Virus record (IMG/VR): IMGVR_UViG_3300001796_000003
Coordinates: 7,577-71,576 of that record
Strand: one strand, 5' to 3'
Origin: a virus
Length of the DNA: 64,000 bases
Shown here: in pieces, positions 1-64,000 of the stretch
Numbering within the stretch: position 1 is the first letter of the stretch
How the letters are laid out: each line of letters opens with the position of its first letter
Program-made: the position numbers and the translations under genes
Notes under the pieces: generated by a model
Told to the model about the DNA's origin: nothing
The model's database searches: none
What the model saw: the letters and a program-made list of their open reading frames with translations, nothing else

Positions 1-330
1 CGTCTTGAAGAGACTACTCATGAGCTTGCTGAAAAGCACAACAAGCTTGCTGAAGCAATCGGTAAGGATATTGACGAGTTAGAAGCCAAGCTACGTGAGT
101 TACAGACTAAGCTAGATGAGCCACGCAAGGCCAAGACAGTAGAAGCGTTCTCTGCTCATCCTGCTGATAGTAATAAAGTTCATGACAAGTTGTATTCATA
201 CCTTACAAAGCCGCGAGTTGAGATTTCACCCAATGGGAGAATTGTTATTTCATTTGGGGACGATTGGGAAGACATGGAACGCAGTAACTTTCTTGAAGAT
301 ATTAGAGCACGAGTTATCGCAAGAAAGTAA
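1..330 (+). CDS. hypothetical protein, 5'-truncated by window edge
   Basis: Frame 1 is open from base 1 (RLEETTHELAEKHNKLAEAIGK...) to TAA at 328-330; coiled-coil-like N-part. Not in the ORF track because no start is in view. Confidence 0.75.
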   Translation, partial: RLEETTHELAEKHNKLAEAIGKDIDELEAKLRELQTKLDEPRKAKTVEAFSAHPADSNKVHDKLYSYLTKPRVEISPNGRIVISFGDDWEDMERSNFLEDIRARVIARK

Positions 331-356
331 ACATATAGGCTGTTAGGAAAAATGGC

Positions 357-989
357 ATGGTTAATATATTCTTTGAACTAGATGACCTGCGTCATTACTT
401 GACAACTCGTGGCGTAGACAGTGATACAGTTGAAGCTATAGTAGATAGTGCACATAGAGAAATTGAAGCTACTGTTGAACTACACGGCGAAGAAGCTCTT
501 CAGCAAGCAGTAGAAATCGGTGCTCAGAAGGAATCAGCCGATTTCATCAATCGAGTTCAGTTTAACTCTTTTCATCACGAGATTATGACTAATAACGGGC
601 AGCTTAACTTTGATGAGCCTCCTCGCCCAATGATGCCGTATCTCTTAAAGAACGCTAAGCCTATGAGAGATGGCAGCGGTGTTTACAAGGTGGTACCTGT
701 CGGTAAGTCCGGCACGAAACCGTCTTTTGCAAAAAACATTCAAGATGAGCAGCGTAGAATTTCAGCCGAACGGATTGAGAAGGCTAAAGCCCGGGCACGC
801 AGCATTGCGCCCGCCGGGTCGCAAGCTTACAGAACAGTGACTAGTAAACAAGATCCTACTACCCAGTGGGTGCAGCCTGCAAAAGAGAAAGATTTCTCTG
901 GAGAAGTCTCAGATATCAACCAAAATTTACGGCTCACAATAAGTAACGCCATTAACGATATAATCGACTCCTACAAGGGAATGTACTAA
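357..989 (+). CDS. putative virion neck/head-tail morphogenesis protein
   Basis: 210-aa ORF with AGGA SD upstream, directly before the tail-completion-like gene and sheath; function from position only. Confidence 0.45.
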   Translation: MVNIFFELDDLRHYLTTRGVDSDTVEAIVDSAHREIEATVELHGEEALQQAVEIGAQKESADFINRVQFNSFHHEIMTNNGQLNFDEPPRPMMPYLLKNAKPMRDGSGVYKVVPVGKSGTKPSFAKNIQDEQRRISAERIEKAKARARSIAPAGSQAYRTVTSKQDPTTQWVQPAKEKDFSGEVSDINQNLRLTISNAINDIIDSYKGMY

Positions 990-1637
990 ATGTCATTCGT
1001 AATGCCAGAAGTTGTGATTAGACGAGTTATTGACGATAGCTTTCGTAAGCTACGGATGGATAAGGCTGCCTTCGTTGACATTTTTGCTGACCTTGCGAGA
1101 GATGAACTTGCCACCGAATACGGTGAAAACCACATTGAGCAGATCTGGACCTGGTTCACCACAACCAAAATTCCTGTAATTCAGAGTTGGTCCTTTAACG
1201 TCCAAAAAGTCCCCTGTATTTCAGTTCACTTAGCTAATGAACAGGAAGATGAGCAGAAGGCCGCCATGAATGACTTCGGTGGCGACTTTGATAACACGTA
1301 CAATACAGGTACAGCAGCTTTTTCGGTAATGCTCGATATTGGTTGTCACGCTAATAAAGGTGGAGACCATGTACTATGGCTTTACTATATTTTGGCCTAC
1401 ACGCTCTTTAAGTATAAGCCTGTACTAACTCGACTTGGGTTGCAACTAGGTACTTTTAGTGCTTCTGATTACAGTAAAGACGCAGAGAAGGTTGGCAACA
1501 ATATCTGGACCCGCTGGGTTCGTTATCGCTGCATAACGCAAAGCGATTGGAGCGCAGAAGCTCTCTCTGAGTCTGAACTTAATGTTAATGTTACAATGGG
1601 TAGAATAGGTGATACTGAAGGAGATTTCGATGTCTAA
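990..1637 (+). CDS. putative tail completion/terminator protein
   Basis: 215 aa, starts directly after the previous stop; alternating helix/strand pattern (IPVIQSW..VPCISVHL..VMLDIGCHA..TRWVRYRC) typical of tail-terminator proteins upstream of sheath. Confidence 0.5.
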   Translation: MSFVMPEVVIRRVIDDSFRKLRMDKAAFVDIFADLARDELATEYGENHIEQIWTWFTTTKIPVIQSWSFNVQKVPCISVHLANEQEDEQKAAMNDFGGDFDNTYNTGTAAFSVMLDIGCHANKGGDHVLWLYYILAYTLFKYKPVLTRLGLQLGTFSASDYSKDAEKVGNNIWTRWVRYRCITQSDWSAEALSESELNVNVTMGRIGDTEGDFDV

Positions 1638-1848
1638 ACTGAAGAAGAGCACGCAGGCCGTACAGATTGAGGAGAATATAATTCCAACAGTGGCCTTTAA
1701 TGTTTGGTTTGCTATGCGTGAAAAGCGAATTCCTGCAAGGCATTTACGTGAGATTATCTGGGCTGACTTTAAAGGTCAGGGGCTCTCTAACAATGAGACT
1801 ATTGCTGCCTTTGATGCGGCATTAGTGCGATACGGCGTCAAATTCTAA
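1630..1848 (+). CDS. small hypothetical protein
   Basis: ATG at 1630 (MSKLKKSTQ...) with GGAGA SD, overlapping the upstream gene end; track start 1609 is probably too early. Confidence 0.65.
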   Translation: MSKLKKSTQAVQIEENIIPTVAFNVWFAMREKRIPARHLREIIWADFKGQGLSNNETIAAFDAALVRYGVKF

Positions 1849-1923
1849 ACCTCAATAAGCCATAATTACAGTTGCACCCAGTACATATTTTGAGTTAATC
1901 TGCAAAACTCAACCAAGTGTCGA

Positions 1924-1932
1924 TGTTATAAT
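1924..1932 (+). promoter_or_regulatory. extended -10 promoter element TGTTATAAT
   Basis: Perfect TGnTATAAT in the intergenic region upstream of sheath. Confidence 0.6.
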
Positions 1933-1994
1933 CAAAATCGAAGGATATAGTGGTGTATATCCGCAGATTTTTAACAAGTCTTACAAAGAAGATT

Positions 1995-2003
1995 TGGTAT
2001 AAT
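1995..2003 (+). promoter_or_regulatory. extended -10 promoter element TGGTATAAT (sheath promoter)
   Basis: Perfect TGnTATAAT 25 nt upstream of the sheath ATG; AGGAG SD follows. Confidence 0.7.
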
Positions 2004-2028
2004 TGGGTGTTTTAACTTAGGAGAACTT

Positions 2029-4245
2029 ATGGCTATTTCAGTTTCATTCAACGGCTCAACAATTTATAAGCCGGGTTCATATTCAAAGCGTCAGATTGAC
2101 CTCGGCGGAGGTTTTCCTCTTAGTCCTACTGGACTAATTGCCCTTTTTGGAGAGGCAACCGCTGGGACGCCAGGCGCCGATGTACCCAACATTGCTAACA
2201 ATGTTTTCACTCCGGATCAGCTGCCTACAATCAAGCAGATCTATCGTAGTGGCCCTCTCGTAGACGCTTGTAACTTCCTGTTCGCTCCTGGTGCTGATGG
2301 TGCAATTCCGTCTGGCGCTCAGGCTATCTACATCTACAAGACCAACGCGTCGACTTTGGCATCGCTTGCACTAGCCAACTCTTGGGGTTCAGTCGAAGCT
2401 CGCGAGTTCGGTGCTGGCGGTAACCGTCTTACCTTAACGAATGCTCTTGTGCCTGCAACTTCAGCATCAACGGCATCGAGTGCAACGTTTGATCTCACAG
2501 GTGGTGCTCTCGATACTAAGACTTTAACTCTTCATGTTCAGGGCACTGGAACTGTAAACACATTCACTGTTCCTGCTTCAACTACTACTCGTGCACTTCT
2601 CACGACAGCATTAGCTGCAGGCGGCAACTGGTCCGGCGGCGTTCCTTCTGGTCTCACTTTCACTGTTGGAGGTGCAAGCGATGCGGCGGCCACGTTAACA
2701 ATCGCTCGCGTTGCAACTAGCAATCCTCATCGTGAAGGATACGGTCGCAACTTCCAAATCACCGCTGGTTCCGCGACCGGTGTTGGTTCTGGTACATTCA
2801 AGATTGCTACTGGCCTAGTGGTTGCTAGCTCAGAAGATATGGCGCTTCTTACAGTACAGAACACTCGCGATCTTGTTACTGAAACCGCGACAGTTGGCGG
2901 AAACGTCGTATTAAAGGTTGGTCGTCTCAACGGTACTTCTCCGCAGGTCATTATCGATGCAACGACAATCAGACTAATGAACAACGCGGTTGCTGAGTAT
3001 ACTCTCAACAAGACCGACTTTGATACAGTTCAGCAGGTTGCTGACTTCATTAGTGCCAGCACTGGCGGCAATTGGATGGCGACCGTCGGTAGTGTGCTCT
3101 TTGGTCAGCTTGGCCCGGATGTTCTTGATCGTGTAACAGTTGGTGCTTGGACATCTGTATTAGATGCAAGCAATCTTCCTGCTCAGATTAAGAAGGATGC
3201 AAGCGAGGTAGCGGACTTCTTCGAAGCTTCAAGCAACGTTGAATTAGAGGTTGGTGCAAACTCGTACTGTGGTTTGCCTGAAGCGCTTTCGGCTACATAC
3301 CTCGCGGGTGGCGCTGTTGGTGCAACCAGCACATCGTCAATCGTTGATGCTCTTACGGCTTTCCAGAAAGTGCGTGTTAATGCGGTTGTTCCGTTGTTCT
3401 CGCGTGATGCAACTGATGACAAGGCAGATCTACTCACGGATACTGCGTCAAACTATACGTTGGCGGGTATCCACCAGGCTGTCAAGACTCATTGCAGCTT
3501 AATGCGTACTACTAAGGCTCGCAGTGAGCGTCAGGGTTACTTGTCAATTAAGGACACTTATGTCGCTTGCAAGGAAGCGGCGCAGACGCTTGCTGATGCT
3601 AGCATGCAGTTGCTGATTCAGGATATTAAGCAGAATGACAGCGCTGGCGTAATCAAGTGGTTCCAGCCTTGGGCATTGGCTTGCTTGCTTGCAGGCGCTC
3701 GCGGTGGTTCTCCTGTCGGTCTCCCAATGACCAACAAGTACTTGAACTGCTCTGGTATCCGTCAGACTGCTCAGGCGATGAGCGTTGATGACGCAGACAT
3801 CGTTGAGGATTTTGATCCTGATACACAGTATGAAGATGCGATCCGCAACGGCCTCACGTTCCTAGAACACCCGCAGAACGGCGGCTACCGTGTTGTGGTT
3901 GACAATACCACCTACGGTCGGGATGGCAACTGGGTATACAACCGCGCTCACGTTCTCTACGCAGCTGATATCCTTGAGTACGATTTCCGTACTCAGCTTC
4001 AGAATATCTACGTCGGCGTGAAGAACACGGTATCGGCAGCTGAAGTAGCTGGCACCTGCGACTCGATCCTAGCAACGTACCTCGCTCAGGGCATCACAGT
4101 ATCAACGCCTGACGCCAAGCAAGGTTACAAGCAGTTGTCAGTTCAGATCGTGGGCAACACGATTAATGTGAATGTCACTGCGAAGCTCGTTGAAGGCGTT
4201 GACTTCGTGCTCTCGACGATCAACTTGCAGCGCGTTCAGTCGTAA
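2029..4245 (+). CDS. contractile tail sheath protein
   Basis: 738 aa; N-term (KPGSYS..LIALFGEA..G.P) and C-term (..YRVVVDNTTY..N...V.Y.AD...YD.R..L...YVG..N) match sheath-family patterns; strong SD; followed by a terminator. Confidence 0.93.
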   Translation: MAISVSFNGSTIYKPGSYSKRQIDLGGGFPLSPTGLIALFGEATAGTPGADVPNIANNVFTPDQLPTIKQIYRSGPLVDACNFLFAPGADGAIPSGAQAIYIYKTNASTLASLALANSWGSVEAREFGAGGNRLTLTNALVPATSASTASSATFDLTGGALDTKTLTLHVQGTGTVNTFTVPASTTTRALLTTALAAGGNWSGGVPSGLTFTVGGASDAAATLTIARVATSNPHREGYGRNFQITAGSATGVGSGTFKIATGLVVASSEDMALLTVQNTRDLVTETATVGGNVVLKVGRLNGTSPQVIIDATTIRLMNNAVAEYTLNKTDFDTVQQVADFISASTGGNWMATVGSVLFGQLGPDVLDRVTVGAWTSVLDASNLPAQIKKDASEVADFFEASSNVELEVGANSYCGLPEALSATYLAGGAVGATSTSSIVDALTAFQKVRVNAVVPLFSRDATDDKADLLTDTASNYTLAGIHQAVKTHCSLMRTTKARSERQGYLSIKDTYVACKEAAQTLADASMQLLIQDIKQNDSAGVIKWFQPWALACLLAGARGGSPVGLPMTNKYLNCSGIRQTAQAMSVDDADIVEDFDPDTQYEDAIRNGLTFLEHPQNGGYRVVVDNTTYGRDGNWVYNRAHVLYAADILEYDFRTQLQNIYVGVKNTVSAAEVAGTCDSILATYLAQGITVSTPDAKQGYKQLSVQIVGNTINVNVTAKLVEGVDFVLSTINLQRVQS

Positions 4246-4270
4246 TTCTAATAAATAGAATGAAGAACAG

Positions 4271-4298
4271 AGACCCCGCTGGAAACAGCGGGGTTTTT
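4271..4298 (+). terminator. Rho-independent terminator
   Basis: AGACCCCGCTG-GAAA-CAGCGGGGTTT then TT; GNRA loop and U-tract after sheath. Confidence 0.9.
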
Positions 4299-4311
4299 GT
4301 ATAATTTGTAC

Positions 4312-4638
4312 ATGGGAATCGTCAAAGCTAAAGTATGGATATCTGCGCCTGTATCTGTAGGTGTAGAATACTCTTTTGCTGTAGAGATTGAGTCGCCCGT
4401 GGCTATGCCAATAAAGACTTATCGAATAACTCTGTATGAGGTTTTATCGCGAACCTATTCTAAGGTCGAATCTACTAAAGTAATATTAAACATACTAGCC
4501 GAAAGAGTACTCAACGACTATAATGCGTGTATCGAAGACTCTCCGATTTTAGATATGTTTGAACATCCTGATAGATATGAAAAATGTTCATCGATTCAGT
4601 TCGAAAGAACGTTTGCTACTCTAGAACACACCTTCTAA
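4312..4638 (+). CDS. hypothetical protein (moron-like insertion between sheath and tube)
   Basis: ATG at 4312 lies 6 nt after TATAAT (4300-4305); AT-rich; no recognisable domain. Confidence 0.6.
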   Translation: MGIVKAKVWISAPVSVGVEYSFAVEIESPVAMPIKTYRITLYEVLSRTYSKVESTKVILNILAERVLNDYNACIEDSPILDMFEHPDRYEKCSSIQFERTFATLEHTF

Positions 4639-4639
4639 G

Positions 4640-4712
4640 TCAGGGATGAGAATCTTGCAATCTCAACCTCTCGCTCCCAAAGCGAGCGCTCTTCTTTTGG
4701 AGCTAATCCCTG
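4640..4712 (-). tRNA. tRNA-Pro(TGG), non-canonical D/T loops, CCA not encoded
   Basis: Minus strand reads CAGGGAT TA GCTC CAAAAGAA GAGC G CTCGC TTTGGGA GCGAG AGGTT GAGAT TGCAAGA TTCTC ATCCCTG A: 7-bp acceptor, 4-bp D stem, 5-bp anticodon stem with U33-UGG-G37, C1:G72 and A73 Pro identity elements; TATAAT 7 nt upstream. Confidence 0.8.
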
Positions 4713-4719
4713 GTGATCC

Positions 4720-4725
4720 ATTATA
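4720..4725 (-). promoter_or_regulatory. -10 element for the tRNA
   Basis: ATTATA on plus strand = TATAAT on minus strand, 7 nt before tRNA position 1. Confidence 0.7.
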
Positions 4726-4750
4726 CTCGTGTACCTGTTGGGCAAAAGCG

Positions 4751-4759
4751 TGTTACTAT
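4751..4759 (+). promoter_or_regulatory. extended -10 element TGTTACTAT (tube promoter), divergent from the tRNA promoter
   Basis: TGnTAnnnT upstream of the tube gene, which needs its own promoter because of the sheath terminator. Confidence 0.5.
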
Positions 4760-4812
4760 GTTAAAGTAGTCAAATTCAAGGTACGCCAGAACCGAACTGG
4801 CAGGAGAATACA

Positions 4813-5370
4813 ATGGCAGGCAAGATCCCTTCTTTCGTAACGGGTGCTACAGCAAAAATTAAGGCGGGCGGCAGAACGTTCGCGTATGCGCAGGATGTTT
4901 CGTATCGTGTTGCAGTCGACACTATCCCAGTTGAGACGATGGGGCGATATGAGGCTGTCACCAATGAACCGGTAAACTACTCTGTTGCCGGCGAATTGTC
5001 GATCGTTCGCTATACCAGAGTAGCACAACAGAATGGTTTGCAGGGCGCTAGCTCGGGCGGTAACGGCCTTGGCAATGTTACTTGGGCTGGTCAGTCAGGT
5101 CCTGGTGCTATTGGTTCGGCACACTTCGATCCTAGCAACCTCATTGTATCTCAGACTTGGGATCTTGAGGTCTTCCAGAAGATCAACGCGGGTTATAACG
5201 CGGGTCCGGATGACGTCTCACTGATGAAGATCACTGATTGTCGCTTCAACAACAAGTCAGCAGGTCTTAACAAGCGCGGTATTCTCGTAGAGCGTATGTC
5301 TTTCGTTGGTATCCTCGCAAGCGACGATAGCTTCACGGCCGGTAACTCAGGTAACAACGACCTAGAGTAA
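4813..5370 (+). CDS. major tail tube protein
   Basis: 185 aa after sheath; tube-like pattern (VTGATAKIKAGG...QDVSY...IPVETMGRYE...VNYSV.GELSI); strong AGGAG SD; own terminator. Confidence 0.8.
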   Translation: MAGKIPSFVTGATAKIKAGGRTFAYAQDVSYRVAVDTIPVETMGRYEAVTNEPVNYSVAGELSIVRYTRVAQQNGLQGASSGGNGLGNVTWAGQSGPGAIGSAHFDPSNLIVSQTWDLEVFQKINAGYNAGPDDVSLMKITDCRFNNKSAGLNKRGILVERMSFVGILASDDSFTAGNSGNNDLE

Positions 5371-5390
5371 AATGTAGTTGTTCGAGATGG

Positions 5391-5422
5391 AAAGGGGAGC
5401 TAGCAATAGCTCCCCTTTTTCT
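5391..5422 (+). terminator. Rho-independent terminator (possibly bidirectional)
   Basis: AAAGGGGAGCTA-GCAA-TAGCTCCCCTTT followed by further T's. Confidence 0.9.
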
Positions 5423-5450
5423 TTAAGTGATTGCGGCCTATAATAGTGTT

Positions 5451-6131
5451 ATGGCCGGAATTAAACCCACTTTTGTTACTGGAGCTAATGCCAAAATTCG
5501 TCTGAATGGCAAAACGCTCGCTTTTTGTCAGGATTTTAGTTGTTCAATTCAAGTTGTGACTCGAGTTCCGAAGGTGTTAGGCAAGTATGAAGGCGATTCG
5601 ATTGAGCCTATGGCATATGCTGTTTCTGGCTCTTTCACGGTAATTCGATATGCTAAGGGCATCAGAAAAGCTCTTGGCGATGGTGCATATCCTCAAGGTC
5701 TGGCAGAGAACGACGCCGGCAACGGCGTCGGCAATTGGGGCACTCAGTGGGGTGGATCTTTCGGCGACTTCTTGTCGCGCAATGGTATTGGCAATGACGG
5801 TCGCGCGCACGAGGCATTAGACCCAAGTAAGTTTGGAACCGGAACCACATTCGACATTCAGGTTTATCAGAAGGTTCCTAAGAGCGCAGGAACACCACAA
5901 GGTAGTGTTCTTCGCGATATTACAGATGCACTAACCGGCGATAATCCTTTTGCCAATACTCCTGGCGATACCACTGCAGTAGACTATTTGGGTGTTTTGA
6001 ACATCAAGAAAGCTCGCATTACACAAGCAGATTTTAGTCTCAGCAAGCGCGGCGCAGCTATTGAGCGATTTTCCTTTGTTGCATTGTATGTTGATGGTGA
6101 TGGATTCGTTGCCAATGCGAGTGGAACCTAA
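5451..6131 (+). CDS. tail tube-like protein 2
   Basis: Paralogous to 4813 (FVTGANAKIRLNGKTLAFCQDFS...LGKYE...Y.VSG.F.V.RY); ATG 6 nt after TATAAT. Confidence 0.75.
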   Translation: MAGIKPTFVTGANAKIRLNGKTLAFCQDFSCSIQVVTRVPKVLGKYEGDSIEPMAYAVSGSFTVIRYAKGIRKALGDGAYPQGLAENDAGNGVGNWGTQWGGSFGDFLSRNGIGNDGRAHEALDPSKFGTGTTFDIQVYQKVPKSAGTPQGSVLRDITDALTGDNPFANTPGDTTAVDYLGVLNIKKARITQADFSLSKRGAAIERFSFVALYVDGDGFVANASGT

Positions 6132-6745
6132 TGCCAGCCGGATTTAACAACATACCAAACACTGATACACAGGTTGTCGAGAACTTACTAAGCGGCAATC
6201 TTGGCGGTATTTTCTCTACACGGGCTAGCGCTAAATATGTGAGCGGTGCGCGGTGTATTCTGCGCATCAACAGTAGACCAGTTGGTTTCGCATTTGGGGT
6301 CTCTTGGCGGATAGATACTGAATACACGGAAATTGAAACAATCGACAATATTGAGCCCGAAGAACTAGCTCCTAAGAAAATTAAAGTATCTGGCTCTATT
6401 TCAGCCTTACATATTCCGGGTAGAGGTCCAGGTGCTCAACTCTGGCAAGGTGACTCCCTAAGCTTTCTATTTCACCAGTACATTACAATCGAAGTTCGAG
6501 ATTCAGTTACTAATCAACTACTTTTCTTTGCTCCTAGAGCTGCCGTCATAAGTCGTCAGGAAGAGATTCGGGCCGATGACATGGCAAATATCTCCCTGAA
6601 TTTCGTCGCGATCGGATTCAAAGATGAGAAGCAGCCTGGTATCCCTACTGGCGCAGACACACTAAATAAACAGTCTCCTCATGGTGATATTCAGTCGGAA
6701 GCAACGAGCGCACACGATCCTAGTTCTAGTCGGATACCTGGCTAA
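6131..6745 (+). CDS. tail tube-like protein 3
   Basis: Same fold signature (YVSGARCILRINSRPVGFAFGVSWRI...EIETIDN..PEEL.P..I.VSG.I); coupled to the previous stop (TAATG). Confidence 0.7.
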   Translation: MPAGFNNIPNTDTQVVENLLSGNLGGIFSTRASAKYVSGARCILRINSRPVGFAFGVSWRIDTEYTEIETIDNIEPEELAPKKIKVSGSISALHIPGRGPGAQLWQGDSLSFLFHQYITIEVRDSVTNQLLFFAPRAAVISRQEEIRADDMANISLNFVAIGFKDEKQPGIPTGADTLNKQSPHGDIQSEATSAHDPSSSRIPG

Positions 6746-6793
6746 ATAACTATTTCATAAGTATAATGCCGTTAGCACACTTTCGGAGAACAT

Positions 6794-7189
6794 ATGGATC
6801 TACCTATCACCCAATCAGTTTTTGATTTTGAAATTACTAGCGAATTAGGAAAGAAGTACGACGGCCAGTTTGCAGTTCACTGTGTACTAAGCATGCGCCA
6901 GAAGCACGCCTTAGAACTTGAAAAGACTCGTCTGTTGGGCAATTTCGCCAGCCCCACTGATGAATTGGCTGGCATCGCTGTCATCCTTTCTAATCTCCGC
7001 GCTCGCATCATCACTGGTCCATCATGGTGGGAACAGAGTGACGGTGGGTACAATATTGCTGACATTGATGTACTTACGGCGCTCTATAATAGAGTGATTC
7101 AGGCAGAGACCGAATGGCGAAACAAGCTCAAAGAGAAGACCAAGAAGGCTCAGGAAGCAGTGGCGAACCCGGCCTCATCGAATCCGTAA
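6794..7189 (+). CDS. tail assembly chaperone (gpG-like)
   Basis: 131 aa between tube genes and tape measure; GGAG SD. Confidence 0.7.
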   Translation: MDLPITQSVFDFEITSELGKKYDGQFAVHCVLSMRQKHALELEKTRLLGNFASPTDELAGIAVILSNLRARIITGPSWWEQSDGGYNIADIDVLTALYNRVIQAETEWRNKLKEKTKKAQEAVANPASSNP

Positions 7190-7614
7190 GGTTAATAGCA
7201 GCTTACAACGCTAGAGCTCCTCTCACGTCTGAGTACCAGATGACTCTTTTTCTAAAGAGTTGGTGGTCTACTCATTACAACCGTCCGTTGAAAGACCCAC
7301 TCCTCGAGAGCTACACTTTCGAGGAGTTGTTGTATGAATTCTTCGATAAGAGTGAGCGACAAAAGGCTTCTGAAGAAAACGTTGTCAAAGAAACTGATAA
7401 AATGGAAGAAGCCAAGGAAAAAGAGGTACTTGACTGGGCTGAAGAGGAAGAGAAAAAGGAACTGGAAGAATTGAAGCGTGCTGCCGAGAAGATCAAAGAT
7501 CCCGCGAAAGACCCGCAGAACATACAGTGGATGAATGATCAGATGGAGAAATACAAGGAAGCATACGGAGAGTCTTTTGGTGAAGATATTGAAGAATCAT
7601 TTGATGGGGAATAA
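7114..7614 (+). CDS. tail assembly chaperone extension (gpT-like), likely expressed by -1 frameshift from 6794
   Basis: Overlaps the 3' end of 6794..7189 in the -1 frame and lies directly before the tape measure, the classic G/GT layout. Confidence 0.6.
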   Translation: MAKQAQREDQEGSGSSGEPGLIESVRLIAAYNARAPLTSEYQMTLFLKSWWSTHYNRPLKDPLLESYTFEELLYEFFDKSERQKASEENVVKETDKMEEAKEKEVLDWAEEEEKKELEELKRAAEKIKDPAKDPQNIQWMNDQMEKYKEAYGESFGEDIEESFDGE

Positions 7615-7616
7615 AC

Positions 7617-10600
7617 ATGTCGTCAGTTAACAATTCAGGTAAAGGTCCAGTTAATTCCTTAGCAAATGATGACCACTTCGAGCTAGGTGAATTAGGTCGC
7701 ATTCGAGATCAGTTTCATACGGTGCCCGCCACAATTCGTGCACTAACGGAACGCGGGAAAAGAGCGATAAATGAGAGTCTCAAAGCCGCTGAAGACGTGA
7801 CAATTGGCAACAAGAGCATGGATGAGTTTGAAAAGATCCACGCAAGAAATGAGCGCATCAGAGCGAACGTCAATTCACGTGTCTCTATCTACGAAGAGAC
7901 TAAGCAAGATCGCCTCAATGATCAGGCAGTTAACTTAATTAATCGTCAGTTCTCTCCTAGCGCAATCAATTCTTACGTCCAGCGCAACGCTAACTCCTTA
8001 GAGGCCCAGGTTGCAGGTGCATCTCTTACTGGTCAAGGCTACATGGGCCTTGACGTTCAGCGTAAGCAGATTATGGGTCAGATGAACGAGCTACGAAACC
8101 ACTCTATGTCAGTGGCTAGTACTTACATTGATCAAAATCAAATCAATCCGGCAGCAGCGTCAGTACTGGAAGGCGGATCTGAGCAGATGAAGGAATTGGC
8201 CAAGCAGCTTGTTCCTATTACTGTTGCAATGCAGCAGCTTAAGCAGCAAGGTCAAGATCCTAAGTCACGTCATGAGGAGTTGGGTCGTATTGGCAATAAG
8301 GCTGCCAGCTTACTTCACAATAACGAACTTGCAGAGCAATTTAAGTCTGGTCAGGGACTGGGACAGCATAGTTTAAGCGAATTAAAGAAGAAGGAGGCTG
8401 AGGCCGCTGAAAAGCTCATTAAGGCTCTTACTGCTCTAAACAGTGCTGCTGGCAAGACGACTGATGAACTTAACGCTCTCAATAAGGACGCCGAAGAAGC
8501 TGCGAAGAATTTCAAGGACATTGGCGACGCGAAGGAGTTTGCGGGCAAGAACAACGGCAACAAGTTCGACACCATCAAGATGATCGCAGGCACAATCATG
8601 GAAGTGCTCGACATTGGTACTAACGCGTATCAGAACGTGGCTATCAATCAGCCGATGCAGATGGTATCCAATACCGCCGGAGCAGCTAACCTAGAAAACC
8701 AAAAGTATAACTCCTGGCATGCTGCATTAGCAGGTAACATGCACGAGCGTATGAATTTGGATTGGAGGGCTGCTCAGGGATTTGGCAACACTCTAGCCAA
8801 TAATCAGAACAATGTGCACACCATGCGCGGCATTAATTACGGGATTGGCGGTGCTCTCGGTGCAGCACAGGTTGGCGTATCCATTTATAACGGAGTTACT
8901 TCTGGCGGTGGTGCAATCAGCGGCATTAACCCAATAGAACAGGCAGCTCAAGGTGCAAAAAGTTTTGCAAGTGGTGCTGCAGGCGGTATAGTAGAAATGG
9001 CAGCGAACCAGCGACAGACAGAAATGGCCGCCCTGCGTATTGAAGGCCAGCGCGCATTTATGGCTGCGCAGAAAGCACTTACACAAATTTCAGGTCAGCA
9101 GCTTCAGGGGTATCGCGATTACAGCATGGGTATTAATGAGACTGCTGGCGCGTTAGGCGGTCAGAGCGGCGAGGGCTTTCTAGGAGATGTCGGCGGCTCA
9201 ATGTTTTTACAGCGATTGAGTGATGCTGGTATTGGAACTAGAGAGTTCAACTCTCTATCCTTGCGCACCGCGAATCAGGCTGGCAGTCGATTCAATACTG
9301 ATCAGATTTTCCAAGCCGTGGATTTTGAAAGAAACCTAGGTATTGGTAATGCTGACATCAATATGCAGCGCATTGGGGCTCTATCTGCATCAGGTCAAGG
9401 TAATGGAGCTGCTGATCTTGGCAGGATTCTTGAGCGAGCAGTTGCAAACGGCATGAACAGCTCCAAGGCTGTAGATATGCTTGTTGAAAACACCGCAAGA
9501 ATGAGTGAGCAGGCGATCGCGACGGGCGGCACTGGAGAAGGTGCTATTGATATTACTAGAGCCATTATGGCTGCTGTCAATCCTAACAACCCAAACAAGG
9601 AACTAGGTCTTAAGCTTGCACAAGCTATACAGCAATCAGCGGAAAGCGCTCGTACCAACGTAGCCACGAGCGCGCCGGGCATCATCAACGTCGACCGAAA
9701 CATGAAGGCTCTTGGCGTTGATCGACTCTCGGCAACACTGATCACCAAGATTCCTACATCTGAGTTAATGCGTTTGGGGGGAATGGATGAAGCGAGCGCT
9801 CGACTTGAACTAGAAACTCGCGGCATTGACTCAAGCGGCATGAATTCATCTTTGTTCAAAGATGGCGCGTGGGCACAGACAATTCGCGTAAATCAGAGCA
9901 CTTCTGAACTAGCTCAGCAAAGCGGTGTCGGTTATGCAACAGGTAATCCTGGGGCGTTTATGCAGGAGCTAATCAAGAACAAGGATAATGCCAAGATAAG
10001 AAATGCTCTTATCTACGGCGGCCAAGATCTCGCTTTGCTAAGCGACAGTCAGCGTTCGTTACGCCGAGGTGTGGCCGCTGGATATTCACTTAACGACAAT
10101 AGCAGCTCACTTGGAATGGCTAACGCTGCTACACTAGCTGGTGTTACAGACGAAGCGTCGGCTGTAGAAGCTCAATTAAAGCTACGTCAGAACTTAACAG
10201 ATGAAAAACGTCTTGGTGGTGCAGCAGATTCAGCTAGAGCAAAAGAAGGCGCTGTTGCACTAGGCGGCAATGCAGCTTCTGCTATCTCTGCCTTGGCCGA
10301 ATCCGGACGTCAGGCGTTCGAGAAGATGGGTAAAAATGCTGAGAATGTATGGGGCAAAGCCGCACAGGAAACAGCTGCAAATCTTGGCAATTCAGCAACT
10401 CTTATGGACAGTGCTTCAAGAAAGCTTGAAACAGCAGCCACAGAAATGACTAAAAACACACAACTCATGGCTGCAAGTGGTGCAAGTTTCGCTTCTGCTG
10501 TCAGTGATGCAATAGCCAAAATCAAAGACAAATTAGGCATGTTGGATAAGGCAGGTAAGTCCACCATGGGTCATGAAGAAATTGCAAGACGTATAAAGAA

Positions 10601-10646
10601 CATGACGCCCAGCACATATGATGACGTGATGACTAAGGACAAATAA
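7617..10646 (+). CDS. tape measure protein
   Basis: 1009 aa, Ala/Gly/Gln-rich and helical with a central hydrophobic Gly-rich segment; follows the chaperone pair. Confidence 0.85.
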   Translation: MSSVNNSGKGPVNSLANDDHFELGELGRIRDQFHTVPATIRALTERGKRAINESLKAAEDVTIGNKSMDEFEKIHARNERIRANVNSRVSIYEETKQDRLNDQAVNLINRQFSPSAINSYVQRNANSLEAQVAGASLTGQGYMGLDVQRKQIMGQMNELRNHSMSVASTYIDQNQINPAAASVLEGGSEQMKELAKQLVPITVAMQQLKQQGQDPKSRHEELGRIGNKAASLLHNNELAEQFKSGQGLGQHSLSELKKKEAEAAEKLIKALTALNSAAGKTTDELNALNKDAEEAAKNFKDIGDAKEFAGKNNGNKFDTIKMIAGTIMEVLDIGTNAYQNVAINQPMQMVSNTAGAANLENQKYNSWHAALAGNMHERMNLDWRAAQGFGNTLANNQNNVHTMRGINYGIGGALGAAQVGVSIYNGVTSGGGAISGINPIEQAAQGAKSFASGAAGGIVEMAANQRQTEMAALRIEGQRAFMAAQKALTQISGQQLQGYRDYSMGINETAGALGGQSGEGFLGDVGGSMFLQRLSDAGIGTREFNSLSLRTANQAGSRFNTDQIFQAVDFERNLGIGNADINMQRIGALSASGQGNGAADLGRILERAVANGMNSSKAVDMLVENTARMSEQAIATGGTGEGAIDITRAIMAAVNPNNPNKELGLKLAQAIQQSAESARTNVATSAPGIINVDRNMKALGVDRLSATLITKIPTSELMRLGGMDEASARLELETRGIDSSGMNSSLFKDGAWAQTIRVNQSTSELAQQSGVGYATGNPGAFMQELIKNKDNAKIRNALIYGGQDLALLSDSQRSLRRGVAAGYSLNDNSSSLGMANAATLAGVTDEASAVEAQLKLRQNLTDEKRLGGAADSARAKEGAVALGGNAASAISALAESGRQAFEKMGKNAENVWGKAAQETAANLGNSATLMDSASRKLETAATEMTKNTQLMAASGASFASAVSDAIAKIKDKLGMLDKAGKSTMGHEEIARRIKNMTPSTYDDVMTKDK

Positions 10647-10653
10647 GTGACCT

Positions 10654-12396
10654 ATGGCACTGATTAAGACACCACATGCGGCAGTTATTGTCTGGAACTA
10701 CGAAGATCGTATTTCGGCCAAGGGTTTCTCTTCTGCTTTTGTTAAAGATACGAAGATTAACGAGATCATTATCAGCAAAATTTCGCTGATGTCAATCTCG
10801 ACAACAAAAAGTAAGTCAGACCCTGTGGGTTCGTTCAACTTCATGCTAGCACCAACACGCAACTGGGTTGCAACTCTCACTCCTGGAAGCTGGTGTGCAA
10901 TTCTGATGTCTAATGACCCGATTACAAAGGAATCCATTCAAGCTGCTCAGCCCACACAGCTAAAAATGTTAGGACGAATTGATGCGGTGCGAACAAACGT
11001 ATCAGTAGATGATAGTGGCGCACGTCTCACTACATATTCTGTTCAAGGCCGAGATTGGGGAGCGGTTTTTGAGAACGCTGTTTACGTAGATCCTATCGTT
11101 CAAGATCCTTCTGAATTAGGTGGAACTCAAGCTAATGCCCTGTATCAGCAAATCGTCGCTTCAGTCTTTGATAACAATGGAGACCGCAATATTCTTTCTG
11201 TTTCCAAGAACCTCTACACCATCATGTCGGTGTTAGGTCATCCTCTCCGACTACCTGAAACAGATCGTCTCTTCAAGGCAACGCATGAAGTGTCTTTGCC
11301 GGACGAAGTCGTTACCTTCCTATATGGAAGTGCACTTGGCAAGAATAACTTTTCAGATTCTCAACCGATTGACTTCACTGATAAGCCGCGAGACTATGTA
11401 ACCGCTGCACCTTCTACTAAGTTTATGGACCTTTTATCACTTATCTGGGGACCCCTTAGAGAGGAAGGGGAAGATGATTACGACCACAGCAACCCTTATC
11501 AGACAGGTAGTGGGTGGCTTGATCCTGGTACATTGGTTGGACAGCATACTATTTGGGCTCTTCTTCAAGAGAACTGCAATTACGCGATGAATGAGCTGTT
11601 CACTGACATGTCTTGGAAGAACGGGGCGCCTGAATTTCGCCTATACAGCCGCATTAAGCCCTTTTCTTACACCGACGATCCCGCTTCCGAGAAAATCGAT
11701 AGAGCAATGAGGTCAAAATTTCAGAACATTGCTTCACACTTACTAGATGACGAGTCAATTGTTAGTGTAAGCGCCGGTGTAAACTGGGCCGATAAGTTTA
11801 ACTTTTTAGAGATTAAACCGGACCTCAATGAGCTACAAGTGTTAGGTGTTACACTGAAAGATAAGTCCCAGGCATTTCCTGGCAACAATTCTGCCTCATT
11901 AGTCTTTGATCGAGAAGGGTTTCGTCCGATGATCTTCTCAGTGAAGCAGCTACCGTTTGTGATAGACGGCCCAGGACGACTTATTGATTCGTCACTCCTA
12001 CAGAAGTGGGTGCTCCTAGCTCAAGAATGGTACTTTGACTCACACAAGCTTCTAAATGGTACCTTAAATCTGCATGGAACCAAAGAGTACATTCCCGTCG
12101 GCGACAATATTATGTTTAACGCAAAGCTTATTGGGGTAACGCCTAATCAAAACAGCAGCGCAAACAATGATGAAGAGATTTTCGTACTGGCTCACGTGGA
12201 GTCAATACAACATCAATTCTCTGTGGACAATGAGGGTGCTCGCTCTTTCCAGACATCTATTAACTTCGTGAGAGGCATATTGGTCAATAAGCACAAGCAA
12301 CTTATTGGTTCGGGCACTATTGATGATCTGGCTAGCAAGCTAAGTAAGGTTAACTCCAAAAACAATGTCACTGTAGTTCCTTCTGAGGAAGAATAA
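10654..12396 (+). CDS. baseplate hub protein (gp27/gpD-like)
   Basis: 580 aa after TMP; hub-like motifs (TTKSKSDPVGSF.F.L; GRIDAVR...YSVQGRDWG; GD...VLAHVESIQHQF). Confidence 0.65.
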   Translation: MALIKTPHAAVIVWNYEDRISAKGFSSAFVKDTKINEIIISKISLMSISTTKSKSDPVGSFNFMLAPTRNWVATLTPGSWCAILMSNDPITKESIQAAQPTQLKMLGRIDAVRTNVSVDDSGARLTTYSVQGRDWGAVFENAVYVDPIVQDPSELGGTQANALYQQIVASVFDNNGDRNILSVSKNLYTIMSVLGHPLRLPETDRLFKATHEVSLPDEVVTFLYGSALGKNNFSDSQPIDFTDKPRDYVTAAPSTKFMDLLSLIWGPLREEGEDDYDHSNPYQTGSGWLDPGTLVGQHTIWALLQENCNYAMNELFTDMSWKNGAPEFRLYSRIKPFSYTDDPASEKIDRAMRSKFQNIASHLLDDESIVSVSAGVNWADKFNFLEIKPDLNELQVLGVTLKDKSQAFPGNNSASLVFDREGFRPMIFSVKQLPFVIDGPGRLIDSSLLQKWVLLAQEWYFDSHKLLNGTLNLHGTKEYIPVGDNIMFNAKLIGVTPNQNSSANNDEEIFVLAHVESIQHQFSVDNEGARSFQTSINFVRGILVNKHKQLIGSGTIDDLASKLSKVNSKNNVTVVPSEEE

Positions 12397-13409
12397 TGAG
12401 TCATGTAATCGATACTTCCATTTGGGGCCCAAAGGGATCAGCGCTCTTGCATCAAGAGAACCGTATTTTTATAGGAATGGTTCTTGATGTTAAAAACAAC
12501 AGCGACACTAACGAACTACGATATGTAGTCGAAGTCTACCACAGGAACGACAGGATCATCCTTGCCTGTCGTTCACTACGTCAGTGGGGCGGCGTATATA
12601 ACTACGAGGACTACATCTCACGTGGTTATGATTACACTCAGTCGAGCAATAACTCCAATGGGACCACGGCTCAAGCAGGTGACTTGGTCCTAGTTGCCCA
12701 CATTGGAGGTAATGGGCGTGAGGGGGTTATTCTTGGTGGGATGACCCATCCTGCTAGAAAGACCTCGCTAGATGCAACTAAAGGTCCGCAGTATAAGTCT
12801 GAGTTTAACGGCATTGAGACACACATTAATGAGAATGGCGAGTGGACCTTAACATTCAAGGGACAACCCACTAATTTGCAGAAACTCACTGCTGCTCCTA
12901 GTGAAGTAATTCCCACACCTGAGTACGACAAAGATATCGGGTCATCCTTCATGAAGTGGGACAAGACTGGCAGCTTTATTCTAAGCACAAATCAAGATGA
13001 TGGGCAAACCCTTCTTCTTGACAAGAAGAACAAGAAGACGATCCTAACCACTCCCCTTTGTGTTATAGAGAGCGATAAGATTCGTCTTGGGGAAGAGGAT
13101 GCATCTGATTGGCTCATCTTAGGATCGACCTTTCGCGATAAACAAAAGCAAATGAACAGAAAGGTAAGCATTCAGCTCGCGCTGGCAAAGGCCATGCTTA
13201 TTGTGGCCAAAACGGCGCTGAATACTGCTGGTGCCTCTATGGCAGCTCCTATTGTTGGTGCTATAGCCGCCGGCCCGCAGATTGTTGCTGCCTCTGTGGC
13301 ATTAGATCAAGCTGCTAGCGCTATTGGTGAAGCTGGTTCAGCCGTTTCTGACTTTGAGAGTGCTGGTGCCGCTCATGACTATCTATCGGAGATCTCCAAA
13401 ACCAAGTAA
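12396..13409 (+). CDS. baseplate central spike (gpV/gp5-like)
   Basis: N-terminal OB-fold-like region (GDLVLVAHIGG..REGVILG), short beta-repeats, then an Ala-rich helical C-terminus. Confidence 0.65.
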   Translation: MSHVIDTSIWGPKGSALLHQENRIFIGMVLDVKNNSDTNELRYVVEVYHRNDRIILACRSLRQWGGVYNYEDYISRGYDYTQSSNNSNGTTAQAGDLVLVAHIGGNGREGVILGGMTHPARKTSLDATKGPQYKSEFNGIETHINENGEWTLTFKGQPTNLQKLTAAPSEVIPTPEYDKDIGSSFMKWDKTGSFILSTNQDDGQTLLLDKKNKKTILTTPLCVIESDKIRLGEEDASDWLILGSTFRDKQKQMNRKVSIQLALAKAMLIVAKTALNTAGASMAAPIVGAIAAGPQIVAASVALDQAASAIGEAGSAVSDFESAGAAHDYLSEISKTK

Positions 13410-13429
13410 ATGCAAGTTATAATTATGTC

Positions 13430-14374
13430 ATGTCCGACAATCCTTCTCCTACAGTTAGCACAGGTCCTTCAAGTTATGTCGAAGACCCTATTTACAAAAA
13501 TGCTGATTATAAGCCTCCATTAACTAACTGGTTTACTGCAAAACCATATGGTTTTCGGTTTACGCCTAAGATCGGCGACCCGAAGGTGATGTACCTGCCG
13601 ATATCACCCAGTAACTTGAACATATCGACTTCATTTGCCACCAACCTAATTCCTACTATTTATGGGACAGTAGAAGAGCATTCACCTGTTCGCTATTATG
13701 ACATTTTGATTGAAGGCACTACTGGCATGGCCCCTAAGTTTGTAGAACCAGCCAATATAACACCCGAAGAACAACATGGTCGCAGTTCTTTCACCATACA
13801 GCAAAGTTTGAGCACCCTAACAGAGGGTTTTTTGTCCAAAACATTAAACGCTGGTCAGACTGCATTCAACACTGGTCAAGAAATTGGGAATATGTTTGGT
13901 CGCTCAGCTGTAACCGGCGTATATCTAAATCAAACAGGTTATTTGGCATTCCACAATCTCTATCGCTTTTTGCTACAATACAAGAAAGACGCTGCCGGCG
14001 TTAAAACTAACAGCGACGGTGTTACCGAAGTTGATGCCACTCCCCGAAAAGAAGGCACTCCTGCACCACTAACATTCTTTAATCACAAAGATAACAATGA
14101 ATACAGCGTTGTTGTCAAGAACTTCACGCTTCGTCGTGACAAAGAAAACCCGATGTTGTACTTTTACAGTATTTCTATGCGAGGTTACGATCTTCGGAAT
14201 ATCAAAAGCACAACTGGCTCCGATAAAATAACCAAATCTGCGGAACTTATAGCTCATTTAGGCTTAGATGGCGTCAAAGGTTCAACCTTTCTCTCACAGG
14301 CTAAGGATTTTGCTTCTAGAGCGCGGGATATACTGGGCTCAGTATCTATCGGTGTTAATCAATTGGGGCGATAA
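13430..14374 (+). CDS. putative baseplate/tube-initiator protein
   Basis: LPISPSNL.IS...TNLIPTIYG.VEEH...I.IEGTTG pattern resembles gpU/tube-initiator folds; position in baseplate cluster. Confidence 0.5.
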   Translation: MSDNPSPTVSTGPSSYVEDPIYKNADYKPPLTNWFTAKPYGFRFTPKIGDPKVMYLPISPSNLNISTSFATNLIPTIYGTVEEHSPVRYYDILIEGTTGMAPKFVEPANITPEEQHGRSSFTIQQSLSTLTEGFLSKTLNAGQTAFNTGQEIGNMFGRSAVTGVYLNQTGYLAFHNLYRFLLQYKKDAAGVKTNSDGVTEVDATPRKEGTPAPLTFFNHKDNNEYSVVVKNFTLRRDKENPMLYFYSISMRGYDLRNIKSTTGSDKITKSAELIAHLGLDGVKGSTFLSQAKDFASRARDILGSVSIGVNQLGR

Positions 14375-15966
14375 TGGCACTTAATAATAACAGCGCATTT
14401 CAGGCATCTGCTAATTTGGCACTTTGGTTTAAGACTTACACCAATGAGAGCCTTGCGCTCACAGATATGCCAGAAATTATCCCCACTCGATGGACTTATT
14501 TTCGAGATAACTGGAAAACCTTGCGCCTAAGATTACTTTCTTTGGCCCCAAACACCAAAGAGCCTGACTATTTTCAGGCTGTTCTCAACGACTTAAGTGG
14601 TTTTATTGCTAATCAGCGGCAAAATACCACAGATGTAAATCCATTTGCATCTAGTGAAGTGTATTTTCGCTTCTATCCTGTCTTCGATAACGTTAAATTA
14701 CAAAGCATTACGCTCACAACTGAGGAACGAACGTTCATAGCCAATAAGCAGCGCGCTCTACAGGCTTACTCAAAGAGAGATTTTTTGCAAATTAAAACAA
14801 CCTTGCGCGAATACAGGGATACATTGGCAGATACAGTTGGCCTCAATGACCCAGATTATGACGCTATTTACGGTCGTGCACCGGTTAGACAGCAAAAGAA
14901 TGCTGCCTCTAGTGCTGATCTCAACCTACTTCGTGTTATTGAAACGCAGTTAAGTGTTGTTGACTTCGTTCTTGCTAACCTATTTGCAATAGATGCGGCC
15001 ATTGATCCCTTTGCTTTAGCTCGACTTAATGCCAATAATCCTGATATTGACATAGGTCAGTATAGCTCTGGGCGCTTGATTAAGCTTAATTCAGGTGAAG
15101 ACTTGCCTAATTTAGCAAAAAGAGTGTTTGGCAACCCAGACAAGTGGGTTGATATAGCTATAGCAAATGGTCTTAAAGAACCATATGTTGATGAAGCGGG
15201 AATGCAACTCTTTTTCCGCACTAACGGCAGTGGAAATCAGATAAATCTGTCCTCGCACGATGCCTCTGGTGTCGAAAATATTGGTCGTTTTTTTGTTAAT
15301 CAGTTGATTCTTATTAGCTCAGATACTATCCCCTTTCCATCTCAACGCATTATCACAGGAATTAAGCAGATTCCCGTCTCTGGAGAGATCATTCTTACAG
15401 TGAGCGGTGAATCCAACTTGAGTTCATATCTTCAGTCAGATAATGCACGTTTGAGAATTTTTAAGCCTAACACAATTAACAGTTCACAATATATTCTTAT
15501 TCCATCAGAACAGGCTCTATCAAACCCCCGGGCTGAGGAGATTCCCTGGTTCTTGACGAGCGGCGCCAACGACGAGAAAAACACTAAAATTGATATCGCT
15601 GTCGATGAGAGTGGAGCACTATTAAACACTCCAAGTGGCGACTTAATGTTGAGTTATGGACTTGATAATGCTGTCCAAGCGATTCGCTGCAAGATACTTA
15701 CTGAGTTAGGTTCAAATCCTCGCCATCCAGGCTATGGTTTGGTGAATGTAGTGGGCACTCCTACTAATCAATCTGAGGGTACTCGAGAAGTTCTTATTAA
15801 GTCCATTAATCAGCAAATTGCTCAAGATCCGCGATTTGATAGAGTGCAAAGTCTGAGTGTTACGAGAAACGCTAACACCGATGGAGTTGCATATAATGTT
15901 GCTCTAGTTGTTAAGCTCGCTGGTAGTAACACCCTCCTACCTATTACTTTTACAGTGAATAGCTAA
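14374..15966 (+). CDS. baseplate protein with LysM/gpX-like and C-terminal gp25-like domains
   Basis: GEDLPNLAKRVFGNPDKWVDIAIANGL (gpX/LysM-like); C-term G.DNAVQAI..KILTELGS...HP.YG...DPRF (gp25/gpW-like). Confidence 0.7.
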   Translation: MALNNNSAFQASANLALWFKTYTNESLALTDMPEIIPTRWTYFRDNWKTLRLRLLSLAPNTKEPDYFQAVLNDLSGFIANQRQNTTDVNPFASSEVYFRFYPVFDNVKLQSITLTTEERTFIANKQRALQAYSKRDFLQIKTTLREYRDTLADTVGLNDPDYDAIYGRAPVRQQKNAASSADLNLLRVIETQLSVVDFVLANLFAIDAAIDPFALARLNANNPDIDIGQYSSGRLIKLNSGEDLPNLAKRVFGNPDKWVDIAIANGLKEPYVDEAGMQLFFRTNGSGNQINLSSHDASGVENIGRFFVNQLILISSDTIPFPSQRIITGIKQIPVSGEIILTVSGESNLSSYLQSDNARLRIFKPNTINSSQYILIPSEQALSNPRAEEIPWFLTSGANDEKNTKIDIAVDESGALLNTPSGDLMLSYGLDNAVQAIRCKILTELGSNPRHPGYGLVNVVGTPTNQSEGTREVLIKSINQQIAQDPRFDRVQSLSVTRNANTDGVAYNVALVVKLAGSNTLLPITFTVNS

Positions 15967-16033
15967 GACCTTGCCCTTACTATAGTAGAATAGAGTTATT
16001 ATTTTAGAGTCTTTACGAGACTGAGGGTTACCA

Positions 16034-19000
16034 GTGTCCATTGAGATTAAGAGCTTTAACCAGATACTAGGCAGTATGGTTCGAAAGATTGTTGCTGAAA
16101 CACCGCTCAGCGATGTCAATCCCGGATCTGTTTTTCTATCATTGCTTGAGGCATGTGCCAGCCAAGATTTCGACAACAATGTCGCGATTCTTAACATTCT
16201 TGAGCTATTGAACGTTGATGCTATTCGCAATGTAGATTTGGACAACAAGGCTGCTGACTTGGGGTTAGAACGATTCGCGGCTGTTCCTAGTACTGGTGCA
16301 GTACAGTTTAGAAACTCTTTAATTACTAAGCAGAGTGCGCTCTTATACAGTCTCAAACCAGCCCCTATTTCTGGTCAGACTGTGCTTTTTGTTAACAGCA
16401 CGACTGGCTGGGCATCTTCAGGAAGTGTTTATATTGGCCGCGGGACTAATTCATTTGAAGGTCCAATCCCCTATTCGAGCATTACTGTTTTTCCGACCTA
16501 CTCACAGATCAACTTGAGTACGGCTCTTCAGAAAGACCACCTTTTGTCTGATGTGGTCGTAAATGGACAAGGACAGCCTGACCGCGTTATATCTGCAGGT
16601 ACAGTTATTAAAGTTCCTGCGAACAACCAGAATCCAGACATTCTTTTTACTACAATTCGTGATGCCATAATTCCTGCCGGTGAGGATAGTGTTGACGGCG
16701 TGCTTGTTGTGGCTCAAGTCCCCGGTTCACAAGGGAACGCCCCCATTAACACTATTCGTCAGTTTGAGACCGCTCCTTTTACTGGTGCTGCAGTAACTAA
16801 CCTAGTTGCTTTTTCGACTGGTTCAGACATCGAAACAGACACGCAACTCCGAAACCGTATTAAGTCGCACTCTGCATCGTTGGCCCGTGGTACATCACCT
16901 GCAATTTTAAGCGCAGTCATCAATCTCTCGGATCCGGATGAAAATAAGCGTGTTGTTTCAGCAACACTTTCTCAGCCTATTTCGGCAAATGAGCCCGCAA
17001 TTCTTTACATTGATGACGGCAATGGTTTTCAGCCTTCTCAGGCAGGACAGAATCTTGATGTCCTTCTCTCAAGGGCCAACGGTACAGAGGAATTTCTCCA
17101 GTTAGCCAACTATCCTCTTCCTAGAGCACAAGTCGTCAATACTGTTTCTGGGCCATTTGTTTTTGCAGATCAGATGTTCCTGCGTGTGGCTATTGATAGA
17201 GTCGAAGAAACGGTTGTTTTTACTTCCTCTGATTTTAGCAATATCACTGTCGCAACGTTGCCAGAAATTGTTAGTGCCATCAATGCTCAGGCTACTCTTT
17301 TTAAGGCACGCTTGACAGATGATTCGCAGCACATCCTTATTTATCCTGTAGACCCAGATGCAGAGTTTATTCAAGTTGTTCCTAAGAGAGATGATGACGT
17401 AGAGTCTCTATATGCAAACAATGTGCTTAATTTTCCTGTAAATGAAAATAGCTACATTTTCCTCTATCAAAATGGGGTGCGTTTGCAGCAGCGCGAGCAA
17501 CGAGCAACGGTTGAAACACTCCCATTTGGACTTTGGAACTTATTCTTTGTTGGTAATTTGGTAGTCTCTGTCGATGGAACTCCTGAACAAGATCGGGCTT
17601 TCTCGTTAGCAGATTTCCCAGATACCGCTTCACTAACAACTCTTTCTCTGGATAACTGGGTTACTGCCTTTAATGATAAGTTTGCAGGCATCACTGCAAC
17701 AGCAACCCCTAACCAGACCATGCAAATTAGTAGCAACAAGAGCGGTTTAGGAGCCTCGATTCAGATCGTTGGTGGTACGTACGCAGAACAGCTATTTGGC
17801 TCAAATTCAACATTTGCGACGGGTCAGACCTCACAGTTTCAAATCAATCGTTCAAATGGTCAGCTTCGCCTTTTGACAGAGATCGAACCTAACGACGTTA
17901 TTTCTGCTGGTATTGCTGATGCCAAAGGCGCTGTAATTTCCACACCGACGTCATCAGGCCTATATGACTTGAGCGATGATGACTCGGGTCGTAAATCAGA
18001 AATGGTTATCTGCCCAGATTCCACGTACTGTGATGTGATTAGTGTCAATCTCACGCTTGACGAGAGCTTAATTATTAGCCAAAATGGTCCCTTTAGACGT
18101 ATTTTGGCTTCAAACGTAGACACCTTCAATAATGTACAGCCAGGGGACTTCCTCTACGTGACGTATCGTGGTCCTGGATCTTGGGTTAACGTTGCCAATA
18201 GTGGTTTATTTAAGGTAGCAACTCGTGGGCCTAACTACACTCCCGGCGTTGATACTTACATTGATATCTGGAATATTGCTGTTGTCAACGAAACAGTAAC
18301 TGTAGCTGATATCGCAGATATCACAGCTTTCCGCACAGACGGATATCCGCAGGTATGGACATCTTCTTATATCTCAAATCCTGCCTCAACCACATTAAAC
18401 GACCTGGTAGAATCTGTGCATGCAGCTACAGTTGGAGTAAGGGCTTCTATCTTCCAGACTAATTCGGTTAAGATTACTTCAAATACCGAAACAAACGGTA
18501 GTATTGCAATTCCAGTTTCGGTTGGTCGTATTTCAGCAATATATGCACCAACAGAAAGTGTAAAACTGAACGATATTCCGTTAATTGCTAATAAAACTTC
18601 TTCTAAGGATCTACTTGGTTTTATTAAGTTCAAGCAGCCTATTGTTTCACAAAATACGTATCTCGATAGAGCTGTTTATTCAACAGTGGTTGATGGTATC
18701 AATCCTTCTGTTGCTCCAGATGCTTATCCATACAGTGGCACATACTCAGAGCAAGTCACTGGCGCTAATGGCGTGTTTACAAGCACTAATGTTAACTTGT
18801 CAGACGTTGCTACCATAATTAGAGGCAGCAACGAAGGCCTTGTTCGTTCGATCAAAGCTAAACCCACTAGCACAAGCATTGGTACTCAGCAAGGTCTACC
18901 GCGATCTGCCTTAGATCACATGGAAAACGACGAATTCCAGATTTTTAACTCGTTACAGATGTCTCAAGATGACAGCTTTACAGTTATTGTTGATCAGGAT

Positions 19001-22000
19001 CCAGTCACAAAGACAATCAGTGTTCCTTTTGCTCGAACTGGTCAAATCAACGCAAACTTTGTTCCAAGCAGTACTGAATTTTCGGCGAATGACACAGACA
19101 ACGAACCTGGCATTGATTTCAGCGTAACTAATGTATGGGGAACCAGTGTTAATGGAACTAACTTTAATGACTACAATGTCTTAATGCGAGCGAGAAACTG
19201 GTACTCAAGTGGTGGTACTGGTGCTTCACTTGGCAAGTTGATTGTTCGTTCTACCGAGTACGGCGCAAATGGTAACAAGTGCCGTTTCTCGATCGAGTAT
19301 CCGGCTTCTCCGGACCTCGACAATTCTACAACCTTTGCAGATACCCCGTCGTGGAACAAACTATCATACTTCTTTGGTTCTGGTCCAGCTCGCAATATCG
19401 GATTCGCAGCTGGTACCATAGTCACTGTGTCAGGACCCTATCCCGACACAACAACAAACTTTCCCGCAGGCGCGGCAAGTACCGGAAAATACTATGATCT
19501 TGCATTCGGTGCTGGTACCTTTACGTCTGTACAAATCAATGATGTATTGAGTGTGAGTGACCCGGGGCTTGTTGGTCTCTCTGGGCAATATGGCATTAAG
19601 AATAAGAGCGGTAGCACTATCCGTCTCTATGCTCCGACACTATCAGCTGGATCCTTGACATCAACCAGTGACGACCTTTTAACAATCTTCCCTCTCACTC
19701 AAACTGCTGTATCTGATATTGTCACTGCGATTAACGCTTCAAATATTATGACTGCAGCAGCAGTTAGTCTTTCTGCTGCATTAATTACTTCGTCCACTTT
19801 TGAGGATCAGTACTCGTATGTCAGCGACGCAACTGCGCTCGCATATGGCCACAACCCAACAAACTCAGCGCTGCAGGGTTTCATTCAGCTCTATGATGGA
19901 GCCGCAAGCATCAAAACATTCTCAAATGCTGATCCTAATTTCACCCTCAAGGTGCCGCTAGTACTGTCTTCGTCGGGTGTCTCAGCAGCTATTTATAGAA
20001 TGGACACTGCGCCCAATGAAGACTCAACGACGGGTGAGTATTTTAAGCTAGTTCCCAGTACGACTGCAAACGTTCATCATCATTTGACCCAGAAGGCTTT
20101 GTCACAACTACCAATCGTAGCTGATGTGTCGATCTCGGACGCAAATAAGCGTGTTCAAGTGGTATCAAAGAACATGGGCAGCAATGGTGCAATTGAAGTA
20201 TTAGGTGGACAAGCTAATCTGGCGCAGACTAATATCCTAGGAGCAAGCTCTGTTTCCTCCGACGTGTCAGGTAGCTATTTATTGGGAACAATCTCAGCAT
20301 TTCCGAATTCTTATAGCACAGGCGATGTAGTTAAAATTGCTAACCAGTATGGTGCACCGCGGGCGACACAATTCGGCATCTCCTGTTCTATTGATGTAGA
20401 AGCGATGGCGAGCGATCGTGCTGAGTACTATCTCAATCCAGTTGAAACTAACTTTACTTCGGCGACCACGATTGCAATTACCGACGTTTCAGGCTCATAT
20501 GGAGCTGCCGCTAATACTGTTTGGCGCTGGACGCATAGTGCAGCTGGAACTGAGACTTTGGGTCGTGCAAAGGTTGGTCATCAAGTCATTGCATTTAATT
20601 GTCCTGGCTGGAAAAACACCAATCAGGCAAAAAAGCCCGGCGATAATGTAACTGTGGGTTTCCCCATTGTCGCTGTTAATAGTGTATCTAACACAGTTGA
20701 TGTTCTTAATCCTTTTGGGGCCGCAATGGCTGCTACTGCTATTGGTACTGGTACAGTCAGCATTTGTCCAGTATTCCAGAATCGTTGGCATTTGGCACAT
20801 CAAGCACCAATTGGAATTCGCTCTCTGTCGCGATCCAGTAACGTCTTAACCGTTGAGACGATGACATCACACCACTTTAACACCGGAGACTCGGTTGTGA
20901 TTAGAGATAGTTTATCAGGGTTAGTTGATACTAATTATGGTCCTATCACCGTTACCGGTCCTCAGACCTTTACTGTAATAAATGGCGGTTCAAACTTTAC
21001 AGAGTTAGAGGTCGGAGCTACAACTCAGATACACCCGTCATCAACAACAACATATCGATTACAGCGTCTTGGCGTGAACAATCTAGTACGAATTGACCAT
21101 GTTTTAGGACCGTCGCCGAGGTTCGTGGACTGTGGAGTCGCTGTTGACGACTATTTGGTTCTTCAGGGAAATACCTTTAACACGTCTAATAACGGAATTC
21201 ACCGAGTTGTAGCTGTTGATAACAAATCAGTTATCTTCGAACATCAAAACAGTGTTGCCACTAGAAATAACGTAACTCCCTTTAATAATAACAGCATCGC
21301 TGTTACTTGGACTGCAAATAGTAATATCGTTCAGGGAGCTGCTGGCGCATTTAAGTATGTCGACACCTTCCAGAGTGTTAAAAAGGCGGCAGATGATGAC
21401 TCACAGTATGTTCAGGTTACTGGATGTGAAGGTGGTAACTTTGCAACAGCCACTTATATCACCTTAAGTCAGGTTTACACAGGAACCACGGGATCTGCTT
21501 TGGGTGTTGGATTCAGAATGGAATCTGATTATGACATTGGCGTCCCTCTGCGCAGCACTGATGACCTTATGTTCTTTGATGGTGATTCTTCTTTGGAAGG
21601 AGACACGCTCAGCGTGCAAGATCTCACTAACGAAGATTGGTTTAGTCCCGAAAACACCGGACAATTCGAGATCATTGAAATCGGCAACCACACAACGGAC
21701 CACAGACCTTTCGCTCGTGTAGTAAACAGACTTGCGATTTCAGAAACAGATATTAGTAACTTTGATGTTGCTCCTGATGGTTTCTATGTCATTGAAAGTG
21801 ACTTGTATAAGTATTACACGTATCGGACTATCAGTAACTCAACCATTAGCGGAACTAATAATCTCCGACGCAATCTCTATATGCTTCCTGATACTCGTGC
21901 CTACAAGATTGCAGAGACTAATGGATCTATTGTGCAACATACTGGAAAGTTAGGATATGACTTGCTACCCGCAGTAGGAACTGATGGATACGTATTCTAT

Positions 22001-22384
22001 ACAGGTCTACTGCGTCGCGCTCAACGCACTATTGATGGATATGCTCCAGATCCTATTACGTACACAGAGCGCCGTGCAGTTGGATCGAGAATCGAGATTT
22101 TGCCTCCTCTCATCAAAAACATCACCCTTGTCCTGTCGATTGCTACACACCAGGGAGCAACGATTCAAGATGTTTCTAACAATGTCAAGTCTTCTATTAT
22201 TGACTATATAAATGGTTTAGGCGTTGGCGAGCACGTGATTCTTTCGGCTATTATCGCTGAAGTAATGAAGGTAAAGGGTGTTGCCGCTGTAACATTCAAC
22301 ACTCCAGCTCCTACAGAGGAGCGCATCACTGTGGCTTCCAATGAAAAAGCACTTATTTTTGCAGACTCAATCGGAATTATCTAA
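16034..22384 (+). CDS. very large baseplate J-like wedge protein
   Basis: N-term J motifs (D.NPGSV..SLLEA; AQVPGSQGN; GSDIETDTQLRNRI...LARGT) and C-term J-like end (DYINGLGVGEHVILSAII..VM.V.GV) flanking a long beta-rich insert; GTG start with GAGGG SD. Confidence 0.8.
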   Translation: MSIEIKSFNQILGSMVRKIVAETPLSDVNPGSVFLSLLEACASQDFDNNVAILNILELLNVDAIRNVDLDNKAADLGLERFAAVPSTGAVQFRNSLITKQSALLYSLKPAPISGQTVLFVNSTTGWASSGSVYIGRGTNSFEGPIPYSSITVFPTYSQINLSTALQKDHLLSDVVVNGQGQPDRVISAGTVIKVPANNQNPDILFTTIRDAIIPAGEDSVDGVLVVAQVPGSQGNAPINTIRQFETAPFTGAAVTNLVAFSTGSDIETDTQLRNRIKSHSASLARGTSPAILSAVINLSDPDENKRVVSATLSQPISANEPAILYIDDGNGFQPSQAGQNLDVLLSRANGTEEFLQLANYPLPRAQVVNTVSGPFVFADQMFLRVAIDRVEETVVFTSSDFSNITVATLPEIVSAINAQATLFKARLTDDSQHILIYPVDPDAEFIQVVPKRDDDVESLYANNVLNFPVNENSYIFLYQNGVRLQQREQRATVETLPFGLWNLFFVGNLVVSVDGTPEQDRAFSLADFPDTASLTTLSLDNWVTAFNDKFAGITATATPNQTMQISSNKSGLGASIQIVGGTYAEQLFGSNSTFATGQTSQFQINRSNGQLRLLTEIEPNDVISAGIADAKGAVISTPTSSGLYDLSDDDSGRKSEMVICPDSTYCDVISVNLTLDESLIISQNGPFRRILASNVDTFNNVQPGDFLYVTYRGPGSWVNVANSGLFKVATRGPNYTPGVDTYIDIWNIAVVNETVTVADIADITAFRTDGYPQVWTSSYISNPASTTLNDLVESVHAATVGVRASIFQTNSVKITSNTETNGSIAIPVSVGRISAIYAPTESVKLNDIPLIANKTSSKDLLGFIKFKQPIVSQNTYLDRAVYSTVVDGINPSVAPDAYPYSGTYSEQVTGANGVFTSTNVNLSDVATIIRGSNEGLVRSIKAKPTSTSIGTQQGLPRSALDHMENDEFQIFNSLQMSQDDSFTVIVDQDPVTKTISVPFARTGQINANFVPSSTEFSANDTDNEPGIDFSVTNVWGTSVNGTNFNDYNVLMRARNWYSSGGTGASLGKLIVRSTEYGANGNKCRFSIEYPASPDLDNSTTFADTPSWNKLSYFFGSGPARNIGFAAGTIVTVSGPYPDTTTNFPAGAASTGKYYDLAFGAGTFTSVQINDVLSVSDPGLVGLSGQYGIKNKSGSTIRLYAPTLSAGSLTSTSDDLLTIFPLTQTAVSDIVTAINASNIMTAAAVSLSAALITSSTFEDQYSYVSDATALAYGHNPTNSALQGFIQLYDGAASIKTFSNADPNFTLKVPLVLSSSGVSAAIYRMDTAPNEDSTTGEYFKLVPSTTANVHHHLTQKALSQLPIVADVSISDANKRVQVVSKNMGSNGAIEVLGGQANLAQTNILGASSVSSDVSGSYLLGTISAFPNSYSTGDVVKIANQYGAPRATQFGISCSIDVEAMASDRAEYYLNPVETNFTSATTIAITDVSGSYGAAANTVWRWTHSAAGTETLGRAKVGHQVIAFNCPGWKNTNQAKKPGDNVTVGFPIVAVNSVSNTVDVLNPFGAAMAATAIGTGTVSICPVFQNRWHLAHQAPIGIRSLSRSSNVLTVETMTSHHFNTGDSVVIRDSLSGLVDTNYGPITVTGPQTFTVINGGSNFTELEVGATTQIHPSSTTTYRLQRLGVNNLVRIDHVLGPSPRFVDCGVAVDDYLVLQGNTFNTSNNGIHRVVAVDNKSVIFEHQNSVATRNNVTPFNNNSIAVTWTANSNIVQGAAGAFKYVDTFQSVKKAADDDSQYVQVTGCEGGNFATATYITLSQVYTGTTGSALGVGFRMESDYDIGVPLRSTDDLMFFDGDSSLEGDTLSVQDLTNEDWFSPENTGQFEIIEIGNHTTDHRPFARVVNRLAISETDISNFDVAPDGFYVIESDLYKYYTYRTISNSTISGTNNLRRNLYMLPDTRAYKIAETNGSIVQHTGKLGYDLLPAVGTDGYVFYTGLLRRAQRTIDGYAPDPITYTERRAVGSRIEILPPLIKNITLVLSIATHQGATIQDVSNNVKSSIIDYINGLGVGEHVILSAIIAEVMKVKGVAAVTFNTPAPTEERITVASNEKALIFADSIGII

Positions 22385-24669
22385 TGAATAACTCAACTAA
22401 AATCGACAGAATTTTCGATCTGCTCCCCAAGCATTTGGCTGCTAGACAAGATGCTAAGTGGAGCAGTCTTATTGAGGCAATCGGCGCCGAAGATGAACGT
22501 CTGGCTCGTTTAGCGGAAGAAGTTCGAAAGCAGTTTTTCGTAAAAACCGCAAGTCGTCCTTACATTGATCGTTTGGCTGCTAATAATAATGTTGTTAGAC
22601 CACGTTTCGTAGGAATGAATGACAGTAATTTCCGACGCTTTATTCCGGTTTTAACATATCAACCAAAACAAGTACGTCGCATTATCGACGATCTGCTTGA
22701 CCTCTTTTTCATGAAAGAGGCAACTACTGCATTTTTATCGTCTAGTTTGTATGAACCGTTTACCTTTGAAGACACTTGGGGCTTTGAGGTTCTTGTAGAT
22801 AACACGCACTCAGAGCGCATTGTTTTTCGTAGTACTGATTTTACTGATATAGCGGCCGCTACGGCTGATGAAGTTGCTTCAGCATACAATCGTCAAGCGA
22901 AGCATTCGTACGCTGTTAGTTTTTATGATAGTGTGACTAAAAATACGTTTTTAAGAATTTTTAGTAAAACAGCCGGCAGCCAGAGTGCAATGGACATTGT
23001 TGGGGGGTTGGCTAACATTGGACTTGAATTAAATGGCTTTCTGTCAGATCTAGGTACTGGTTCCAGCACTCAGTGGATTGTTACTAAAATTGGCAATACA
23101 ACTACATTTACCTACAATGCCGGTCCAGTGCCAGGCATTGAATCTCTGTTGCCGGGTGATATCTTTTTGTGTGATTTAAGTGGCAATCGAGGTTCTTTTA
23201 CAATCACCAACGTAGATATTAGACTTAAAAGCTTCACGTTTGAAAATATATTAGCAACTGCTGGGACTTATACGCAAAGTTCCTCAAAACAAACTAAATG
23301 GCTTCGACCTGTACATGTCACATCCTTTAGTTCAACTCGAAGAGCATTAAGCTGGGAAACAGGGATAAATTCGCTAAGCGTGGAAATGCCTGTGACTCCT
23401 CCTATTGTCAATCGTGAATTGATGGGAGGTTTTCACATCAACGGTCACATTGGTGTTGTGACTTCTGTCGATTCCTCGACGAGTCTTACTGTTAACGACA
23501 CGCAAAATTGGCCTTCATCGGGTTATTTTATTATTGAGCCAGTAGAAGCTATTGCCGCTAGATTGACTGGGGGAGAAGGAGATCTACTCGTCTCACCGAC
23601 AATAAATGGACGCATTATATCCAACTTTATTCGCTACCACTATACAGCTATTGCTGGAAACACGATCACGGGCATCACACCCAATTTGCCTTCTATTGCC
23701 GCACTTAATGAGTTGACAATTACTTCTTTAACCAGAACCAGTAACATGATTACCTGCGTCGCCAATAATGATTTCGCGGCGGGCGATACTGTCTTTATAA
23801 CTGGCTGCAGCGGCATTCCTGTATTGACAACAACTGGGGATCTGACTTCTGGTAATCCTTCTATTAGCAATATAGCGGATTTGACGGGTGTGTCTCCTGG
23901 TCAGCTTATTTCGGGGATAGGTATTCCCGCGGGGACCACAGTACTAGAAATAGTAGATGCTACTACAATTTTAACCTCTTCAGATGCTACTGCTTCTGGC
24001 ACATATGGCATTACGTTCAGTGAGGGAATTAACGGCACCTTTGAAGTTCAAGATGCCGATAGCACTAACTTTACAGTTTACAAAAACGGAATCAATGGCG
24101 CGGCTGCTACTGCAGGCGTTGTCACCAAGGAACAACGTCAGTTGGCGCCCAATGGTTTTAGAATTCTAGTGACCACTGCAAATGATGCAAGCATCACTGA
24201 GATTCAGGGACCGTACGTTTGGAAATTGGACGCTCCTTTCGTATTAAGTGCAGACACGAGCACTATTTCAACGAATATTGTGGCAGGTAAGAGTTACAAG
24301 CTTTTAACCCTAAATACGACTGACATTCCCGAAGGGCCCGGCTATCTTATTTTTGACTACGGGCAAAATAATCAGGAAGGTCCCGTTAAGTATCTATATA
24401 AGGCAGCAGAAGACATTGTTGCTCTAGATCCGTCTCATGTATTTCAACAGTTTCATTCATCGGGTGCCAGTGTAGTTAAAGTGAGCAAGATGGGCCCTCA
24501 CATCCTCTCTGGGACTGGTGCCGAGTACGCACCGTATATCACTAATCCTCCGGATGCTAGACAACAAGTACAAGACTTGATCAGTGCCGTAGGTAGTGCA
24601 GGTATTTTCGTTGACTTTATCCTTAGATACCCCAATCAACTATACGGCACCCTATCGGTATACGACTGA
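22384..24669 (+). CDS. baseplate wedge/tail protein (gpI/gp7-like) with beta-sandwich inserts
   Basis: Coupled to J; N-term (LFVKTASRPYIDRLA.N..V.RP) and C-term (DLI..V.SAGIFV.F) resemble wedge subunits. Confidence 0.55.
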   Translation: MNNSTKIDRIFDLLPKHLAARQDAKWSSLIEAIGAEDERLARLAEEVRKQFFVKTASRPYIDRLAANNNVVRPRFVGMNDSNFRRFIPVLTYQPKQVRRIIDDLLDLFFMKEATTAFLSSSLYEPFTFEDTWGFEVLVDNTHSERIVFRSTDFTDIAAATADEVASAYNRQAKHSYAVSFYDSVTKNTFLRIFSKTAGSQSAMDIVGGLANIGLELNGFLSDLGTGSSTQWIVTKIGNTTTFTYNAGPVPGIESLLPGDIFLCDLSGNRGSFTITNVDIRLKSFTFENILATAGTYTQSSSKQTKWLRPVHVTSFSSTRRALSWETGINSLSVEMPVTPPIVNRELMGGFHINGHIGVVTSVDSSTSLTVNDTQNWPSSGYFIIEPVEAIAARLTGGEGDLLVSPTINGRIISNFIRYHYTAIAGNTITGITPNLPSIAALNELTITSLTRTSNMITCVANNDFAAGDTVFITGCSGIPVLTTTGDLTSGNPSISNIADLTGVSPGQLISGIGIPAGTTVLEIVDATTILTSSDATASGTYGITFSEGINGTFEVQDADSTNFTVYKNGINGAAATAGVVTKEQRQLAPNGFRILVTTANDASITEIQGPYVWKLDAPFVLSADTSTISTNIVAGKSYKLLTLNTTDIPEGPGYLIFDYGQNNQEGPVKYLYKAAEDIVALDPSHVFQQFHSSGASVVKVSKMGPHILSGTGAEYAPYITNPPDARQQVQDLISAVGSAGIFVDFILRYPNQLYGTLSVYD

Positions 24670-24737
24670 GCAGATAAGTAGATACGTAGTACAATTAGTA
24701 GATAACTGGCGTAAGTCAAAGAAAAGGGTGAATTAAC

Positions 24738-27700
24738 ATGGCTGTTCTTGGACGAGTTTTACTGAATAGTGCGGAACGAATTGATCTTCCTGATCTTCTC
24801 TCGATTGATTCCTATGGGGCAGGAGATTGGAAGTATTTTATGCAGAGCTTGGTGGGCTCGTCTAAGCCATATGTCCTATATGGTTTTGATGTAATCAACC
24901 CTGGTAGTGCTATTGGTCTCCCTTCATGTTCAATTAGAGTCGCAGACTCTATTGTTTATTATCCCGGTTCTGCTGCTGGACCATTCTTTTACGGTCTTCC
25001 GGAAGGAAATGAGGCTTCGGAGCCCCTTGTTCCGCAGCTTAGAACTAGCGCCACAAACTATGTATACTTAACGCTATCCACCTTTGATACTGCATCAGAC
25101 ACTAGAGCTCTCTGGGATCCGGATCGTAATGGCGGTGAAGGTGGAGAGTTTACGCAGGAAATCAACACCGAATCAGTAATTCAGGCTCAACTCGGCATAT
25201 CAACTGGATCTTTTCCTGTTAATACAGTACCGTTGGCCATTATTGTTATGGGGTCGAATGCTATTACTTCTATTACTGATGCTCGTGACATGATGTTTAG
25301 ATTGGGCACCGGTGGTATTGCTCCTAACGCAGAAGCCAATTACACATTTCCTTCACTTCCTAGTGGAGCATATGCTCGACAGGAAACAAGCGGCGTAACA
25401 GTCTCACTGTCCGACCCTAATCCTTTTCAGGGCGGTGATAAGAACATTAAGACATTAAAGCAGTGGATGGATGCAGTTATGACCAAGCTTAAAGAGCTTG
25501 GTGGCACCACCTACTGGTACGAGGACACTACCACCTTCTCGCTATTTAAGATTTGGAATGATGCACTCGCTACAGCCTGGAAGAGCAAGGGCACATACAC
25601 ACACGACTCCGCTGTCCCTGGTCGACTCTCATGGAGCGAAGATCTCTATGTGAAGAGTATGAATAGTCCTGTCGATGTCGTTATTAGAGCAAGCGGTGGT
25701 TCACCACTCAACTTGAATAATGAACAGGTTGCATTCCTAGGTTTGGTGCGTGATCAGCCAATTAACACACTAGATGAAGCAGTATTGTTCTATAATGGTG
25801 AATCTTACATCAATTCTGCTTCTGGCGCAGCAGGCGTATTTGGACAACTCAAAAAGGGTGATTGGGTTAAGAAGGTCACAGATAAAAACACTCTTTGTCT
25901 GCAGGTGCGCGAATTCTACGATACAGCTCAATCTGTTAGTGGTTCACCCGTTGGAACCATTGTTGCGCCTGGATCTGCTCGCGCTATTGTTTTAAGCGGT
26001 CTATATCAAGGCACAGATAGCACAATTGCAGGCGATAGAGCAAGATTTGATCGCGGCGAGTATACGACAAGCGATATTCAGATTGTTGATCGCAACAACA
26101 ATCTCCTTGATGACACAGCTGGTGACTTAATGTGGTTTGCTCAGCGCAGCGATACTGCAATGTCAATCGCATCAATCTCAACTGTATCTCTCACTGGAAC
26201 TATTAATTCTGCAGATGGCTCTGATGCTATTGTGTCTTGTACGGCTCATGGTCTCCAAGATGGAGATCGAATCGTCGTTACAACCCCTGTCGGATATGGC
26301 GCAACCCCTGTTTATGTAGAAGCAATTGATGCCAATACACTTTCTATTAAGACAAACGTTACAACTACCGGCGCATTTGTAGCTTTTTATGGATTGTGTA
26401 CGACAGGAGCCAGATCCACATCTGGTTTTCAACTTGAATCAGCTAATCATGGCTTTGATTCCGGTGAGACTATTTTTATCACTGGAACAACTAACTATAA
26501 TGATCCTTATACGATTAATGTTAGGTCATCAACACAATTTCAATTTCCAATTGACGCTGCTCATGCAACGGAAACCTCTGGTCTAGCAACACTGGCTCGT
26601 CTTGACGTTCGTTCTGAAGAAGGTATTCAAAAAATCGTGCAGGGTGAGACGATCAATATCGGCGCAGGGACGATAGAAAACGTCCAGGCCTTCATCGGTA
26701 TGGGGTCTCTGTCCCAAACATCTCCCGTGTACACCCTGCCTGGTTCTTACGACACCTTTAATGAGGGTGCCAATTACAACGGATCTCTATCAGACAACCT
26801 GACTGCACGAGTTTCCAAGAATACGGCAATGTTGATGGACAAGGCTCAGGATAAAACCATCAAATGCGTTACCACTGCAACTGGAGCCAGGTCACAAACA
26901 AACGGTTGGTTGAGCTTTACTCCACCTGGTAGCACTTTGACAATTGTGCAGCCCGGAAGTCCCGCAAATGCAACAATCACACTACCCGACGCTGGCGGTC
27001 CAATAACCCTTAACACCAATCAAAGCGCATATGTGACTATTAATCGCAATGCTGCAACCACACCTGGCTGGGTTATTGCAAATACGGCCGACGTACCAGT
27101 TAGAGAAAACATTTTTGTGTTAGCGACACGACTGAGCGGAACAGAACAGTACCTGTGGGACGGTACGTGCGTAGACGGCATCGTGCCTTTGCGACCTTCA
27201 GATGTTTTGGTTGTTCAATGCAATCTTTTTGATCCTGTCTCAACCACACTACCAACTGGTACTGTTGTTGTTGACAATGTTACGGTAGAAGCCGGACAAT
27301 TGGTTGTTTTTGGAAATTTAACCATAAATGCTCATCGAGTTTATCGAGCTGTTGGCGTTGGAACTACTATCTCAAGTTGGACTGCTGAATATAAATTCAA
27401 TGGACAGGTCGATCCTTCAGTGGGCCACGTTTTGCTTGTTGTGAGTGGGCAAGCTTTTGGCTTACAAGTTGGTAAATTCAACGGTAGCAATTGGGCTTTT
27501 AATGATTACGTTCGTTACTTTAATGGTGCAGATTACCTTGAGCAATCAAATCTTGTGAGTGCGACCATTACTGACAACGCAACCACACCTATTTTTACAA
27601 CGGCGTGGGCAGGCAGCGAACACATTCTAATTGACTACTCTCTTGTTAGAAGTACAGCAAGAGAAACAGGAACAATGCGAATTGTTACTGATGGAGCTAC

Positions 27701-28340
27701 TGCAGAAGTCTCCACCGATAGTGCTTATGTAAATGGAAACTCTGGAGTGACATTTACTGCTGCCATTAGCGGTGCTGACCTGATTTTGTCCGGAACCGCG
27801 ACAAGCACTGGACAAAACGCAACATTTAAGTACTCGACGCGCCGATGGAGCTCTTCATACCCTGGAGGTCCAGCAGGCCTTCCTTCATACTCGGGTGCAG
27901 CTCCTACTCCCACACCTGCTGCAGCTCCTGTTAATGCCGTTCAATTTAACTCAGGTGGTGTCCTTGCGGGCAACTCTAACTTTGCTATTGATACCGTTGA
28001 TAACAGCATGTCATTTAATGGACTGCGTCAAGGTGTGTTGTCTAGCAGTCTTACACTCAATAACAATCAGGTGGCCTTTGCAAACTTATTGCTGTTAAGT
28101 GCCAGCTATTCATTCTATGTTATTGAATATTCGATTACAAAAGAAAATTATAGTCGAATTGGTCATTTGCAGATTGCTTATGATGGATCAGCTGTTGCTT
28201 GCAATGATAGCTATATAGAAACTGGAATTACTGGAGTAACACTTCAAGCAATTGTTTCAGGCGGTATTCAAATACAGTACACAAGCACTAATGGTGCTGG
28301 TGATGGCACTTTCAAGTATGCTTGGCGCAAGTGGAGTTAA
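24738..28340 (+). CDS. tail fibre / fibre-attachment protein
   Basis: 1200 aa, beta-rich; HG...G..I.I.G repeats and two similar C-terminal domains ending TFKY..R.W. Confidence 0.7.
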   Translation: MAVLGRVLLNSAERIDLPDLLSIDSYGAGDWKYFMQSLVGSSKPYVLYGFDVINPGSAIGLPSCSIRVADSIVYYPGSAAGPFFYGLPEGNEASEPLVPQLRTSATNYVYLTLSTFDTASDTRALWDPDRNGGEGGEFTQEINTESVIQAQLGISTGSFPVNTVPLAIIVMGSNAITSITDARDMMFRLGTGGIAPNAEANYTFPSLPSGAYARQETSGVTVSLSDPNPFQGGDKNIKTLKQWMDAVMTKLKELGGTTYWYEDTTTFSLFKIWNDALATAWKSKGTYTHDSAVPGRLSWSEDLYVKSMNSPVDVVIRASGGSPLNLNNEQVAFLGLVRDQPINTLDEAVLFYNGESYINSASGAAGVFGQLKKGDWVKKVTDKNTLCLQVREFYDTAQSVSGSPVGTIVAPGSARAIVLSGLYQGTDSTIAGDRARFDRGEYTTSDIQIVDRNNNLLDDTAGDLMWFAQRSDTAMSIASISTVSLTGTINSADGSDAIVSCTAHGLQDGDRIVVTTPVGYGATPVYVEAIDANTLSIKTNVTTTGAFVAFYGLCTTGARSTSGFQLESANHGFDSGETIFITGTTNYNDPYTINVRSSTQFQFPIDAAHATETSGLATLARLDVRSEEGIQKIVQGETINIGAGTIENVQAFIGMGSLSQTSPVYTLPGSYDTFNEGANYNGSLSDNLTARVSKNTAMLMDKAQDKTIKCVTTATGARSQTNGWLSFTPPGSTLTIVQPGSPANATITLPDAGGPITLNTNQSAYVTINRNAATTPGWVIANTADVPVRENIFVLATRLSGTEQYLWDGTCVDGIVPLRPSDVLVVQCNLFDPVSTTLPTGTVVVDNVTVEAGQLVVFGNLTINAHRVYRAVGVGTTISSWTAEYKFNGQVDPSVGHVLLVVSGQAFGLQVGKFNGSNWAFNDYVRYFNGADYLEQSNLVSATITDNATTPIFTTAWAGSEHILIDYSLVRSTARETGTMRIVTDGATAEVSTDSAYVNGNSGVTFTAAISGADLILSGTATSTGQNATFKYSTRRWSSSYPGGPAGLPSYSGAAPTPTPAAAPVNAVQFNSGGVLAGNSNFAIDTVDNSMSFNGLRQGVLSSSLTLNNNQVAFANLLLLSASYSFYVIEYSITKENYSRIGHLQIAYDGSAVACNDSYIETGITGVTLQAIVSGGIQIQYTSTNGAGDGTFKYAWRKWS

Positions 28341-28347
28341 ATAAACA

Positions 28348-28767
28348 ATGAATTCACCTCTTAAAAGTAATTTTAGCGGATCCTACGAGGGATCAGACTT
28401 TCTCGTTTCAACCGGAGCACAAAGCATGAGTGGCGCCAAGAGAGGCGCAAATGTAACTTTAACTTCAAGTGCTGGGAGTATTGCGGTAGATCTAGCTGTT
28501 AGCAATAACTACACGCACACACTGACAGAAAACACAACACTTGCTGCCCCCTCTAATCCTGTTGGAGGGCAAAGCGGAATTATCTTCCTGAGACAGCACG
28601 CAAGTGCCCCCAAAACTCTTGCTTTTAACTCATTTTGGAAGTTTCCTGGAGGCACTCCCACAACGCCAGTTACAGCAACTGTAGATGCCATAGATGCAAT
28701 GGCATATTATATCGAGCCAGGCGGCACATTTGCTATTTGCCAGATGATTAACGACATAAAAACCTAA
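28348..28767 (+). CDS. small tail-fibre-associated domain protein
   Basis: IAVDLAVSNNYTHTLTENTTLAAPSN..GGQSG.I.L.Q..S....LAF..FWKFPGGT pattern, common at phage fibre C-termini. Confidence 0.65.
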   Translation: MNSPLKSNFSGSYEGSDFLVSTGAQSMSGAKRGANVTLTSSAGSIAVDLAVSNNYTHTLTENTTLAAPSNPVGGQSGIIFLRQHASAPKTLAFNSFWKFPGGTPTTPVTATVDAIDAMAYYIEPGGTFAICQMINDIKT

Positions 28768-28778
28768 AAGGACTTAAT

Positions 28779-29462
28779 ATGTTTCCATCTTTTGGAATTC
28801 CCTTTCTATTGAAATCTTCATCTTCTTCACCACTCTTAGAAGGATTAGTAAGGTTTTATCCGCTTGACGGCAATGGCGATGATGTTCATGGTGGCGAGCA
28901 CGGCGTTATCACTGGTGCATCTCCAGGCTATGAAGCAGGTTTGGGTCAAACGAATGCACTATATCTTGGTGATAGCACCACAAACAGATTTGAAGCATTA
29001 GAGTTTCGTCCGAATGACTTTACTATTTCCTGGCAAGTGTACGCTCGCGGTAATTTCAACGCATTTGCAGGGTTAATTGGCAACTTTAACACCAGTTCAG
29101 TAACAAGCGACTGGTGTTTTCTTTGCGGCGGTGTAACAGACGCACTTGTATACGCAAATGGTAATGCCAATACTGGAAAGTTAATTACTCTGCCAACATT
29201 AAGTTGGCACCATATCGTTCTTACGCGAGAAGTTACTGCATGGAAACTCTACTATGATGGAACGCTTGTTGAAAGTTTTACAAGCCTAGGCGCTGGATCC
29301 TCGGGAACAGATAGTTTTTATATTGCTAGTAGACCTGATGGCTATACAACCACTAATGCGCGATTTCAAAAAGTAGGTCTGTGGAATCGCGCATTAACTG
29401 ATGCTGAAGTAACGACACTTTATAATAGTGGAAATGTGCTAGCATATCCATTTACCATTTAA
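28779..29462 (+). CDS. LamG/concanavalin-A-like lectin domain protein (putative receptor binding)
   Basis: GLV.FYPLDGNG.D..G; WHHIVLT...LYYDG; IASR....F..VGLWNRALTDAEV..LYN.G are LamG-3 hallmarks. Confidence 0.85.
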   Translation: MFPSFGIPFLLKSSSSSPLLEGLVRFYPLDGNGDDVHGGEHGVITGASPGYEAGLGQTNALYLGDSTTNRFEALEFRPNDFTISWQVYARGNFNAFAGLIGNFNTSSVTSDWCFLCGGVTDALVYANGNANTGKLITLPTLSWHHIVLTREVTAWKLYYDGTLVESFTSLGAGSSGTDSFYIASRPDGYTTTNARFQKVGLWNRALTDAEVTTLYNSGNVLAYPFTI

Positions 29463-29464
29463 TC

Positions 29465-29473
29465 TGTTACAAT
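29465..29473 (+). promoter_or_regulatory. extended -10 element TGTTACAAT
   Basis: TGnTAnAAT upstream of the structured leader of 29560. Confidence 0.55.
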
Positions 29474-29559
29474 CATTAAAGCAACCCTTGGGGAAATGTG
29501 AACCAAGATGCGACCATGAAGCCATTGTCTCATCTTAGTTCTCAACTTGGAGAATCATC

Positions 29560-31065
29560 ATGGCAGACAACGGATTCAAGATAAATAAAAGCGTAAATCT
29601 TAACCCCCAGGCGGGCACGCCGTCTAATCCTGTAGACGGAGATATTTATTACGACTCCGTAATTCAATCATTTGCTTATTATCACAATGGGGCTTGGGCT
29701 AACTTTGATTCCGTGGGAACAGTAGCATCCACACTTTGGTTAACAAGTGCACATCTTACTCCCGCTATTGTTCGAAATTCGATTGTTAAAATAACTGGCG
29801 GTGGCGTACTGTCGCATCTAGCTGGCATTTCAGCTAGCTTTAGTGGTCGAACCATCAGTATTTATAACGCTGGTACCGCCACCATTGTCGTAGAACCAAA
29901 TGACGCCAATGAAGCCACGGTTAACAACCGAATTCAAACGCCAACAGGCGGCAGCATGAATTTGGTGGCAGGAGAAATTGCCGTATTCACATATGACGTG
30001 GTGGCCAGTCGATGGCTTCTAGTGTCTATTTCATCTAATGCTGGAGCACAAGTTATAGCAACAACTTCAAATCCTGGCTTAGTAACTCTACATCAAGCAT
30101 CTTTGCTTCCACTTGACGGAGTAGTGTTGTCTGATGGAGACCTAAATACTGCTAACGGCGTTGTTGGTTTAAATGCCAACAGGGCCGTTAATATCGCAGC
30201 ACCATTAAGTTCAGTAACAGCTGTTACTATAACAGCTAATGGTGCGTCTAATGCTGTAGATCTCTTCGGCAGCATTGAATTGAAGACAGCCGGATCGGCC
30301 ATGTATGTATTTGGTGGCACCATTCTTGCGGGAGAAGCGCCGTCTGGAATAGATGGCGGAAAATTAGTCTTGAGTTTGCCCCATCCTACGCTAGATGGTG
30401 GCTTGATTCAAGCGTGGACTCGAAATGTTGGGGTAAATGAATCAATCTTTAAAATTGAAGAATCTACCGCTGGCGTTCAAGTGTTGATCATGGCCAATGC
30501 TACTAACGGCAGTTACATAACCGCAGGAGGTATTTCTCCTCTTACTGTTGGTTATGATGCACCAGAAGGATGGCGCTTTGAAGTTGATGGGTCTATTTCT
30601 AAATTAAGTTCAGCCGCACAAATTCACAACGTGGCAGACCCTTCTTCGGCACAGGATGTCGCCACTAAAAACTACACAGACACAAATTTCCTAAGAATTA
30701 CGGGCAGCACGACTCAAACAGTAACAGGGGTTAAAACGTTTACGGGAAGAATGTTCTCAACACTTTCGCCTGGAGCGTCAAACGCCAACATCTGGATTAC
30801 TAACTCAGATACAACTAATGATTCTAATGCATTGCGCATTGATTCATCGTCGGTTGGTACGGCAGTCCGTGTGGCCAACTCAAATACTGGTCGTGCTCTT
30901 CAAGTTCAGAGTGCTGTTGGTTCACCTACACTTCGCGTGGTCGCTCATGATGGTTCGGTCGCTCCTTCATCCTATTCTGGAGTAGCAGGCGATATTATCT
31001 TCGTGGGCGGGATTTACAATAAACTCTACGTGTACGATGGGAGTACGTGGAACGCTTGCTGGTAA
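29560..31065 (+). CDS. tail fibre/spike protein
   Basis: 501 aa; fibre-type motifs (GDIYYDS; IHNVADPSSAQDVATKNYTD; QTVTGVKTF; GDI....N.LYVYDGSTW). Confidence 0.75.
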   Translation: MADNGFKINKSVNLNPQAGTPSNPVDGDIYYDSVIQSFAYYHNGAWANFDSVGTVASTLWLTSAHLTPAIVRNSIVKITGGGVLSHLAGISASFSGRTISIYNAGTATIVVEPNDANEATVNNRIQTPTGGSMNLVAGEIAVFTYDVVASRWLLVSISSNAGAQVIATTSNPGLVTLHQASLLPLDGVVLSDGDLNTANGVVGLNANRAVNIAAPLSSVTAVTITANGASNAVDLFGSIELKTAGSAMYVFGGTILAGEAPSGIDGGKLVLSLPHPTLDGGLIQAWTRNVGVNESIFKIEESTAGVQVLIMANATNGSYITAGGISPLTVGYDAPEGWRFEVDGSISKLSSAAQIHNVADPSSAQDVATKNYTDTNFLRITGSTTQTVTGVKTFTGRMFSTLSPGASNANIWITNSDTTNDSNALRIDSSSVGTAVRVANSNTGRALQVQSAVGSPTLRVVAHDGSVAPSSYSGVAGDIIFVGGIYNKLYVYDGSTWNACW

Positions 31066-31425
31066 TTACATTTCTTCCATGGCGCTCTCAAAGAGAGCTG
31101 AAGCAACATCAAAAACTAAGACTTTTTCGCAGTTATTGGCCTCAACGAACGGTTCTGACCAATAAATCTCAATGGTTGGAGGCTCGTTGAGATCGAGAAA
31201 GTTGACTTGACAATTCTTGTCTAGTTTACTTAATTTGTGACGCAGTTGATCTACGGCAAGAGAGCGCAAGTACCATTCAGTTTTCTTTATCTTTTCGTAC
31301 TCAGTGAAGAACTCATTAACCCATTTGCTTACAGTTTTAACTTCAGAAACTTGAGCTGCAATTCGCTTTTTTCGAGCAACTTTAGCCTCGATTTCCTTCA
31401 TCAAGTCTCGCTTAATATTAGACAC
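31066..31425 (-). CDS. hypothetical protein
   Basis: 119 aa, overlapping the primase stop; last gene of the minus-strand block. Confidence 0.7.
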   Translation of the reverse strand: MSNIKRDLMKEIEAKVARKKRIAAQVSEVKTVSKWVNEFFTEYEKIKKTEWYLRSLAVDQLRHKLSKLDKNCQVNFLDLNEPPTIEIYWSEPFVEANNCEKVLVFDVASALFESAMEEM

Positions 31426-32299
31426 TTTGAACCTTCTGTAAATTGGTTATAAAACGCTTTGCGACTGCCTCGTGGCCTTCTCTTTTTAGAAGATCATTCC
31501 AATCGATTTCATCGTCTAGAGTTGTAGAGATGTGAGTAATGCACTGTGCTTTAACGGCCTTTGCTAGGCCATCCTGGCCAGCCTCGTCTGCATCATAAGC
31601 CCCAATTACCTTGATCCCCTGATTACAAAGTTCCTTCAAAACTTCCTGATGGTGCTTAGTGACATTACAACCCGACGTGCAAATGAACTTCCATGGATTC
31701 CGCGCTATGCCACCATACTTGATATTAAAGGCCTGTTGAAGACTAAGGGCATTGAAATATCCTTCACAAACGCCAACAGCTTTGATGTTTGTAACGAACG
31801 GTCCTTGATTCCACATACCAAAGAGCATGCCTAAGCGAGTACCAGGAAGCGTGTCGATCTTCTGTTCATCTCCGTCTCTGTTGATTCGCGTCTTGAGGAA
31901 GCGGATTTGGGCGCCACAAAAATGATCTTGAAAATAATAGGGGAACACTATTCCTTCACGATCTACATCGTAGTACATGTCGCCGTCAAGATTAAGACCT
32001 CGACTTTGCACGTAATCTACGCCTTTTTGAGCTCGAGGATCAGAAAGCGGAATAAACTTGATTGGCCACTGCATCACCTGAAGTTCGTTAGGTGTAGCTT
32101 CTTTGAAGTCAAAGTCGCCTTTAAGGAATTCAGGTAATGAAATTTCGCCCAAATAGCAGTACTGTCTAAGAGAATAACCGCGTTGACACACTCCCTTACA
32201 ATAGACCCAAATATCCCCACTCTCGGGGTCCTTGTGCCAATATAGAGTGTCGTTGGGTCGCTTACAAATTAAGCATTTTTTAGTCGAAAGACCACTCAT
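31418..32299 (-). CDS. dnaG: DNA primase (Zn-finger + TOPRIM)
   Basis: N-terminal CxxC..H..CxxxC; TOPRIM motifs VCEGYFNAL and YDADEAG. Confidence 0.85.
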   Translation of the reverse strand: MSGLSTKKCLICKRPNDTLYWHKDPESGDIWVYCKGVCQRGYSLRQYCYLGEISLPEFLKGDFDFKEATPNELQVMQWPIKFIPLSDPRAQKGVDYVQSRGLNLDGDMYYDVDREGIVFPYYFQDHFCGAQIRFLKTRINRDGDEQKIDTLPGTRLGMLFGMWNQGPFVTNIKAVGVCEGYFNALSLQQAFNIKYGGIARNPWKFICTSGCNVTKHHQEVLKELCNQGIKVIGAYDADEAGQDGLAKAVKAQCITHISTTLDDEIDWNDLLKREGHEAVAKRFITNLQKVQSV

Positions 32300-33354
32300 G
32301 TTCTTTTCCCCGCAAGAAAATCTTCACCAGAAAACTGTTCGTCATCTTTTGCTTTATCCATAAATGCGTCCAAGTCTTTTTCTGCCCGTTCGCGAGTCAT
32401 GGCTGCCTTACGAATTGCTAATTCTTGTTCTGAAAGCTCTTCTAAGAATCTTCCTTTATGATACGGACATGTAATCTTCCACCCCTGATTGCCGAAGCGA
32501 TCCTTATGAATCAAAAAATCTGATGTCTTTTCTTCGACATTTGGAACAACCTCCACAATCACTGTGGCAGGTTCAACCACAGCCGAACATTCCTTAATGC
32601 GAGCATCAATATCCTTTACGCCACCCTTTTTCCCTAGCGAATAAAGTTGTACGAACATACACACGGGGATCTCACACTTCTTAATATATCGACCTAACCA
32701 AATACGAAAATCGTTCAAGACATCGTAGCGGGAACGCGTTTTATCTTGAACTGAGTCTTTAATCAGCTGATAGTAGTCGATAAGTACTGCCGAGAAGCCT
32801 TGACCAATAATCTTATCAAGAGCAGCCTGTACCCATTCAATCTTAGTTGTGCCGCCTTCTCGCCACGAGACGTCGAGAACTTTAACATATTGAGCAATAT
32901 CACGACAAAGATGAACACACTTGCTGATCGTCTCTGGCGCCATTCGCCCCTTTTTATATTCATTGAAGTCAGCTTCGAGCTCTAGAGCCGCAATACGAAA
33001 AAGAACATCCTGTTCAGGTTCCTCATTAGAAATGACAAGAATTTTCTTCTTCTGTTTCCATAACGGCCACGAGATATTTGCTGCAACAGTTGATTTGCCA
33101 TTGCCAGATAGTGCACAAAAGAGATAGAGATTTTCTCTCGTGAAGGGAATGGCAGCCGACAAGCTATCATTAATGAGAGTGATCTGTTGACTCACCATCT
33201 TTTTATAGCTAGCGACGCTTTGTACAATTTTCATCATCGATTCTGGATTACCAAACTCAGTAATCTCATCGAGTGAGATATCAACCTTTTGCTCAACTCT
33301 TACGCCTGATCTTGCTAGATTTCGCTCTTGTTCTTCTTTAGTTAGTGTTGCCAC
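32296..33354 (-). CDS. dnaB: replicative helicase, DnaB/SF4 RecA-fold
   Basis: Walker A SGNGKST, SNEE, Walker B VLIDYYQL, FVQL, K.R.G finger (HKDRFG); adjacent to primase. Confidence 0.8.
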   Translation of the reverse strand: MATLTKEEQERNLARSGVRVEQKVDISLDEITEFGNPESMMKIVQSVASYKKMVSQQITLINDSLSAAIPFTRENLYLFCALSGNGKSTVAANISWPLWKQKKKILVISNEEPEQDVLFRIAALELEADFNEYKKGRMAPETISKCVHLCRDIAQYVKVLDVSWREGGTTKIEWVQAALDKIIGQGFSAVLIDYYQLIKDSVQDKTRSRYDVLNDFRIWLGRYIKKCEIPVCMFVQLYSLGKKGGVKDIDARIKECSAVVEPATVIVEVVPNVEEKTSDFLIHKDRFGNQGWKITCPYHKGRFLEELSEQELAIRKAAMTRERAEKDLDAFMDKAKDDEQFSGEDFLAGKRT

Positions 33355-33889
33355 TCGTTCCCTTCCCTAAGATACTTTCGATCTCGTCCATTGGATTATA
33401 TTCCGCAGCTGCTAACGCGGCAGCCCGACGTCGCTGTATCTCTTCTACAGTGAGACGCGGAAATGCATCCGCGTGCTCGCGCTGAAGTTTATATTCCTTG
33501 GCTGTCATATTGCCAAAGAGAGCTGGTTCAGTTTCTTCTTGTTCAACCTTTTTCTTCTTAACCGACAACGGGTAAATATTAAAAAAGGCCGCTTTGGCCT
33601 TTGCTTCAATCTCTCCAACCCAGTGCTCCTCAAAGTCTCGCTCACTTAAATGGTTAAAGGTAGGGCCGCCTTTGAGTTTTTTAAACATAGTTTTAACTAG
33701 TGAAGCACTTGGAGCGTGTGCTTTGACGGCTTTCGGCATGTACTCATATGCTTCTTCAAGAGAAAGATCTTCACTCTTCATAATCTCAAAGAGCTCTTCA
33801 AAATTCCCTTGAACAGAAGCTGACCGTCTGTCTCGACTCGCTAGAGTCGCCTTCCATTGTTCAAATAATAGATCGTATCTAGAAGCCAT
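33338..33889 (-). CDS. hypothetical protein upstream of helicase
   Basis: 183 aa, AAGGAA SD, overlaps the helicase start. Confidence 0.7.
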   Translation of the reverse strand: MASRYDLLFEQWKATLASRDRRSASVQGNFEELFEIMKSEDLSLEEAYEYMPKAVKAHAPSASLVKTMFKKLKGGPTFNHLSERDFEEHWVGEIEAKAKAAFFNIYPLSVKKKKVEQEETEPALFGNMTAKEYKLQREHADAFPRLTVEEIQRRRAAALAAAEYNPMDEIESILGKGTSGNTN

Positions 33890-34026
33890 TACGGTTCCTT
33901 AAGTATTGGTAAATGTGGATGGATTCATCTCATATTTTACAATGAGAATAAAAGGGGCCTTCTTATCAATGATTTGAGGTAGATAGAGATCATAGTCCCA
34001 TGAAGTTATGAAGTACAATACTACCA

Positions 34027-35439
34027 ATGAACCTCATTTTAACAAACGACAAGCTCACTATCACAGATCCATCTGACAACGTGATCGATTTTGTCAAGAC
34101 AAATCTATCATACACCGATAAGGCCAAACAATATCAATTGAAGCGTATGAGCAAGAACCCGTATTTACGAACTAGCGCAGCTTATGTAGAGTTGCAAAAG
34201 CAAGTAAAGGGGAAGGTCTATAGCTTAGACGCTAATATTCTTACTGTCCCCTCTGGCTTTATCACCCTTTTTGAGCAAAACTTCCCTAGTTTAACTTACA
34301 CAGATTTACGGAAAGAAACTGGCCGAAAGATTTCGCTGCCCTGGGATAAAACGCCGCATTCTCCTCGTGACTACCAATTAGAGGTAATCAACCTCCTAAT
34401 GAATGCTACCCAATATCGGGGAATTGTTAATTTCGCGACGGGTCTGGGCAAAACTCTTACTGCGCTGCACTTTATTAAGCAATATAAGCGCAATGCACTG
34501 ATCGTGTGTCCGTCAGATTCGGTTGCCCAACAATTCTACACGCAATGCGTGGACGCTTTCGGTAAGAACATGGTCGGTTTCTATGGTGGTGGCAAGAAAA
34601 AGATAAACGATATCACTATTGGAATAGCGGCATCTATTACCCGAAACACCGAAGAATTTAAGAATGCCGACTTTGGAGTCGTGATTTTCGATGAGATTCA
34701 TCATATAGCCGCCGACACATTTTACAATATCGCAGAAGCAGTTGCAGGAGTAGGAAAGGTGTTGGGGCTTACAGCTACTGATTATCGCTCTGACGGCAAA
34801 GACATCATGATTACAGCAGGTTGTGGTCCTGTAATCGCTCGTCGAGATGTAAAGTGGGGAATTGAAAAGGGCTTTCTTGCAGAACCTTACTTTATTGTCC
34901 GAGAAGTTAATACTGGCGGCAAAGACTTTGGTGACAACAAGATTAAAAACTATAAAGAACACGTGTTAAACAATTCCATTATAAAAAATATCATTTATAA
35001 TGACGCACTTAACATGATAAATGCTGGTCGATCTGTGTTGATATTAGTCGACGAAGTCGAACATGGTAAAGAGCTTAGTAAACAGCTTGGAGTGCCTTTT
35101 GCCACCGGGGAAGATTCTAAATCACAAGATTACGTCGATGATCTGAACAAGGGAAAGGTAAAGGGCCTTGTAGGAACGGACGGACGTATTGGGGAAGGCA
35201 CCGATACGCAAAACGTGGATGTCCTAATCATGGCTAACTTTGTTGCATCAAAGGGTCCGGTCATCCAGGCCGTGGGTCGCAGTTTGCGCAAGACTTCAAC
35301 GAAGACTAAATGCGTCGTATTGGACTACATCCCACTAGGGTCAGCTCAACTCACACGACATGCTCACAATCGAATTAATTATTATCAAGACATAACAGAG
35401 AAAGTTAAGATTTTCAGTTCAACGGGAGAACAAAAATGA
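34027..35439 (+). CDS. uvsW: SF2 DNA helicase (UvsW-like)
   Basis: PRDYQ, ATGLGKT, DEIHH, LTAT, IGEGTD, QAVGRSLR motifs. Confidence 0.9.
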   Translation: MNLILTNDKLTITDPSDNVIDFVKTNLSYTDKAKQYQLKRMSKNPYLRTSAAYVELQKQVKGKVYSLDANILTVPSGFITLFEQNFPSLTYTDLRKETGRKISLPWDKTPHSPRDYQLEVINLLMNATQYRGIVNFATGLGKTLTALHFIKQYKRNALIVCPSDSVAQQFYTQCVDAFGKNMVGFYGGGKKKINDITIGIAASITRNTEEFKNADFGVVIFDEIHHIAADTFYNIAEAVAGVGKVLGLTATDYRSDGKDIMITAGCGPVIARRDVKWGIEKGFLAEPYFIVREVNTGGKDFGDNKIKNYKEHVLNNSIIKNIIYNDALNMINAGRSVLILVDEVEHGKELSKQLGVPFATGEDSKSQDYVDDLNKGKVKGLVGTDGRIGEGTDTQNVDVLIMANFVASKGPVIQAVGRSLRKTSTKTKCVVLDYIPLGSAQLTRHAHNRINYYQDITEKVKIFSSTGEQK

Positions 35440-36002
35440 AAGTGACATTTTACGACAACAAGCCTGGCAAAGGTTTTTTGCAGTGGCTACTTAAGACTTC
35501 GTGGCTCGTGGGTTGCTGGCTACAGAAGCTATTTGGTGCAGTCGACGAATACTATGGAATTGAATCTTTAGAGGAGATGAGAGACATTCTCAAGAGCAAG
35601 GGAAAAACTTGCTCCAGTATTCAGTATTGGGGACATGGAAGTGCAGGAACAATTTGGATTGCCGAAATGCCGCACTTTGATTATCAATTCTTCTGGCTCG
35701 CTGCGTATGTCAATCCTGATACTGTTGTTTGGTTCCGTGTTTGTAGTCTGTTCCACGGAAAGCTAGGAGAGAGATTCTCGAGAACACTTGCAGATCATCT
35801 TGGTTGCACTATAGCTGGACATACTAGGATCATAGGTCTATTTCAAGGTGGGCTTCACACACGTAAGCCCTTCACGGAAGGTAGCTGGTCTCTTGAAGAA
35901 GGCTCTGAACAAAACAGACTGTCTTGGCTTAGAGATGATTTTAGATTCTGGAATAAGAATACTGTTCTATGTCTTAGAACGACTGTCCCCAAGGGATGGT
36001 AA
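35436..36002 (+). CDS. hypothetical protein with clan-CD (caspase/C80-like) His-Cys signature
   Basis: IQYWGHGSAG and VWFRVCSLF in the order and context of the HG...C dyad. Confidence 0.5.
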   Translation: MKVTFYDNKPGKGFLQWLLKTSWLVGCWLQKLFGAVDEYYGIESLEEMRDILKSKGKTCSSIQYWGHGSAGTIWIAEMPHFDYQFFWLAAYVNPDTVVWFRVCSLFHGKLGERFSRTLADHLGCTIAGHTRIIGLFQGGLHTRKPFTEGSWSLEEGSEQNRLSWLRDDFRFWNKNTVLCLRTTVPKGW

Positions 36003-36192
36003 TTAAATTCTGTTTCTTCTCTTTTCAAATCAATACTAGAAGAAAGAAAAGAGTATCGATTTAGTCAAGAGAAGAAGTATTTTTTACTTCTTATCTTACC
36101 CCGCGATCGTACTTCACTAGTTTTTAATAGTGACCAGTTGTTTGCTAACTATTCCATTCCTGAAGTATAAGATCTATCACTAGGAGATTTGA

Positions 36193-36717
36193 ATGGATAC
36201 GACTACCCTTAACAATGCTAAGAACTTAGCTAAAAGAATTTACAACGAGACATACGAAATTAAGGTTGAGGTTTTAGAAGGCGGAAAAATGCCGACTAAG
36301 GCTCATGCAACTGATGCTGGCTGGGATCTCTACGCCACTGAAGACATCACTATCTATCCCGGTCAGGTTATGAAGCACCCTCTCAATATTCGTATGGAGC
36401 TCCCGCCGAATACTTGGGCCGAGATTACTTCAAAGAGCGGCCTTGGCGCTAAGGGACTTATGGTCTATGCTGGTGTTATTGACCAGGCTTATAGAGGTAT
36501 TCCGCACGTTGTCTTTACGAACCTCTGGCTCATTGACAGAGTTGATGAAGAAGGCTTCCCGGTAATGCGTACGACGCCTATCGTTATTAAGAAGGGTGAG
36601 AAATTAGCTCAGCTCATCATGAGCCCCTATAATGAGGGTTTCTTTATGACTCAAGTTGATAAGGTGAATACAGACACTGAGCGTAGTACAGGTGGTTTTG
36701 GGTCAACTGGAGTATAA
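36193..36717 (+). CDS. dut: trimeric dUTPase
   Basis: Five motifs: AGWDL, KSGL, GVIDQAYRG, LAQL, RSTGGFGSTG. Confidence 0.95.
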   Translation: MDTTTLNNAKNLAKRIYNETYEIKVEVLEGGKMPTKAHATDAGWDLYATEDITIYPGQVMKHPLNIRMELPPNTWAEITSKSGLGAKGLMVYAGVIDQAYRGIPHVVFTNLWLIDRVDEEGFPVMRTTPIVIKKGEKLAQLIMSPYNEGFFMTQVDKVNTDTERSTGGFGSTGV

Positions 36718-36724
36718 CATACAG

Positions 36725-37453
36725 ATGGCACCTTCAAAACCGACTCCCATTTTAGATGTTTATGACCCTTCTGTACGGGTATCAGCCCTTGATCCAATGG
36801 ATGCAAATGCTGTTTGGCCCATGAATACAGAAGTATGTATTACACGAGTCCCTATTAGAAAACGGGATGGTTTTGATGTTGAAGTCTTTAAGAAGTTTGC
36901 TGCTAAACTTAAACAACATATGATCCCAAACGGGATTGTGTTTCTTATATGTTATGCACCAATTGAGGCCAAAAGTCGGCCCTTTGAGATTGCAAAGGCA
37001 ATGACGGATGCTGGTTTTTTTCACATAGATAATATTGTAATTGAGAAAACCTGGTTTCCGGGTAAACGTTCTGAAGTAAATCTCGTAAACTCACACGAGT
37101 ATGTCTTGCATTTTTGCAATGGCGATGTCTGGAAACTAGATCGACTTCCTATTCGCCGGTATCTTCAGACAGATGAAGATGTGAGTTGTCCGGGTAATAC
37201 ATGGCAAGTAGAAACAGGATCGTTAGATGAAGCTTATCCGGTTGATCTAGCTGAACTCCTAATCAGGATGACGGATTGTTTGCCAGGCAGTATTATTCTT
37301 GACCCATTTGGGGGCGGAACTGCTTCATTGAAGGCGGCTTTGAATCTTGGACATATGTTTTATGGTTTTAACGTAGACAGCAAGATGATGAAAAAGTGCG
37401 ATCAAGTGCTCAAAGAGCATCTCGATAAGACCAGAATTAAGAGGGACAAATAA
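36725..37453 (+). CDS. beta-class N4/N6 DNA methyltransferase-like protein with degenerate catalytic motif
   Basis: HEYVLHF, GNTW, YPVDLAELLI, ILDPFGGGTAS (motif I); motif IV position reads CITRVPI rather than (D/S/N)PPY. Confidence 0.75.
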   Translation: MAPSKPTPILDVYDPSVRVSALDPMDANAVWPMNTEVCITRVPIRKRDGFDVEVFKKFAAKLKQHMIPNGIVFLICYAPIEAKSRPFEIAKAMTDAGFFHIDNIVIEKTWFPGKRSEVNLVNSHEYVLHFCNGDVWKLDRLPIRRYLQTDEDVSCPGNTWQVETGSLDEAYPVDLAELLIRMTDCLPGSIILDPFGGGTASLKAALNLGHMFYGFNVDSKMMKKCDQVLKEHLDKTRIKRDK

Positions 37454-39171
37454 TGCTTTATGAAAAGATGAAGAGCAAAGAGATTACGACCGACAAGACG
37501 GAAATCAAAAAGGTCGTTCAAGAGTCATTGAAGGAAATGGCCACCATTGTGGGTTCTACTCTAGGCCCGGGTGGTCGCACTGTTCTCCTTGAGCGCGATA
37601 ATCTTGCTCCACTTGCTACTAAAGACGGCGTAACGGTGGCTAAGGCTATCGGCATGGCTAACGCTCAGAAGTCTGTTATTGTTGAGGCTGCCAAGGAAAT
37701 CTGTCTACGTACTGCCAAGGAAGCTGGTGACGGAACGACGACGGCCATTGTGCTAGCTAATGCACTTGTTCAGAACGCATCTGAATTCCTGCTCACCAAC
37801 CCCAAATACAACCCCCAACGCATGATTAATGAGCTTAATCACCTCTATCAGAGCGAGATTGTTACGTTTTTAAAGAAACACGCTAAGTCGGTCAATTCCC
37901 GGGAGGAATTGATAAATGTCGCAACCATTAGTGCTAATGGGGATACCATTATTGCTACAGCAGCAGTGGACGCGGTTATGGCAGCCGGAGAAGACGGACA
38001 GGTTCTAGTGGAAGAAGCCGATGATTCCGATATTCGAGTTGAGACGATGGAAGGCTGCATTGTCACCTCTGGTCTTAAGGATCTTGGTCCCATCGGCATC
38101 TCGTTTATGAATGATCGTGCGAATCAGCAGGCAAAGATGGACGAGGGACTTGTGTTCTTGTTTGACGGGTCCCTGAACGACCTTAAGGTTCCCTCTGCCA
38201 TTCAGCAGGCGGTTGAGGGTACTAATCTATACGGCAAGCCCATCATCGTATTTGCTCATAGTTTTGCAGATGTCGTTCTCGATAAGCTAGCAAAGACCAC
38301 AAAGGGTGGATACACTGTAGTTCCCATCAAGACGCCTATGGGCGGTGTGGCCAACTCGCGCGTTATGTTCTTGCATGACTTGGCTGCTTATACAAGTGCC
38401 AAAGTCTATGATCCCGCGAACCTTGATGCTGCTATTGAGTCTGGGCTGGAGTTTGGTTCGTTTAAGACGGCAAAGATTAATCTGTATGAAGCTTTCTTGA
38501 CCTCCGATTCAGATCCTGATCTTCTCGAGACGCGTATCGCTGAACTCAAGAGCATTGCAGCTATTGCCCCTAATGATCGTGAGGCTATGTTCGTTAAGGC
38601 TGCTATTTCTAAGCTTACCGGCGGCGTTTCTACTATCTGGGTAGGCGGTGGATCGGAGCTTGAAGCACGCGAGAAGAAGGCTCGTGTTGAGGATGCCGTT
38701 GAAGCCGTTCGTTCTGCTATTGCAGAGGGAATCGTTCCCGGTGGTTGTGGTGTGCATCTTGTTCTTGCTGACATCATTCGTAGACACGAGAAGCGTCTCC
38801 CGTCTTGGGTCATCATGGAGCAGGCTCTATTAGAACCGTTCAAGCTTCTCCTCTCAAACTGTGGCGAAGATTTTAATGATGTGTGGAATGCGATGGGGGG
38901 ATTTGTTACCGGCACAGACGCACCTCCTACTCACATCTTTGATGCAAGCACGCATCAGGTAGTTCAGCCCGAACAGGCAGGAATTATTGAGCCTGCTAAG
39001 GTGTGTCGTGTAAGCATCGGTAATGCGCTCTCTGTTGCTTCAATTCTCAGCACACTCGGCGGTTTGGTTGTGTCCCCTCGAGATGTTGGCCTTGAGCACC
39101 AGCTGGCCCTCTCGAAATCAGCATTCCGGGACATGATGAGCGATTCGACGGGCGCTGTCGGTCAGGAGTAA
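37453..39171 (+). CDS. groEL: phage chaperonin (GroEL family)
   Basis: TLGPGG, TKDGVTVA, AGDGTTTA, ATISANGD, EDAV.AVRSAI.EGIVPGGG-like, GIIEPAKV motifs; 572 aa. Confidence 0.95.
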   Translation: MLYEKMKSKEITTDKTEIKKVVQESLKEMATIVGSTLGPGGRTVLLERDNLAPLATKDGVTVAKAIGMANAQKSVIVEAAKEICLRTAKEAGDGTTTAIVLANALVQNASEFLLTNPKYNPQRMINELNHLYQSEIVTFLKKHAKSVNSREELINVATISANGDTIIATAAVDAVMAAGEDGQVLVEEADDSDIRVETMEGCIVTSGLKDLGPIGISFMNDRANQQAKMDEGLVFLFDGSLNDLKVPSAIQQAVEGTNLYGKPIIVFAHSFADVVLDKLAKTTKGGYTVVPIKTPMGGVANSRVMFLHDLAAYTSAKVYDPANLDAAIESGLEFGSFKTAKINLYEAFLTSDSDPDLLETRIAELKSIAAIAPNDREAMFVKAAISKLTGGVSTIWVGGGSELEAREKKARVEDAVEAVRSAIAEGIVPGGCGVHLVLADIIRRHEKRLPSWVIMEQALLEPFKLLLSNCGEDFNDVWNAMGGFVTGTDAPPTHIFDASTHQVVQPEQAGIIEPAKVCRVSIGNALSVASILSTLGGLVVSPRDVGLEHQLALSKSAFRDMMSDSTGAVGQE

Positions 39172-39173
39172 CC

Positions 39174-39989
39174 ATGGAAAAGTCGACTAAAGTAGGTCTC
39201 ATCAGTATGGGTGTTTTAGTGCTTGTTGCACTTTGCTTTGCGGGATATATCACGCTTCGCGAACAGGCCCATAATGAAGAGATTGTCAAGCTTAAGAACG
39301 AGATCGCCTTACGGGATAAGACCATTGAGGTCCAGCAGGGTGTCTATCAGAAGCTGACAATTCAAAGCCATGATCTAGCTAAGCTCCTCGATACTAAGGA
39401 CGTAGAGCTTACGTCGCTTCGTAAGCAACTTAAGACGCAGGGCTCGGACCTACTTACTGCAAACACCATCATTGCCACTCTCAAGAAGCAACTTGAATCA
39501 AGTGGTAATGTTAAGCCGCCTCAGCCCACAGAGACAGCAACCGTTCGCAAGGTTGAATTCGAGAGCGGTTCAGATTTTGAACCGTTCGCTGTATCTGGAT
39601 ACACGACCGTTAATTGTGAGAAGCCCGAGGAGCGCAGTGCTAAGCTACTCATGAAGCAGGTTGCACCTCTGAAGTTTAGTGTGGTCGTTTCTCAGGACAA
39701 AGATGGTACCTGGCGCACGTCCACGACGTCTTCCTCAGATAAGTTTGACGTCAATATTGGTCTTGCCGCTGTCAATCCTTTTCTTTTAGAAGAGAAGTGG
39801 TATGAGAAGCTCTCGTTCGTACTTGAAGCTGGTGTCGGCACCAACCCTGGTCTTCTAGCTGGCGGTGGTGTGGATGTTGAGATTGGTAAGTTCGACGTTG
39901 GACCTAGAGTGTGGGCGGTTGTTGACAGAGGAGCCTCTGCGTATTTTGGTGCTTCTCTTGCTTGGCATCCGTTTAAGAAGGTGCGCTAA
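39174..39989 (+). CDS. membrane-anchored coiled-coil protein, spanin-like candidate
   Basis: N-terminal TM (VGLISMGVLVLVALCFAGYITL), long coiled coil, C-terminal amphipathic beta strands ending YFGASLAWHPF. Confidence 0.45.
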   Translation: MEKSTKVGLISMGVLVLVALCFAGYITLREQAHNEEIVKLKNEIALRDKTIEVQQGVYQKLTIQSHDLAKLLDTKDVELTSLRKQLKTQGSDLLTANTIIATLKKQLESSGNVKPPQPTETATVRKVEFESGSDFEPFAVSGYTTVNCEKPEERSAKLLMKQVAPLKFSVVVSQDKDGTWRTSTTSSSDKFDVNIGLAAVNPFLLEEKWYEKLSFVLEAGVGTNPGLLAGGGVDVEIGKFDVGPRVWAVVDRGASAYFGASLAWHPFKKVR

Positions 39990-40348
39990 TGGCTAAGTAT
40001 CGTTTCCAGTGCGAGAAGTGTGGTAACACGGTTGAACGATATGTTGATGTCTCTGTGGAAGCACAACCGTGCAAGAAATGTGGGGGTTTAGCTAAGCGAT
40101 TATTTCCAAATCTTGGATCTAAAAAGGTTACGGAAAAGGTAGATCCCTTTCTTAACATTCGTCAAGAGGAAGATCACAAGAAGCAATTGCAGGACCGTAG
40201 ATCTGAGTACTTTTGGAGTACTGAAGTTCCACGTTTTGTTCAAAGTGGTATTTATTCAACGGAAACAATGCTGGCTGAAGGATGGGTCGTTTACAACGAG
40301 AAAGGAGAGATGGTTATAGCAAAAGGACCGCCTCAAAAGAATAAATGA
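39989..40348 (+). CDS. FmdB-like zinc-ribbon protein
   Basis: MAKYRFQCEKCG...PCKKCG. Confidence 0.75.
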   Translation: MAKYRFQCEKCGNTVERYVDVSVEAQPCKKCGGLAKRLFPNLGSKKVTEKVDPFLNIRQEEDHKKQLQDRRSEYFWSTEVPRFVQSGIYSTETMLAEGWVVYNEKGEMVIAKGPPQKNK

Positions 40349-40953
40349 AAACCTGCTCTAAATGTAAACAAGCACAACCTGTCTCGTATTTTTCTAAAAA
40401 GAAAGCTTCATCAAGTGGATATAAGTCCCATTGTAAACAGTGCGATAAACAACTTAGGGAACAAAACAGAGAAAGAGATAAGGAACTCAAACATAAGCAT
40501 TACTTAAATAATAAAGAAAAATACTTAAAAGCCCATCAAACATATAATGCTCTTCATGCAGGTCATATAAAAGAGTGGAAGCGGAATTATAGATCAACTT
40601 ATGAAAAACAACGCTACAATAACGATGTTTCTCACCGATTGAAGTGTGTTTTAAGGTCTAGATTGTATCAAGCTCTTCAAGAAAATCAAAAGACTGGTTC
40701 TGCTGTAAATGATCTTGGTTGCTCTGTTGAAGAACTTAAAAAGCATTTAGAATCATTGTGGAAGCCCGGCATGTCATGGGATAATTGGTCTAAGGATGGT
40801 TGGCATATTGACCACATTAGACCTTTAAACTCTTTTGACCTCTCTAATTCAGAAGAAGTAAAACAAGCTTGCCATTATTCTAATCTTCAGCCTTTGTGGG
40901 CCGAAGAGAACCTTCAAAAGAGCGACAAGCACAATGCGCATAATCTCAGTTGA
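40345..40953 (+). mobile_element. free-standing HNH homing-endonuclease gene
   Basis: N-terminal CxxC..CxxC; WDNW...WHIDHIRPL..F.L.......ACHYSNLQPLWAEENLQK; AT-rich relative to neighbours. Confidence 0.85.
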
Positions 40954-42685
40954 CATCGAAAACTTTTTAAGTATCGAGAAAGCACACATTGACTTTGATG
41001 ACTCTGGATTAGTTTTAATGGAAGGATGGAATCATGACGTCGATAGGGCAAATGGCGCCGGAAAGACGGCAATTCTTAACGCAATCTCATTTGGACTTTA
41101 TGATAAGCTTCCTCGCAAGATTAGTGCTTCCGAAATTGTTAGACGAGGAGCGAAGAAAGGCTCTGTTGTGGTCAAGCTTGTCCATGGAGGCGAAACGTAT
41201 GAAGTGCGACGATCACGACCTAAGGGAGTTACTTTTTCGCGTGATGTCGATGGAACGCCTGAGGTCCTTACGCTGACTCAAGAAGAGTGGGAAGCGAAGC
41301 TTCGTCTTACTTATAACCAGTTCATCACTGCTGTGTATTGCTCACAGGCCAATTCAGGCCAGTCTTCTCGTTTCCTTCTGCTCAACGATGCGGATAAAAA
41401 GCAGTTCTTGCTTCAGTTGTTGAATCTCGACGAATTCAGTGCGTGTAAGAAGAAGTGTGACGAGATCATCTCTTCCAAGCAGGTCACTCTCTCGGATTTG
41501 CAGCACAAGGCTTCAGAGTGCCAGGTAAAGATGGATGCGTACCGTGAATCCATGATTGATGCGGAAGCATCTATGTTGCAGCTTGCCCAGAAAGAGCAGA
41601 CGCTTCAAGCCTTTAAGAAGGCTCTTGCTGATAGCCAGGACGTTATCAAGCCTGACCTTGCTAAGTATCAGCAGCTAGAGAGGGACATTTCTGCTAAAAA
41701 GACCAACTTTGTCAAGTTGCGTACTAAGCGCGATATGCTTAACAGTCAATGGCAGCAACTTGGTCGCAAGATCAAGCCGTTCAACGCGTCTGATTCCTGT
41801 CCTACCTGTGGCTCTGCTGTTGATAATTCTCATGCAGAGTCTATGCACAACGCTGAAGTTGAGCGTATCACTCGAGAGCGTCTCGTGCTCAAACAATCCA
41901 TGGATGAGATCGATACTGCTCTACTCGCTGAAGCCCAGGTCAATCAATTAGACTCTAAGCTTTGCGAACGCAAACAGAAGGAATCTGCTGAGTATGAGCA
42001 AGCCCGTACTAATAGCGTAGAGTTAAATGCTAAAATCTCGACATTAGAATCCCACATCCAGGATTTGAATAAGAAGTTGAAAGATAATGCTCAACTAGTT
42101 AATAAGATCAAGGAGCTCCAAAATCGGCAGGATACACTTAATTACGGGGCTGGGGTCATTGCCGCAGATATCGAGCTTCAGAAGACTGTAAGTGCTATCT
42201 ATTCTCCCACTGGTGCCCAAGCTTATATCCTGGACTCCACTGTTACTCTGTTCAACGAGAAGATGTCTGGATACGTAGAGATGCTTTGGCCCAATCTTAC
42301 ATATGAACTCCAAAGCTATAAGGAGAACGTCAAGGGTGAAGTCACTGCCAAGTTCTCTGAGTCGATCATCATGGACGGGCGGCCTATATCTCTGGGAAGC
42401 CTCTCAGGTGGCGAGTTGAAGGCCCTTTCTATCTGTGCCGATATGGCTCTGTTGGGTGTCTTAGAACAGCAGTTCGGCATCCACGTGTCTCCTATCGTGT
42501 TTGATGAGGCCTTTGATGGTTTGGATGCCTCTGGTAAAGAATTTGCATTAGAATTGATACGGGGCATGTCTGGTGACAGACAGGTTGTGGTCATTGACCA
42601 TGCGTCGGAGATGCGAGCCTCATTCGATCGGATTCTAAAGGTCGAAAAGCGCAATGGTATTTCGACTATAACACCTCAAGTCTGA
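40934..42685 (+). CDS. sbcC: SbcC/Rad50/gp46-like recombination ATPase
   Basis: NGAGKT, CPTCG hook, LSGGE signature, IVFDEAFDGLD, VIDH. Confidence 0.92.
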   Translation: MRIISVDIENFLSIEKAHIDFDDSGLVLMEGWNHDVDRANGAGKTAILNAISFGLYDKLPRKISASEIVRRGAKKGSVVVKLVHGGETYEVRRSRPKGVTFSRDVDGTPEVLTLTQEEWEAKLRLTYNQFITAVYCSQANSGQSSRFLLLNDADKKQFLLQLLNLDEFSACKKKCDEIISSKQVTLSDLQHKASECQVKMDAYRESMIDAEASMLQLAQKEQTLQAFKKALADSQDVIKPDLAKYQQLERDISAKKTNFVKLRTKRDMLNSQWQQLGRKIKPFNASDSCPTCGSAVDNSHAESMHNAEVERITRERLVLKQSMDEIDTALLAEAQVNQLDSKLCERKQKESAEYEQARTNSVELNAKISTLESHIQDLNKKLKDNAQLVNKIKELQNRQDTLNYGAGVIAADIELQKTVSAIYSPTGAQAYILDSTVTLFNEKMSGYVEMLWPNLTYELQSYKENVKGEVTAKFSESIIMDGRPISLGSLSGGELKALSICADMALLGVLEQQFGIHVSPIVFDEAFDGLDASGKEFALELIRGMSGDRQVVVIDHASEMRASFDRILKVEKRNGISTITPQV

Positions 42686-42700
42686 TAAGATTGAGGTACT

Positions 42701-43396
42701 ATGGATGACCTTTACGGCAAGACAGATCAGTTGCTTAAGTCCCTACTTTCTATCAAGACCAAGCCGGGAAAGAACAACTCTCAGGTTCCCGCTGCTGTAA
42801 AGGGCGCCACAATTCCCACTCCGAAGCTTCCATCTCAGCTGCCGGACCTCTCGCTTAAAGCACCGAAGATTCCAAAGCCCACAGAGGCTAAGCTTCCGAA
42901 GTCGGCAAAACAGGCCGAAAAGGAAAATAAGGTGCCTGGTGGCCTGCCTCCCGCTTCTAAAAAGGATCCTCAGAAGGTAGCTGAGCAACTCAAGAATCCT
43001 AACCCTACGAAGCTCACCAATCCTAAGGAAGAGATTTTGAAGTTTGAGAAGAATGGCCAGTGGTCACTTGAAAAGCGAACTTTAGACCCCTCCCATGGCA
43101 TAACATTCATGCATGAGCACCACGATTTGGGTGGAGTCGGCGACCTCACACACATTAAGGCCGTTCATCCTGTTCACGGGGTCGTGGGGGAAACAGTTCT
43201 CGAGCACCAGGCTGATGGTTCTCTTAAGCCCTCGGATGTCCAGGTTACACCCTCTCATCGTCGTATGGGCATTGCCTCTGCAATGTATGCTCACGGTCAA
43301 TCTCTAACTGGCAAGATGATTAAGCCGTCTACGGCTCAAACTGATCTAGGCGCCGCTCTTTGGTCCGGCAATAAGAATAAAACTCAGTTTGGGTAA
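42701..43396 (+). CDS. Pro/Lys-rich leader plus C-terminal GNAT acetyltransferase domain
   Basis: VQVTPSHRRMGIASAMY matches GNAT acetyl-CoA motif A (R/QxxGxA). Confidence 0.65.
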   Translation: MDDLYGKTDQLLKSLLSIKTKPGKNNSQVPAAVKGATIPTPKLPSQLPDLSLKAPKIPKPTEAKLPKSAKQAEKENKVPGGLPPASKKDPQKVAEQLKNPNPTKLTNPKEEILKFEKNGQWSLEKRTLDPSHGITFMHEHHDLGGVGDLTHIKAVHPVHGVVGETVLEHQADGSLKPSDVQVTPSHRRMGIASAMYAHGQSLTGKMIKPSTAQTDLGAALWSGNKNKTQFG

Positions 43397-43405
43397 AATA
43401 GCCGT

Positions 43406-43942
43406 ATGGCTACATCCTATAACCAAAACTCAGCAATTCGCGGTGCGCTCCGTAGGGCGTTCGCCCGATCTCCTTCTGTAGTGGAGAAAATGCAGGAATC
43501 CCGTCGCACGGTTCCTCGGTACCTTAAAGATGGTTCGAGAGCTAAAAAGGACTGGGTCCAGCGTCAATGTGAAGTTTGTGGCAGTTGGGTCGGAAGCACT
43601 AAGATTTCTATTGATCACAAGGATCCGGTTGTCTCTGTGACGGATGGATTCGTAGATTGGAACGAGTTTGTTGCCCGACTCTGGTGCCCCAAATCAAATC
43701 TTCAACGCATCTGTGATGATTGCCACGATGTTAAGACACAAGCAGAACGCATCAGCCGATTGACGCTACAGTATGATCAGGAGCTTGATGATCTAGATGT
43801 TCTAATCAATAAGGGACATATTTCTAACAAGGAAGCACTGGCCGCTCTCAAGAAGTATCTCGCTAAGAAGAAAACTCCCGGATTGAATTCGATAGTACAA
43901 AGGGCCCTGATGATGAAGAATGATTTAACCCAAAAGGAATAA
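43406..43942 (+). CDS. HNH endonuclease (Zn-binding CxxC type)
   Basis: CEVC...IDHKDPV...NLQRICDDCHDVKT. Confidence 0.8.
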   Translation: MATSYNQNSAIRGALRRAFARSPSVVEKMQESRRTVPRYLKDGSRAKKDWVQRQCEVCGSWVGSTKISIDHKDPVVSVTDGFVDWNEFVARLWCPKSNLQRICDDCHDVKTQAERISRLTLQYDQELDDLDVLINKGHISNKEALAALKKYLAKKKTPGLNSIVQRALMMKNDLTQKE

Positions 43943-43943
43943 T

Positions 43944-44228
43944 ATGAGCGAGTCTAAGCTAAGCCAGTCGTTTGTTGATAATGCGGAAAATCTCAATGAG
44001 GATGAAGCCATGGCGCTTCTAGTTGAAGCTGAGCAGAAGCTCCGCCAGATCAAGGAAGAGCGTAATGCAGATGAGAAGCTTACGGCTGCCAAGAATATTG
44101 TGAAGGACTTGAATGCCGGCTACAGCAGCGCTATGAGCTATGAGAAGTCGAAGATTAACTTCTTGCTTGATAAGATTGCTGAGATCCAGGGTGGTGTTAA
44201 TCCCACTTCTGGTCTAAATGATAAGTAA
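43944..44228 (+). CDS. small coiled-coil hypothetical protein
   Basis: 94 aa with AAGGA SD; heptad pattern. Confidence 0.7.
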   Translation: MSESKLSQSFVDNAENLNEDEAMALLVEAEQKLRQIKEERNADEKLTAAKNIVKDLNAGYSSAMSYEKSKINFLLDKIAEIQGGVNPTSGLNDK

Positions 44229-44240
44229 GGAGACGACTAA

Positions 44241-44606
44241 ATGTCACTAAGAGATCAGTATTTTGCAGGATCGACGGGATTAACCCAGAAGTTGAAGGAT
44301 GCACATGATGCGGGTGTGGCACTTGTTGGCACTCAGACTGGCGAAGGACAGTGGGATGCGATCACGGCTGGTCTGCAGACAAACGCAGCAGCGGGGCTCA
44401 AGAAGTTCACCGTAGAAATCCCAACGACTTACCTTCCTGCGGCTCTTCGTGGCAACAAGGGCGACAATCTCATCTTGAAGGCATATTTAAGTGGTATCAC
44501 TGAAGGACTCTCGAGTCAACTTATCTATGATTTTGAGTGTACTCCCACCCTCAATACTTCAGATACGGTTGATACCAGCATTGACCTGAACTTCACGTTC
44601 GCTTAA
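44241..44606 (+). CDS. hypothetical protein
   Basis: 121 aa with AAGGAG SD; followed by a terminator. Confidence 0.75.
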   Translation: MSLRDQYFAGSTGLTQKLKDAHDAGVALVGTQTGEGQWDAITAGLQTNAAAGLKKFTVEIPTTYLPAALRGNKGDNLILKAYLSGITEGLSSQLIYDFECTPTLNTSDTVDTSIDLNFTFA

Positions 44607-44629
44607 TCCGAATCAATATCATCTCGTAG

Positions 44630-44672
44630 AGTCCTCTGCTCACGGTTAAGTGGGCAGAGGATTTTCTTTTTC
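44630..44672 (+). terminator. Rho-independent terminator
   Basis: AGTCCTCTGCTCAC-GGTTAA-GTGGGCAGAGGATT (14 bp incl. G-U) then TTCTTTTT. Confidence 0.85.
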
Positions 44673-44685
44673 TATAAGGATACAT

Positions 44686-45216
44686 ATGACAGTATTTTTT
44701 ACTAGCGATAGCCATTTTGGCCATGCTCGTATAATCGAGTTGAGCGCTCGACCCTTCGCAAATGTGGAGGAGATGAACGAGGCGCTCATCCAGAAGTGGA
44801 ACTCGGTGGTGGGTCCAGAAGATACAGTCTACCATCTCGGTGACTTCTTTATGGGTCCTCCCGAGACCGCACTCTTACGTAAGCGCCTCAATGGCAAGAT
44901 TATCTTGGTGAAGGGTAACCATGATAAGAAGGATGTTGTGCTCAAGAATGCAGGCGTGGATGAAATACACCGCAACCTCTACCTAGAGCTTGATGGCTAT
45001 AAGCTTTATCTGGCACACATTCCGATGCATGAAGACCCTGGCGAGCGCTTCTATCCTGCAGAGTTCAAAAAGCCTCCGACAGAGGAGCACGATTACTTCC
45101 TTTGCGGACACGTTCACGAGAAGTGGAAACGTCGAGGTAAAACAATAAACGTGGGGGTAGATGTTTCTAACTTTACTCCGCTCACTTTGGCTCAACTATT
45201 GGAGCGTGGCGAATGA
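44686..45216 (+). CDS. calcineurin-like metallophosphoesterase
   Basis: FTSDSHFGH, LGDF, GNHD, LAH.P, CGHVH; real start is ATG 44686. Confidence 0.9.
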   Translation: MTVFFTSDSHFGHARIIELSARPFANVEEMNEALIQKWNSVVGPEDTVYHLGDFFMGPPETALLRKRLNGKIILVKGNHDKKDVVLKNAGVDEIHRNLYLELDGYKLYLAHIPMHEDPGERFYPAEFKKPPTEEHDYFLCGHVHEKWKRRGKTINVGVDVSNFTPLTLAQLLERGE

Positions 45217-45569
45217 TGCCTTATAAAATTGAAGTCTTCTACCGAACTGGTGATTCGTTTGGGTCTCGTGACACATCGACTGTTCTAGAGATGGAATGGC
45301 AAAACGTAGAAAATGCAAAGAAAGCCTTGCGGCGTATCAAGGAGCATTACAAGTGGTATAAGTACGAAAACGAATCTCCGTGGAACCGAGACGAAGAAGT
45401 AAGAGAGCCTGATTGGCACAAGGGCGAAAAGACCGACGCCACAGTCAAGCTACTCTTGGATAACGGCAACGAGGTAAAGTTCTACGCCCCATGGTGTGGT
45501 TATTTTGAGAGACTGCAGAGCGCGAAGGTCTTTATCGCCGAAGATCTTGATATGGAATTTTCGTTGTAA
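45213..45569 (+). CDS. hypothetical protein
   Basis: 118 aa overlapping the upstream stop. Confidence 0.7.
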   Translation: MMPYKIEVFYRTGDSFGSRDTSTVLEMEWQNVENAKKALRRIKEHYKWYKYENESPWNRDEEVREPDWHKGEKTDATVKLLLDNGNEVKFYAPWCGYFERLQSAKVFIAEDLDMEFSL

Positions 45570-45581
45570 TAGAGGAGTTTA

Positions 45582-48500
45582 ATGTCCAAGTTTAAGCCTG
45601 TAGTTCAACTGCACAATCACAGTAAATACAGTTTGCTTGATGCCGTACCTAGTCCCCAAGATTGGGTTCGTTGGTGTTTAGAAACTGGTACGCCGGGACT
45701 GGCCGTAACCGATCATGGTACGGCCATTTCCATGTATGATGCCATTCGAACGCCCGATCTCATTAAGAACATCAACAAAGAGAACAAAGACTGGAATAAG
45801 GAGAACCCAAAGAAGAGTCCTCGTCCCGAGTACCCTTTGGATGCGGCGAAATTAATTCCCGGTGTTGAGTTATATGTGAAGCTCAATGCTGAAGACGAAG
45901 GCCATTATCACATTACTGTGTGGGCTTGCTCGAACGAGGGCTACCACAATTTGATGAAGCTCGCGTCGTTGGCCTACAACGATACTGTGAGCTATTATGG
46001 CTCTCTTAAAGCAAGAGTGACCTACGAACAGATCAAGCAATACAAGGCTGGTCTCATGTTCGGGACCGGTTGCATTGTCGGTCCGATCGGTCAGGCCATC
46101 ATGAAGAACAAAGACAAGAAGCTCGCCGAAGAACGGTTCCTAATGTACAAGGAGCTGTTCGGCGACGATCTCTTAATTGAGTTTCACGTCGGTGATATAA
46201 CCCACGACTTTAATAAGAAGACTGGTAGTTTTGACGCGTTCCCTGTCGAAGAGGGACCAGACCAGTGCACATGCGACCACAATAAGCAACGTGGATACAA
46301 CCTCTTCTTAAAGGAGATGGTCGAGAAGCACGGCGGCAAGTGCGTTCCGGTAACCGATGCACACTTTGTCTATCCTGAGGACAAGATCATTCAGGATTGC
46401 TTGTTGAAGAACGGTAACTCGAATGGCTGGTATTTCCATGAGAGCTATCATCAGATCATGGCCGACGAGATGTTCAAAAAACTCCAAGTTCATCTTGGAG
46501 AGGAGTGGATGACCGAAGAACGGTTCTCAGAGTGGATCGACAATACCTACATTCCGCTCGAACGGTCCAAGAGCATCAAGTTCAAGTTCGAGTATCACCT
46601 GCCAAAAATTGATATTCCAGAGCACATCAAGGCTAAGGCTCCCGATAACTATGATCAGCAGACTTATTGGTACCTAATGGAGCGAATTAAGTTCCATGGT
46701 CGCTGGAACAATGACCCCGTTTATGTTCAACGGTTCAAGACTGAAGTAGACGTCATCATGAAGAACGAGAAGCTCAACTTCCTCCCGTACTTCTTGGTGT
46801 ATGAGGACATTGGCACATTTGCGCGCTCAAAGGGTATCTTGCAGAACCTGGCTCGCGGTTCAGCTGGCGGATCGTTGCTTTCGTTTTATTTGAAGATCAT
46901 TCACATCGATCCTATTAAAGCTCACCTTCCATTTGAACGGTTTTTATCTCATGCTCGTATTCGCGCCGGATCGTTTCCCGATATCGATGGTGACTTCGGC
47001 GATCGTGACCGCAGCCTCATCATGAAGTACTTGCAAGATAAGTACAACTTAGGCTTTGCGCAGATTGCAACGTTCCAGAAGATGAAGACAAAAAATGCCA
47101 TTAAAGATGCAATGTATGCTCTATATGGCAAGAAAGGCAATGATCCAGAGGTAATGGCTATCTGTGAAACAATCCCCGATTCACCTCAGGGTGTTGATGA
47201 GCATGACTTCTTGTATGGATACACAGACCAGGAAGGCAACTACAACCACGGGATTGTAGAACTGAACAAGACCTTGGCGAAGTTCTTCCAAATTCACCCT
47301 GAGATCCAGAAGATGGTTGATAAGCTCATCGGTACAGTCCGTGGCTGGGGTCGACACGCGTCGGCATTCGTTATTTCCACGCTAGACTTGTCAGCGGACC
47401 GAGTTCCCACAATGATGCTCGACGACGACCATCTAGGTAAGATTCAAGTTACGCAGTATGATGCAGGCATGGTCGAGAAAAGCGGCCTGGTAAAGGCAGA
47501 TATTCTCGGTCTTTCGACGCTTACTGCTGTCTCCGATTGTATTAAGCTGATGCAAGACAAAGGCATTGACTATCTGCAGGAAGAGAACGGCGTGCCTCTC
47601 ATCTATCGTCTTCCTGAAGATCCGCAGGTCTATGCAGATTTCTATAAGAAAGACACGGACTCGTCTTTCCAGTTCAACACTGATCTCATTAAGGGGATGG
47701 TACAGGAGTTCTGCCCGCTTAATCGGCAGGCCCTAGCCGACTTCACAGCTCTGGCTCGCCCTGGTGCTCTCGACGCACCACTTGGTGACTCGACTGCGGC
47801 TCAGTTTTACATGGACGTGCGAAACGGCGTCAAGAGCCTTACCTATCTGCACGAAGATCTCGAACCGATTCTAAAGGAGACCAATGGTGTCTTCGTGTAC
47901 CAGGAATCCGTCATGCGCTTCCTGGTCGAGATTGCAGGCTATTCTTGGGAGGAATCGGACATCATCCGGTCCGCTATCGCGAAGAAGAAGCAGGAAGTTA
48001 TCATGAATTGTTTCGATAAGATCCGTACTTCTTGCAGATCTCGTGGCTGGGATGATGATGCCATCGAGCAGGTTTGCCAGCAAATTTTGGCATTCTCCCG
48101 CTACTCCTTTAACAGGTCTCACTCGTACGCATACGGAGAGTTGGGCTATATTACGATGTATTTGAAGCACCATCATCCGCTTGAGTGGTGGGCCTCAATG
48201 CTCAACCTAGACCTAGCTGAAGATAAGCTTCGTCGCTATGTTTCCAAGCTTGGTGAAATTGTTCGTCCCCCGTCGCTGAAAAATCCCTCTGACCGCTTTG
48301 TGGTGCGTAACGAAGATCCCTTGGGCTTGGGAAAGGAGTACATCTATGCTCCACTCTCAGTGGTGAAGGGTATCGGACCTAAGGTTGTGCATGAACTCTG
48401 CACAAAGGGCCCGTTCGAGAACCTCGAAGACTTCGTGGCCCGAATTGACCACGCCAAGTGCAATACCGGCGGCATCTCAGCCCTAATTAAAGGTCGGGCC

Positions 48501-49115
48501 GCTGACGATCTGATGGTTAAGGACGACATGGTGCCTTATGCCGAACGCCGTAAGAAGTTCATCGAGGACTTCAAGAAGTTGCGCAAGAAGCCAATTAAAT
48601 TGCACGAGGACGTGTTCAAGTTTGATCCCCTGTCCATCTTCCTAATGGAGAAGGAGACCAACAAGGTCTTCAATAAGACGCTACTCAGCAATCCCGACAT
48701 CATGGATCTGGTCAAGCGATACCACACAGATGAAGCCTCTCTTGAGCTCAATTCTCTTGTGGAGACCGGTCGGACGGCTGTCCCATTCAAGATGGGCTCG
48801 GTTCCGGTCTTGGCCAATATCAAGGTGGCAGAGGGCTTTTGCGGAAAAACAGATAAGGATGTCGGCTTGATTCTTCTGTATGAGTCATCATCTTTTACGT
48901 CTGGTGTTTCTAAGAAGAGTGGCCGTCCGTGGTCCAAGGTGGCTGTAAACCTGTCCGATGGGTACGCTACTATTGAGTGCGTTGACTGGAAAGGCAAGAA
49001 GGCCTTCGGGTGGAATAAGAACACCATCGTGTATGTCCGCGGCGAGTTGAAGCCGGGCTGGAAGACTCCAGTTTGCTTAGATATACATGAAATTCAGCGT
49101 CTCTCAGACGATTAA
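45582..49115 (+). CDS. dnaE: DNA polymerase III alpha subunit (family C)
   Basis: PHP motifs LHNHSKYSLLD, TDHG, GVE, DAH; RGSAGGSLL; catalytic FPDIDGDF; K.DILGL; YSFNRSH; HhH VKGIG; C-terminal OB fold. Confidence 0.95.
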   Translation: MSKFKPVVQLHNHSKYSLLDAVPSPQDWVRWCLETGTPGLAVTDHGTAISMYDAIRTPDLIKNINKENKDWNKENPKKSPRPEYPLDAAKLIPGVELYVKLNAEDEGHYHITVWACSNEGYHNLMKLASLAYNDTVSYYGSLKARVTYEQIKQYKAGLMFGTGCIVGPIGQAIMKNKDKKLAEERFLMYKELFGDDLLIEFHVGDITHDFNKKTGSFDAFPVEEGPDQCTCDHNKQRGYNLFLKEMVEKHGGKCVPVTDAHFVYPEDKIIQDCLLKNGNSNGWYFHESYHQIMADEMFKKLQVHLGEEWMTEERFSEWIDNTYIPLERSKSIKFKFEYHLPKIDIPEHIKAKAPDNYDQQTYWYLMERIKFHGRWNNDPVYVQRFKTEVDVIMKNEKLNFLPYFLVYEDIGTFARSKGILQNLARGSAGGSLLSFYLKIIHIDPIKAHLPFERFLSHARIRAGSFPDIDGDFGDRDRSLIMKYLQDKYNLGFAQIATFQKMKTKNAIKDAMYALYGKKGNDPEVMAICETIPDSPQGVDEHDFLYGYTDQEGNYNHGIVELNKTLAKFFQIHPEIQKMVDKLIGTVRGWGRHASAFVISTLDLSADRVPTMMLDDDHLGKIQVTQYDAGMVEKSGLVKADILGLSTLTAVSDCIKLMQDKGIDYLQEENGVPLIYRLPEDPQVYADFYKKDTDSSFQFNTDLIKGMVQEFCPLNRQALADFTALARPGALDAPLGDSTAAQFYMDVRNGVKSLTYLHEDLEPILKETNGVFVYQESVMRFLVEIAGYSWEESDIIRSAIAKKKQEVIMNCFDKIRTSCRSRGWDDDAIEQVCQQILAFSRYSFNRSHSYAYGELGYITMYLKHHHPLEWWASMLNLDLAEDKLRRYVSKLGEIVRPPSLKNPSDRFVVRNEDPLGLGKEYIYAPLSVVKGIGPKVVHELCTKGPFENLEDFVARIDHAKCNTGGISALIKGRAADDLMVKDDMVPYAERRKKFIEDFKKLRKKPIKLHEDVFKFDPLSIFLMEKETNKVFNKTLLSNPDIMDLVKRYHTDEASLELNSLVETGRTAVPFKMGSVPVLANIKVAEGFCGKTDKDVGLILLYESSSFTSGVSKKSGRPWSKVAVNLSDGYATIECVDWKGKKAFGWNKNTIVYVRGELKPGWKTPVCLDIHEIQRLSDD

Positions 49116-49126
49116 ACGCGCGTGTA

Positions 49127-49147
49127 TAATCTCCCCACAGGAGATTA
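49127..49147 (+). promoter_or_regulatory. RBS-sequestering hairpin overlapping a TATAAT promoter
   Basis: TAATCTCC-CCACA-GGAGATTA (8 bp) covers the AGGAG SD of 49152; TATAAT at 49125-49130. Confidence 0.65.
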
Positions 49148-49151
49148 ATAC

Positions 49152-49664
49152 ATGGCTAAATTTGTAAGCGTCAAGACTGCTCCAACTACCCTCCGTAAGG
49201 ATGAGGTTGTTTTGCAGTCACCCGACTTCTTGGAACAGATCAGAGCGGCTTCTCACCGTAAGTCTCAGAGAAACCTCACTGCTCTTAATCACATGAGGGA
49301 TATTCTTACCCTCATCCAGCAGAAGTTTGAGACCGACCTTCAGATCTTGAAGATTCCACTCTCTCAGTATGAGGGCTTGGAGTTTAAGGATGAGAAGGAG
49401 CTCAGCCGCATCATCATTCGGTTGCTGAAAAATGAACGCCCTCTCGCGTTTGAGAAGTTTTTGGAGTATAATATTAGAAACCGGCCATATGGAGTTAAGT
49501 TGATCTATTATGTCGGTGATTGGGGCGATACTGGAGCTTTCACTAGAAACGGTATTGACTCAATTGAAGAGAAGGACATAGATGAATATCTTGGTGTGAA
49601 ACCCAAGAAAATTGTTGGAAAGCCGGCTGTAACCAAGGAGCAATCTGAGGAATCAGCTAGCTGA
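49152..49664 (+). CDS. hypothetical protein
   Basis: 170 aa with SD and promoter. Confidence 0.75.
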   Translation: MAKFVSVKTAPTTLRKDEVVLQSPDFLEQIRAASHRKSQRNLTALNHMRDILTLIQQKFETDLQILKIPLSQYEGLEFKDEKELSRIIIRLLKNERPLAFEKFLEYNIRNRPYGVKLIYYVGDWGDTGAFTRNGIDSIEEKDIDEYLGVKPKKIVGKPAVTKEQSEESAS

Positions 49665-49701
49665 TTTTGAAGATACCCTTTGACTAATTAAGGAATAACC
49701 T

Positions 49702-50736
49702 ATGAATACAAATACTAAGATCAAGTTGAATATGGACTCGCTGAAGACTTCGAAGGAGTGGGTTCGTCACAAGGTGAAGAGCGGCAGCAACATCTTCCGC
49801 ATTCTCCCTCCGTTTGGTGATAGCTCAAACGGTTACCCGTACCGCAAGTGGCAGATTATCTGGGGCCTCACTGACCCCTCGAGTGGTCGTGTTCGTCCGT
49901 ATGCCTCTTCGTTGACCACCGAGAAGCGCGACCCGGTTGTTGAGTTTGTTACGGATCTCCGTACGCGCCTTGATGAGATGGAAGGTACGCTCAAGGGCCG
50001 TGGTATGGACGACAAGAGCGTTCAGAAGCATCCGAAGTTCGCGCGTCTTGCAAAGTTCATCCGCGATGTGTCCCCGAAGACTGTTTATCTTTACAATGCA
50101 GCTGACAAGGCTGGTGTTGTGGGTCTTCTGGAGCTCAAGAGCTCAGCACACAAGGACATGAAGGCATGCATGAACGAGTATATCCGCGACTACAATCAGG
50201 ATCCGACCTCGCTCAACAGCAACGATGATGATTCTGGCGTGTGGTTCAATGTTAAGCGTACTGGCGAAGGCTTTGACACGGAATACAAGGTCGAGAAGCT
50301 CCAGACCAAGCAGAAGGTTGGCAACAACATCTCATTCGTTGACGATCGCACTCCGCTTCCTGAGGCTCTCGTGCAGAACTTCGACAACCTCGCTTATGAC
50401 CTCAGCGCGGTCTATAAGACCAATACATATGACGATCTGAATGACGTCCTTCAGGCAAACCTCGATACGTTCTACAAGGTGTGCCCTGAAGCCAACCTCT
50501 CAATTCCTGTGGATCTCGATTCGGACGATGAGGCCGAGGGTGCAGCACCTGTTCCGGTCAAGGCAACTCCTGTAGCAGCAAAGCCGGCTGGTAAGGTTGC
50601 ACTCAAGCTTCAGGATTCGGACGATGAAGAGGAAGCTGCTCCCGTTGCCAAGGCTGCCACCAAGAAGCCAGCAATGCCTGTCGTGTCGGACGATGACGAC
50701 TTCATGGCTCAAGCAGACGCGATCCTTCGAGGATAA
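49702..50736 (+). CDS. ssb: single-stranded DNA-binding protein (T4 gp32-like)
   Basis: N.FRILPP, aromatic-rich core, G..F.VKRTGEGF.TEY.V, Ala/Pro/Lys linker and acidic tail (DDDDF...IL). Confidence 0.8.
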   Translation: MNTNTKIKLNMDSLKTSKEWVRHKVKSGSNIFRILPPFGDSSNGYPYRKWQIIWGLTDPSSGRVRPYASSLTTEKRDPVVEFVTDLRTRLDEMEGTLKGRGMDDKSVQKHPKFARLAKFIRDVSPKTVYLYNAADKAGVVGLLELKSSAHKDMKACMNEYIRDYNQDPTSLNSNDDDSGVWFNVKRTGEGFDTEYKVEKLQTKQKVGNNISFVDDRTPLPEALVQNFDNLAYDLSAVYKTNTYDDLNDVLQANLDTFYKVCPEANLSIPVDLDSDDEAEGAAPVPVKATPVAAKPAGKVALKLQDSDDEEEAAPVAKAATKKPAMPVVSDDDDFMAQADAILRG

Positions 50737-50741
50737 CATAA

Positions 50742-51191
50742 ATGAGTGACCTTCCCACGAAAGTGGTGGATGTTACTCGATTAGCAGAATACGTAAACAA
50801 GATTGAGGAGCTATCATCGGTATCAAAGATGATGGCTCCCGTCTATTTACGGGACTTTATTCTCGGACAGGATGTCGCCGCTACGTTACTAGCGAAGGCT
50901 GTTCAGGCCGACAATAAAGCTAAAGCTGCTCTCGAGTATGCTGAATCCATCGCCTATCTAGAGAACGCAAAAGCGTACCTTGATATGAAAGGTATCAAGG
51001 ATACATCAGAAGCACGGAAGCAATACGTCAACATTGATCCTGACGTGGTTAAGGCAAAAGACAACAAGGCAATGACTGAAGCCACTGTGGTTCTGTTCAA
51101 GAGTAAGTTGAGTGAACTTCGTCAGAGCCACGATACACTGAAGAAGATTACGTACGGGGATAATAACATGACGCCGTATGAAGGAATGTAA
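50742..51191 (+). CDS. uvsY: recombination mediator (UvsY-like)
   Basis: 149-aa helical protein between SSB and RecA; EARKQYVNIDPDV..AK pattern. Confidence 0.6.
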   Translation: MSDLPTKVVDVTRLAEYVNKIEELSSVSKMMAPVYLRDFILGQDVAATLLAKAVQADNKAKAALEYAESIAYLENAKAYLDMKGIKDTSEARKQYVNIDPDVVKAKDNKAMTEATVVLFKSKLSELRQSHDTLKKITYGDNNMTPYEGM

Positions 51192-51205
51192 CTGGAGAAT
51201 ACCCT

Positions 51206-51472
51206 ATGAAAATCAAACTAACTAAAAGATCAAAGACAGATGGAACACTAGTAACGGTATCATTGGCCCAATTAAACGACTATCACTTCAAGCATGGCTT
51301 CATTGGCGAAGAGCTAATTGCTGATGTGGATGGTGTTGCTACAGTATTCACGCTAGCACGGCCCAATAAGGAAGGGTTCCCGACTGTCATGACAACGCGT
51401 AGTCTTCCTCGCCACGTTCGTCTTCCCCGTGTTGGCCGTCCGGTCTATGCGGAAATCTCGGAGCTTCGCTAA
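51206..51472 (+). CDS. small hypothetical protein
   Basis: 88 aa, GGAG SD, coupled to recA. Confidence 0.65.
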   Translation: MKIKLTKRSKTDGTLVTVSLAQLNDYHFKHGFIGEELIADVDGVATVFTLARPNKEGFPTVMTTRSLPRHVRLPRVGRPVYAEISELR

Positions 51473-52599
51473 TGGCTAATAAGTGGCTCTCCAAGATGAC
51501 GGGCGATTTCGGTATCGTCGCGTCGCAGCTGAAGACAGCCCTGCCGCCGGTTATTCCGTCACGGTCGCCTTCGCTTAACTGGGCGCTCGATATCGGTGGT
51601 TTCCAGCCTGGTAAGGTCTATGTTCCGTACGGCCCCGAGTCATCAGGTAAATCGCTGCTTGCGATGATGGTTATCGCAGACCTACAGAAGCGTGACCCTG
51701 AGGCCATCTTCGTGTGGTTTGATGCTGAATTCTCATTCAACCTCAACCTATTCGTGAAGATCGGCGGTGATGCGGAACGTCTCTATCTCCGCCGCACCAA
51801 CAATCCTGAGCTCATCTTCGATTATATGAAGACAGAGATGAAGGAGCTTCTGCAGGACGGGGCGCCAATCCGTGGCTTCGTTATTGACTCGATCAAGTCA
51901 ATCCTGTATCCTAAGGAACAGAACATGAAGAAGACCACTGACCAGAAGATGGGCGGTACTGGTGCTTCTTATCTTCCTACGGCTCTCAAGTGGATTATCC
52001 CGATTGTGGCTGAGTTCAATCTTCTTGCCTTCCTTATTCAGCAGGTGACGATGGAGATTGACCCTAATAAGGCAAAGCGCAATCCGTATGTCATCACGGA
52101 AGGCCGTGCTCTCAAGCATGCCGCAGATACTATGCTCGAGATTACCAAGCTCGATACAAAGGCTGGTGTTCTTGAGTCAGGTACGGCATTGTCCGGTTCT
52201 GCTCATCAGGTCGGTCACGTCATTCGTGTCAAGGTGAAGAAGAATCGCCTTGGTCGTCCTGCCCGTGTTGCTCAATTCGCTTATCACTACGACAAGGGGG
52301 TTATCAACACGGGTGAAGAGTTGTTTGATCTAGGGAAGACTCTAGGTCTTATCTTCCATCCGATTAGCGAAACAACTGGTAAGCCTAATGCAATGATGTG
52401 GGCGTTCGGGAAGCATCCCCCGATTAAGGGAGAGGATAACATGAAACAGTTCATCGTTGCCTCTCCTGAAGTTCAGGAAGAACTGATGAAGGCTTGTCAT
52501 GGTCATCAGGATTCGACTGAAATCAAGGTTGATGCAGATGGCGTCGTCATCGGTGACGATGATGATGTTCTCGGTGCTCTCAGTTTCGACGAAGAATAA
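51472..52599 (+). CDS. recA: RecA/UvsX recombinase
   Basis: YGPESSGKS, FDAE, FVIDSI, QQV, GRALKH, KVKKNR. Confidence 0.93.
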   Translation: MANKWLSKMTGDFGIVASQLKTALPPVIPSRSPSLNWALDIGGFQPGKVYVPYGPESSGKSLLAMMVIADLQKRDPEAIFVWFDAEFSFNLNLFVKIGGDAERLYLRRTNNPELIFDYMKTEMKELLQDGAPIRGFVIDSIKSILYPKEQNMKKTTDQKMGGTGASYLPTALKWIIPIVAEFNLLAFLIQQVTMEIDPNKAKRNPYVITEGRALKHAADTMLEITKLDTKAGVLESGTALSGSAHQVGHVIRVKVKKNRLGRPARVAQFAYHYDKGVINTGEELFDLGKTLGLIFHPISETTGKPNAMMWAFGKHPPIKGEDNMKQFIVASPEVQEELMKACHGHQDSTEIKVDADGVVIGDDDDVLGALSFDEE

Positions 52600-52614
52600 C
52601 AGAATACACAGGAC

Positions 52615-52657
52615 TATCCGGCGGGTGGGCTATAGCAATATAGCCTATCGCCGGATA
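52615..52657 (+). other. 19-bp stem-loop with GCAA loop, no U-tract
   Basis: TATCCGGCG(G)GTGGGCTATA-GCAA-TATAGCCTATCGCCGGATA; two G-U pairs favour plus-strand RNA. Confidence 0.75.
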
Positions 52658-52673
52658 CTTGTATAAGGACCCT

Positions 52674-53258
52674 ATGAAAAAGATTTGTTCTAAGTGCGGA
52701 ATTGAAGGAGAGTTAACCGTTGACTTTTATAAGGATAAGCGCGGTCTTGGGGGTTTTCGCTCTAAATGCAAATCGTGTGACAAGCAGAGAGCAATAAAAT
52801 GGAATAGAGAAAATAAGGAAGCTCATGCTCAGCATCAGCGTCTCTTTGCTAAAAACAATCCCAATTCGACTCGAGTCAGTAGAGCTAAATATGTTGAAAA
52901 ATATCCGGACAGAATTGCAGCGTCTCAAACTAAATACTTAAACTCAAATCCGCAGGCCCGCCTTAGAGGAAACTTAAGACGTCGCCTTTATAACTTTCTT
53001 AAGCGAACTAAACAACCTAAAATTGCTTCTGCAGTTGATGAATTAGGGTGCTCTGTTGAAGAACTTAAAAAATACTTAGAGTCAAAGTTTCAATCAGGAA
53101 TGACCTGGGACAATTATGGTTTGTGGGAAATTGACCACATTAAACCGTTAGCTGCGTTTGATATGCTCGATATGCAACAAGTCAAACAGGCTTGTCATTA
53201 TACTAATTTGCAGCCACTGTGGCAAGAAGACAACAGAAGCAAAGGAGATAGACAATGA
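52674..53258 (+). mobile_element. free-standing HNH homing-endonuclease gene, paralog of 40345
   Basis: CxxC..CxxC; MTWDNYG.WEIDHIKPL..FD.......ACHYTNLQPLWQEDNRSK; ATG 52674. Confidence 0.85.
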
Positions 53259-54274
53259 GAGTTTTGTTCATTGGAGATATGCATCTTCGCATTAATAAGT
53301 TTTCTCTTGCATTACAGTTTCTTACTTGGTTAAATACGTTTATTGAAGATCAAAAGCCAGATTTAGTGGTTAATTTAGGTGATGCTACGGATACGCATGC
53401 GGTCATTCGCTCCGAGGTGCTCAATGAGCTAATGGCTCACATATATCACGTAGTTGATTCAGGTATTCCGTATGTTTACGTTTCGGGTAATCATGACTAT
53501 TTTTCCCCTAAAGACTCCAAATATCACGCTCTCCTCCCCTTCAAGGGACGCATCAACAATCTGTTTGTCGTAGACGAGCCTCAGGATCTGTTTGGGATGA
53601 CGTTTGTTCCGTTCATGGCAGATGAGAAGAAGTTCCCGACAAAGACTAAGCCAATCTGCATTGCCCATCAGACCTTCCTAGGTGCCGATTACGGTGCAAT
53701 TAATGCTAATGAGGGGATTGATGCTAATACTGTGAGTGCAGATATCATCATTTCGGGTCATATCCACAAGAAACACGACCTGGGGAAGGTCGTGTATGTG
53801 GGATCACCTTATAGCCAGGATGCTTCCGATGCCAACCAAATTAAGGGTATTAGTACCTTCGACACAGACACGTTTGAATTTTCTTTCACTCCGACACCTA
53901 TGCCTTCATGGAAAACCATTAAGCTTGAGATATCAAGCGCGCAGGGAGCTGATGGACTTCATATGGCTCTTGAACAGGCTACGTCTGACCGAACTACAAG
54001 TCATCATTACCTCATCGAAATCACTGGACCTAAAGCCGAAGTAGTTGCCTATATCGAGTCTCCTCAGTATCTAAAGCTAGTCAAAGGTCTGAGTATAAGA
54101 CTTAAGACGGTCTTTACAGATAAGGAACGTAAGAAGGTCGCAATTAGTGCTATATCTATGGAACAAGTTCTTTCTGAGTTTGTAAATAGGGTTTATAGTG
54201 GAAGTCTAGATAAAGACAAGGTTTTACAGAAGGCCAAGGAAGTACTCGAGCAAGTTAAGTCCCAGGCGACCTGA
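53255..54274 (+). CDS. sbcD: SbcD/Mre11/gp47-like nuclease
   Basis: IGDMH, LGD..D, GNHD, IAHQ, SGHIH, YVGSPY. Confidence 0.9.
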   Translation: MRVLFIGDMHLRINKFSLALQFLTWLNTFIEDQKPDLVVNLGDATDTHAVIRSEVLNELMAHIYHVVDSGIPYVYVSGNHDYFSPKDSKYHALLPFKGRINNLFVVDEPQDLFGMTFVPFMADEKKFPTKTKPICIAHQTFLGADYGAINANEGIDANTVSADIIISGHIHKKHDLGKVVYVGSPYSQDASDANQIKGISTFDTDTFEFSFTPTPMPSWKTIKLEISSAQGADGLHMALEQATSDRTTSHHYLIEITGPKAEVVAYIESPQYLKLVKGLSIRLKTVFTDKERKKVAISAISMEQVLSEFVNRVYSGSLDKDKVLQKAKEVLEQVKSQAT

Positions 54275-54297
54275 TATAATAGGCGAGTAGGTAAATT

Positions 54298-54750
54298 ATG
54301 GAAAAGACTGATGTTACAGAGATTATGGATTCCGATCGTTGGTTGCTCAACAACGGGCTGGTGTCCGATACTATCAAAAATCAGCTCTTTTTCTGTGGGT
54401 CGATTGTTCATAAGGACGTTCAGGCAGTAGAGGTAAGAGTAGTTCCAGAGAAGAAACTGGTCGACTACATCATTTATGTCACTCCTGGTCTTCTCGAGAA
54501 GATCGCCCAATATCAAAAGCTATCTTCATCAACGTCGATATTTGGGCTATGGAGATTTAAGCGGCTTCTGAAGCGTGAGGGTTGCCTCGACTTCCAGAAG
54601 GTGCTTAATTCTTTTGTAGTTGACTATTGTGGCCCCAAGTGGGTTGCAAAAGCTAGCGTTATCAGCTTTGACTCGTATGTAGATGGTCTTGAGGCTGACA
54701 ATGACGACAACGGAGACAGTGAGTTTCATCAACCGTCTGACAACGGATAA
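54298..54750 (+). CDS. hypothetical protein
   Basis: 150 aa; extended -10 TGATATAAT at 54272-54280 upstream. Confidence 0.7.
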   Translation: MEKTDVTEIMDSDRWLLNNGLVSDTIKNQLFFCGSIVHKDVQAVEVRVVPEKKLVDYIIYVTPGLLEKIAQYQKLSSSTSIFGLWRFKRLLKREGCLDFQKVLNSFVVDYCGPKWVAKASVISFDSYVDGLEADNDDNGDSEFHQPSDNG

Positions 54751-55108
54751 AGACGAACAGCAAGAATTGTGGGTTCATTATTTAGAGAATAATGACCTTT
54801 CTGCTTTGTCAACTCACTTGTCTCAAATACGCAAACAGTATAGTGAAGAGGAATTGCTCCAAGTTACTATTTGGAAGCAAATCAGACACCCTTCTGACCT
54901 TAATCTGCAGTGGGTCTTTGATAACTTTACTGACCTAGAACAGTCAGTTATTCACTTGTTGATATTGAATGTTTCGTTGGTGGATATCGCTAGTATTAAG
55001 TCAATTGGAATAAATCGTCTGCGTCACGTTATATCGATAATCCAACAAAACCCTGCGTGGGACACTTTTTCCACTTCGTGGTATAAAGATAGTTTAAAAG
55101 GAACTTAA
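54701..55108 (+). CDS. small sigma-factor-like/HTH protein
   Basis: DEQQELWVHYLE (region-2-like) and FTDLEQSVIHLLILNVSLVDIASIKSIGINRLRHVISII (region-4-like HTH); GAGG SD before ATG 54701. Confidence 0.45.
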   Translation: MTTTETVSFINRLTTDKDEQQELWVHYLENNDLSALSTHLSQIRKQYSEEELLQVTIWKQIRHPSDLNLQWVFDNFTDLEQSVIHLLILNVSLVDIASIKSIGINRLRHVISIIQQNPAWDTFSTSWYKDSLKGT

Positions 55109-55110
55109 GA

Positions 55111-55722
55111 ATGGCTCTAAAGACATCTCTCACAGAGGAAGAAAAATATGGTCTCTCGGCAGAAGAGATTAAGCTAGCCACTCGTTGGCTTCGTGTTCAC
55201 AAGACAGCCGGAGCTATTCCTGATCTTGAGGCAGCTAAACTTTTCGAACTGTATCTTCTTGGTGAGCCTCTTGTTAAATTGGCACAGAACTTTCCTCAGT
55301 ATCCCTTTGGACAGATTGCCTTTACGGCCGCTTACAAGCGTTGGCCTGCAGACCGCGATCGTATGATGTCTACTCTCAAGGATAGAGTACAGGCAAAAGT
55401 AGTCAAGAGTGTGCTCGATCAGGTTGACTTTCTAACTAGCATGATGGCAGTAGCTAATGCTGAACACCTGGACAGTATGTCCAAGTATGTTCGCGATCCG
55501 AGCAACAATCCTAAGCCAGCGCTCCGCATTACTTCTATTAAGGATTATAAAGACATCACGGACACTCTCTTGAAGATTGTGACTGGTGCAACTGCCGGCG
55601 GGGAGAAGGGAAAGAGCTCGCCGATGATTTCGGCCCTTACTTCACACGAGGATAGACGTCAGCTTCCGGGCCCCAAGGAAGAAGTTGAAGAAGTGACGAT
55701 CTTGAACATTGACAATGGCTAA
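55111..55722 (+). CDS. terS: putative terminase small subunit
   Basis: Immediately upstream of and overlapping terL; N-terminal HTH-like region plus coiled coil. Confidence 0.6.
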   Translation: MALKTSLTEEEKYGLSAEEIKLATRWLRVHKTAGAIPDLEAAKLFELYLLGEPLVKLAQNFPQYPFGQIAFTAAYKRWPADRDRMMSTLKDRVQAKVVKSVLDQVDFLTSMMAVANAEHLDSMSKYVRDPSNNPKPALRITSIKDYKDITDTLLKIVTGATAGGEKGKSSPMISALTSHEDRRQLPGPKEEVEEVTILNIDNG

Positions 55723-57679
55723 AAAGAAGACAACGCAGCCAGGGCTCACAATAGAGCAGAAGCGCAAGATCATGCTTCAGCCTTGCAAGACTAAGGCTGA
55801 GTTAAAGGCATGGATTAAGTATTTTCTTGGTCTTGATCTTCCTGATTTTACAGTCTCAAGACATGCGGATACCAATCCCCTTCTGGTTGTTTGGGAGATC
55901 TACGATATCTGCGTGAATAAGAATAACCCCGACAAGATTCAGGAGTTGCTCTATGTCGCGTCCCGAGGTTCTGGAAAGACTCTCGGTGCAGCTATCGCAG
56001 AGTTCATGATCATGCTTCACGATCAGCGCGATATCGCTCACGTTGGCGCTATTATGTCACAGGCCGAACGTGCATACGAGTATATTCAGCAGTTCTGTGT
56101 CGCCCCTAACGTCAAGGCTATCATTGATCCTCCCGGAGTCCCCGAGAGTGAGAAGATCCTCCAGAAGAACACGATGTCTAAGAGCGTTTTCGAGGTCAAT
56201 GGCACCAAGTGTGCTATGGAAATTCTGCCTACCACAATGAAGGCGCTTAACGGCGTCCACTGTTCGCTTGTCTCCTGCGATGAGCTCGATACGTTGCAAG
56301 GTGAAGGCCTCAAGGCCATTAAGGAAGTAGCGGGCATGTTGGATACGAAGAAGGGCAAGAAGCCGCTTCGTATCGGTATCTCTACTCGTAAGTCGCGTGC
56401 CGGTCTCATGAATGAGATGATGGAAAACGCGATCAACAAGAGAGGGGAACGCGTACGTCATATTCGTTGCTGGACGGCCCTGGAATTCACGGAGAGATGC
56501 ACGGACGAACGATCCGGCACAACACCCACCGATTATTACCTCAATGTAGAGAAGGGCGAGGTTATCACGACTCAGGCTTATGACAAGCTGGAGCCCTCAA
56601 AGCAGAAGGACTACTTTCTAGAGAAAGGAATGTACGACAAGTGCCGTACGTGTCCGGTTGCTGTATTCTGTCGTGGCGATGCTAAGAAGCAAGTCTCGAC
56701 GTCGAACATGCTTAAGACCATCGATGAGCTCAATCAGAAGATCCTTGGTGAAGGCTACGACTGGGCAGCATCTCAGCTATTTAACCTCAAACCTTCCTCA
56801 GAAGGTATCGTCTTCAAGGAGTTCGAGGAAAAGACTCACGTCAAGAGCTGGAACCAGATGTGGTACACTCTCACTGGTAAAGAGTTCCCAGGCAACTGTA
56901 CTCATGATCTGTTCGTTAAGAAGTGCTTGGAGATGGGCTTGCCTTGCTACGGCGGCATCGACTGGGGTTGGAGCAACCCGCACACAATCGTTTATGCCTT
57001 CGTAGATAAGAATGAGAATGTCTACATTGTCAAGTGCGACGGCATGACCTATATCTCACAGCCTATGTGGATTCACCAGATCAAGACCAAGTACCATAAC
57101 AAGTATCGCTGTCAACTATATGCACCTGACCTTGCAGATAAGGGCTCCGTGTTAGAAATGCAGAAGGCGGGTCTACCCTGTGCTAACGACGCTATTAAGC
57201 CAGAGATCAATGCTAGTATCCAGACAGTGAAGAAGTTTTTACGTGTTCCTGGTCTTTCCCAGCCCAAGCTGCTCCTGGCTGAGGAGACGTGCAAGCCGCT
57301 CATTGATGAGTTTACTAAGTACCACTACAAGCTTAATGCAGCTGGCGAGCTCACCGACGATCCCGATGACCGTGACAACCACTGGATCGATGCCCTTCGA
57401 TATATGATGCACACCCTGTTTGGCAAGAGCACTATCGTTCTGGGTGGTGGCCTGGCCTTTAGTGACCTCGAGGGGTTACAGACTCCCGTTGGTGACTACA
57501 ACAGAATGCCCACCCCAATGGAGTATGCCCTCACCCAGGGAATTAAGATTAGTACTGAAGCCCCAGATACTTCTCGATTGGGCAAGATCGGAACATCCCG
57601 AGAACTGGATAAAGAAGCCGAGCTAGAGGAAGAGGGCGAGAATGCCAACTCAGCAGGTAACTTCCTCTGGAACTTTTAA
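55715..57679 (+). CDS. terL: terminase large subunit
   Basis: Walker A ASRGSGKT, Walker B SCDE, nuclease GIDWG, NHWIDALRY; followed by portal. Confidence 0.9.
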   Translation: MAKKKTTQPGLTIEQKRKIMLQPCKTKAELKAWIKYFLGLDLPDFTVSRHADTNPLLVVWEIYDICVNKNNPDKIQELLYVASRGSGKTLGAAIAEFMIMLHDQRDIAHVGAIMSQAERAYEYIQQFCVAPNVKAIIDPPGVPESEKILQKNTMSKSVFEVNGTKCAMEILPTTMKALNGVHCSLVSCDELDTLQGEGLKAIKEVAGMLDTKKGKKPLRIGISTRKSRAGLMNEMMENAINKRGERVRHIRCWTALEFTERCTDERSGTTPTDYYLNVEKGEVITTQAYDKLEPSKQKDYFLEKGMYDKCRTCPVAVFCRGDAKKQVSTSNMLKTIDELNQKILGEGYDWAASQLFNLKPSSEGIVFKEFEEKTHVKSWNQMWYTLTGKEFPGNCTHDLFVKKCLEMGLPCYGGIDWGWSNPHTIVYAFVDKNENVYIVKCDGMTYISQPMWIHQIKTKYHNKYRCQLYAPDLADKGSVLEMQKAGLPCANDAIKPEINASIQTVKKFLRVPGLSQPKLLLAEETCKPLIDEFTKYHYKLNAAGELTDDPDDRDNHWIDALRYMMHTLFGKSTIVLGGGLAFSDLEGLQTPVGDYNRMPTPMEYALTQGIKISTEAPDTSRLGKIGTSRELDKEAELEEEGENANSAGNFLWNF

Positions 57680-57682
57680 CGG
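57667..57682 (+). repeat. direct repeat copy 1 (CTGGAACTTTTAACGG)
   Basis: Spans the terL stop; matches 59833-59849 except for one T. Confidence 0.6.
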
Positions 57683-57734
57683 TTTAAAGCCCTTAAACTC
57701 AGTACAGGGTACAATGGTCCAATAGGGTGACTAA

Positions 57735-59696
57735 ATGGCTTTCTGGGACAATTGGCTTAAAAAGAGTATTCAGGGTGAAATTTCAGAGTTGCTGAAGGCG
57801 GACGGTATTCCTGCGCCGACGCCTGTTATTTCTGAGACTAATACGGCGGACATGTTGCCGGATGCTCCCGAGAAGTCGGAAGATGATAAGAAGATTGCGC
57901 GACAGTTTGTTGAAGATCCGTACTTTGACATGGTTAGCAATAATTACAACTATAAGACGAAGCTTAGCCGTATCACCAATCGCACACTTAAGGAAGTCTC
58001 CCTTCGCGACTGGCTAATCTCGTCCATCATGCAGATCAGAGTTGATACCGCTGCCCGGTTCGGTCGTCCGGAGCACCGCCGTCATGAGATGGGCTTCCGT
58101 TTTGTCAAGAGAGATGCTGATTCCGACTACACTCCTCAGGAACGTGATGAGATCGCCCAACTAGAAGACTTCGTCTATAATTGCGGTCGTAGAGAAAATG
58201 TCCCCGCTGAAGACAAGCTGCTCTTTGGCGAATTTCTAAAGCTCACGGTTCGTGATGCTCTTACCTTTGGCCATGTAGCTGTTGAAAAGGTAAAGACGCG
58301 CACTGGTGGCTTGCACCGCTTCCGCCCGCGTCCCGCAGAGTCTATCTATCTCATTAATAAGCAGATGCCGAAGGCGACTGTTCAAGCTGATGCAAAAGCT
58401 GCTCGTAAACTTGCTGCACCTAAGAGCGATAACGATCCCGTACAAGACCAGGAACTAAACACGCCGGAACACCAGTATGAAAAATATGTCCAGGTGTCCT
58501 ACGATAATCGGACACTGGCCACCTTTGGCGACGAAGACCTCATCTTCAAACTCTTTAATCCTCAGAACTTCATTGACTCCCGTGGGTATTGCTACAGTCC
58601 CTTAGAGCTAGCAATCATCACTGTTCGTTCGCACTTGGATGTAGAGAACTACAACGTTAACTTCTTCACCCACGGCTATGCTTCTAAAGGCATTCTCCAC
58701 CTCAAGGGTACGGTTACTCAGCAGCAGCTGGCTAACTTCCGTCGCTCCTTCTATAACAGCATCACTGGGCAGCAGAATGCCTGGAGAACCCCGATCGTTG
58801 CTGGTCTCGAGGAAGTGCAGTGGGTTCCGATTTCAGCTTCGGCGAAGGAAATGGAGTACATTAACTTCAACAACCACCTGATGCGCATTCTCTGCACTCA
58901 GTTCCAGATTGACCCGATGGAACTCGGTCTTGATTACCTCGTCTCTGGTAACGGCAAGGGCAACATGCAGGCCGCAAGCAGCGAGTACAAGGTGAACTTC
59001 TCCCGTGAACGTGGTTTGCTTCCTATCCTCACATTCATTGAAGATCTAATCAACTGCGATATCGTTCCGGCTATCGATAAGGAGATGTCCGCGAAGTATC
59101 GCTTCATCTTTACCGGTTACACGGATGAAACTCCGCAAACGGAGATTGCTCAATTGCAAGCCGAGATCTCGGTTTACAAGAGCATGAATGATGTGTTACG
59201 CCAGGCACAGAAGGATCCACTCAAACACAAGATCGCCGATTTGCCTCTCAGCGCAGGTTTCTGGGCTCTAGTCGAAAAGAACTACACTCGTGGAGAGATA
59301 CGTGAGATGTTCTTGGGAGATACGGGCGCCTCACAGCGCAAGGAACTCCAGTACATTCCTGGGGATCCCAGCTTCGCTGCTTGGCAGCAGTTCTTGGCTT
59401 CAATTGTAAACATGAAGGAACAGAAGCAGCAGATGGCCGCTCAGCAAGATGCACAGGCTCAGCAGGCTCAGCAGGAGCAGGCTAAGGCCGAACAGGAAGC
59501 TCGTCATGCTGAAGAAGCTCACGGCCGTGACAAGGAGAAGCATGAGATGGAGATGGAGCAGTTGAAGGCAAATCATGCTCACAACGCCGTCAAGGCCGCT
59601 TCTCTGCGCGATTCTGCGAAAGAATTCGGTGCAACGAAGGCCAATCATATTGGTGGCCAAACGTTAGCAAACCCGATTAACAAGCTTGGTGAGTAA
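57735..59696 (+). CDS. portal protein
   Basis: After terL; GYCYSPLE, FFT.G..SKGILH, R..FY....G..NAWRTPI, F.IDPMELG motifs of large-phage portals. Confidence 0.9.
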   Translation: MAFWDNWLKKSIQGEISELLKADGIPAPTPVISETNTADMLPDAPEKSEDDKKIARQFVEDPYFDMVSNNYNYKTKLSRITNRTLKEVSLRDWLISSIMQIRVDTAARFGRPEHRRHEMGFRFVKRDADSDYTPQERDEIAQLEDFVYNCGRRENVPAEDKLLFGEFLKLTVRDALTFGHVAVEKVKTRTGGLHRFRPRPAESIYLINKQMPKATVQADAKAARKLAAPKSDNDPVQDQELNTPEHQYEKYVQVSYDNRTLATFGDEDLIFKLFNPQNFIDSRGYCYSPLELAIITVRSHLDVENYNVNFFTHGYASKGILHLKGTVTQQQLANFRRSFYNSITGQQNAWRTPIVAGLEEVQWVPISASAKEMEYINFNNHLMRILCTQFQIDPMELGLDYLVSGNGKGNMQAASSEYKVNFSRERGLLPILTFIEDLINCDIVPAIDKEMSAKYRFIFTGYTDETPQTEIAQLQAEISVYKSMNDVLRQAQKDPLKHKIADLPLSAGFWALVEKNYTRGEIREMFLGDTGASQRKELQYIPGDPSFAAWQQFLASIVNMKEQKQQMAAQQDAQAQQAQQEQAKAEQEARHAEEAHGRDKEKHEMEMEQLKANHAHNAVKAASLRDSAKEFGATKANHIGGQTLANPINKLGE

Positions 59697-59700
59697 TGTT

Positions 59701-59820
59701 CTCTTGCGAGCTTTGGTCAATCAATCGACTTCTGCGCTTCTCAGGTTTCCGTCTATATGTTGCTGTAGACGGAACACTTGGATAAGCGTTTAAACCTGAG
59801 AAGCCAATCAGGATTGGCCT
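59701..59820 (-). ncRNA. candidate structured ncRNA (three-way junction plus flanking hairpins)
   Basis: 13-bp perfect helix (59736-48/59792-804) enclosing two 7-bp hairpins; further hairpins at 59801-20, 59716-29 and 59701-10 (GCAA loop); G-U pairs occur on the minus strand. Confidence 0.55.
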
Positions 59821-59832
59821 TAAATGGTACGG

Positions 59833-59849
59833 CTGGAACTTTTTAACGG
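59833..59849 (+). repeat. direct repeat copy 2 (CTGGAACTTTTTAACGG)
   Basis: Spans the stop of the minus-strand IMPDH/GMPR gene. Confidence 0.6.
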
Positions 59850-60886
59850 GTAAGTAGGTGTGGCTTGCTTTCGGCCATACCATTGCCCGTTATGGTGACG
59901 TATTGCGCGTATCGGTGAAGATCCTTCAGGTTGTCTACACCGGAATAGCTGAAACCAGAGCGCATCCCGCCAACCAGTTGTTCCACGATATCTGCTACTG
60001 AATTTTTAAAGTCTACAATTGTTGATTCACCCTCAGGAGTGTACGAAGAGTTTGTTTGAGCCACTGAATTACGTGCTGCTCTGCTGGCCATGCCGCGATA
60101 CTCCTTTACCCAACGATACTGACCATCTTTATCCACAAGCTGACGAAATTCGCCAGGCGTCTCCGGACTTCCCGCAAACAGGGACCCTACCATTATCATG
60201 TCTGCACCAAAAGCGAGTGCCTTGACGCAATCGCCTGCGTTGCGGATACCGCCGTCAGCAATAATTGCTACATTGGGATGTGTGAGCTTAATCCTCGCGC
60301 ACTCTTCAATGGCTGACAGCTGAGGAACGCCATGGCCGGTAACGATACGTGTAGTACACAGAGAGCCAGGACCAATACCGACCTTGATTACCTGTGCACC
60401 AGCATCTGCCAAACGCTGTGCAGCACTTAGAGTCGCAACATTACCTGCGATCACGTTGACCTTTGCATCAGTTAGACAACGTACCATTTCGATCATATGT
60501 TTGCTGTCACCGTGGGCGATATCTACGTTAATAGCGAACACACCCTCATTCCAGTACTTCATGGCTATATCGAAGTCTTCGGGTTTAACTCCGATAGAGG
60601 GAGCCGCTAGACACTTGGCCATGTGAATTTCCTTTATCCACGAGAGAACTTTTTCAGGCGTTGCGTATCTATGTAGAAGCCCTAAACCACCAAGCTGAAA
60701 CATCTTCTGCGCCATAAGAGACTCAGTGATTGTGTCCATATTGGCAGAACAAATGGGCGTAGAAAACGGAACGCCAAAAAGACTTGTGCTTAAGTCGACA
60801 TCTTTTCGCGATGCTATTTCAGAATACTGGGGTACAAGAAGTACATCATCAAACGTTAATGCATTGGATTTAATTAGGATTGGCAT
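59843..60886 (-). CDS. IMPDH/GMP reductase family enzyme lacking CBS domains (GMP reductase favoured)
   Basis: [57 protein letters not shown]; likely start ATG 60886. Confidence 0.92.
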
Positions 60887-60892
60887 GAGGGG

Positions 60893-60926
60893 ATTGTACC
60901 AGATTAGATCGCCTTTATGGTAAAAT
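60893..60926. promoter_or_regulatory. back-to-back extended -10 promoters
   Basis: Minus-strand TGGTACAAT (hexamer 60898-60893) and plus-strand TGGTAAAAT (60918-60926). Confidence 0.6.
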
Positions 60927-60946
60927 GACAACTAAGGAGACCTAGT

Positions 60947-61636
60947 ATGGTTAATGAGGAAGATTTTATTGTTAAGGTGTATGAGCGAAAAAATGGAAAG
61001 TTGAACAGGCAGAAGTGGTACATGCACTCTTGCGATAATTGTGGTCTCGAGCGAGGCTATGCACCTAAAAACAAGACCGGACTGTGTATTTCATGCGCAT
61101 GCAAAGGACGGGTTATAAGTGCTCAACAGAAACGTCAAATAGCTCAAACTCTTAAGGGTAATAAGAATGCCGCTAATATTAAGCCCGAGGCTGTTATCAA
61201 GCGTACGGCAAAACGAATGGGGATGACTGTTGAGCACTATTTGGCTCAAAGAGAAATGTCTAAGACATTACGTCGAATCAAGAAAAACATGTGTGATCGA
61301 CTGATCAGATTCATTAAGGATGAACGCCGCTCTGTTAAGTATTTCTCTTTTTCCCGAAAAGAATTACTGGATCACATTGAAAAACAATTCGCTAATCATC
61401 CTGACACACAAGAGCCCATGACGTGGTTTAATTACGGCCGAATTAGTCGAATCAATTGTTGGGAGATTGACCACAAAATTCCGTTAAGGTATAAAGAAAA
61501 CGGTTCTTTTTATTGGAATCAAGAAGAGCTTAAAGATTACAAGTCGGAAACTTTCAAGAAAGCATGGGCATTAGACAATTTACAACCCAAATGGGCTAAG
61601 TTAAATTGGTCGAAAGGCTCTCGCTTCAAGGACTAA
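60947..61636 (+). mobile_element. HNH homing-endonuclease gene with Zn and NUMOD3-like N-terminus
   Basis: CDNC..CISC, ISAQQKRQIAQTLKG, WFNYG....WEIDHKIPL...ALDNLQPKW..N..K. Confidence 0.8.
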
Positions 61637-61637
61637 C

Positions 61638-62420
61638 ATGCTTATTTGCATTTGTGGCTTAGATAGAACCGGAAAAACTACGGTGGCTGAGTCTTATAAG
61701 AGTAAGGGATTTGAAGTAGTTCATTTGTCGGCGCCAGATAAGAAGTATACTGCCGAAGGATATTCGGGTCCCTCTTATTTAGATGATTATGTGGACATGC
61801 TGCTTTCGTTTCAAGGTAAGAATGTGGTTCTAGATAGATTTTGGGACGGCGAATTTATTTGGAGTAAGGTATTTGGTAGAAAGCCTCTATTAACTGAGGA
61901 AGATGTTGAGACTCTTCGAGAAATAGAGCGCAACATGGGTGTTTCATATGTAATGATGCATGACCCCAACGTGGAAACTCACTGGAAGCGCTGCGTAGAT
62001 AACAATGAACCCCTGACCAAAGCTCAGTTTGTGCTTGCTCGTAAGCTCTATAATGAATTAGCTAATAAGTATGGCTTTGAACGCAAGACTCTGCAGGATT
62101 ACAGCGATATCGAGATCACTGTAGAAGAGCCCAAGGCCAAGGAAGAGCCGGAGAAGAAGGTGGCTCCTGCGCCCAAGTTGACCAACGAGCAGATTAAACT
62201 CGAAACTGCTAATGCTATCAACGAGGTCCTCGGCAAGCGCATTATCAAGCAGAAGGGGCCAATCTATGACAAGATTGAAGGCAACCTTCGAAACTTCCTT
62301 AATACCGAGCTTGGGAAAATTCTCGGTACAAAGAATGAGATTCAAACAGGACAATTTACATCAGAAGAAGTTGAGGTATTACGCTTCTTCGCTAAGAAGC
62401 TTAAGGAGAATTCAAAATGA
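61638..62420 (+). CDS. thymidylate/dNMP kinase-like P-loop kinase with C-terminal extension
   Basis: ICGLDRTGKTT P-loop, VVLDRF motif. Confidence 0.75.
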   Translation: MLICICGLDRTGKTTVAESYKSKGFEVVHLSAPDKKYTAEGYSGPSYLDDYVDMLLSFQGKNVVLDRFWDGEFIWSKVFGRKPLLTEEDVETLREIERNMGVSYVMMHDPNVETHWKRCVDNNEPLTKAQFVLARKLYNELANKYGFERKTLQDYSDIEITVEEPKAKEEPEKKVAPAPKLTNEQIKLETANAINEVLGKRIIKQKGPIYDKIEGNLRNFLNTELGKILGTKNEIQTGQFTSEEVEVLRFFAKKLKENSK

Positions 62421-63055
62421 AGGCTATTCGTGGAGTAAAGCAGGCACCGAAGCTTAACAAGGCTGAAACCATCATCTCGATGGACAAGGAGATCAAGAAT
62501 CTCCAGATGGCTGGTCGTGTCTCTCAGATGATGACCCAACAGCTTATGCAGAATCTACAGAATATGAGTCAGGATCTTGGCAAGGCGTTCAAGATCATCA
62601 ACGAGATGCAGTATAAGATTCTCGCGATGCAGGCGGTTGGCAGCTTCGACTCTGCAGCGATGACTGCTAAGGCCGACGAACTCCGTCTCAAGGATTTCTC
62701 CGAGGCTTCAGAGGCTGAGGATAAGGCCGGTAATTTCACGGTCGGTGATGTGGTACAGGAAGACAGTACGGTAATCATCACCTCTACTGCTCCTTCAGGG
62801 GAAGGTATCTTCCGGTCGCGTATCAAGCTCGCGGATAGCGGCGTTCCTGCACTCATCCGTGACCTCTCGGGTAAGCCGGTCGGTACCAAGGTGACCTGCC
62901 AGCTCAACGGTGAGGAGCACATGGTCGAGTTGCTCGGTATTCGTAATCCTCCTCCGGCTGTTGAGGTTGTCCCTGTAGGTGAACCTGTCGTTAACGGTGA
63001 CGGTTCTGTCGATCAGAAGTTCGAGCGCATCCCTACTGATACCACGGTGCACTAA
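62417..63055 (+). CDS. coiled-coil protein with FKBP/GreA-CTD-like C-terminal domain
   Basis: VQEDSTVII...IKLADSGVPALIRDLSGKPVGTKVTC.LNGE...VELLGIR. Confidence 0.45.
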   Translation: MKAIRGVKQAPKLNKAETIISMDKEIKNLQMAGRVSQMMTQQLMQNLQNMSQDLGKAFKIINEMQYKILAMQAVGSFDSAAMTAKADELRLKDFSEASEAEDKAGNFTVGDVVQEDSTVIITSTAPSGEGIFRSRIKLADSGVPALIRDLSGKPVGTKVTCQLNGEEHMVELLGIRNPPPAVEVVPVGEPVVNGDGSVDQKFERIPTDTTVH

Positions 63056-63270
63056 TGTCCGAGGTCAAGATCATCTTGAAGCGTTCTCCTCGGGACCCGG
63101 AGAATGGCGTATGGATTGATGGTGTTAAGGTTCCAGATGTCAAGGATGTTACGGTTTACGGTGCGGCCACCGATGCACCGCAAGTAGTCGTAACCCTTCT
63201 TCCCAAGAAGATCACCATCGGGCTTGATAACCCCGATGTTGATATGGTGCCCGATGACCACAAAAACTAA
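63055..63270 (+). CDS. small hypothetical protein
   Basis: 71 aa, coupled to the upstream stop (TAATG). Confidence 0.65.
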   Translation: MSEVKIILKRSPRDPENGVWIDGVKVPDVKDVTVYGAATDAPQVVVTLLPKKITIGLDNPDVDMVPDDHKN

Positions 63271-63664
63271 GATGGATGATCGTTGCCCTCGGGCATTGAA
63301 GGAAATGCCAAATACTTTTTGCCCGCTCGCGGTTACTCGCCTGCGGGCAATTCGTACCGCGGGGAGAGAGCTTTCTGAAGAAGAGGAAAATGCCCTACCG
63401 GGTTGTCCTTGGGCAGTAAATAGTCAGACCGCTAATTATTGCTTCTTTAAATACATCGATGAGCTAGCTGCTGAACACACCCTCTCTGATGTTGAGGTTG
63501 CTGCACTCAATTGTCTTTCAGTTGATACTGTAAAGAAGGTTGAAAAAGAAGCAATGGCTAAGATTAAAGCTCGCGATGAGTTTGCTAACCTTCGGAAGAA
63601 TCTAGAAGGTGAGGCTATTTTTGATGAGCCTCACGCCGATGGTGAGTATGGGTTTGGTAATTAA
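63254..63664 (+). CDS. Cys-rich protein with sigma70 region-4-like HTH
   Basis: Four spaced Cys, then TLSDVEVAALNCLSVDTVKKVEKEAMAKIK. Confidence 0.55.
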   Translation: MTTKTKMDDRCPRALKEMPNTFCPLAVTRLRAIRTAGRELSEEEENALPGCPWAVNSQTANYCFFKYIDELAAEHTLSDVEVAALNCLSVDTVKKVEKEAMAKIKARDEFANLRKNLEGEAIFDEPHADGEYGFGN

Positions 63665-63999
63665 CTCTTGCCAAGTTCAGGATTCGCTAGCGTAGTGCGC
63701 AAGTGATTCCACTTCTTTTCGTTGTGATCCCACGCCCAATGGTGCTTCTGCACCTGCGGGCGAACGACACGATGCATTTTTTCTTCGCCGGTAGTCGGAT
63801 CCTTCTCCTTGAAGAAGTGATTAGTATCGACGATCTTCCCAGTGGTGGTTGCCCCCTGATTGTGGAAGGTTCCCTGTTTGATGCGCGTTCCAGGTGCTCC
63901 AGTCTTCTCATCAGTAAAGGGTTCGTGGGGTGGCTGAAGTTCTTGTTTCACCTTGGGTGCTACAGCAGGCTTGATGCCTTTGTCGATATTCGTCTGCTG
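63661..63999 (-). CDS. C-terminal part of a hypothetical protein starting beyond the window
   Basis: Frame is open to the window edge (QQTNIDKGIKPAVAPKVKQELQPP...); GTG 63951 is internal. Confidence 0.7.
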   Translation of the reverse strand, partial: QQTNIDKGIKPAVAPKVKQELQPPHEPFTDEKTGAPGTRIKQGTFHNQGATTTGKIVDTNHFFKEKDPTTGEEKMHRVVRPQVQKHHWAWDHNEKKWNHLRTTLANPELGKS

Positions 64000-64000
64000 C

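Follow-up and report, generated by a model that had tools for sequence, protein, structure and literature searches.

The 64,000-nt stretch of viral DNA analyzed here, referred to as the window, carries a 73-nt tRNA-Pro(UGG) gene on its minus strand, between a tail sheath gene and a gene at the tail-tube position, in which A18 and G55 take the place of the canonical elbow bases G18 and U55. The gene is real, it is an orthologue of tRNA-Pro(UGG) genes in related phages, it has evolved by compensated changes, and it belongs to an A18/G55 class that recurs among phage tRNAs. Based on the sequences of the gene and its relatives, we consider it probable that the element is a working, phage-encoded tRNA with an alternative elbow, which is the best reading of the evidence presented below.

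Genomic setting

The IMG/VR virus record from which the window is taken is 97 kb long and, according to CheckV, ~56% complete. Two DNA sequencing runs from subsurface metagenomes contain the sequence, with no RNA run among the matching runs, and a 172.5-kb contig in a subsurface metagenome run is identical over the 801 bases compared, with no variants. A blastn search with positions 4200–5400 against a collection of deposited phages gave no match. The plus strand holds 41 of the 45 long ORFs in the window. The features discussed in this work are listed in Table 1.

Table 1. Features at the tRNA locus (positions in the window)
Feature	Position	Strand	Basis or remark
Tail sheath gene, upstream neighbor	2029..4245	+	phrog_279, E 2e-30
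Small conserved ORF converging on the tRNA 3′ end	4297..4638	+	Stop codon 1 nt from A73
tRNA-Pro(UGG) gene, 73 nt, CCA not encoded	4640..4712	-	RF00005 match, minimum-energy cloverleaf, orthology
T-loop UGCAAGA: U54, G55 (4658), C56, A58, A60	4653..4659	-	
U48, Levitt partner of A15	4665	-	15:48 covariation in 34 distinct tRNAs
Terminator-like hairpin with T-rich tail, complement of the anticodon arm	4670..4686	+	
Anticodon UGG in loop UUUGGGA, with U33 and G37	4677..4679	-	Sequence and Infernal alignment
D-loop CAAAAGAA: A18 (4695) and G19 (4694), not GG; A15 (4698); private extra C (4699)	4692..4699	-	
TATAAT hexamer, possible -10 element	4720..4725	-	7 nt upstream of the tRNA 5′ end
Upstream motif ACACGCTTTTGCCC	4740..4753	-	Shared: ACACT-W-TTGCCY in L003, L006 and L008
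185-aa ORF at the tail-tube position, downstream neighbor	4813..5370	+	Position only

An earlier reading, made from the sequence alone, had located the tRNA between sheath and tube. The sheath assignment is confirmed by the PHROG match, whereas the 185-aa ORF matches no PHROG or Pfam family and owes its tube label to position alone. ORF 4297–4638, which has no family match, is 40% identical to L006:1713-2030, found in the equivalent position in a related phage. A strong bidirectional terminator-like hairpin (4267–4300; 15 pairs, 8 of them G:C) directly follows the sheath gene, and because it overlaps the listed TTG start of ORF 4297–4638, the true start of this ORF is probably further downstream.

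Two other interpretations of the locus were considered and rejected. A plus-strand 64-aa ORF (4646–4840) is not regarded as coding, as relatives have tRNAs and no conserved ORF here and no plausible ribosome-binding site was seen. An attP site or integration remnant is not supported, since the gene is full length and part of a phage-lineage tRNA series whose T-arm pattern is almost absent from species genomes. Codon supply is uninformative as a rationale for the tRNA: of the Pro codons in the window ORFs, CCA is used least (17%, with CCT at 40%), and there is no codon-usage signal.

Sequence and fold of the tRNA

Read on the minus strand from 4712 to 4640, the gene comprises a 7-bp acceptor stem (CAGGGAU/AUCCCUG) followed by U8 and A9, a D-stem (GCUC/GAGC) enclosing the D-loop, a single G, an anticodon stem (CUCGC/GCGAG) with its 7-nt loop, a variable loop (AGGUU), a T-stem (GAGAU/UUCUC) with its loop, and the discriminator A73. 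The T-stem contains four Watson–Crick pairs and an unpaired U53/U61. With stem lengths of 7/4/5/5, the arrangement is the standard four-arm cloverleaf, which is also the minimum-energy fold (-26.9 kcal/mol, z -2.3). In a search of 800 nt, Rfam RF00005 matches the element over model positions 1–71, that is, at full length, with 41.9 bits (E 2e-7), where the gathering cut-off is 29 bits. The bases directly 3′ of A73 are CUU, in agreement with the sequence-only reading that CCA is not encoded.

The core of a canonical elongator tRNA is retained in part. G19:C56, U54:A58, U8, U33 and the Levitt pair A15:U48 are kept, whereas A18 is found instead of G18, G55 instead of U55, and U53/U61 instead of G53:C61. 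The canonical A14 is absent as well, with a C at or before this position. Infernal aligns this extra C as C14, and MAFFT treats it as a bulged base that precedes a class-typical AAAAGNA loop; it is private to the window tRNA and occurs in none of the other members of the 34-sequence alignment described below.

In bacteria, as established for Escherichia coli, the identity set of tRNA-Pro consists of the anticodon bases G35 and G36, A73 and C1:G72, with G37 serving for m1G37. All of these bases are in the window sequence. Thus, the Rfam test identifies the element as a tRNA, its identity bases mark it as a tRNA-Pro, and every base that had been listed for the proposed minus-strand cloverleaf is found in the sequence. 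The marks of a pseudogene are absent: the gene is full length, the anticodon loop is kept, and the sole unpaired stem position, U53/U61, is lineage-wide. A further suggestion, that the tRNA serves recoding in connection with a chaperone frameshift at ~7090–7240, finds no support in the tRNA, whose anticodon loop has the normal 7 nt and whose G37 is the anti-frameshift state.

Orthologues at the sheath/tube junction

Using the 185-aa ORF as query, we retrieved 16 related phage loci with 48–75% identity. In four of them (L002, L003, L006 and L008), the same sheath/tube gap is occupied by a cluster of minus-strand tRNA genes. It lies just upstream of the 185-aa ORF, is ordered Pro(UGG)-Leu(UAG)-(His)-Phe(GAA) and begins with the Pro gene. 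The other 12 show no tRNA at the junction, which identifies the tRNA cluster as an accessory module. The Pro(UGG) genes of the relatives are called by ARAGORN at default settings and score 54–62 bits with Infernal, and the window tRNA has the lowest score of the five orthologues. Locus, strand, anticodon, C1:G72, A73 and the overall cloverleaf are alike in the window tRNA and the Pro genes L002:1387-1458, L006:2541-2612, L003 and L008, and we conclude from this correspondence that the window element is a positional orthologue of bona fide tRNA-Pro(UGG) genes. In the window it stands alone, the rest of the Pro-Leu-(His)-Phe cluster having been lost.

Two further observations concern the relatives. 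First, the phage tRNA-Pro(UGG) genes at L002:1387-1458, L003:2691-2762, L006:2541-2612 and L008:2695-2768 have A37 (or the loop UUUGGAG) rather than G37, as do many Pro tRNAs among loci L018–L072, while the window copy has G37; the m1G37 site in tRNA-Pro prevents +1 frameshifting. Second, the cluster of L006 contains a minus-strand ORF of 109 aa (2186–2515), placed between the tRNA-Pro and tRNA-Leu genes. Its match to HNH is weak (E 0.064), and inspection of its DNA by eye shows pairs of Cys as well as an HH motif. Judged by these features, it is likely a homing endonuclease, which would fit a mobile tRNA module.

Coupled changes in the window lineage

Alignment with the four orthologues separates shared from private changes. 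The U53/U61 mismatch and A60, together with the T-stem GAGAU/UUCUC, are common to the window tRNA, L002 and L006, and therefore constitute a lineage feature. The window lineage alone has A18, G55, A15:U48, G37, G59 and the extra C after the D-stem; the orthologues have G18/U55, G15:C48 and A37. Two acceptor-stem changes are also private, and both are compensated (5:68, A:U to G:C; 7:66, G:C to U:A). In all, eight substitutions form four coupled pairs, namely 5:68, 7:66, 15:48 (G:C to A:U) and 18/55 (G/U to A/G), and no stem pair is broken by window-lineage substitutions relative to the orthologues.

We compared this pattern with a simulation in which 8–16 random substitutions were placed on the L002 sequence, scoring trials in which all 20 stem pairs stayed intact and at least two were doubly changed. 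This outcome was reached in at most 2.4e-4 of the trials. The coupled, stem-preserving pattern is thus rare in simulation, and neutral decay does not explain the divergence. A canonical tRNA in the relatives combined with private, random substitutions in the window had been named in advance as the signature of a simple pseudogene. The closest relatives do carry G18/U55/G15:C48 and the swap is private, but the pattern is the opposite of random. The odd bases, which had been attributed to something other than random decay, can now be assigned to two sources: U53/U61 and A60 are shared with relatives, and A18/G55 and A15:U48 match a recurrent class.

Outside the pattern-constrained region, the sequences nearest to the window tRNA are all U55 Pro tRNAs, with L006 and L002 at 73% identity, followed by L030 and L019. 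One metagenome scan for the window Pro lineage gave six further relatives, all of them G18/U55 and none G55. As the nearest relatives are all U55, the window lineage gained A18/G55/A15:U48 on its own and did not derive them from the G55 Pro main lineage, of the L036 type, and it is the G18/U55 state of the other orthologues that makes the direction and independence of the swap readable. The independent swap is convergent, which argues for a favored, coupled state, yet it has been seen only once in the window lineage.

A recurrent A18/G55 class in phage tRNAs

The sequence-only reading had proposed a search for the same D- and T-loop substitutions in related phages, and pattern scans recover an A18/G55 class of 19 distinct tRNA sequences. 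A first IMG/VR pattern scan, with the shared T-arm and position 55 left free, gave 18 loci, of which 17 combine U55 with GG in the D-loop. The remaining locus, L022, has G55, a CAAAAG D-loop and U48 as in the window, with entirely different acceptor and anticodon stems. A second IMG/VR scan, requiring G55, gave 38 contigs. Together with the window and a genome scan, these yielded the 19 sequences, many with an encoded CCA, and their anticodons are of at least seven types: Pro, Val, Lys, Ile (two anticodons), His, Thr and Phe.

The class alignment contains 34 distinct tRNAs, 19 with G55 and 15 with U55. Position 18 is A in 18/19 G55 tRNAs and G in 15/15 U55 tRNAs, the D-loop bases being A18-G19 and G18-G19 in the same proportions. 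The Levitt pair 15:48 is G:C in 23 of the 34 and A:U in 11, and is never mismatched; G19:C56 is invariant throughout the alignment. All 12 acceptor and anticodon pairs covary, with 92.6% of cells paired versus 68% after shuffling (covariation score 0.64 versus 0.16). The T-stem was fixed by the search pattern, and its invariance in the 34-tRNA alignment therefore carries no weight. Running ARAGORN with relaxed thresholds on all fetched loci gave 648 tRNAs and extended the comparison beyond the pattern T-stem: among tRNAs with a G55 T-loop (TGC, AGC, CGC or GGC), 55/62 are without GG in the D-loop, which mostly reads A-N-A-G, whereas nearly all of the several hundred with U55-C56 have a GG D-loop, 497 in the TTC class alone. 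Many G55 phage tRNAs have a TGCAAG T-loop, so that G59 of the window tRNA is not odd.

The window tRNA falls within this class, with A18-G19 in the D-loop CAAAAGAA and U54-G55-C56 in the T-loop, and the hallmarks of selection in the class, compensated stems and recurrence in independent lineages, are found for it as well. A scan of 185,579 species genomes for the 21-nt G55 T-arm pattern returned three matches, all on MAG contigs and one of them not a tRNA. The G55 T-arm of this pattern is essentially phage-borne. A literature search of limited extent found no published description of A18/G55 tRNAs. The window contributes to this class a syntenic orthologous series that differs in elbow state with every change coupled, and the swap is combined here with an unusual U53/U61 T-stem.

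Two variations of the T-arm were noted in the course of this survey. The T-arm GAGAU-U(G/U)CRAAA-UUCUC with the U53/U61 mismatch is present in phage tRNAs of at least eight specificities on more than 50 viral contigs (L018–L072, for example L036:6760-6832, L040:504-575 and L047:8556-8627); G53:C61 is otherwise near-universal in tRNA. Many phage T-loops in the relaxed ARAGORN output read AGCGUUA or AUCGUUA (L022, L035, L055, L066, L068, L071 and L072), with U54:A58 reversed to A54:U58, often in combination with G55 and A-N-A-G D-loops.

At L036:6671-6832, a canonical-elbow tRNA-Pro(UGG) and a G55/A18 copy lie ~12 nt apart, scoring 66.8 and 37.8 bits, respectively, and the G55 copy is missing from the ARAGORN output. 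L041, L043, L050, L061 and L063 likewise hold canonical and G55 tRNA-Pro(UGG) within 400 nt. Such side-by-side arrangements, found at 6 of the 24 G55 Pro loci, hint from the sequences that the two forms are not simply redundant. This non-redundancy would also suit a role outside translation: the tRNA-shaped RNA might serve as a decoy that occupies a host enzyme directed at tRNAs, or might act in processing or regulation, with elbow changes that keep it off the ribosome or EF-Tu. Staphylococcal cell-wall tRNA-Gly provides a precedent: according to PMC4574755, these non-proteinogenic tRNAs also lack G18/G19/U55/C56 and bind EF-Tu weakly, and the NP1, NP2 and NEW species, with U18U19 or C18U19, are aminoacylated and serve cell-wall synthesis. 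They thus share with the window tRNA the loss of the G18/U55 elbow signature, and are nevertheless used by the cell. However, the staphylococcal tRNAs described there lose G19:C56, whereas the window tRNA keeps it along with the anticodon loop, the ProRS identity bases, U54:A58 and the Levitt pair. The tRNAs of its class cover many specificities, have proper anticodon loops and in many cases encode CCA, as decoding tRNAs should, and 17/24 G55 Pro loci have no other tRNA-Pro within 400 nt. We therefore regard a non-translational role as very unlikely.

Detection by tRNA finders

The expectation that the gene is hidden from standard scanners was borne out. ARAGORN calls no tRNA in the window with default or relaxed thresholds, and cmscan of the whole 64-kb window reports no match at either the gathering or an E-value threshold; a match of 41.9 bits is missed here because the speed filters of Infernal drop it. 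A tRNA search of the phage's own record likewise missed the gene and found only one other tRNA, outside the window. This sole scanner-visible tRNA (L001:1501-1575, at G000:C1:79615-79689 of the genome) scores 60.3 bits and has a canonical elbow. Its anticodon arm can be read with a 9-nt loop (UUUGCUCAA) or with a 6-bp stem and the loop UUGCUCA. ARAGORN assigns it as Ser(GCU), although the variable arm is short and base 73 is G.

Poor detection bears on the possibility that the window tRNA is a recently inactivated relic of an otherwise lost tRNA cluster, looking intact since too little time has passed. Its rejection by ARAGORN even at relaxed thresholds and its 41.9 bits, compared with 54–62 in the orthologues, would fit this explanation, as would the shrinkage of the cluster from three or four genes to one, the private extra C adjoining position 14, a promoter that is not conserved and a swap that is private to the window lineage. 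However, a G55 Pro tRNA that is kept across ~24 contigs also scores only 37.8 bits and is missed by ARAGORN and filtered Infernal, so that a low score is a property of the class and not a sign of decay. In addition, every lineage-specific stem change is compensated, the tertiary changes are paired in the manner of a class that has recurred independently, and random substitution gives the observed pattern at no more than the small frequency stated above. A relic is thus unlikely, and a working tRNA of a class that filtered scans systematically undercount is the preferred reading.

Transcription signals and the plus strand

The sequence-only reading had credited the gene with a promoter of its own, on the basis of TATAAT 7 nt upstream, and had taken promoter and intact stems together as evidence of selection. 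The hexamer is present, and a start from it would fall at about the first base of the tRNA. However, it is a perfect -10 hexamer without an acceptable -35 element: a sigma-70 scan of 4200–5000 (-35 and -10 spaced by 16–18 nt, at least 9/12 matches) found no promoter. With 34 copies in the window versus 28 expected, TATAAT shows no enrichment, and the upstream regions of the orthologues have no -10 element at the equivalent place; what they share is an ACAC-TTTTGCCC motif, with hairpins further upstream. The case for a dedicated promoter is weak. Selection for structure is supported by the compensated stems and the coupled elbow changes. No obvious terminator separates the tRNA 3′ end from the antisense run into ORF 4297–4638, and a minus-strand transcript would continue antisense through this ORF to the bidirectional terminator at 4267–4300.

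On the plus strand, the tRNA region folds with -25.9 kcal/mol (z -3.7), and terminator-like hairpins at 4670–4686 and 4672–4688 are followed by CGCTCTTCTTTT. With 41/45 long ORFs in this direction, the strand is certainly transcribed, and an intrinsic terminator, an attenuator or a structure that stabilizes the mRNA could be envisaged in the gap separating the small ORF from the tube-position gene, with the tRNA shape as a leftover. The hairpins given by the terminator scan at 4670–4698 are weak, short at 5–6 bp, with an interrupted T-tail. A plus-strand role leaves the acceptor, D and T arms, the UGG loop, and the Levitt and 18/55 coupling unexplained, and the tRNA element is missing from the junction in 12 of the 16 relatives; it is also compatible with a tRNA role. 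We consider a role confined to the plus strand highly improbable, and even jointly with a non-translational role it remains quite unlikely; the terminator-like signal may be an incidental second effect of the tRNA gene.

Discussion

We propose that the window encodes an elongator tRNA-Pro(UGG) of the phage, which would be transcribed from the minus strand, opposite to the tail-gene operon, and would be the last survivor of the minus-strand accessory cluster Pro-Leu-(His)-Phe at the sheath/tube junction. With C1:G72, A73, G35, G36 and G37 in its sequence, the tRNA would be charged by ProRS and would decode CCN codons. Since CCA is not encoded in the tRNA, it would be added by a host enzyme; genes for CCA addition or tRNA repair (PF01743, PF09414) were not found in the 97-kb record, which is ~56% complete.

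Several observations count against a working tRNA. The extra C is private, the score is the lowest among the orthologues, and the rest of the cluster has been lost, so that the locus is eroding. There is no -35 element or conserved promoter, CCA is not encoded, the CCA codon is the rarest for Pro, and the swap is seen once in the window lineage.

G18 and pseudouridine-55 form a near-universal pair that is read by modification enzymes, the elbow contacts of the ribosome, RNase P, T-boxes and at least one nuclease directed against phages. In the proposed structure, an alternative corner would hold the L-shape: A18 would slot into the T-loop in place of G18 and contact G55, with G19:C56, U54:A58 and the A15:U48 Levitt pair kept. 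A structural rationale comes from riboswitches. A preprint (bioRxiv 10.1101/2022.12.26.521914) describes UGNRA as the T-loop consensus of FMN and cobalamin riboswitches, in which an intercalating adenosine enters between the fourth and fifth loop bases and is joined by two hydrogen bonds to the sugar edge of the second base, G. It presents tRNA, whose second T-loop base is U, as the exception. U54-G55-C56-A57-A58 of the window tRNA, together with A18, matches UGNRA plus adenosine. These modules are riboswitch tertiary contacts and not tRNAs, and by analogy A18 might dock in the same way.

G55 would preclude pseudouridine-55 (TruB), and A18 would preclude Gm18 (TrmH). Without U55, the tRNA may also escape other readers of the U54-U55 step, such as T-loop nucleases of the Cash/Schlafen type. 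The CRISPR-associated Schlafen nuclease CbCash is reported to cut tRNAs 5′ of U55 in a UUC motif, and single U54 or U55 mutations abolish cleavage; whether phage tRNAs are targets is left as an open question by its authors (PMC13462974, 2026). Nuclease evasion by the window tRNA is plausible by analogy with this system. It would resemble another strategy in that the tRNA deviates from the host-type consensus at a site that a defense nuclease reads: T5-type phage tRNAs with anticodon-loop variants reportedly escape host tRNA nucleases, as Azam et al. are said to have described in 2024. The known cases alter the anticodon loop, whereas the window tRNA is altered in the T-loop and D-loop.

A more tentative possibility, drawn from these analogies, is that A18/G55 is an adaptive counter-defense, which would make the tRNA unreadable to Cash/Schlafen-like T-loop nucleases, TruB and TrmH and still competent for translation. 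The window would then capture the conversion of G18/U55/G15:C48 to A18/G55/A15:U48, which took four coupled point changes and happened separately from the switch in the other G55 lineages. For this idea, the window tRNA and its L002 and L006 orthologues constitute a natural matched pair, and orthologues that differ in elbow state make the hypothesis directly testable with two small RNAs.

If the recurrent A18/G55 alternative holds, phage tRNAs are undercounted by standard annotation. It would represent a second viable architecture of the tRNA elbow, borrowed from the generic T-loop/adenosine solution, and phages may use it against T-loop-directed defenses.

What the first reader, a model, noticed from the sequence alone, without database searches (positions are those of the whole stretch)
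36725..37453. Methyltransferase fold with SAM site kept but catalytic DPPY replaced by TRVP
Seen: beta-class motif order and conserved downstream motifs, motif I as DPFGGGT, but motif IV reads CITRVPI; the ORF is full length with no frameshift. Established: (D/N/S)PP(Y/F) is needed for amino-methylation of A or C. Inference: not a decayed gene but a repurposed protein, for example a site-blocking decoy against restriction, a SAM sink against SAM-dependent defences (type I RM, BREX, SAM-AMP signalling), a dominant-negative partner of host MTases, or an enzyme with different chemistry.
Basis: partly seen in the sequence, partly recalled or inferred. Interest (0 to 1): 0.6.

Follow-up and report, generated by a model that had tools for sequence, protein, structure and literature searches.

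The report
Retooled methyltransferase-like core phage protein
An intact gene in the replication module of a large uncultivated phage folds like a DNA methyltransferase, but its catalytic SPPY/DPPY loop was replaced long ago by a conserved basic loop (R-V-P-I-R-K-R-D-G), so it is probably a repurposed DNA-binding protein or an enzyme with new chemistry, and its real job is untested.

Summary
Profile and multiple alignments place T-R-V-P-I where relatives have (S/D)PPY.

The gene is not decayed:
- More than 500 metagenomic homologues exist.
- In 37 distinct coding sequences, R41, P43, I44, R45, K46, R47, D48 and G49 never change, although synonymous sites are saturated.
- All proteins without SPPY form one clade (support 100/99). 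It spans three related lineages of about 120-177 kb phages and derives from ordinary phage orphan SPPY methyltransferases.

The gene is a syntenic core gene (helicase, dUTPase, this gene, GroEL, SbcC). It is the only recognisable DNA methyltransferase-family gene in five complete genomes.

"SAM site kept" is only partly true. The D-P-aromatic-x-G skeleton remains, but the cofactor-contacting Ser, Thr and His are gone. That loop is also among the more variable parts of the protein.

The lineage carries a dCMP-hydroxymethylase-type thymidylate-synthase homologue and no recognisable glycosyltransferase, so its DNA probably contains 5-hydroxymethylcytosine.

My best reading (about 45%) is a non-methylating, dimeric DNA-binding protein. 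The main rival (about 25%) is a retooled transferase acting on hydroxymethylcytosine. Anti-defence decoy roles fit poorly. First readers of this scan noted the same family on two other genomes.

The parts
36725..37453 (+). Coding sequence of the methyltransferase-like protein (242 aa, P0001)
   Evidence: ORF and translation. PF01555 at 46.6 bits. 533 homologues. AF2 model with pLDDT 90.3.
36845..36871 (+). Replaced catalytic loop R41-V-P-I-R-K-R-D-G49. It stands where canonical relatives have S-P-P-Y-K-x-x-D-G.
   Evidence: Alignments. Invariant in 121 proteins. Invariant in 37 distinct coding sequences that use 2-6 synonymous codons per residue.
37097..37099 (+). E125, the equivalent of active-site Glu211 of N4CMT. 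It is E or D in all clades and in the canonical relatives.
   Evidence: PMC10406627, section 12.
37214..37240 (+). T164-G-S-L-D-E-A-Y-P172, a lineage-specific invariant loop. It replaces the canonical '..K.HP..FP' segment, and the ribose-binding His is deleted.
37301..37327 (+). Motif I remnant D193-P-F-G-G-G-T-A-S201 (canonical form DPF-x-G-S-G-T-T)
   Evidence: The loop varies within the family, for example DPYMGTQSS and DPFMSSTAA. Its variability ranks at the 53rd-83rd percentile of core positions.
37370..37372 (+). N216 at the motif II position. This is the ribose-binding acid, Asp301 in N4CMT. The family has E in 97, N in 21, D in 2 and K in 1 of 121 proteins.
36193..36717 (+). Upstream neighbour: a trimeric dUTPase/DCD-family gene. 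The adjacency is kept in two of the three lineages.
   Evidence: PF00692 at 84 bits. Synteny.
37453..39171 (+). Downstream neighbour: a phage GroEL-like chaperonin. Its ATG overlaps the methyltransferase-like stop codon (TAATG). The adjacency is kept in all three lineages.

Best explanation
The gene encodes a homodimeric beta-class methyltransferase-fold protein. It descends from ordinary phage orphan SPPY-type DNA methyltransferases.

In the common ancestor of a family-level group of about 120-177 kb phages that encode GroEL and a DnaE-type polymerase, the catalytic tetrapeptide S-P-P-Y was replaced once by (R/K)-hydrophobic-P-x. In this lineage the loop became R-(V/I)-P-I-R-K-R-D-G. Since then the protein has been a vertically inherited core gene of the replication module.

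It has lost the hydrogen-bond acceptor (Ser/Asp/Asn) and the stacking aromatic residue that exocyclic-amine methylation needs. Its cofactor loop is also relaxed. I therefore think it most likely no longer methylates DNA. Instead it would use the retained scaffold (dimer interface, recognition loops, and the new basic loop at the former active site) to bind the phage's own DNA, which probably contains 5-hydroxymethylcytosine, during replication or recombination.

Shown: the fold, the motif replacement, its single origin, purifying selection, core and syntenic status, and the absence of any other recognisable DNA methyltransferase-family gene in complete genomes. Inferred: loss of methyl transfer, DNA binding, and the cellular role.
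For: Position of the replaced motif:
- R41-V-P-I aligns with SPPY/DPPY.
- In N4CMT and CcrM, the Ser/Asp side chain and the following carbonyl hold the target amino group, and the Tyr stacks on the flipped base (PMC10406627, section 12).

Selection:
- R41, P43, I44, R45, K46, R47, D48 and G49 are invariant in 37 distinct coding sequences.
- Median pS is 0.85 and median pN 0.15.
- R41 uses CGA, CGT, CGC, AGG and AGA.

Origin:
- All non-SPPY proteins form one clade with 100/99 support and internal branches longer than 1 change per site.
- The canonical sister proteins are typical phage or prophage replication-module methyltransferases.

Core status:
- The order dUTPase, this gene, GroEL, SbcC is kept in the related viral loci that reach the neighbouring genes, with this gene at 62-87% identity.
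- Two further lineages keep the link to GroEL and the replication genes, and one of them also the dUTPase.

Relaxed cofactor site:
- Canonical relatives at about 25% mutual identity keep DPF-x-G-S-G-T-T and an acidic motif II.
- This family, at 60-90% identity, already varies at positions 195-201 and 216. One complete genome has DPFMSSTAA, and motif II is E, N, D or K.

No catalytic partner:
- Five complete genomes have exactly one PF01555 gene. Four of them have no PF02086 or PF00145 hit, and all five have no PF13649 hit.

Dimer:
- The homodimer model scores ipSAE 0.78 against a best control of 0.00. Runs agree in at least 92% of contacts and pLDDT is at least 83.
- In the calibration, the mark was reached by 20 of 30 solved homomers and 1 of 23 monomers. 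My own alignment and a riding SAM make those counts rough.
- Solved beta-class dimers exist, so the pass may reflect likeness to them.
- The interface includes L120, the equivalent of the N4CMT 'tenon' Phe206.
Against: No binding or activity data exist for any member.

Several cofactor-site elements remain and would fit a working enzyme:
- D193, P194 and G197 are invariant or nearly so.
- The motif II acid is E in about 80% of members.
- The active-site Glu or Asp at position 125 is kept in every clade.

Invariance of specific side chains at the former active site (R41, R45) is also what a new catalytic function would produce.

I could not inspect model coordinates. The positions of R41 and of any ligand are therefore unknown, and DNA binding is inferred only from ancestry and from conserved basic residues. 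The whole protein is not markedly basic (pI 6.6).
Confidence: 0.45

Rival explanations
1. It is an active SAM-dependent (or SAM-derivative-dependent) transferase whose acceptor has changed. The most attractive version is group transfer to the hydroxyl of 5-hydroxymethylcytosine in phage DNA, which sits next to N4, the atom the SPPY ancestor methylated. Arg41 and Glu125 would replace Ser and Tyr in positioning and activating an oxygen nucleophile, or Arg41 would bind an extra carboxylate on the cofactor.
For: - Eight of eight complete or near-complete genomes carrying this gene, and both long contigs of the sister lineage, encode a thymidylate-synthase homologue. It has Asp at the E. coli ThyA N177 position, keeps D169, and has Asp at the L143 position. 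Its best PDB matches are MilA and T4 dCMP hydroxymethylase (diagnostic residues from PMC13326640, section 28).
- In the one genome where I annotated its neighbours, it sits next to an adenylate-kinase-like NMP kinase.
- No glycosyltransferase of PF00534, PF00535, PF09198 or PF13692 was found, and no other methyltransferase. This leaves the gene as the only recognisable candidate for modifying DNA after replication.
- The nearest isolate by GroEL, Myxococcus phage Mx1, lacks both genes.
- D193, P194, G197, E125 and mostly E216 are retained.
- From my own knowledge: class I methyltransferase folds do carry other chemistry, such as CmoB with carboxy-SAM on 5-hydroxyuridine, Tyw2 aminocarboxypropyl transfer, and Trm5 using Arg plus Glu.
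Against: - The co-occurrence is not phylogenetically independent, since all carriers are related phages, and Mx1 is a single contrast.
- Cofactor-contact residues are relaxed relative to the rest of the protein.
- The Pfam glycosyltransferase searches can miss novel phage DNA glycosyltransferases, and the PF09198 control matched nothing anywhere.
- I found no described methoxymethyl-type cytosine in phage DNA in the papers searched.
Confidence: 0.25
2. It is an anti-defence protein. It would act as a site-blocking decoy, a SAM sink against SAM-dependent defences, or a dominant-negative partner that poisons host methyltransferase or restriction complexes.
For: - It is a phage-encoded methyltransferase fold without catalytic residues, kept under selection.
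- It is predicted to dimerise through the interface that beta-class enzymes use, so heterodimers with host relatives are conceivable.
Against: - It is a core, syntenic gene of the replication module in three lineages, as conserved as GroEL and dUTPase. From general knowledge, anti-defence genes are usually accessory and variable.
- A SAM sink should conserve the SAM contacts best, and here they are the relaxed part.
- A genome that replaces cytosine already evades many restriction systems.
Confidence: 0.1
3. It is a SAM-dependent methyltransferase acting on something other than DNA, such as RNA, a nucleotide in the dUTPase and hydroxymethylase pathway, or a protein such as the neighbouring chaperonin's clients.
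For: - Adjacency to a dUTPase-family gene is conserved in two lineages, and adjacency to GroEL in three, with overlapping stop and start codons.
- From my own knowledge: ring-nitrogen and oxygen methyltransferases do not need an NPPY-type motif.
Against: - All family-specific elements shared with DNA-acting SPPY relatives are kept, including the recognition-loop residues LDR and C-x-G-N-x-W and the dimer interface.
- The adjacency is explained by conserved synteny of the whole module.
- The cofactor site is relaxed.
Confidence: 0.1
4. It is still an ordinary N6-adenine or N4-cytosine DNA methyltransferase that tolerates an unusual motif IV.
For: - The Pfam score is above the cut-off and the fold is intact.
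- From my own knowledge: the second motif position can be non-proline in active enzymes, as in N-I-P-Y of Erm and N-L-P-Y of KsgA.
Against: - Both critical positions are changed. The acceptor Ser/Asp/Asn is Arg or Lys, which is a donor. The aromatic is Ile, or Thr, Ser, Ala or Val in the sister clade.
- I know of no active amino-methyltransferase with this combination, and none turned up in the literature searches.
- Sixteen of sixteen canonical relatives keep S-P-P-(Y/F).
Confidence: 0.05

Closest known systems
   Same: These are the sister group in the tree. They have the same length, the same short loop after motif IV, and the same K-x-R-P, (I/L)D, LDR, C-x-G-N-x-W and DPF-x-G elements. They also sit in phage replication modules.
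   Different: They keep S-P-P-Y, the '..K.HP..FP' segment and G-S-G-T-T. The protein here has R-V-P-I, a roughly 10-residue deletion that removes the His, and G-G-T-A-S.
Solved beta-class enzymes: N4CMT (8S9M, 8S9N), CcrM (6PBD), M.MboIIA (1G60), M.RsrI (1EG2), M.PvuII (1BOO)
   Same: The fold matches (Foldseek TM 0.66-0.73). The profile alignment covers the whole length (E 1e-29 to 1e-17). The predicted homodimer uses the equivalent of the N4CMT 'tenon' residue.
   Different: The catalytic motif is absent. Several residues that contact sinefungin in N4CMT (Ser283, Thr285, His253) have no equivalent. The long DNA-recognition loops after motif IV are missing.
Repurposed methyltransferase-fold pseudoenzymes: METTL14 (EPPL in place of DPPW), ciliate MTA9, DNMT3L, mitochondrial TFB2M (from my own knowledge)
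   Same: These are methyltransferase folds kept under selection after losing catalytic residues. They are used as nucleic-acid-binding or scaffolding subunits. METTL3-METTL14 and MTA1 complexes appear as weaker structural matches.
   Different: Most of those work beside an active paralogue. Here, complete phage genomes contain no other recognisable DNA methyltransferase-family gene, and the protein is predicted to pair with itself. There is no sequence kinship beyond the shared fold.
T4-type 5-hydroxymethylcytosine pathway (gp42 dCMP hydroxymethylase, gp1 kinase, gp56 dCTPase, glucosyltransferases)
   Same: The lineage has a gp42-like enzyme with the same diagnostic residues, next to an NMP kinase, plus a dUTPase-family pyrophosphatase.
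   Different: No recognisable glucosyltransferase was found. T4 has no counterpart of this methyltransferase-like gene. T4 Dam is an alpha-class enzyme with DPPY (my own knowledge).

Membership tests
Beta-class N6-adenine / N4-cytosine DNA methyltransferases (Pfam PF01555) | Class I methyltransferase fold with the circularly permuted order: motif IV first, then motifs V-VIII, the recognition region, motif X and motif I | tested here: met
   PF01555 scores 46.6 bits against a cut-off of 26.7. The AF2 model has pLDDT 90.3. The top Foldseek hits are all beta-class enzymes. The profile alignment to PDB chains covers the full length.
Beta-class N6-adenine / N4-cytosine DNA methyltransferases (Pfam PF01555) | Catalytic motif IV (D/N/S)-P-P-(Y/F/W/H) | tested here: not met
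   R41-V42-P43-I44 aligns with SPPY/DPPY. The Pfam match starts only at profile position 31. The change is family-wide.
Beta-class N6-adenine / N4-cytosine DNA methyltransferases (Pfam PF01555) | SAM-binding motif I (DPF-x-G-S-G-T-T) and an acidic motif II residue that binds the ribose | tested here: inconclusive
   D193, P194, F195 and G197 are kept. The Ser and Thr positions are G198 and A200. Motif II is N216 here and E in about 80% of the family. The loop varies within the family. No binding assay is possible with these tools.
Beta-class N6-adenine / N4-cytosine DNA methyltransferases (Pfam PF01555) | Homodimer, as in CcrM, MboIIA and N4CMT | tested here: met
   This is a model only. ipSAE is 0.78 against a best control of 0.00, contacts agree in at least 92% of cases, and pLDDT is at least 83. 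The pass may reflect likeness to solved dimers.
Beta-class N6-adenine / N4-cytosine DNA methyltransferases (Pfam PF01555) | Methylation of DNA at N6-adenine or N4-cytosine | not testable with these tools
   This needs an in-vitro assay or methylome data from an isolate.
Methyltransferase-fold pseudoenzymes that act as partners of an active paralogue (METTL14 or MTA9 type) | Catalytic residues lost while the protein stays under purifying selection | tested here: met
Methyltransferase-fold pseudoenzymes that act as partners of an active paralogue (METTL14 or MTA9 type) | An active paralogous methyltransferase encoded alongside it | tested here: not met
   Each of five complete genomes has exactly one PF01555 hit. 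Four of them have no PF02086 or PF00145 hit, and all five have no PF13649 hit. A host-encoded partner was not tested.
dCMP hydroxymethylase (T4 gp42 type). This is context for the lineage and does not concern this ORF itself. | A thymidylate-synthase fold with the catalytic Cys, Asp at the ThyA N177 position, D169 kept, and Asp at the L143 position | tested here: met
   Eight homologues from related genomes all read D-x-x-C-T ... R-S-(N/C)-D ... Y-D-x-P-W. The best PDB hits are MilA (1e-18) and T4 dCMP hydroxymethylase (1e-15), against 3e-6 for true thymidylate synthases. The criteria come from PMC13326640, section 28. The gene is not in the 97 kb record that holds the window, which is about 56% complete.

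The most novel reading that the evidence does not exclude
The protein is the missing tailoring enzyme of a new cytosine hypermodification. It would be an N4-cytosine-methyltransferase descendant that now transfers a methyl group, or another SAM-derived group, onto the hydroxyl of 5-hydroxymethylcytosine in phage DNA. That would replace the glycosylation used by T-even phages. Arg41 and Glu125 would form the new active site.
Probability: 0.15. Interest if true: 0.85.

Novelty: new variant of a known kind. Interest (0 to 1): 0.55.

Why it matters
Automated annotation calls this family 'DNA modification methylase', which is probably wrong. Methylome predictions for these abundant uncultivated phages would then be misled.

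The family gives a clean natural case of a DNA methyltransferase scaffold that was retooled once and then kept for a long time as a core replication-module protein. It also has no active paralogue beside it.

If it turns out to be an enzyme, it may point to an undescribed modification of hydroxymethylcytosine DNA. If it is a binder, it would be a phage counterpart of METTL14-like or TFB2M-like repurposing. Either outcome can be tested with one recombinant protein.

Tried and rejected
- **Known phages.** Megablast of the locus against known phages found nothing. tblastn of the protein found only remote canonical methyltransferases at 28% identity or less. NCBIfam found no family.
- **Searches for distant members.** Viral-contig scans with P0144, P0138 and P0140 returned no relatives. 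P0236 gave one fragment. An alignment of distant members was too divergent to search with.
- **Context of distant members.** P0140, P0145 and P0149 lie on contigs of about 1-2 kb, too short to give context.
- **Third lineage.** The 119 kb metagenome record could not be searched whole, so I do not know whether it has a hydroxymethylase.
- **Literature.** Searches for non-canonical or inactive motif IV in phage methyltransferases, and for GroEL together with dCMP hydroxymethylase in phages, found nothing relevant.
- **ESM Atlas.** It returned only 'putative DNA methylase' clusters.
- **Decay.** Rejected because of the codon evidence.
- **Heterodimer with a phage-encoded active paralogue.** Rejected because complete genomes contain none.
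- **5-hydroxycytosine instead of 5-hydroxymethylcytosine.** Disfavoured, because the D169N signature of 5-hydroxy-dCMP synthases is absent.
- **Functional link to dUTPase or GroEL.** Considered because of the conserved adjacency. Not pursued, because the whole module is syntenic, so adjacency adds little.
- **Model coordinates.** I could not inspect them, so the position of Arg41 relative to the cofactor pocket remains unknown.
Full report
**The gene and its place**

The ORF runs from ATG 36725 to TAA 37453 on the + strand and encodes 242 aa (P0001). It lies 8 bases after a dUTPase-family gene (36193-36717). Its stop codon overlaps the ATG of a GroEL-like chaperonin gene (TAATG at 37450-37455).

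The window is part of a 97 kb IMG/VR virus record judged about 56% complete. The surrounding genes form a replication and recombination module. They include an SF2 helicase, a DnaB-like helicase, a primase, SbcC and a DnaE-type polymerase. No close relative exists among sequenced phage isolates. The nearest isolate by GroEL is Myxococcus phage Mx1, at 32% identity.

**Checking the observation**

Pfam places the protein in PF01555 (46.6 bits against a cut-off of 26.7). The match starts only at profile position 31, which is after the DPPY part of the model.

An AlphaFold2 model built on a 43-sequence alignment is confident (pLDDT 90.3). Its best Foldseek matches are all beta-class DNA amino-methyltransferases: CcrM, N4CMT, TTHA0409, M.BceJIV, M1.HpyAVI, M.MboIIA, M.RsrI and M.PvuII.

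Two alignments agree on the motif IV position:
- a multiple alignment with the nearest canonical relatives;
- a profile-to-PDB alignment.

Both put R41-V42-P43-I44 exactly on S-P-P-Y of N4CMT and on D-P-P-Y of CcrM and MboIIA. Motif I (D193-P-F-G-G-G-T) lies downstream, as expected for the beta class.

**Not decay**

A search of 5.8 billion proteins found 533 homologues. The best 120 are 67-90% identical to P0001. In those proteins E36, I44, R45, K46, R47, D48 and G49 never vary, and R41 and P43 vary once each.

I extracted 37 distinct coding sequences from 43 related viral loci and compared codons:
- Synonymous sites are saturated (median pS 0.85), while median pN is 0.15.
- The one unsaturated pair gives dN/dS 0.06.
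- R41, P43, I44, R45, K46, R47, D48 and G49 are invariant although each uses two to six synonymous codons.
- R41 uses both the CGN and AGR codon families.

This is strong purifying selection on the replaced motif itself.

**Origin and age of the replacement**

An exhaustive representative search and follow-up searches found three deep clades that lack SPPY:
- this one, with T-R-(V/I)-P-I-R-K-R-D-G;
- a sister clade, with F-R-(F/L)-P-(T/S/A/V)-R-(K/R)-K-D-G, 35-40% identical;
- a third clade, with T-K-L-P-A-T-E-K-E-G, about 33% identical.

Two singletons, P0138 and P0140, also lack SPPY.

In a maximum-likelihood tree all 23 non-SPPY rows form one side of a branch with 100/99 support. Branches between the clades exceed one change per site. 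The other side consists of short T-S-P-P-Y-K-x-x-D-G-(F/Y)-S proteins. Two of these were checked and are ordinary orphan methyltransferases in phage or prophage replication modules.

The motif was therefore replaced once and then kept. The shared derived features are a basic residue for Ser, a hydrophobic residue for the first Pro, retention of the second Pro, and loss of the aromatic residue.

**Core, syntenic gene**

The 43 viral loci keep the order dUTPase, this gene, GroEL wherever they reach those genes, and the longer ones also show the helicase upstream and SbcC downstream. This gene is 62-87% identical across the loci, about as conserved as GroEL (56-88%) and more so than the dUTPase (49-83%).

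The sister lineage has the same order on contigs of 85 and 172 kb. The third lineage again places the gene directly before GroEL with overlapping codons.

Complete or near-complete genomes are 153-177 kb, and two have terminal repeats. Each of five complete genomes holds exactly one PF01555 gene. The four searched for PF02086 and PF00145 have neither, and none of the five has a PF13649 hit. A phage-encoded active partner is therefore excluded. This profile fits a core function better than an accessory counter-defence gene.

**The cofactor site is only partly kept**

I used the sinefungin contacts described for N4CMT (PMC10406627, section 12) and the alignments to map each contact onto P0001.

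| N4CMT contact | Role | Equivalent in P0001 |
|---|---|---|
| Asp278, Pro279, Phe280, Gly282 | motif I skeleton | D193, P194, F195, G197 (kept) |
| Ser283, Thr285 | bind the cofactor carboxylate | G198, A200 |
| His253 | binds the ribose | lies in a roughly 10-residue deletion |
| Asp301 | binds the ribose (motif II) | N216 in this copy |

Across the family, position 216 is E in 97, N in 21, D in 2 and K in 1 of 121 proteins.

Canonical relatives that share only about 25% identity with each other keep DPF-x-G-S-G-T-T almost unchanged. This family, at 60-90% identity, already shows DPYCGGTGS, DPYMGTQSS, DPNMGNQST and, in one complete genome, DPFMSSTAA. In the same proteins R-(V/I)-P-I-R-K-R-D-G stays fixed, apart from one conservative K46R change in a single locus. 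By column entropy, the cofactor-contact positions fall at the 53rd to 99th percentile of variability among core residues.

The title's 'SAM site kept' is thus only half right. The former catalytic loop is now under tighter constraint than the cofactor loop.

**Dimer**

A co-fold of two copies with SAM riding along gave ipSAE 0.78, against 0.00 for the best of three controls. Runs agreed in at least 92% of contacts, and pLDDT was at least 83. In the tool's calibration the mark was reached by 20 of 30 solved homomers and 1 of 23 monomers. Those counts hold only roughly here, because my own alignment and a ligand were used.

Solved beta-class dimers exist, so the pass may reflect likeness to them. 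It does not show that this protein dimerises.

The predicted interface covers residues 78-91, 100-107, 111-124, 136-143 and 155-159. It includes L120, which aligns with the N4CMT 'tenon' Phe206. This explains several invariant blocks (PGKRS..NLVNSHE, CPGNTW, HIDN) as interface and not active site. The blocks with no such explanation are the motif IV loop and the lineage-specific T-G-S-L-D-E-x-Y-P loop.

Eight of eight complete or near-complete genomes with this gene, and both long contigs of the sister lineage, encode a divergent thymidylate-synthase homologue (37-57 bits).

Evidence on what that homologue makes:
- Its best PDB matches are CMP hydroxymethylase MilA (1e-18) and T4 dCMP hydroxymethylase (1e-15). 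True thymidylate synthases score only 3e-6.
- All eight copies read D-x-x-C-T ... R-S-(N/C)-D ... Y-D-x-P-W.
- By the diagnostic positions listed in PMC13326640, section 28, this means a cytosine substrate (Asp for N177), no 5-hydroxycytosine signature (D169 kept), and the hydroxymethylase-type residue at L143.
- In the one genome where I annotated the neighbourhood, the gene overlaps an adenylate-kinase-like NMP kinase gene.

The lineage therefore probably replaces cytosine with 5-hydroxymethylcytosine.

No PF00534, PF00535, PF09198 or PF13692 glycosyltransferase was detected in the complete genomes. There are caveats: novel DNA glycosyltransferases can escape these models, and the PF09198 control matched nothing anywhere.

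Mx1 has neither the hydroxymethylase-like gene nor this gene. That is a single contrast and is not independent evidence.

**What it most likely does**

Exocyclic-amine methylation needs a hydrogen-bond acceptor at the first motif position and an aromatic platform at the fourth. Both are gone in every clade, so ordinary m6A or m4C formation is very unlikely (about 5%).

Between a non-catalytic binder and a retooled enzyme the evidence is mixed:
- For the binder: the relaxed cofactor loop, the loss of three specific cofactor contacts, and the variable motif II acid.
- For an enzyme: the retained D-P-x-x-G skeleton, the Glu or Asp at position 125, and the absolute conservation of Arg41 and Arg45 at the old active site.

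I rank the readings as follows:
- About 45%: a dimeric, non-methylating DNA-binding protein of the replication module.
- About 25%: a transferase that acts on hydroxymethylcytosine DNA.
- About 10%: a transferase with a non-DNA acceptor.
- About 10%: anti-defence roles.

The SAM-sink version of the anti-defence reading conflicts with the relaxed SAM site. The decoy version conflicts with core status.

**Comparison, novelty and earlier notes**

The protein passes the fold test for PF01555 but fails the defining catalytic-motif test. It should not be annotated as a DNA methylase, as sources currently do.

It behaves like known methyltransferase-fold pseudoenzymes such as METTL14, MTA9, DNMT3L and TFB2M (my own knowledge), but it lacks an active paralogue beside it. 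I found no description of this family in the papers searched.

First readers of this scan noted the same family on two other genomes (e1-5632575 and e1-5734204), without follow-up. One of them reported an even more degenerate motif I. That agrees with the relaxation I measured, but I did not see that sequence myself.

Noticed in passing
L050:5135-6494 (G004), L051, L056:3942-4739, L057:6582-7325, L127-L130: Related complete genomes carry a thymidylate-synthase homologue with the dCMP-hydroxymethylase signature: Asp at ThyA N177, D169 kept, Asp at L143. In the G004 genome, the one neighbourhood annotated, it overlaps an adenylate-kinase-like NMP kinase gene. The whole phage group probably has 5-hydroxymethylcytosine DNA. 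No standard glycosyltransferase family was detected.
   Followed up: partly
window 36193-36717: The upstream dUTPase-family gene also weakly matches the dCTP deaminase-like model PF22769. In a cytosine-replacing phage it could serve as a dCTPase or dUTPase that supplies dCMP, like T4 gp56 in function. Its specificity was not examined.
   Followed up: no
window 37450-37455; L061:10846-10849: The stop codon of the methyltransferase-like gene overlaps the start of the GroEL-like gene (TAATG here, a 4-base overlap in the third lineage). This gene order is kept in three deep lineages and recalls the groES-groEL arrangement. In other relatives, 0.5-0.7 kb of small genes lies between the two.
   Followed up: partly
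L008:4950-5303, L011:4913-5350, L009:8228-8647 and others: Homologues of the window's HNH gene (40345-40953) sit at different places in relatives. In two loci they lie between the methyltransferase-like gene and GroEL. This is consistent with mobile homing endonuclease genes moving within the replication module.
   Followed up: no
P0157 (473 aa, canonical SPPY relative): One canonical relative carries an insertion of about 200 residues between the recognition region and motif X. It looks like an intein or homing-endonuclease insertion.
   Followed up: no
G006:C1:94505-95317 and G007:C1:145267-145878 (L128, L129): The hydroxymethylase-like matches in two complete genomes each contain one in-frame stop (TAA, TGA) within the matched span. 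This may be a gene boundary, or a broken or recoded copy.
   Followed up: no
P0001 (ESM Atlas); OR576727.2 (Mx1): One look-alike Atlas cluster is mostly bacterial, with Myxococcota the commonest taxon. The nearest isolate by GroEL is Myxococcus phage Mx1. This is a weak lead that the group infects Myxococcota or their neighbours.
   Followed up: no
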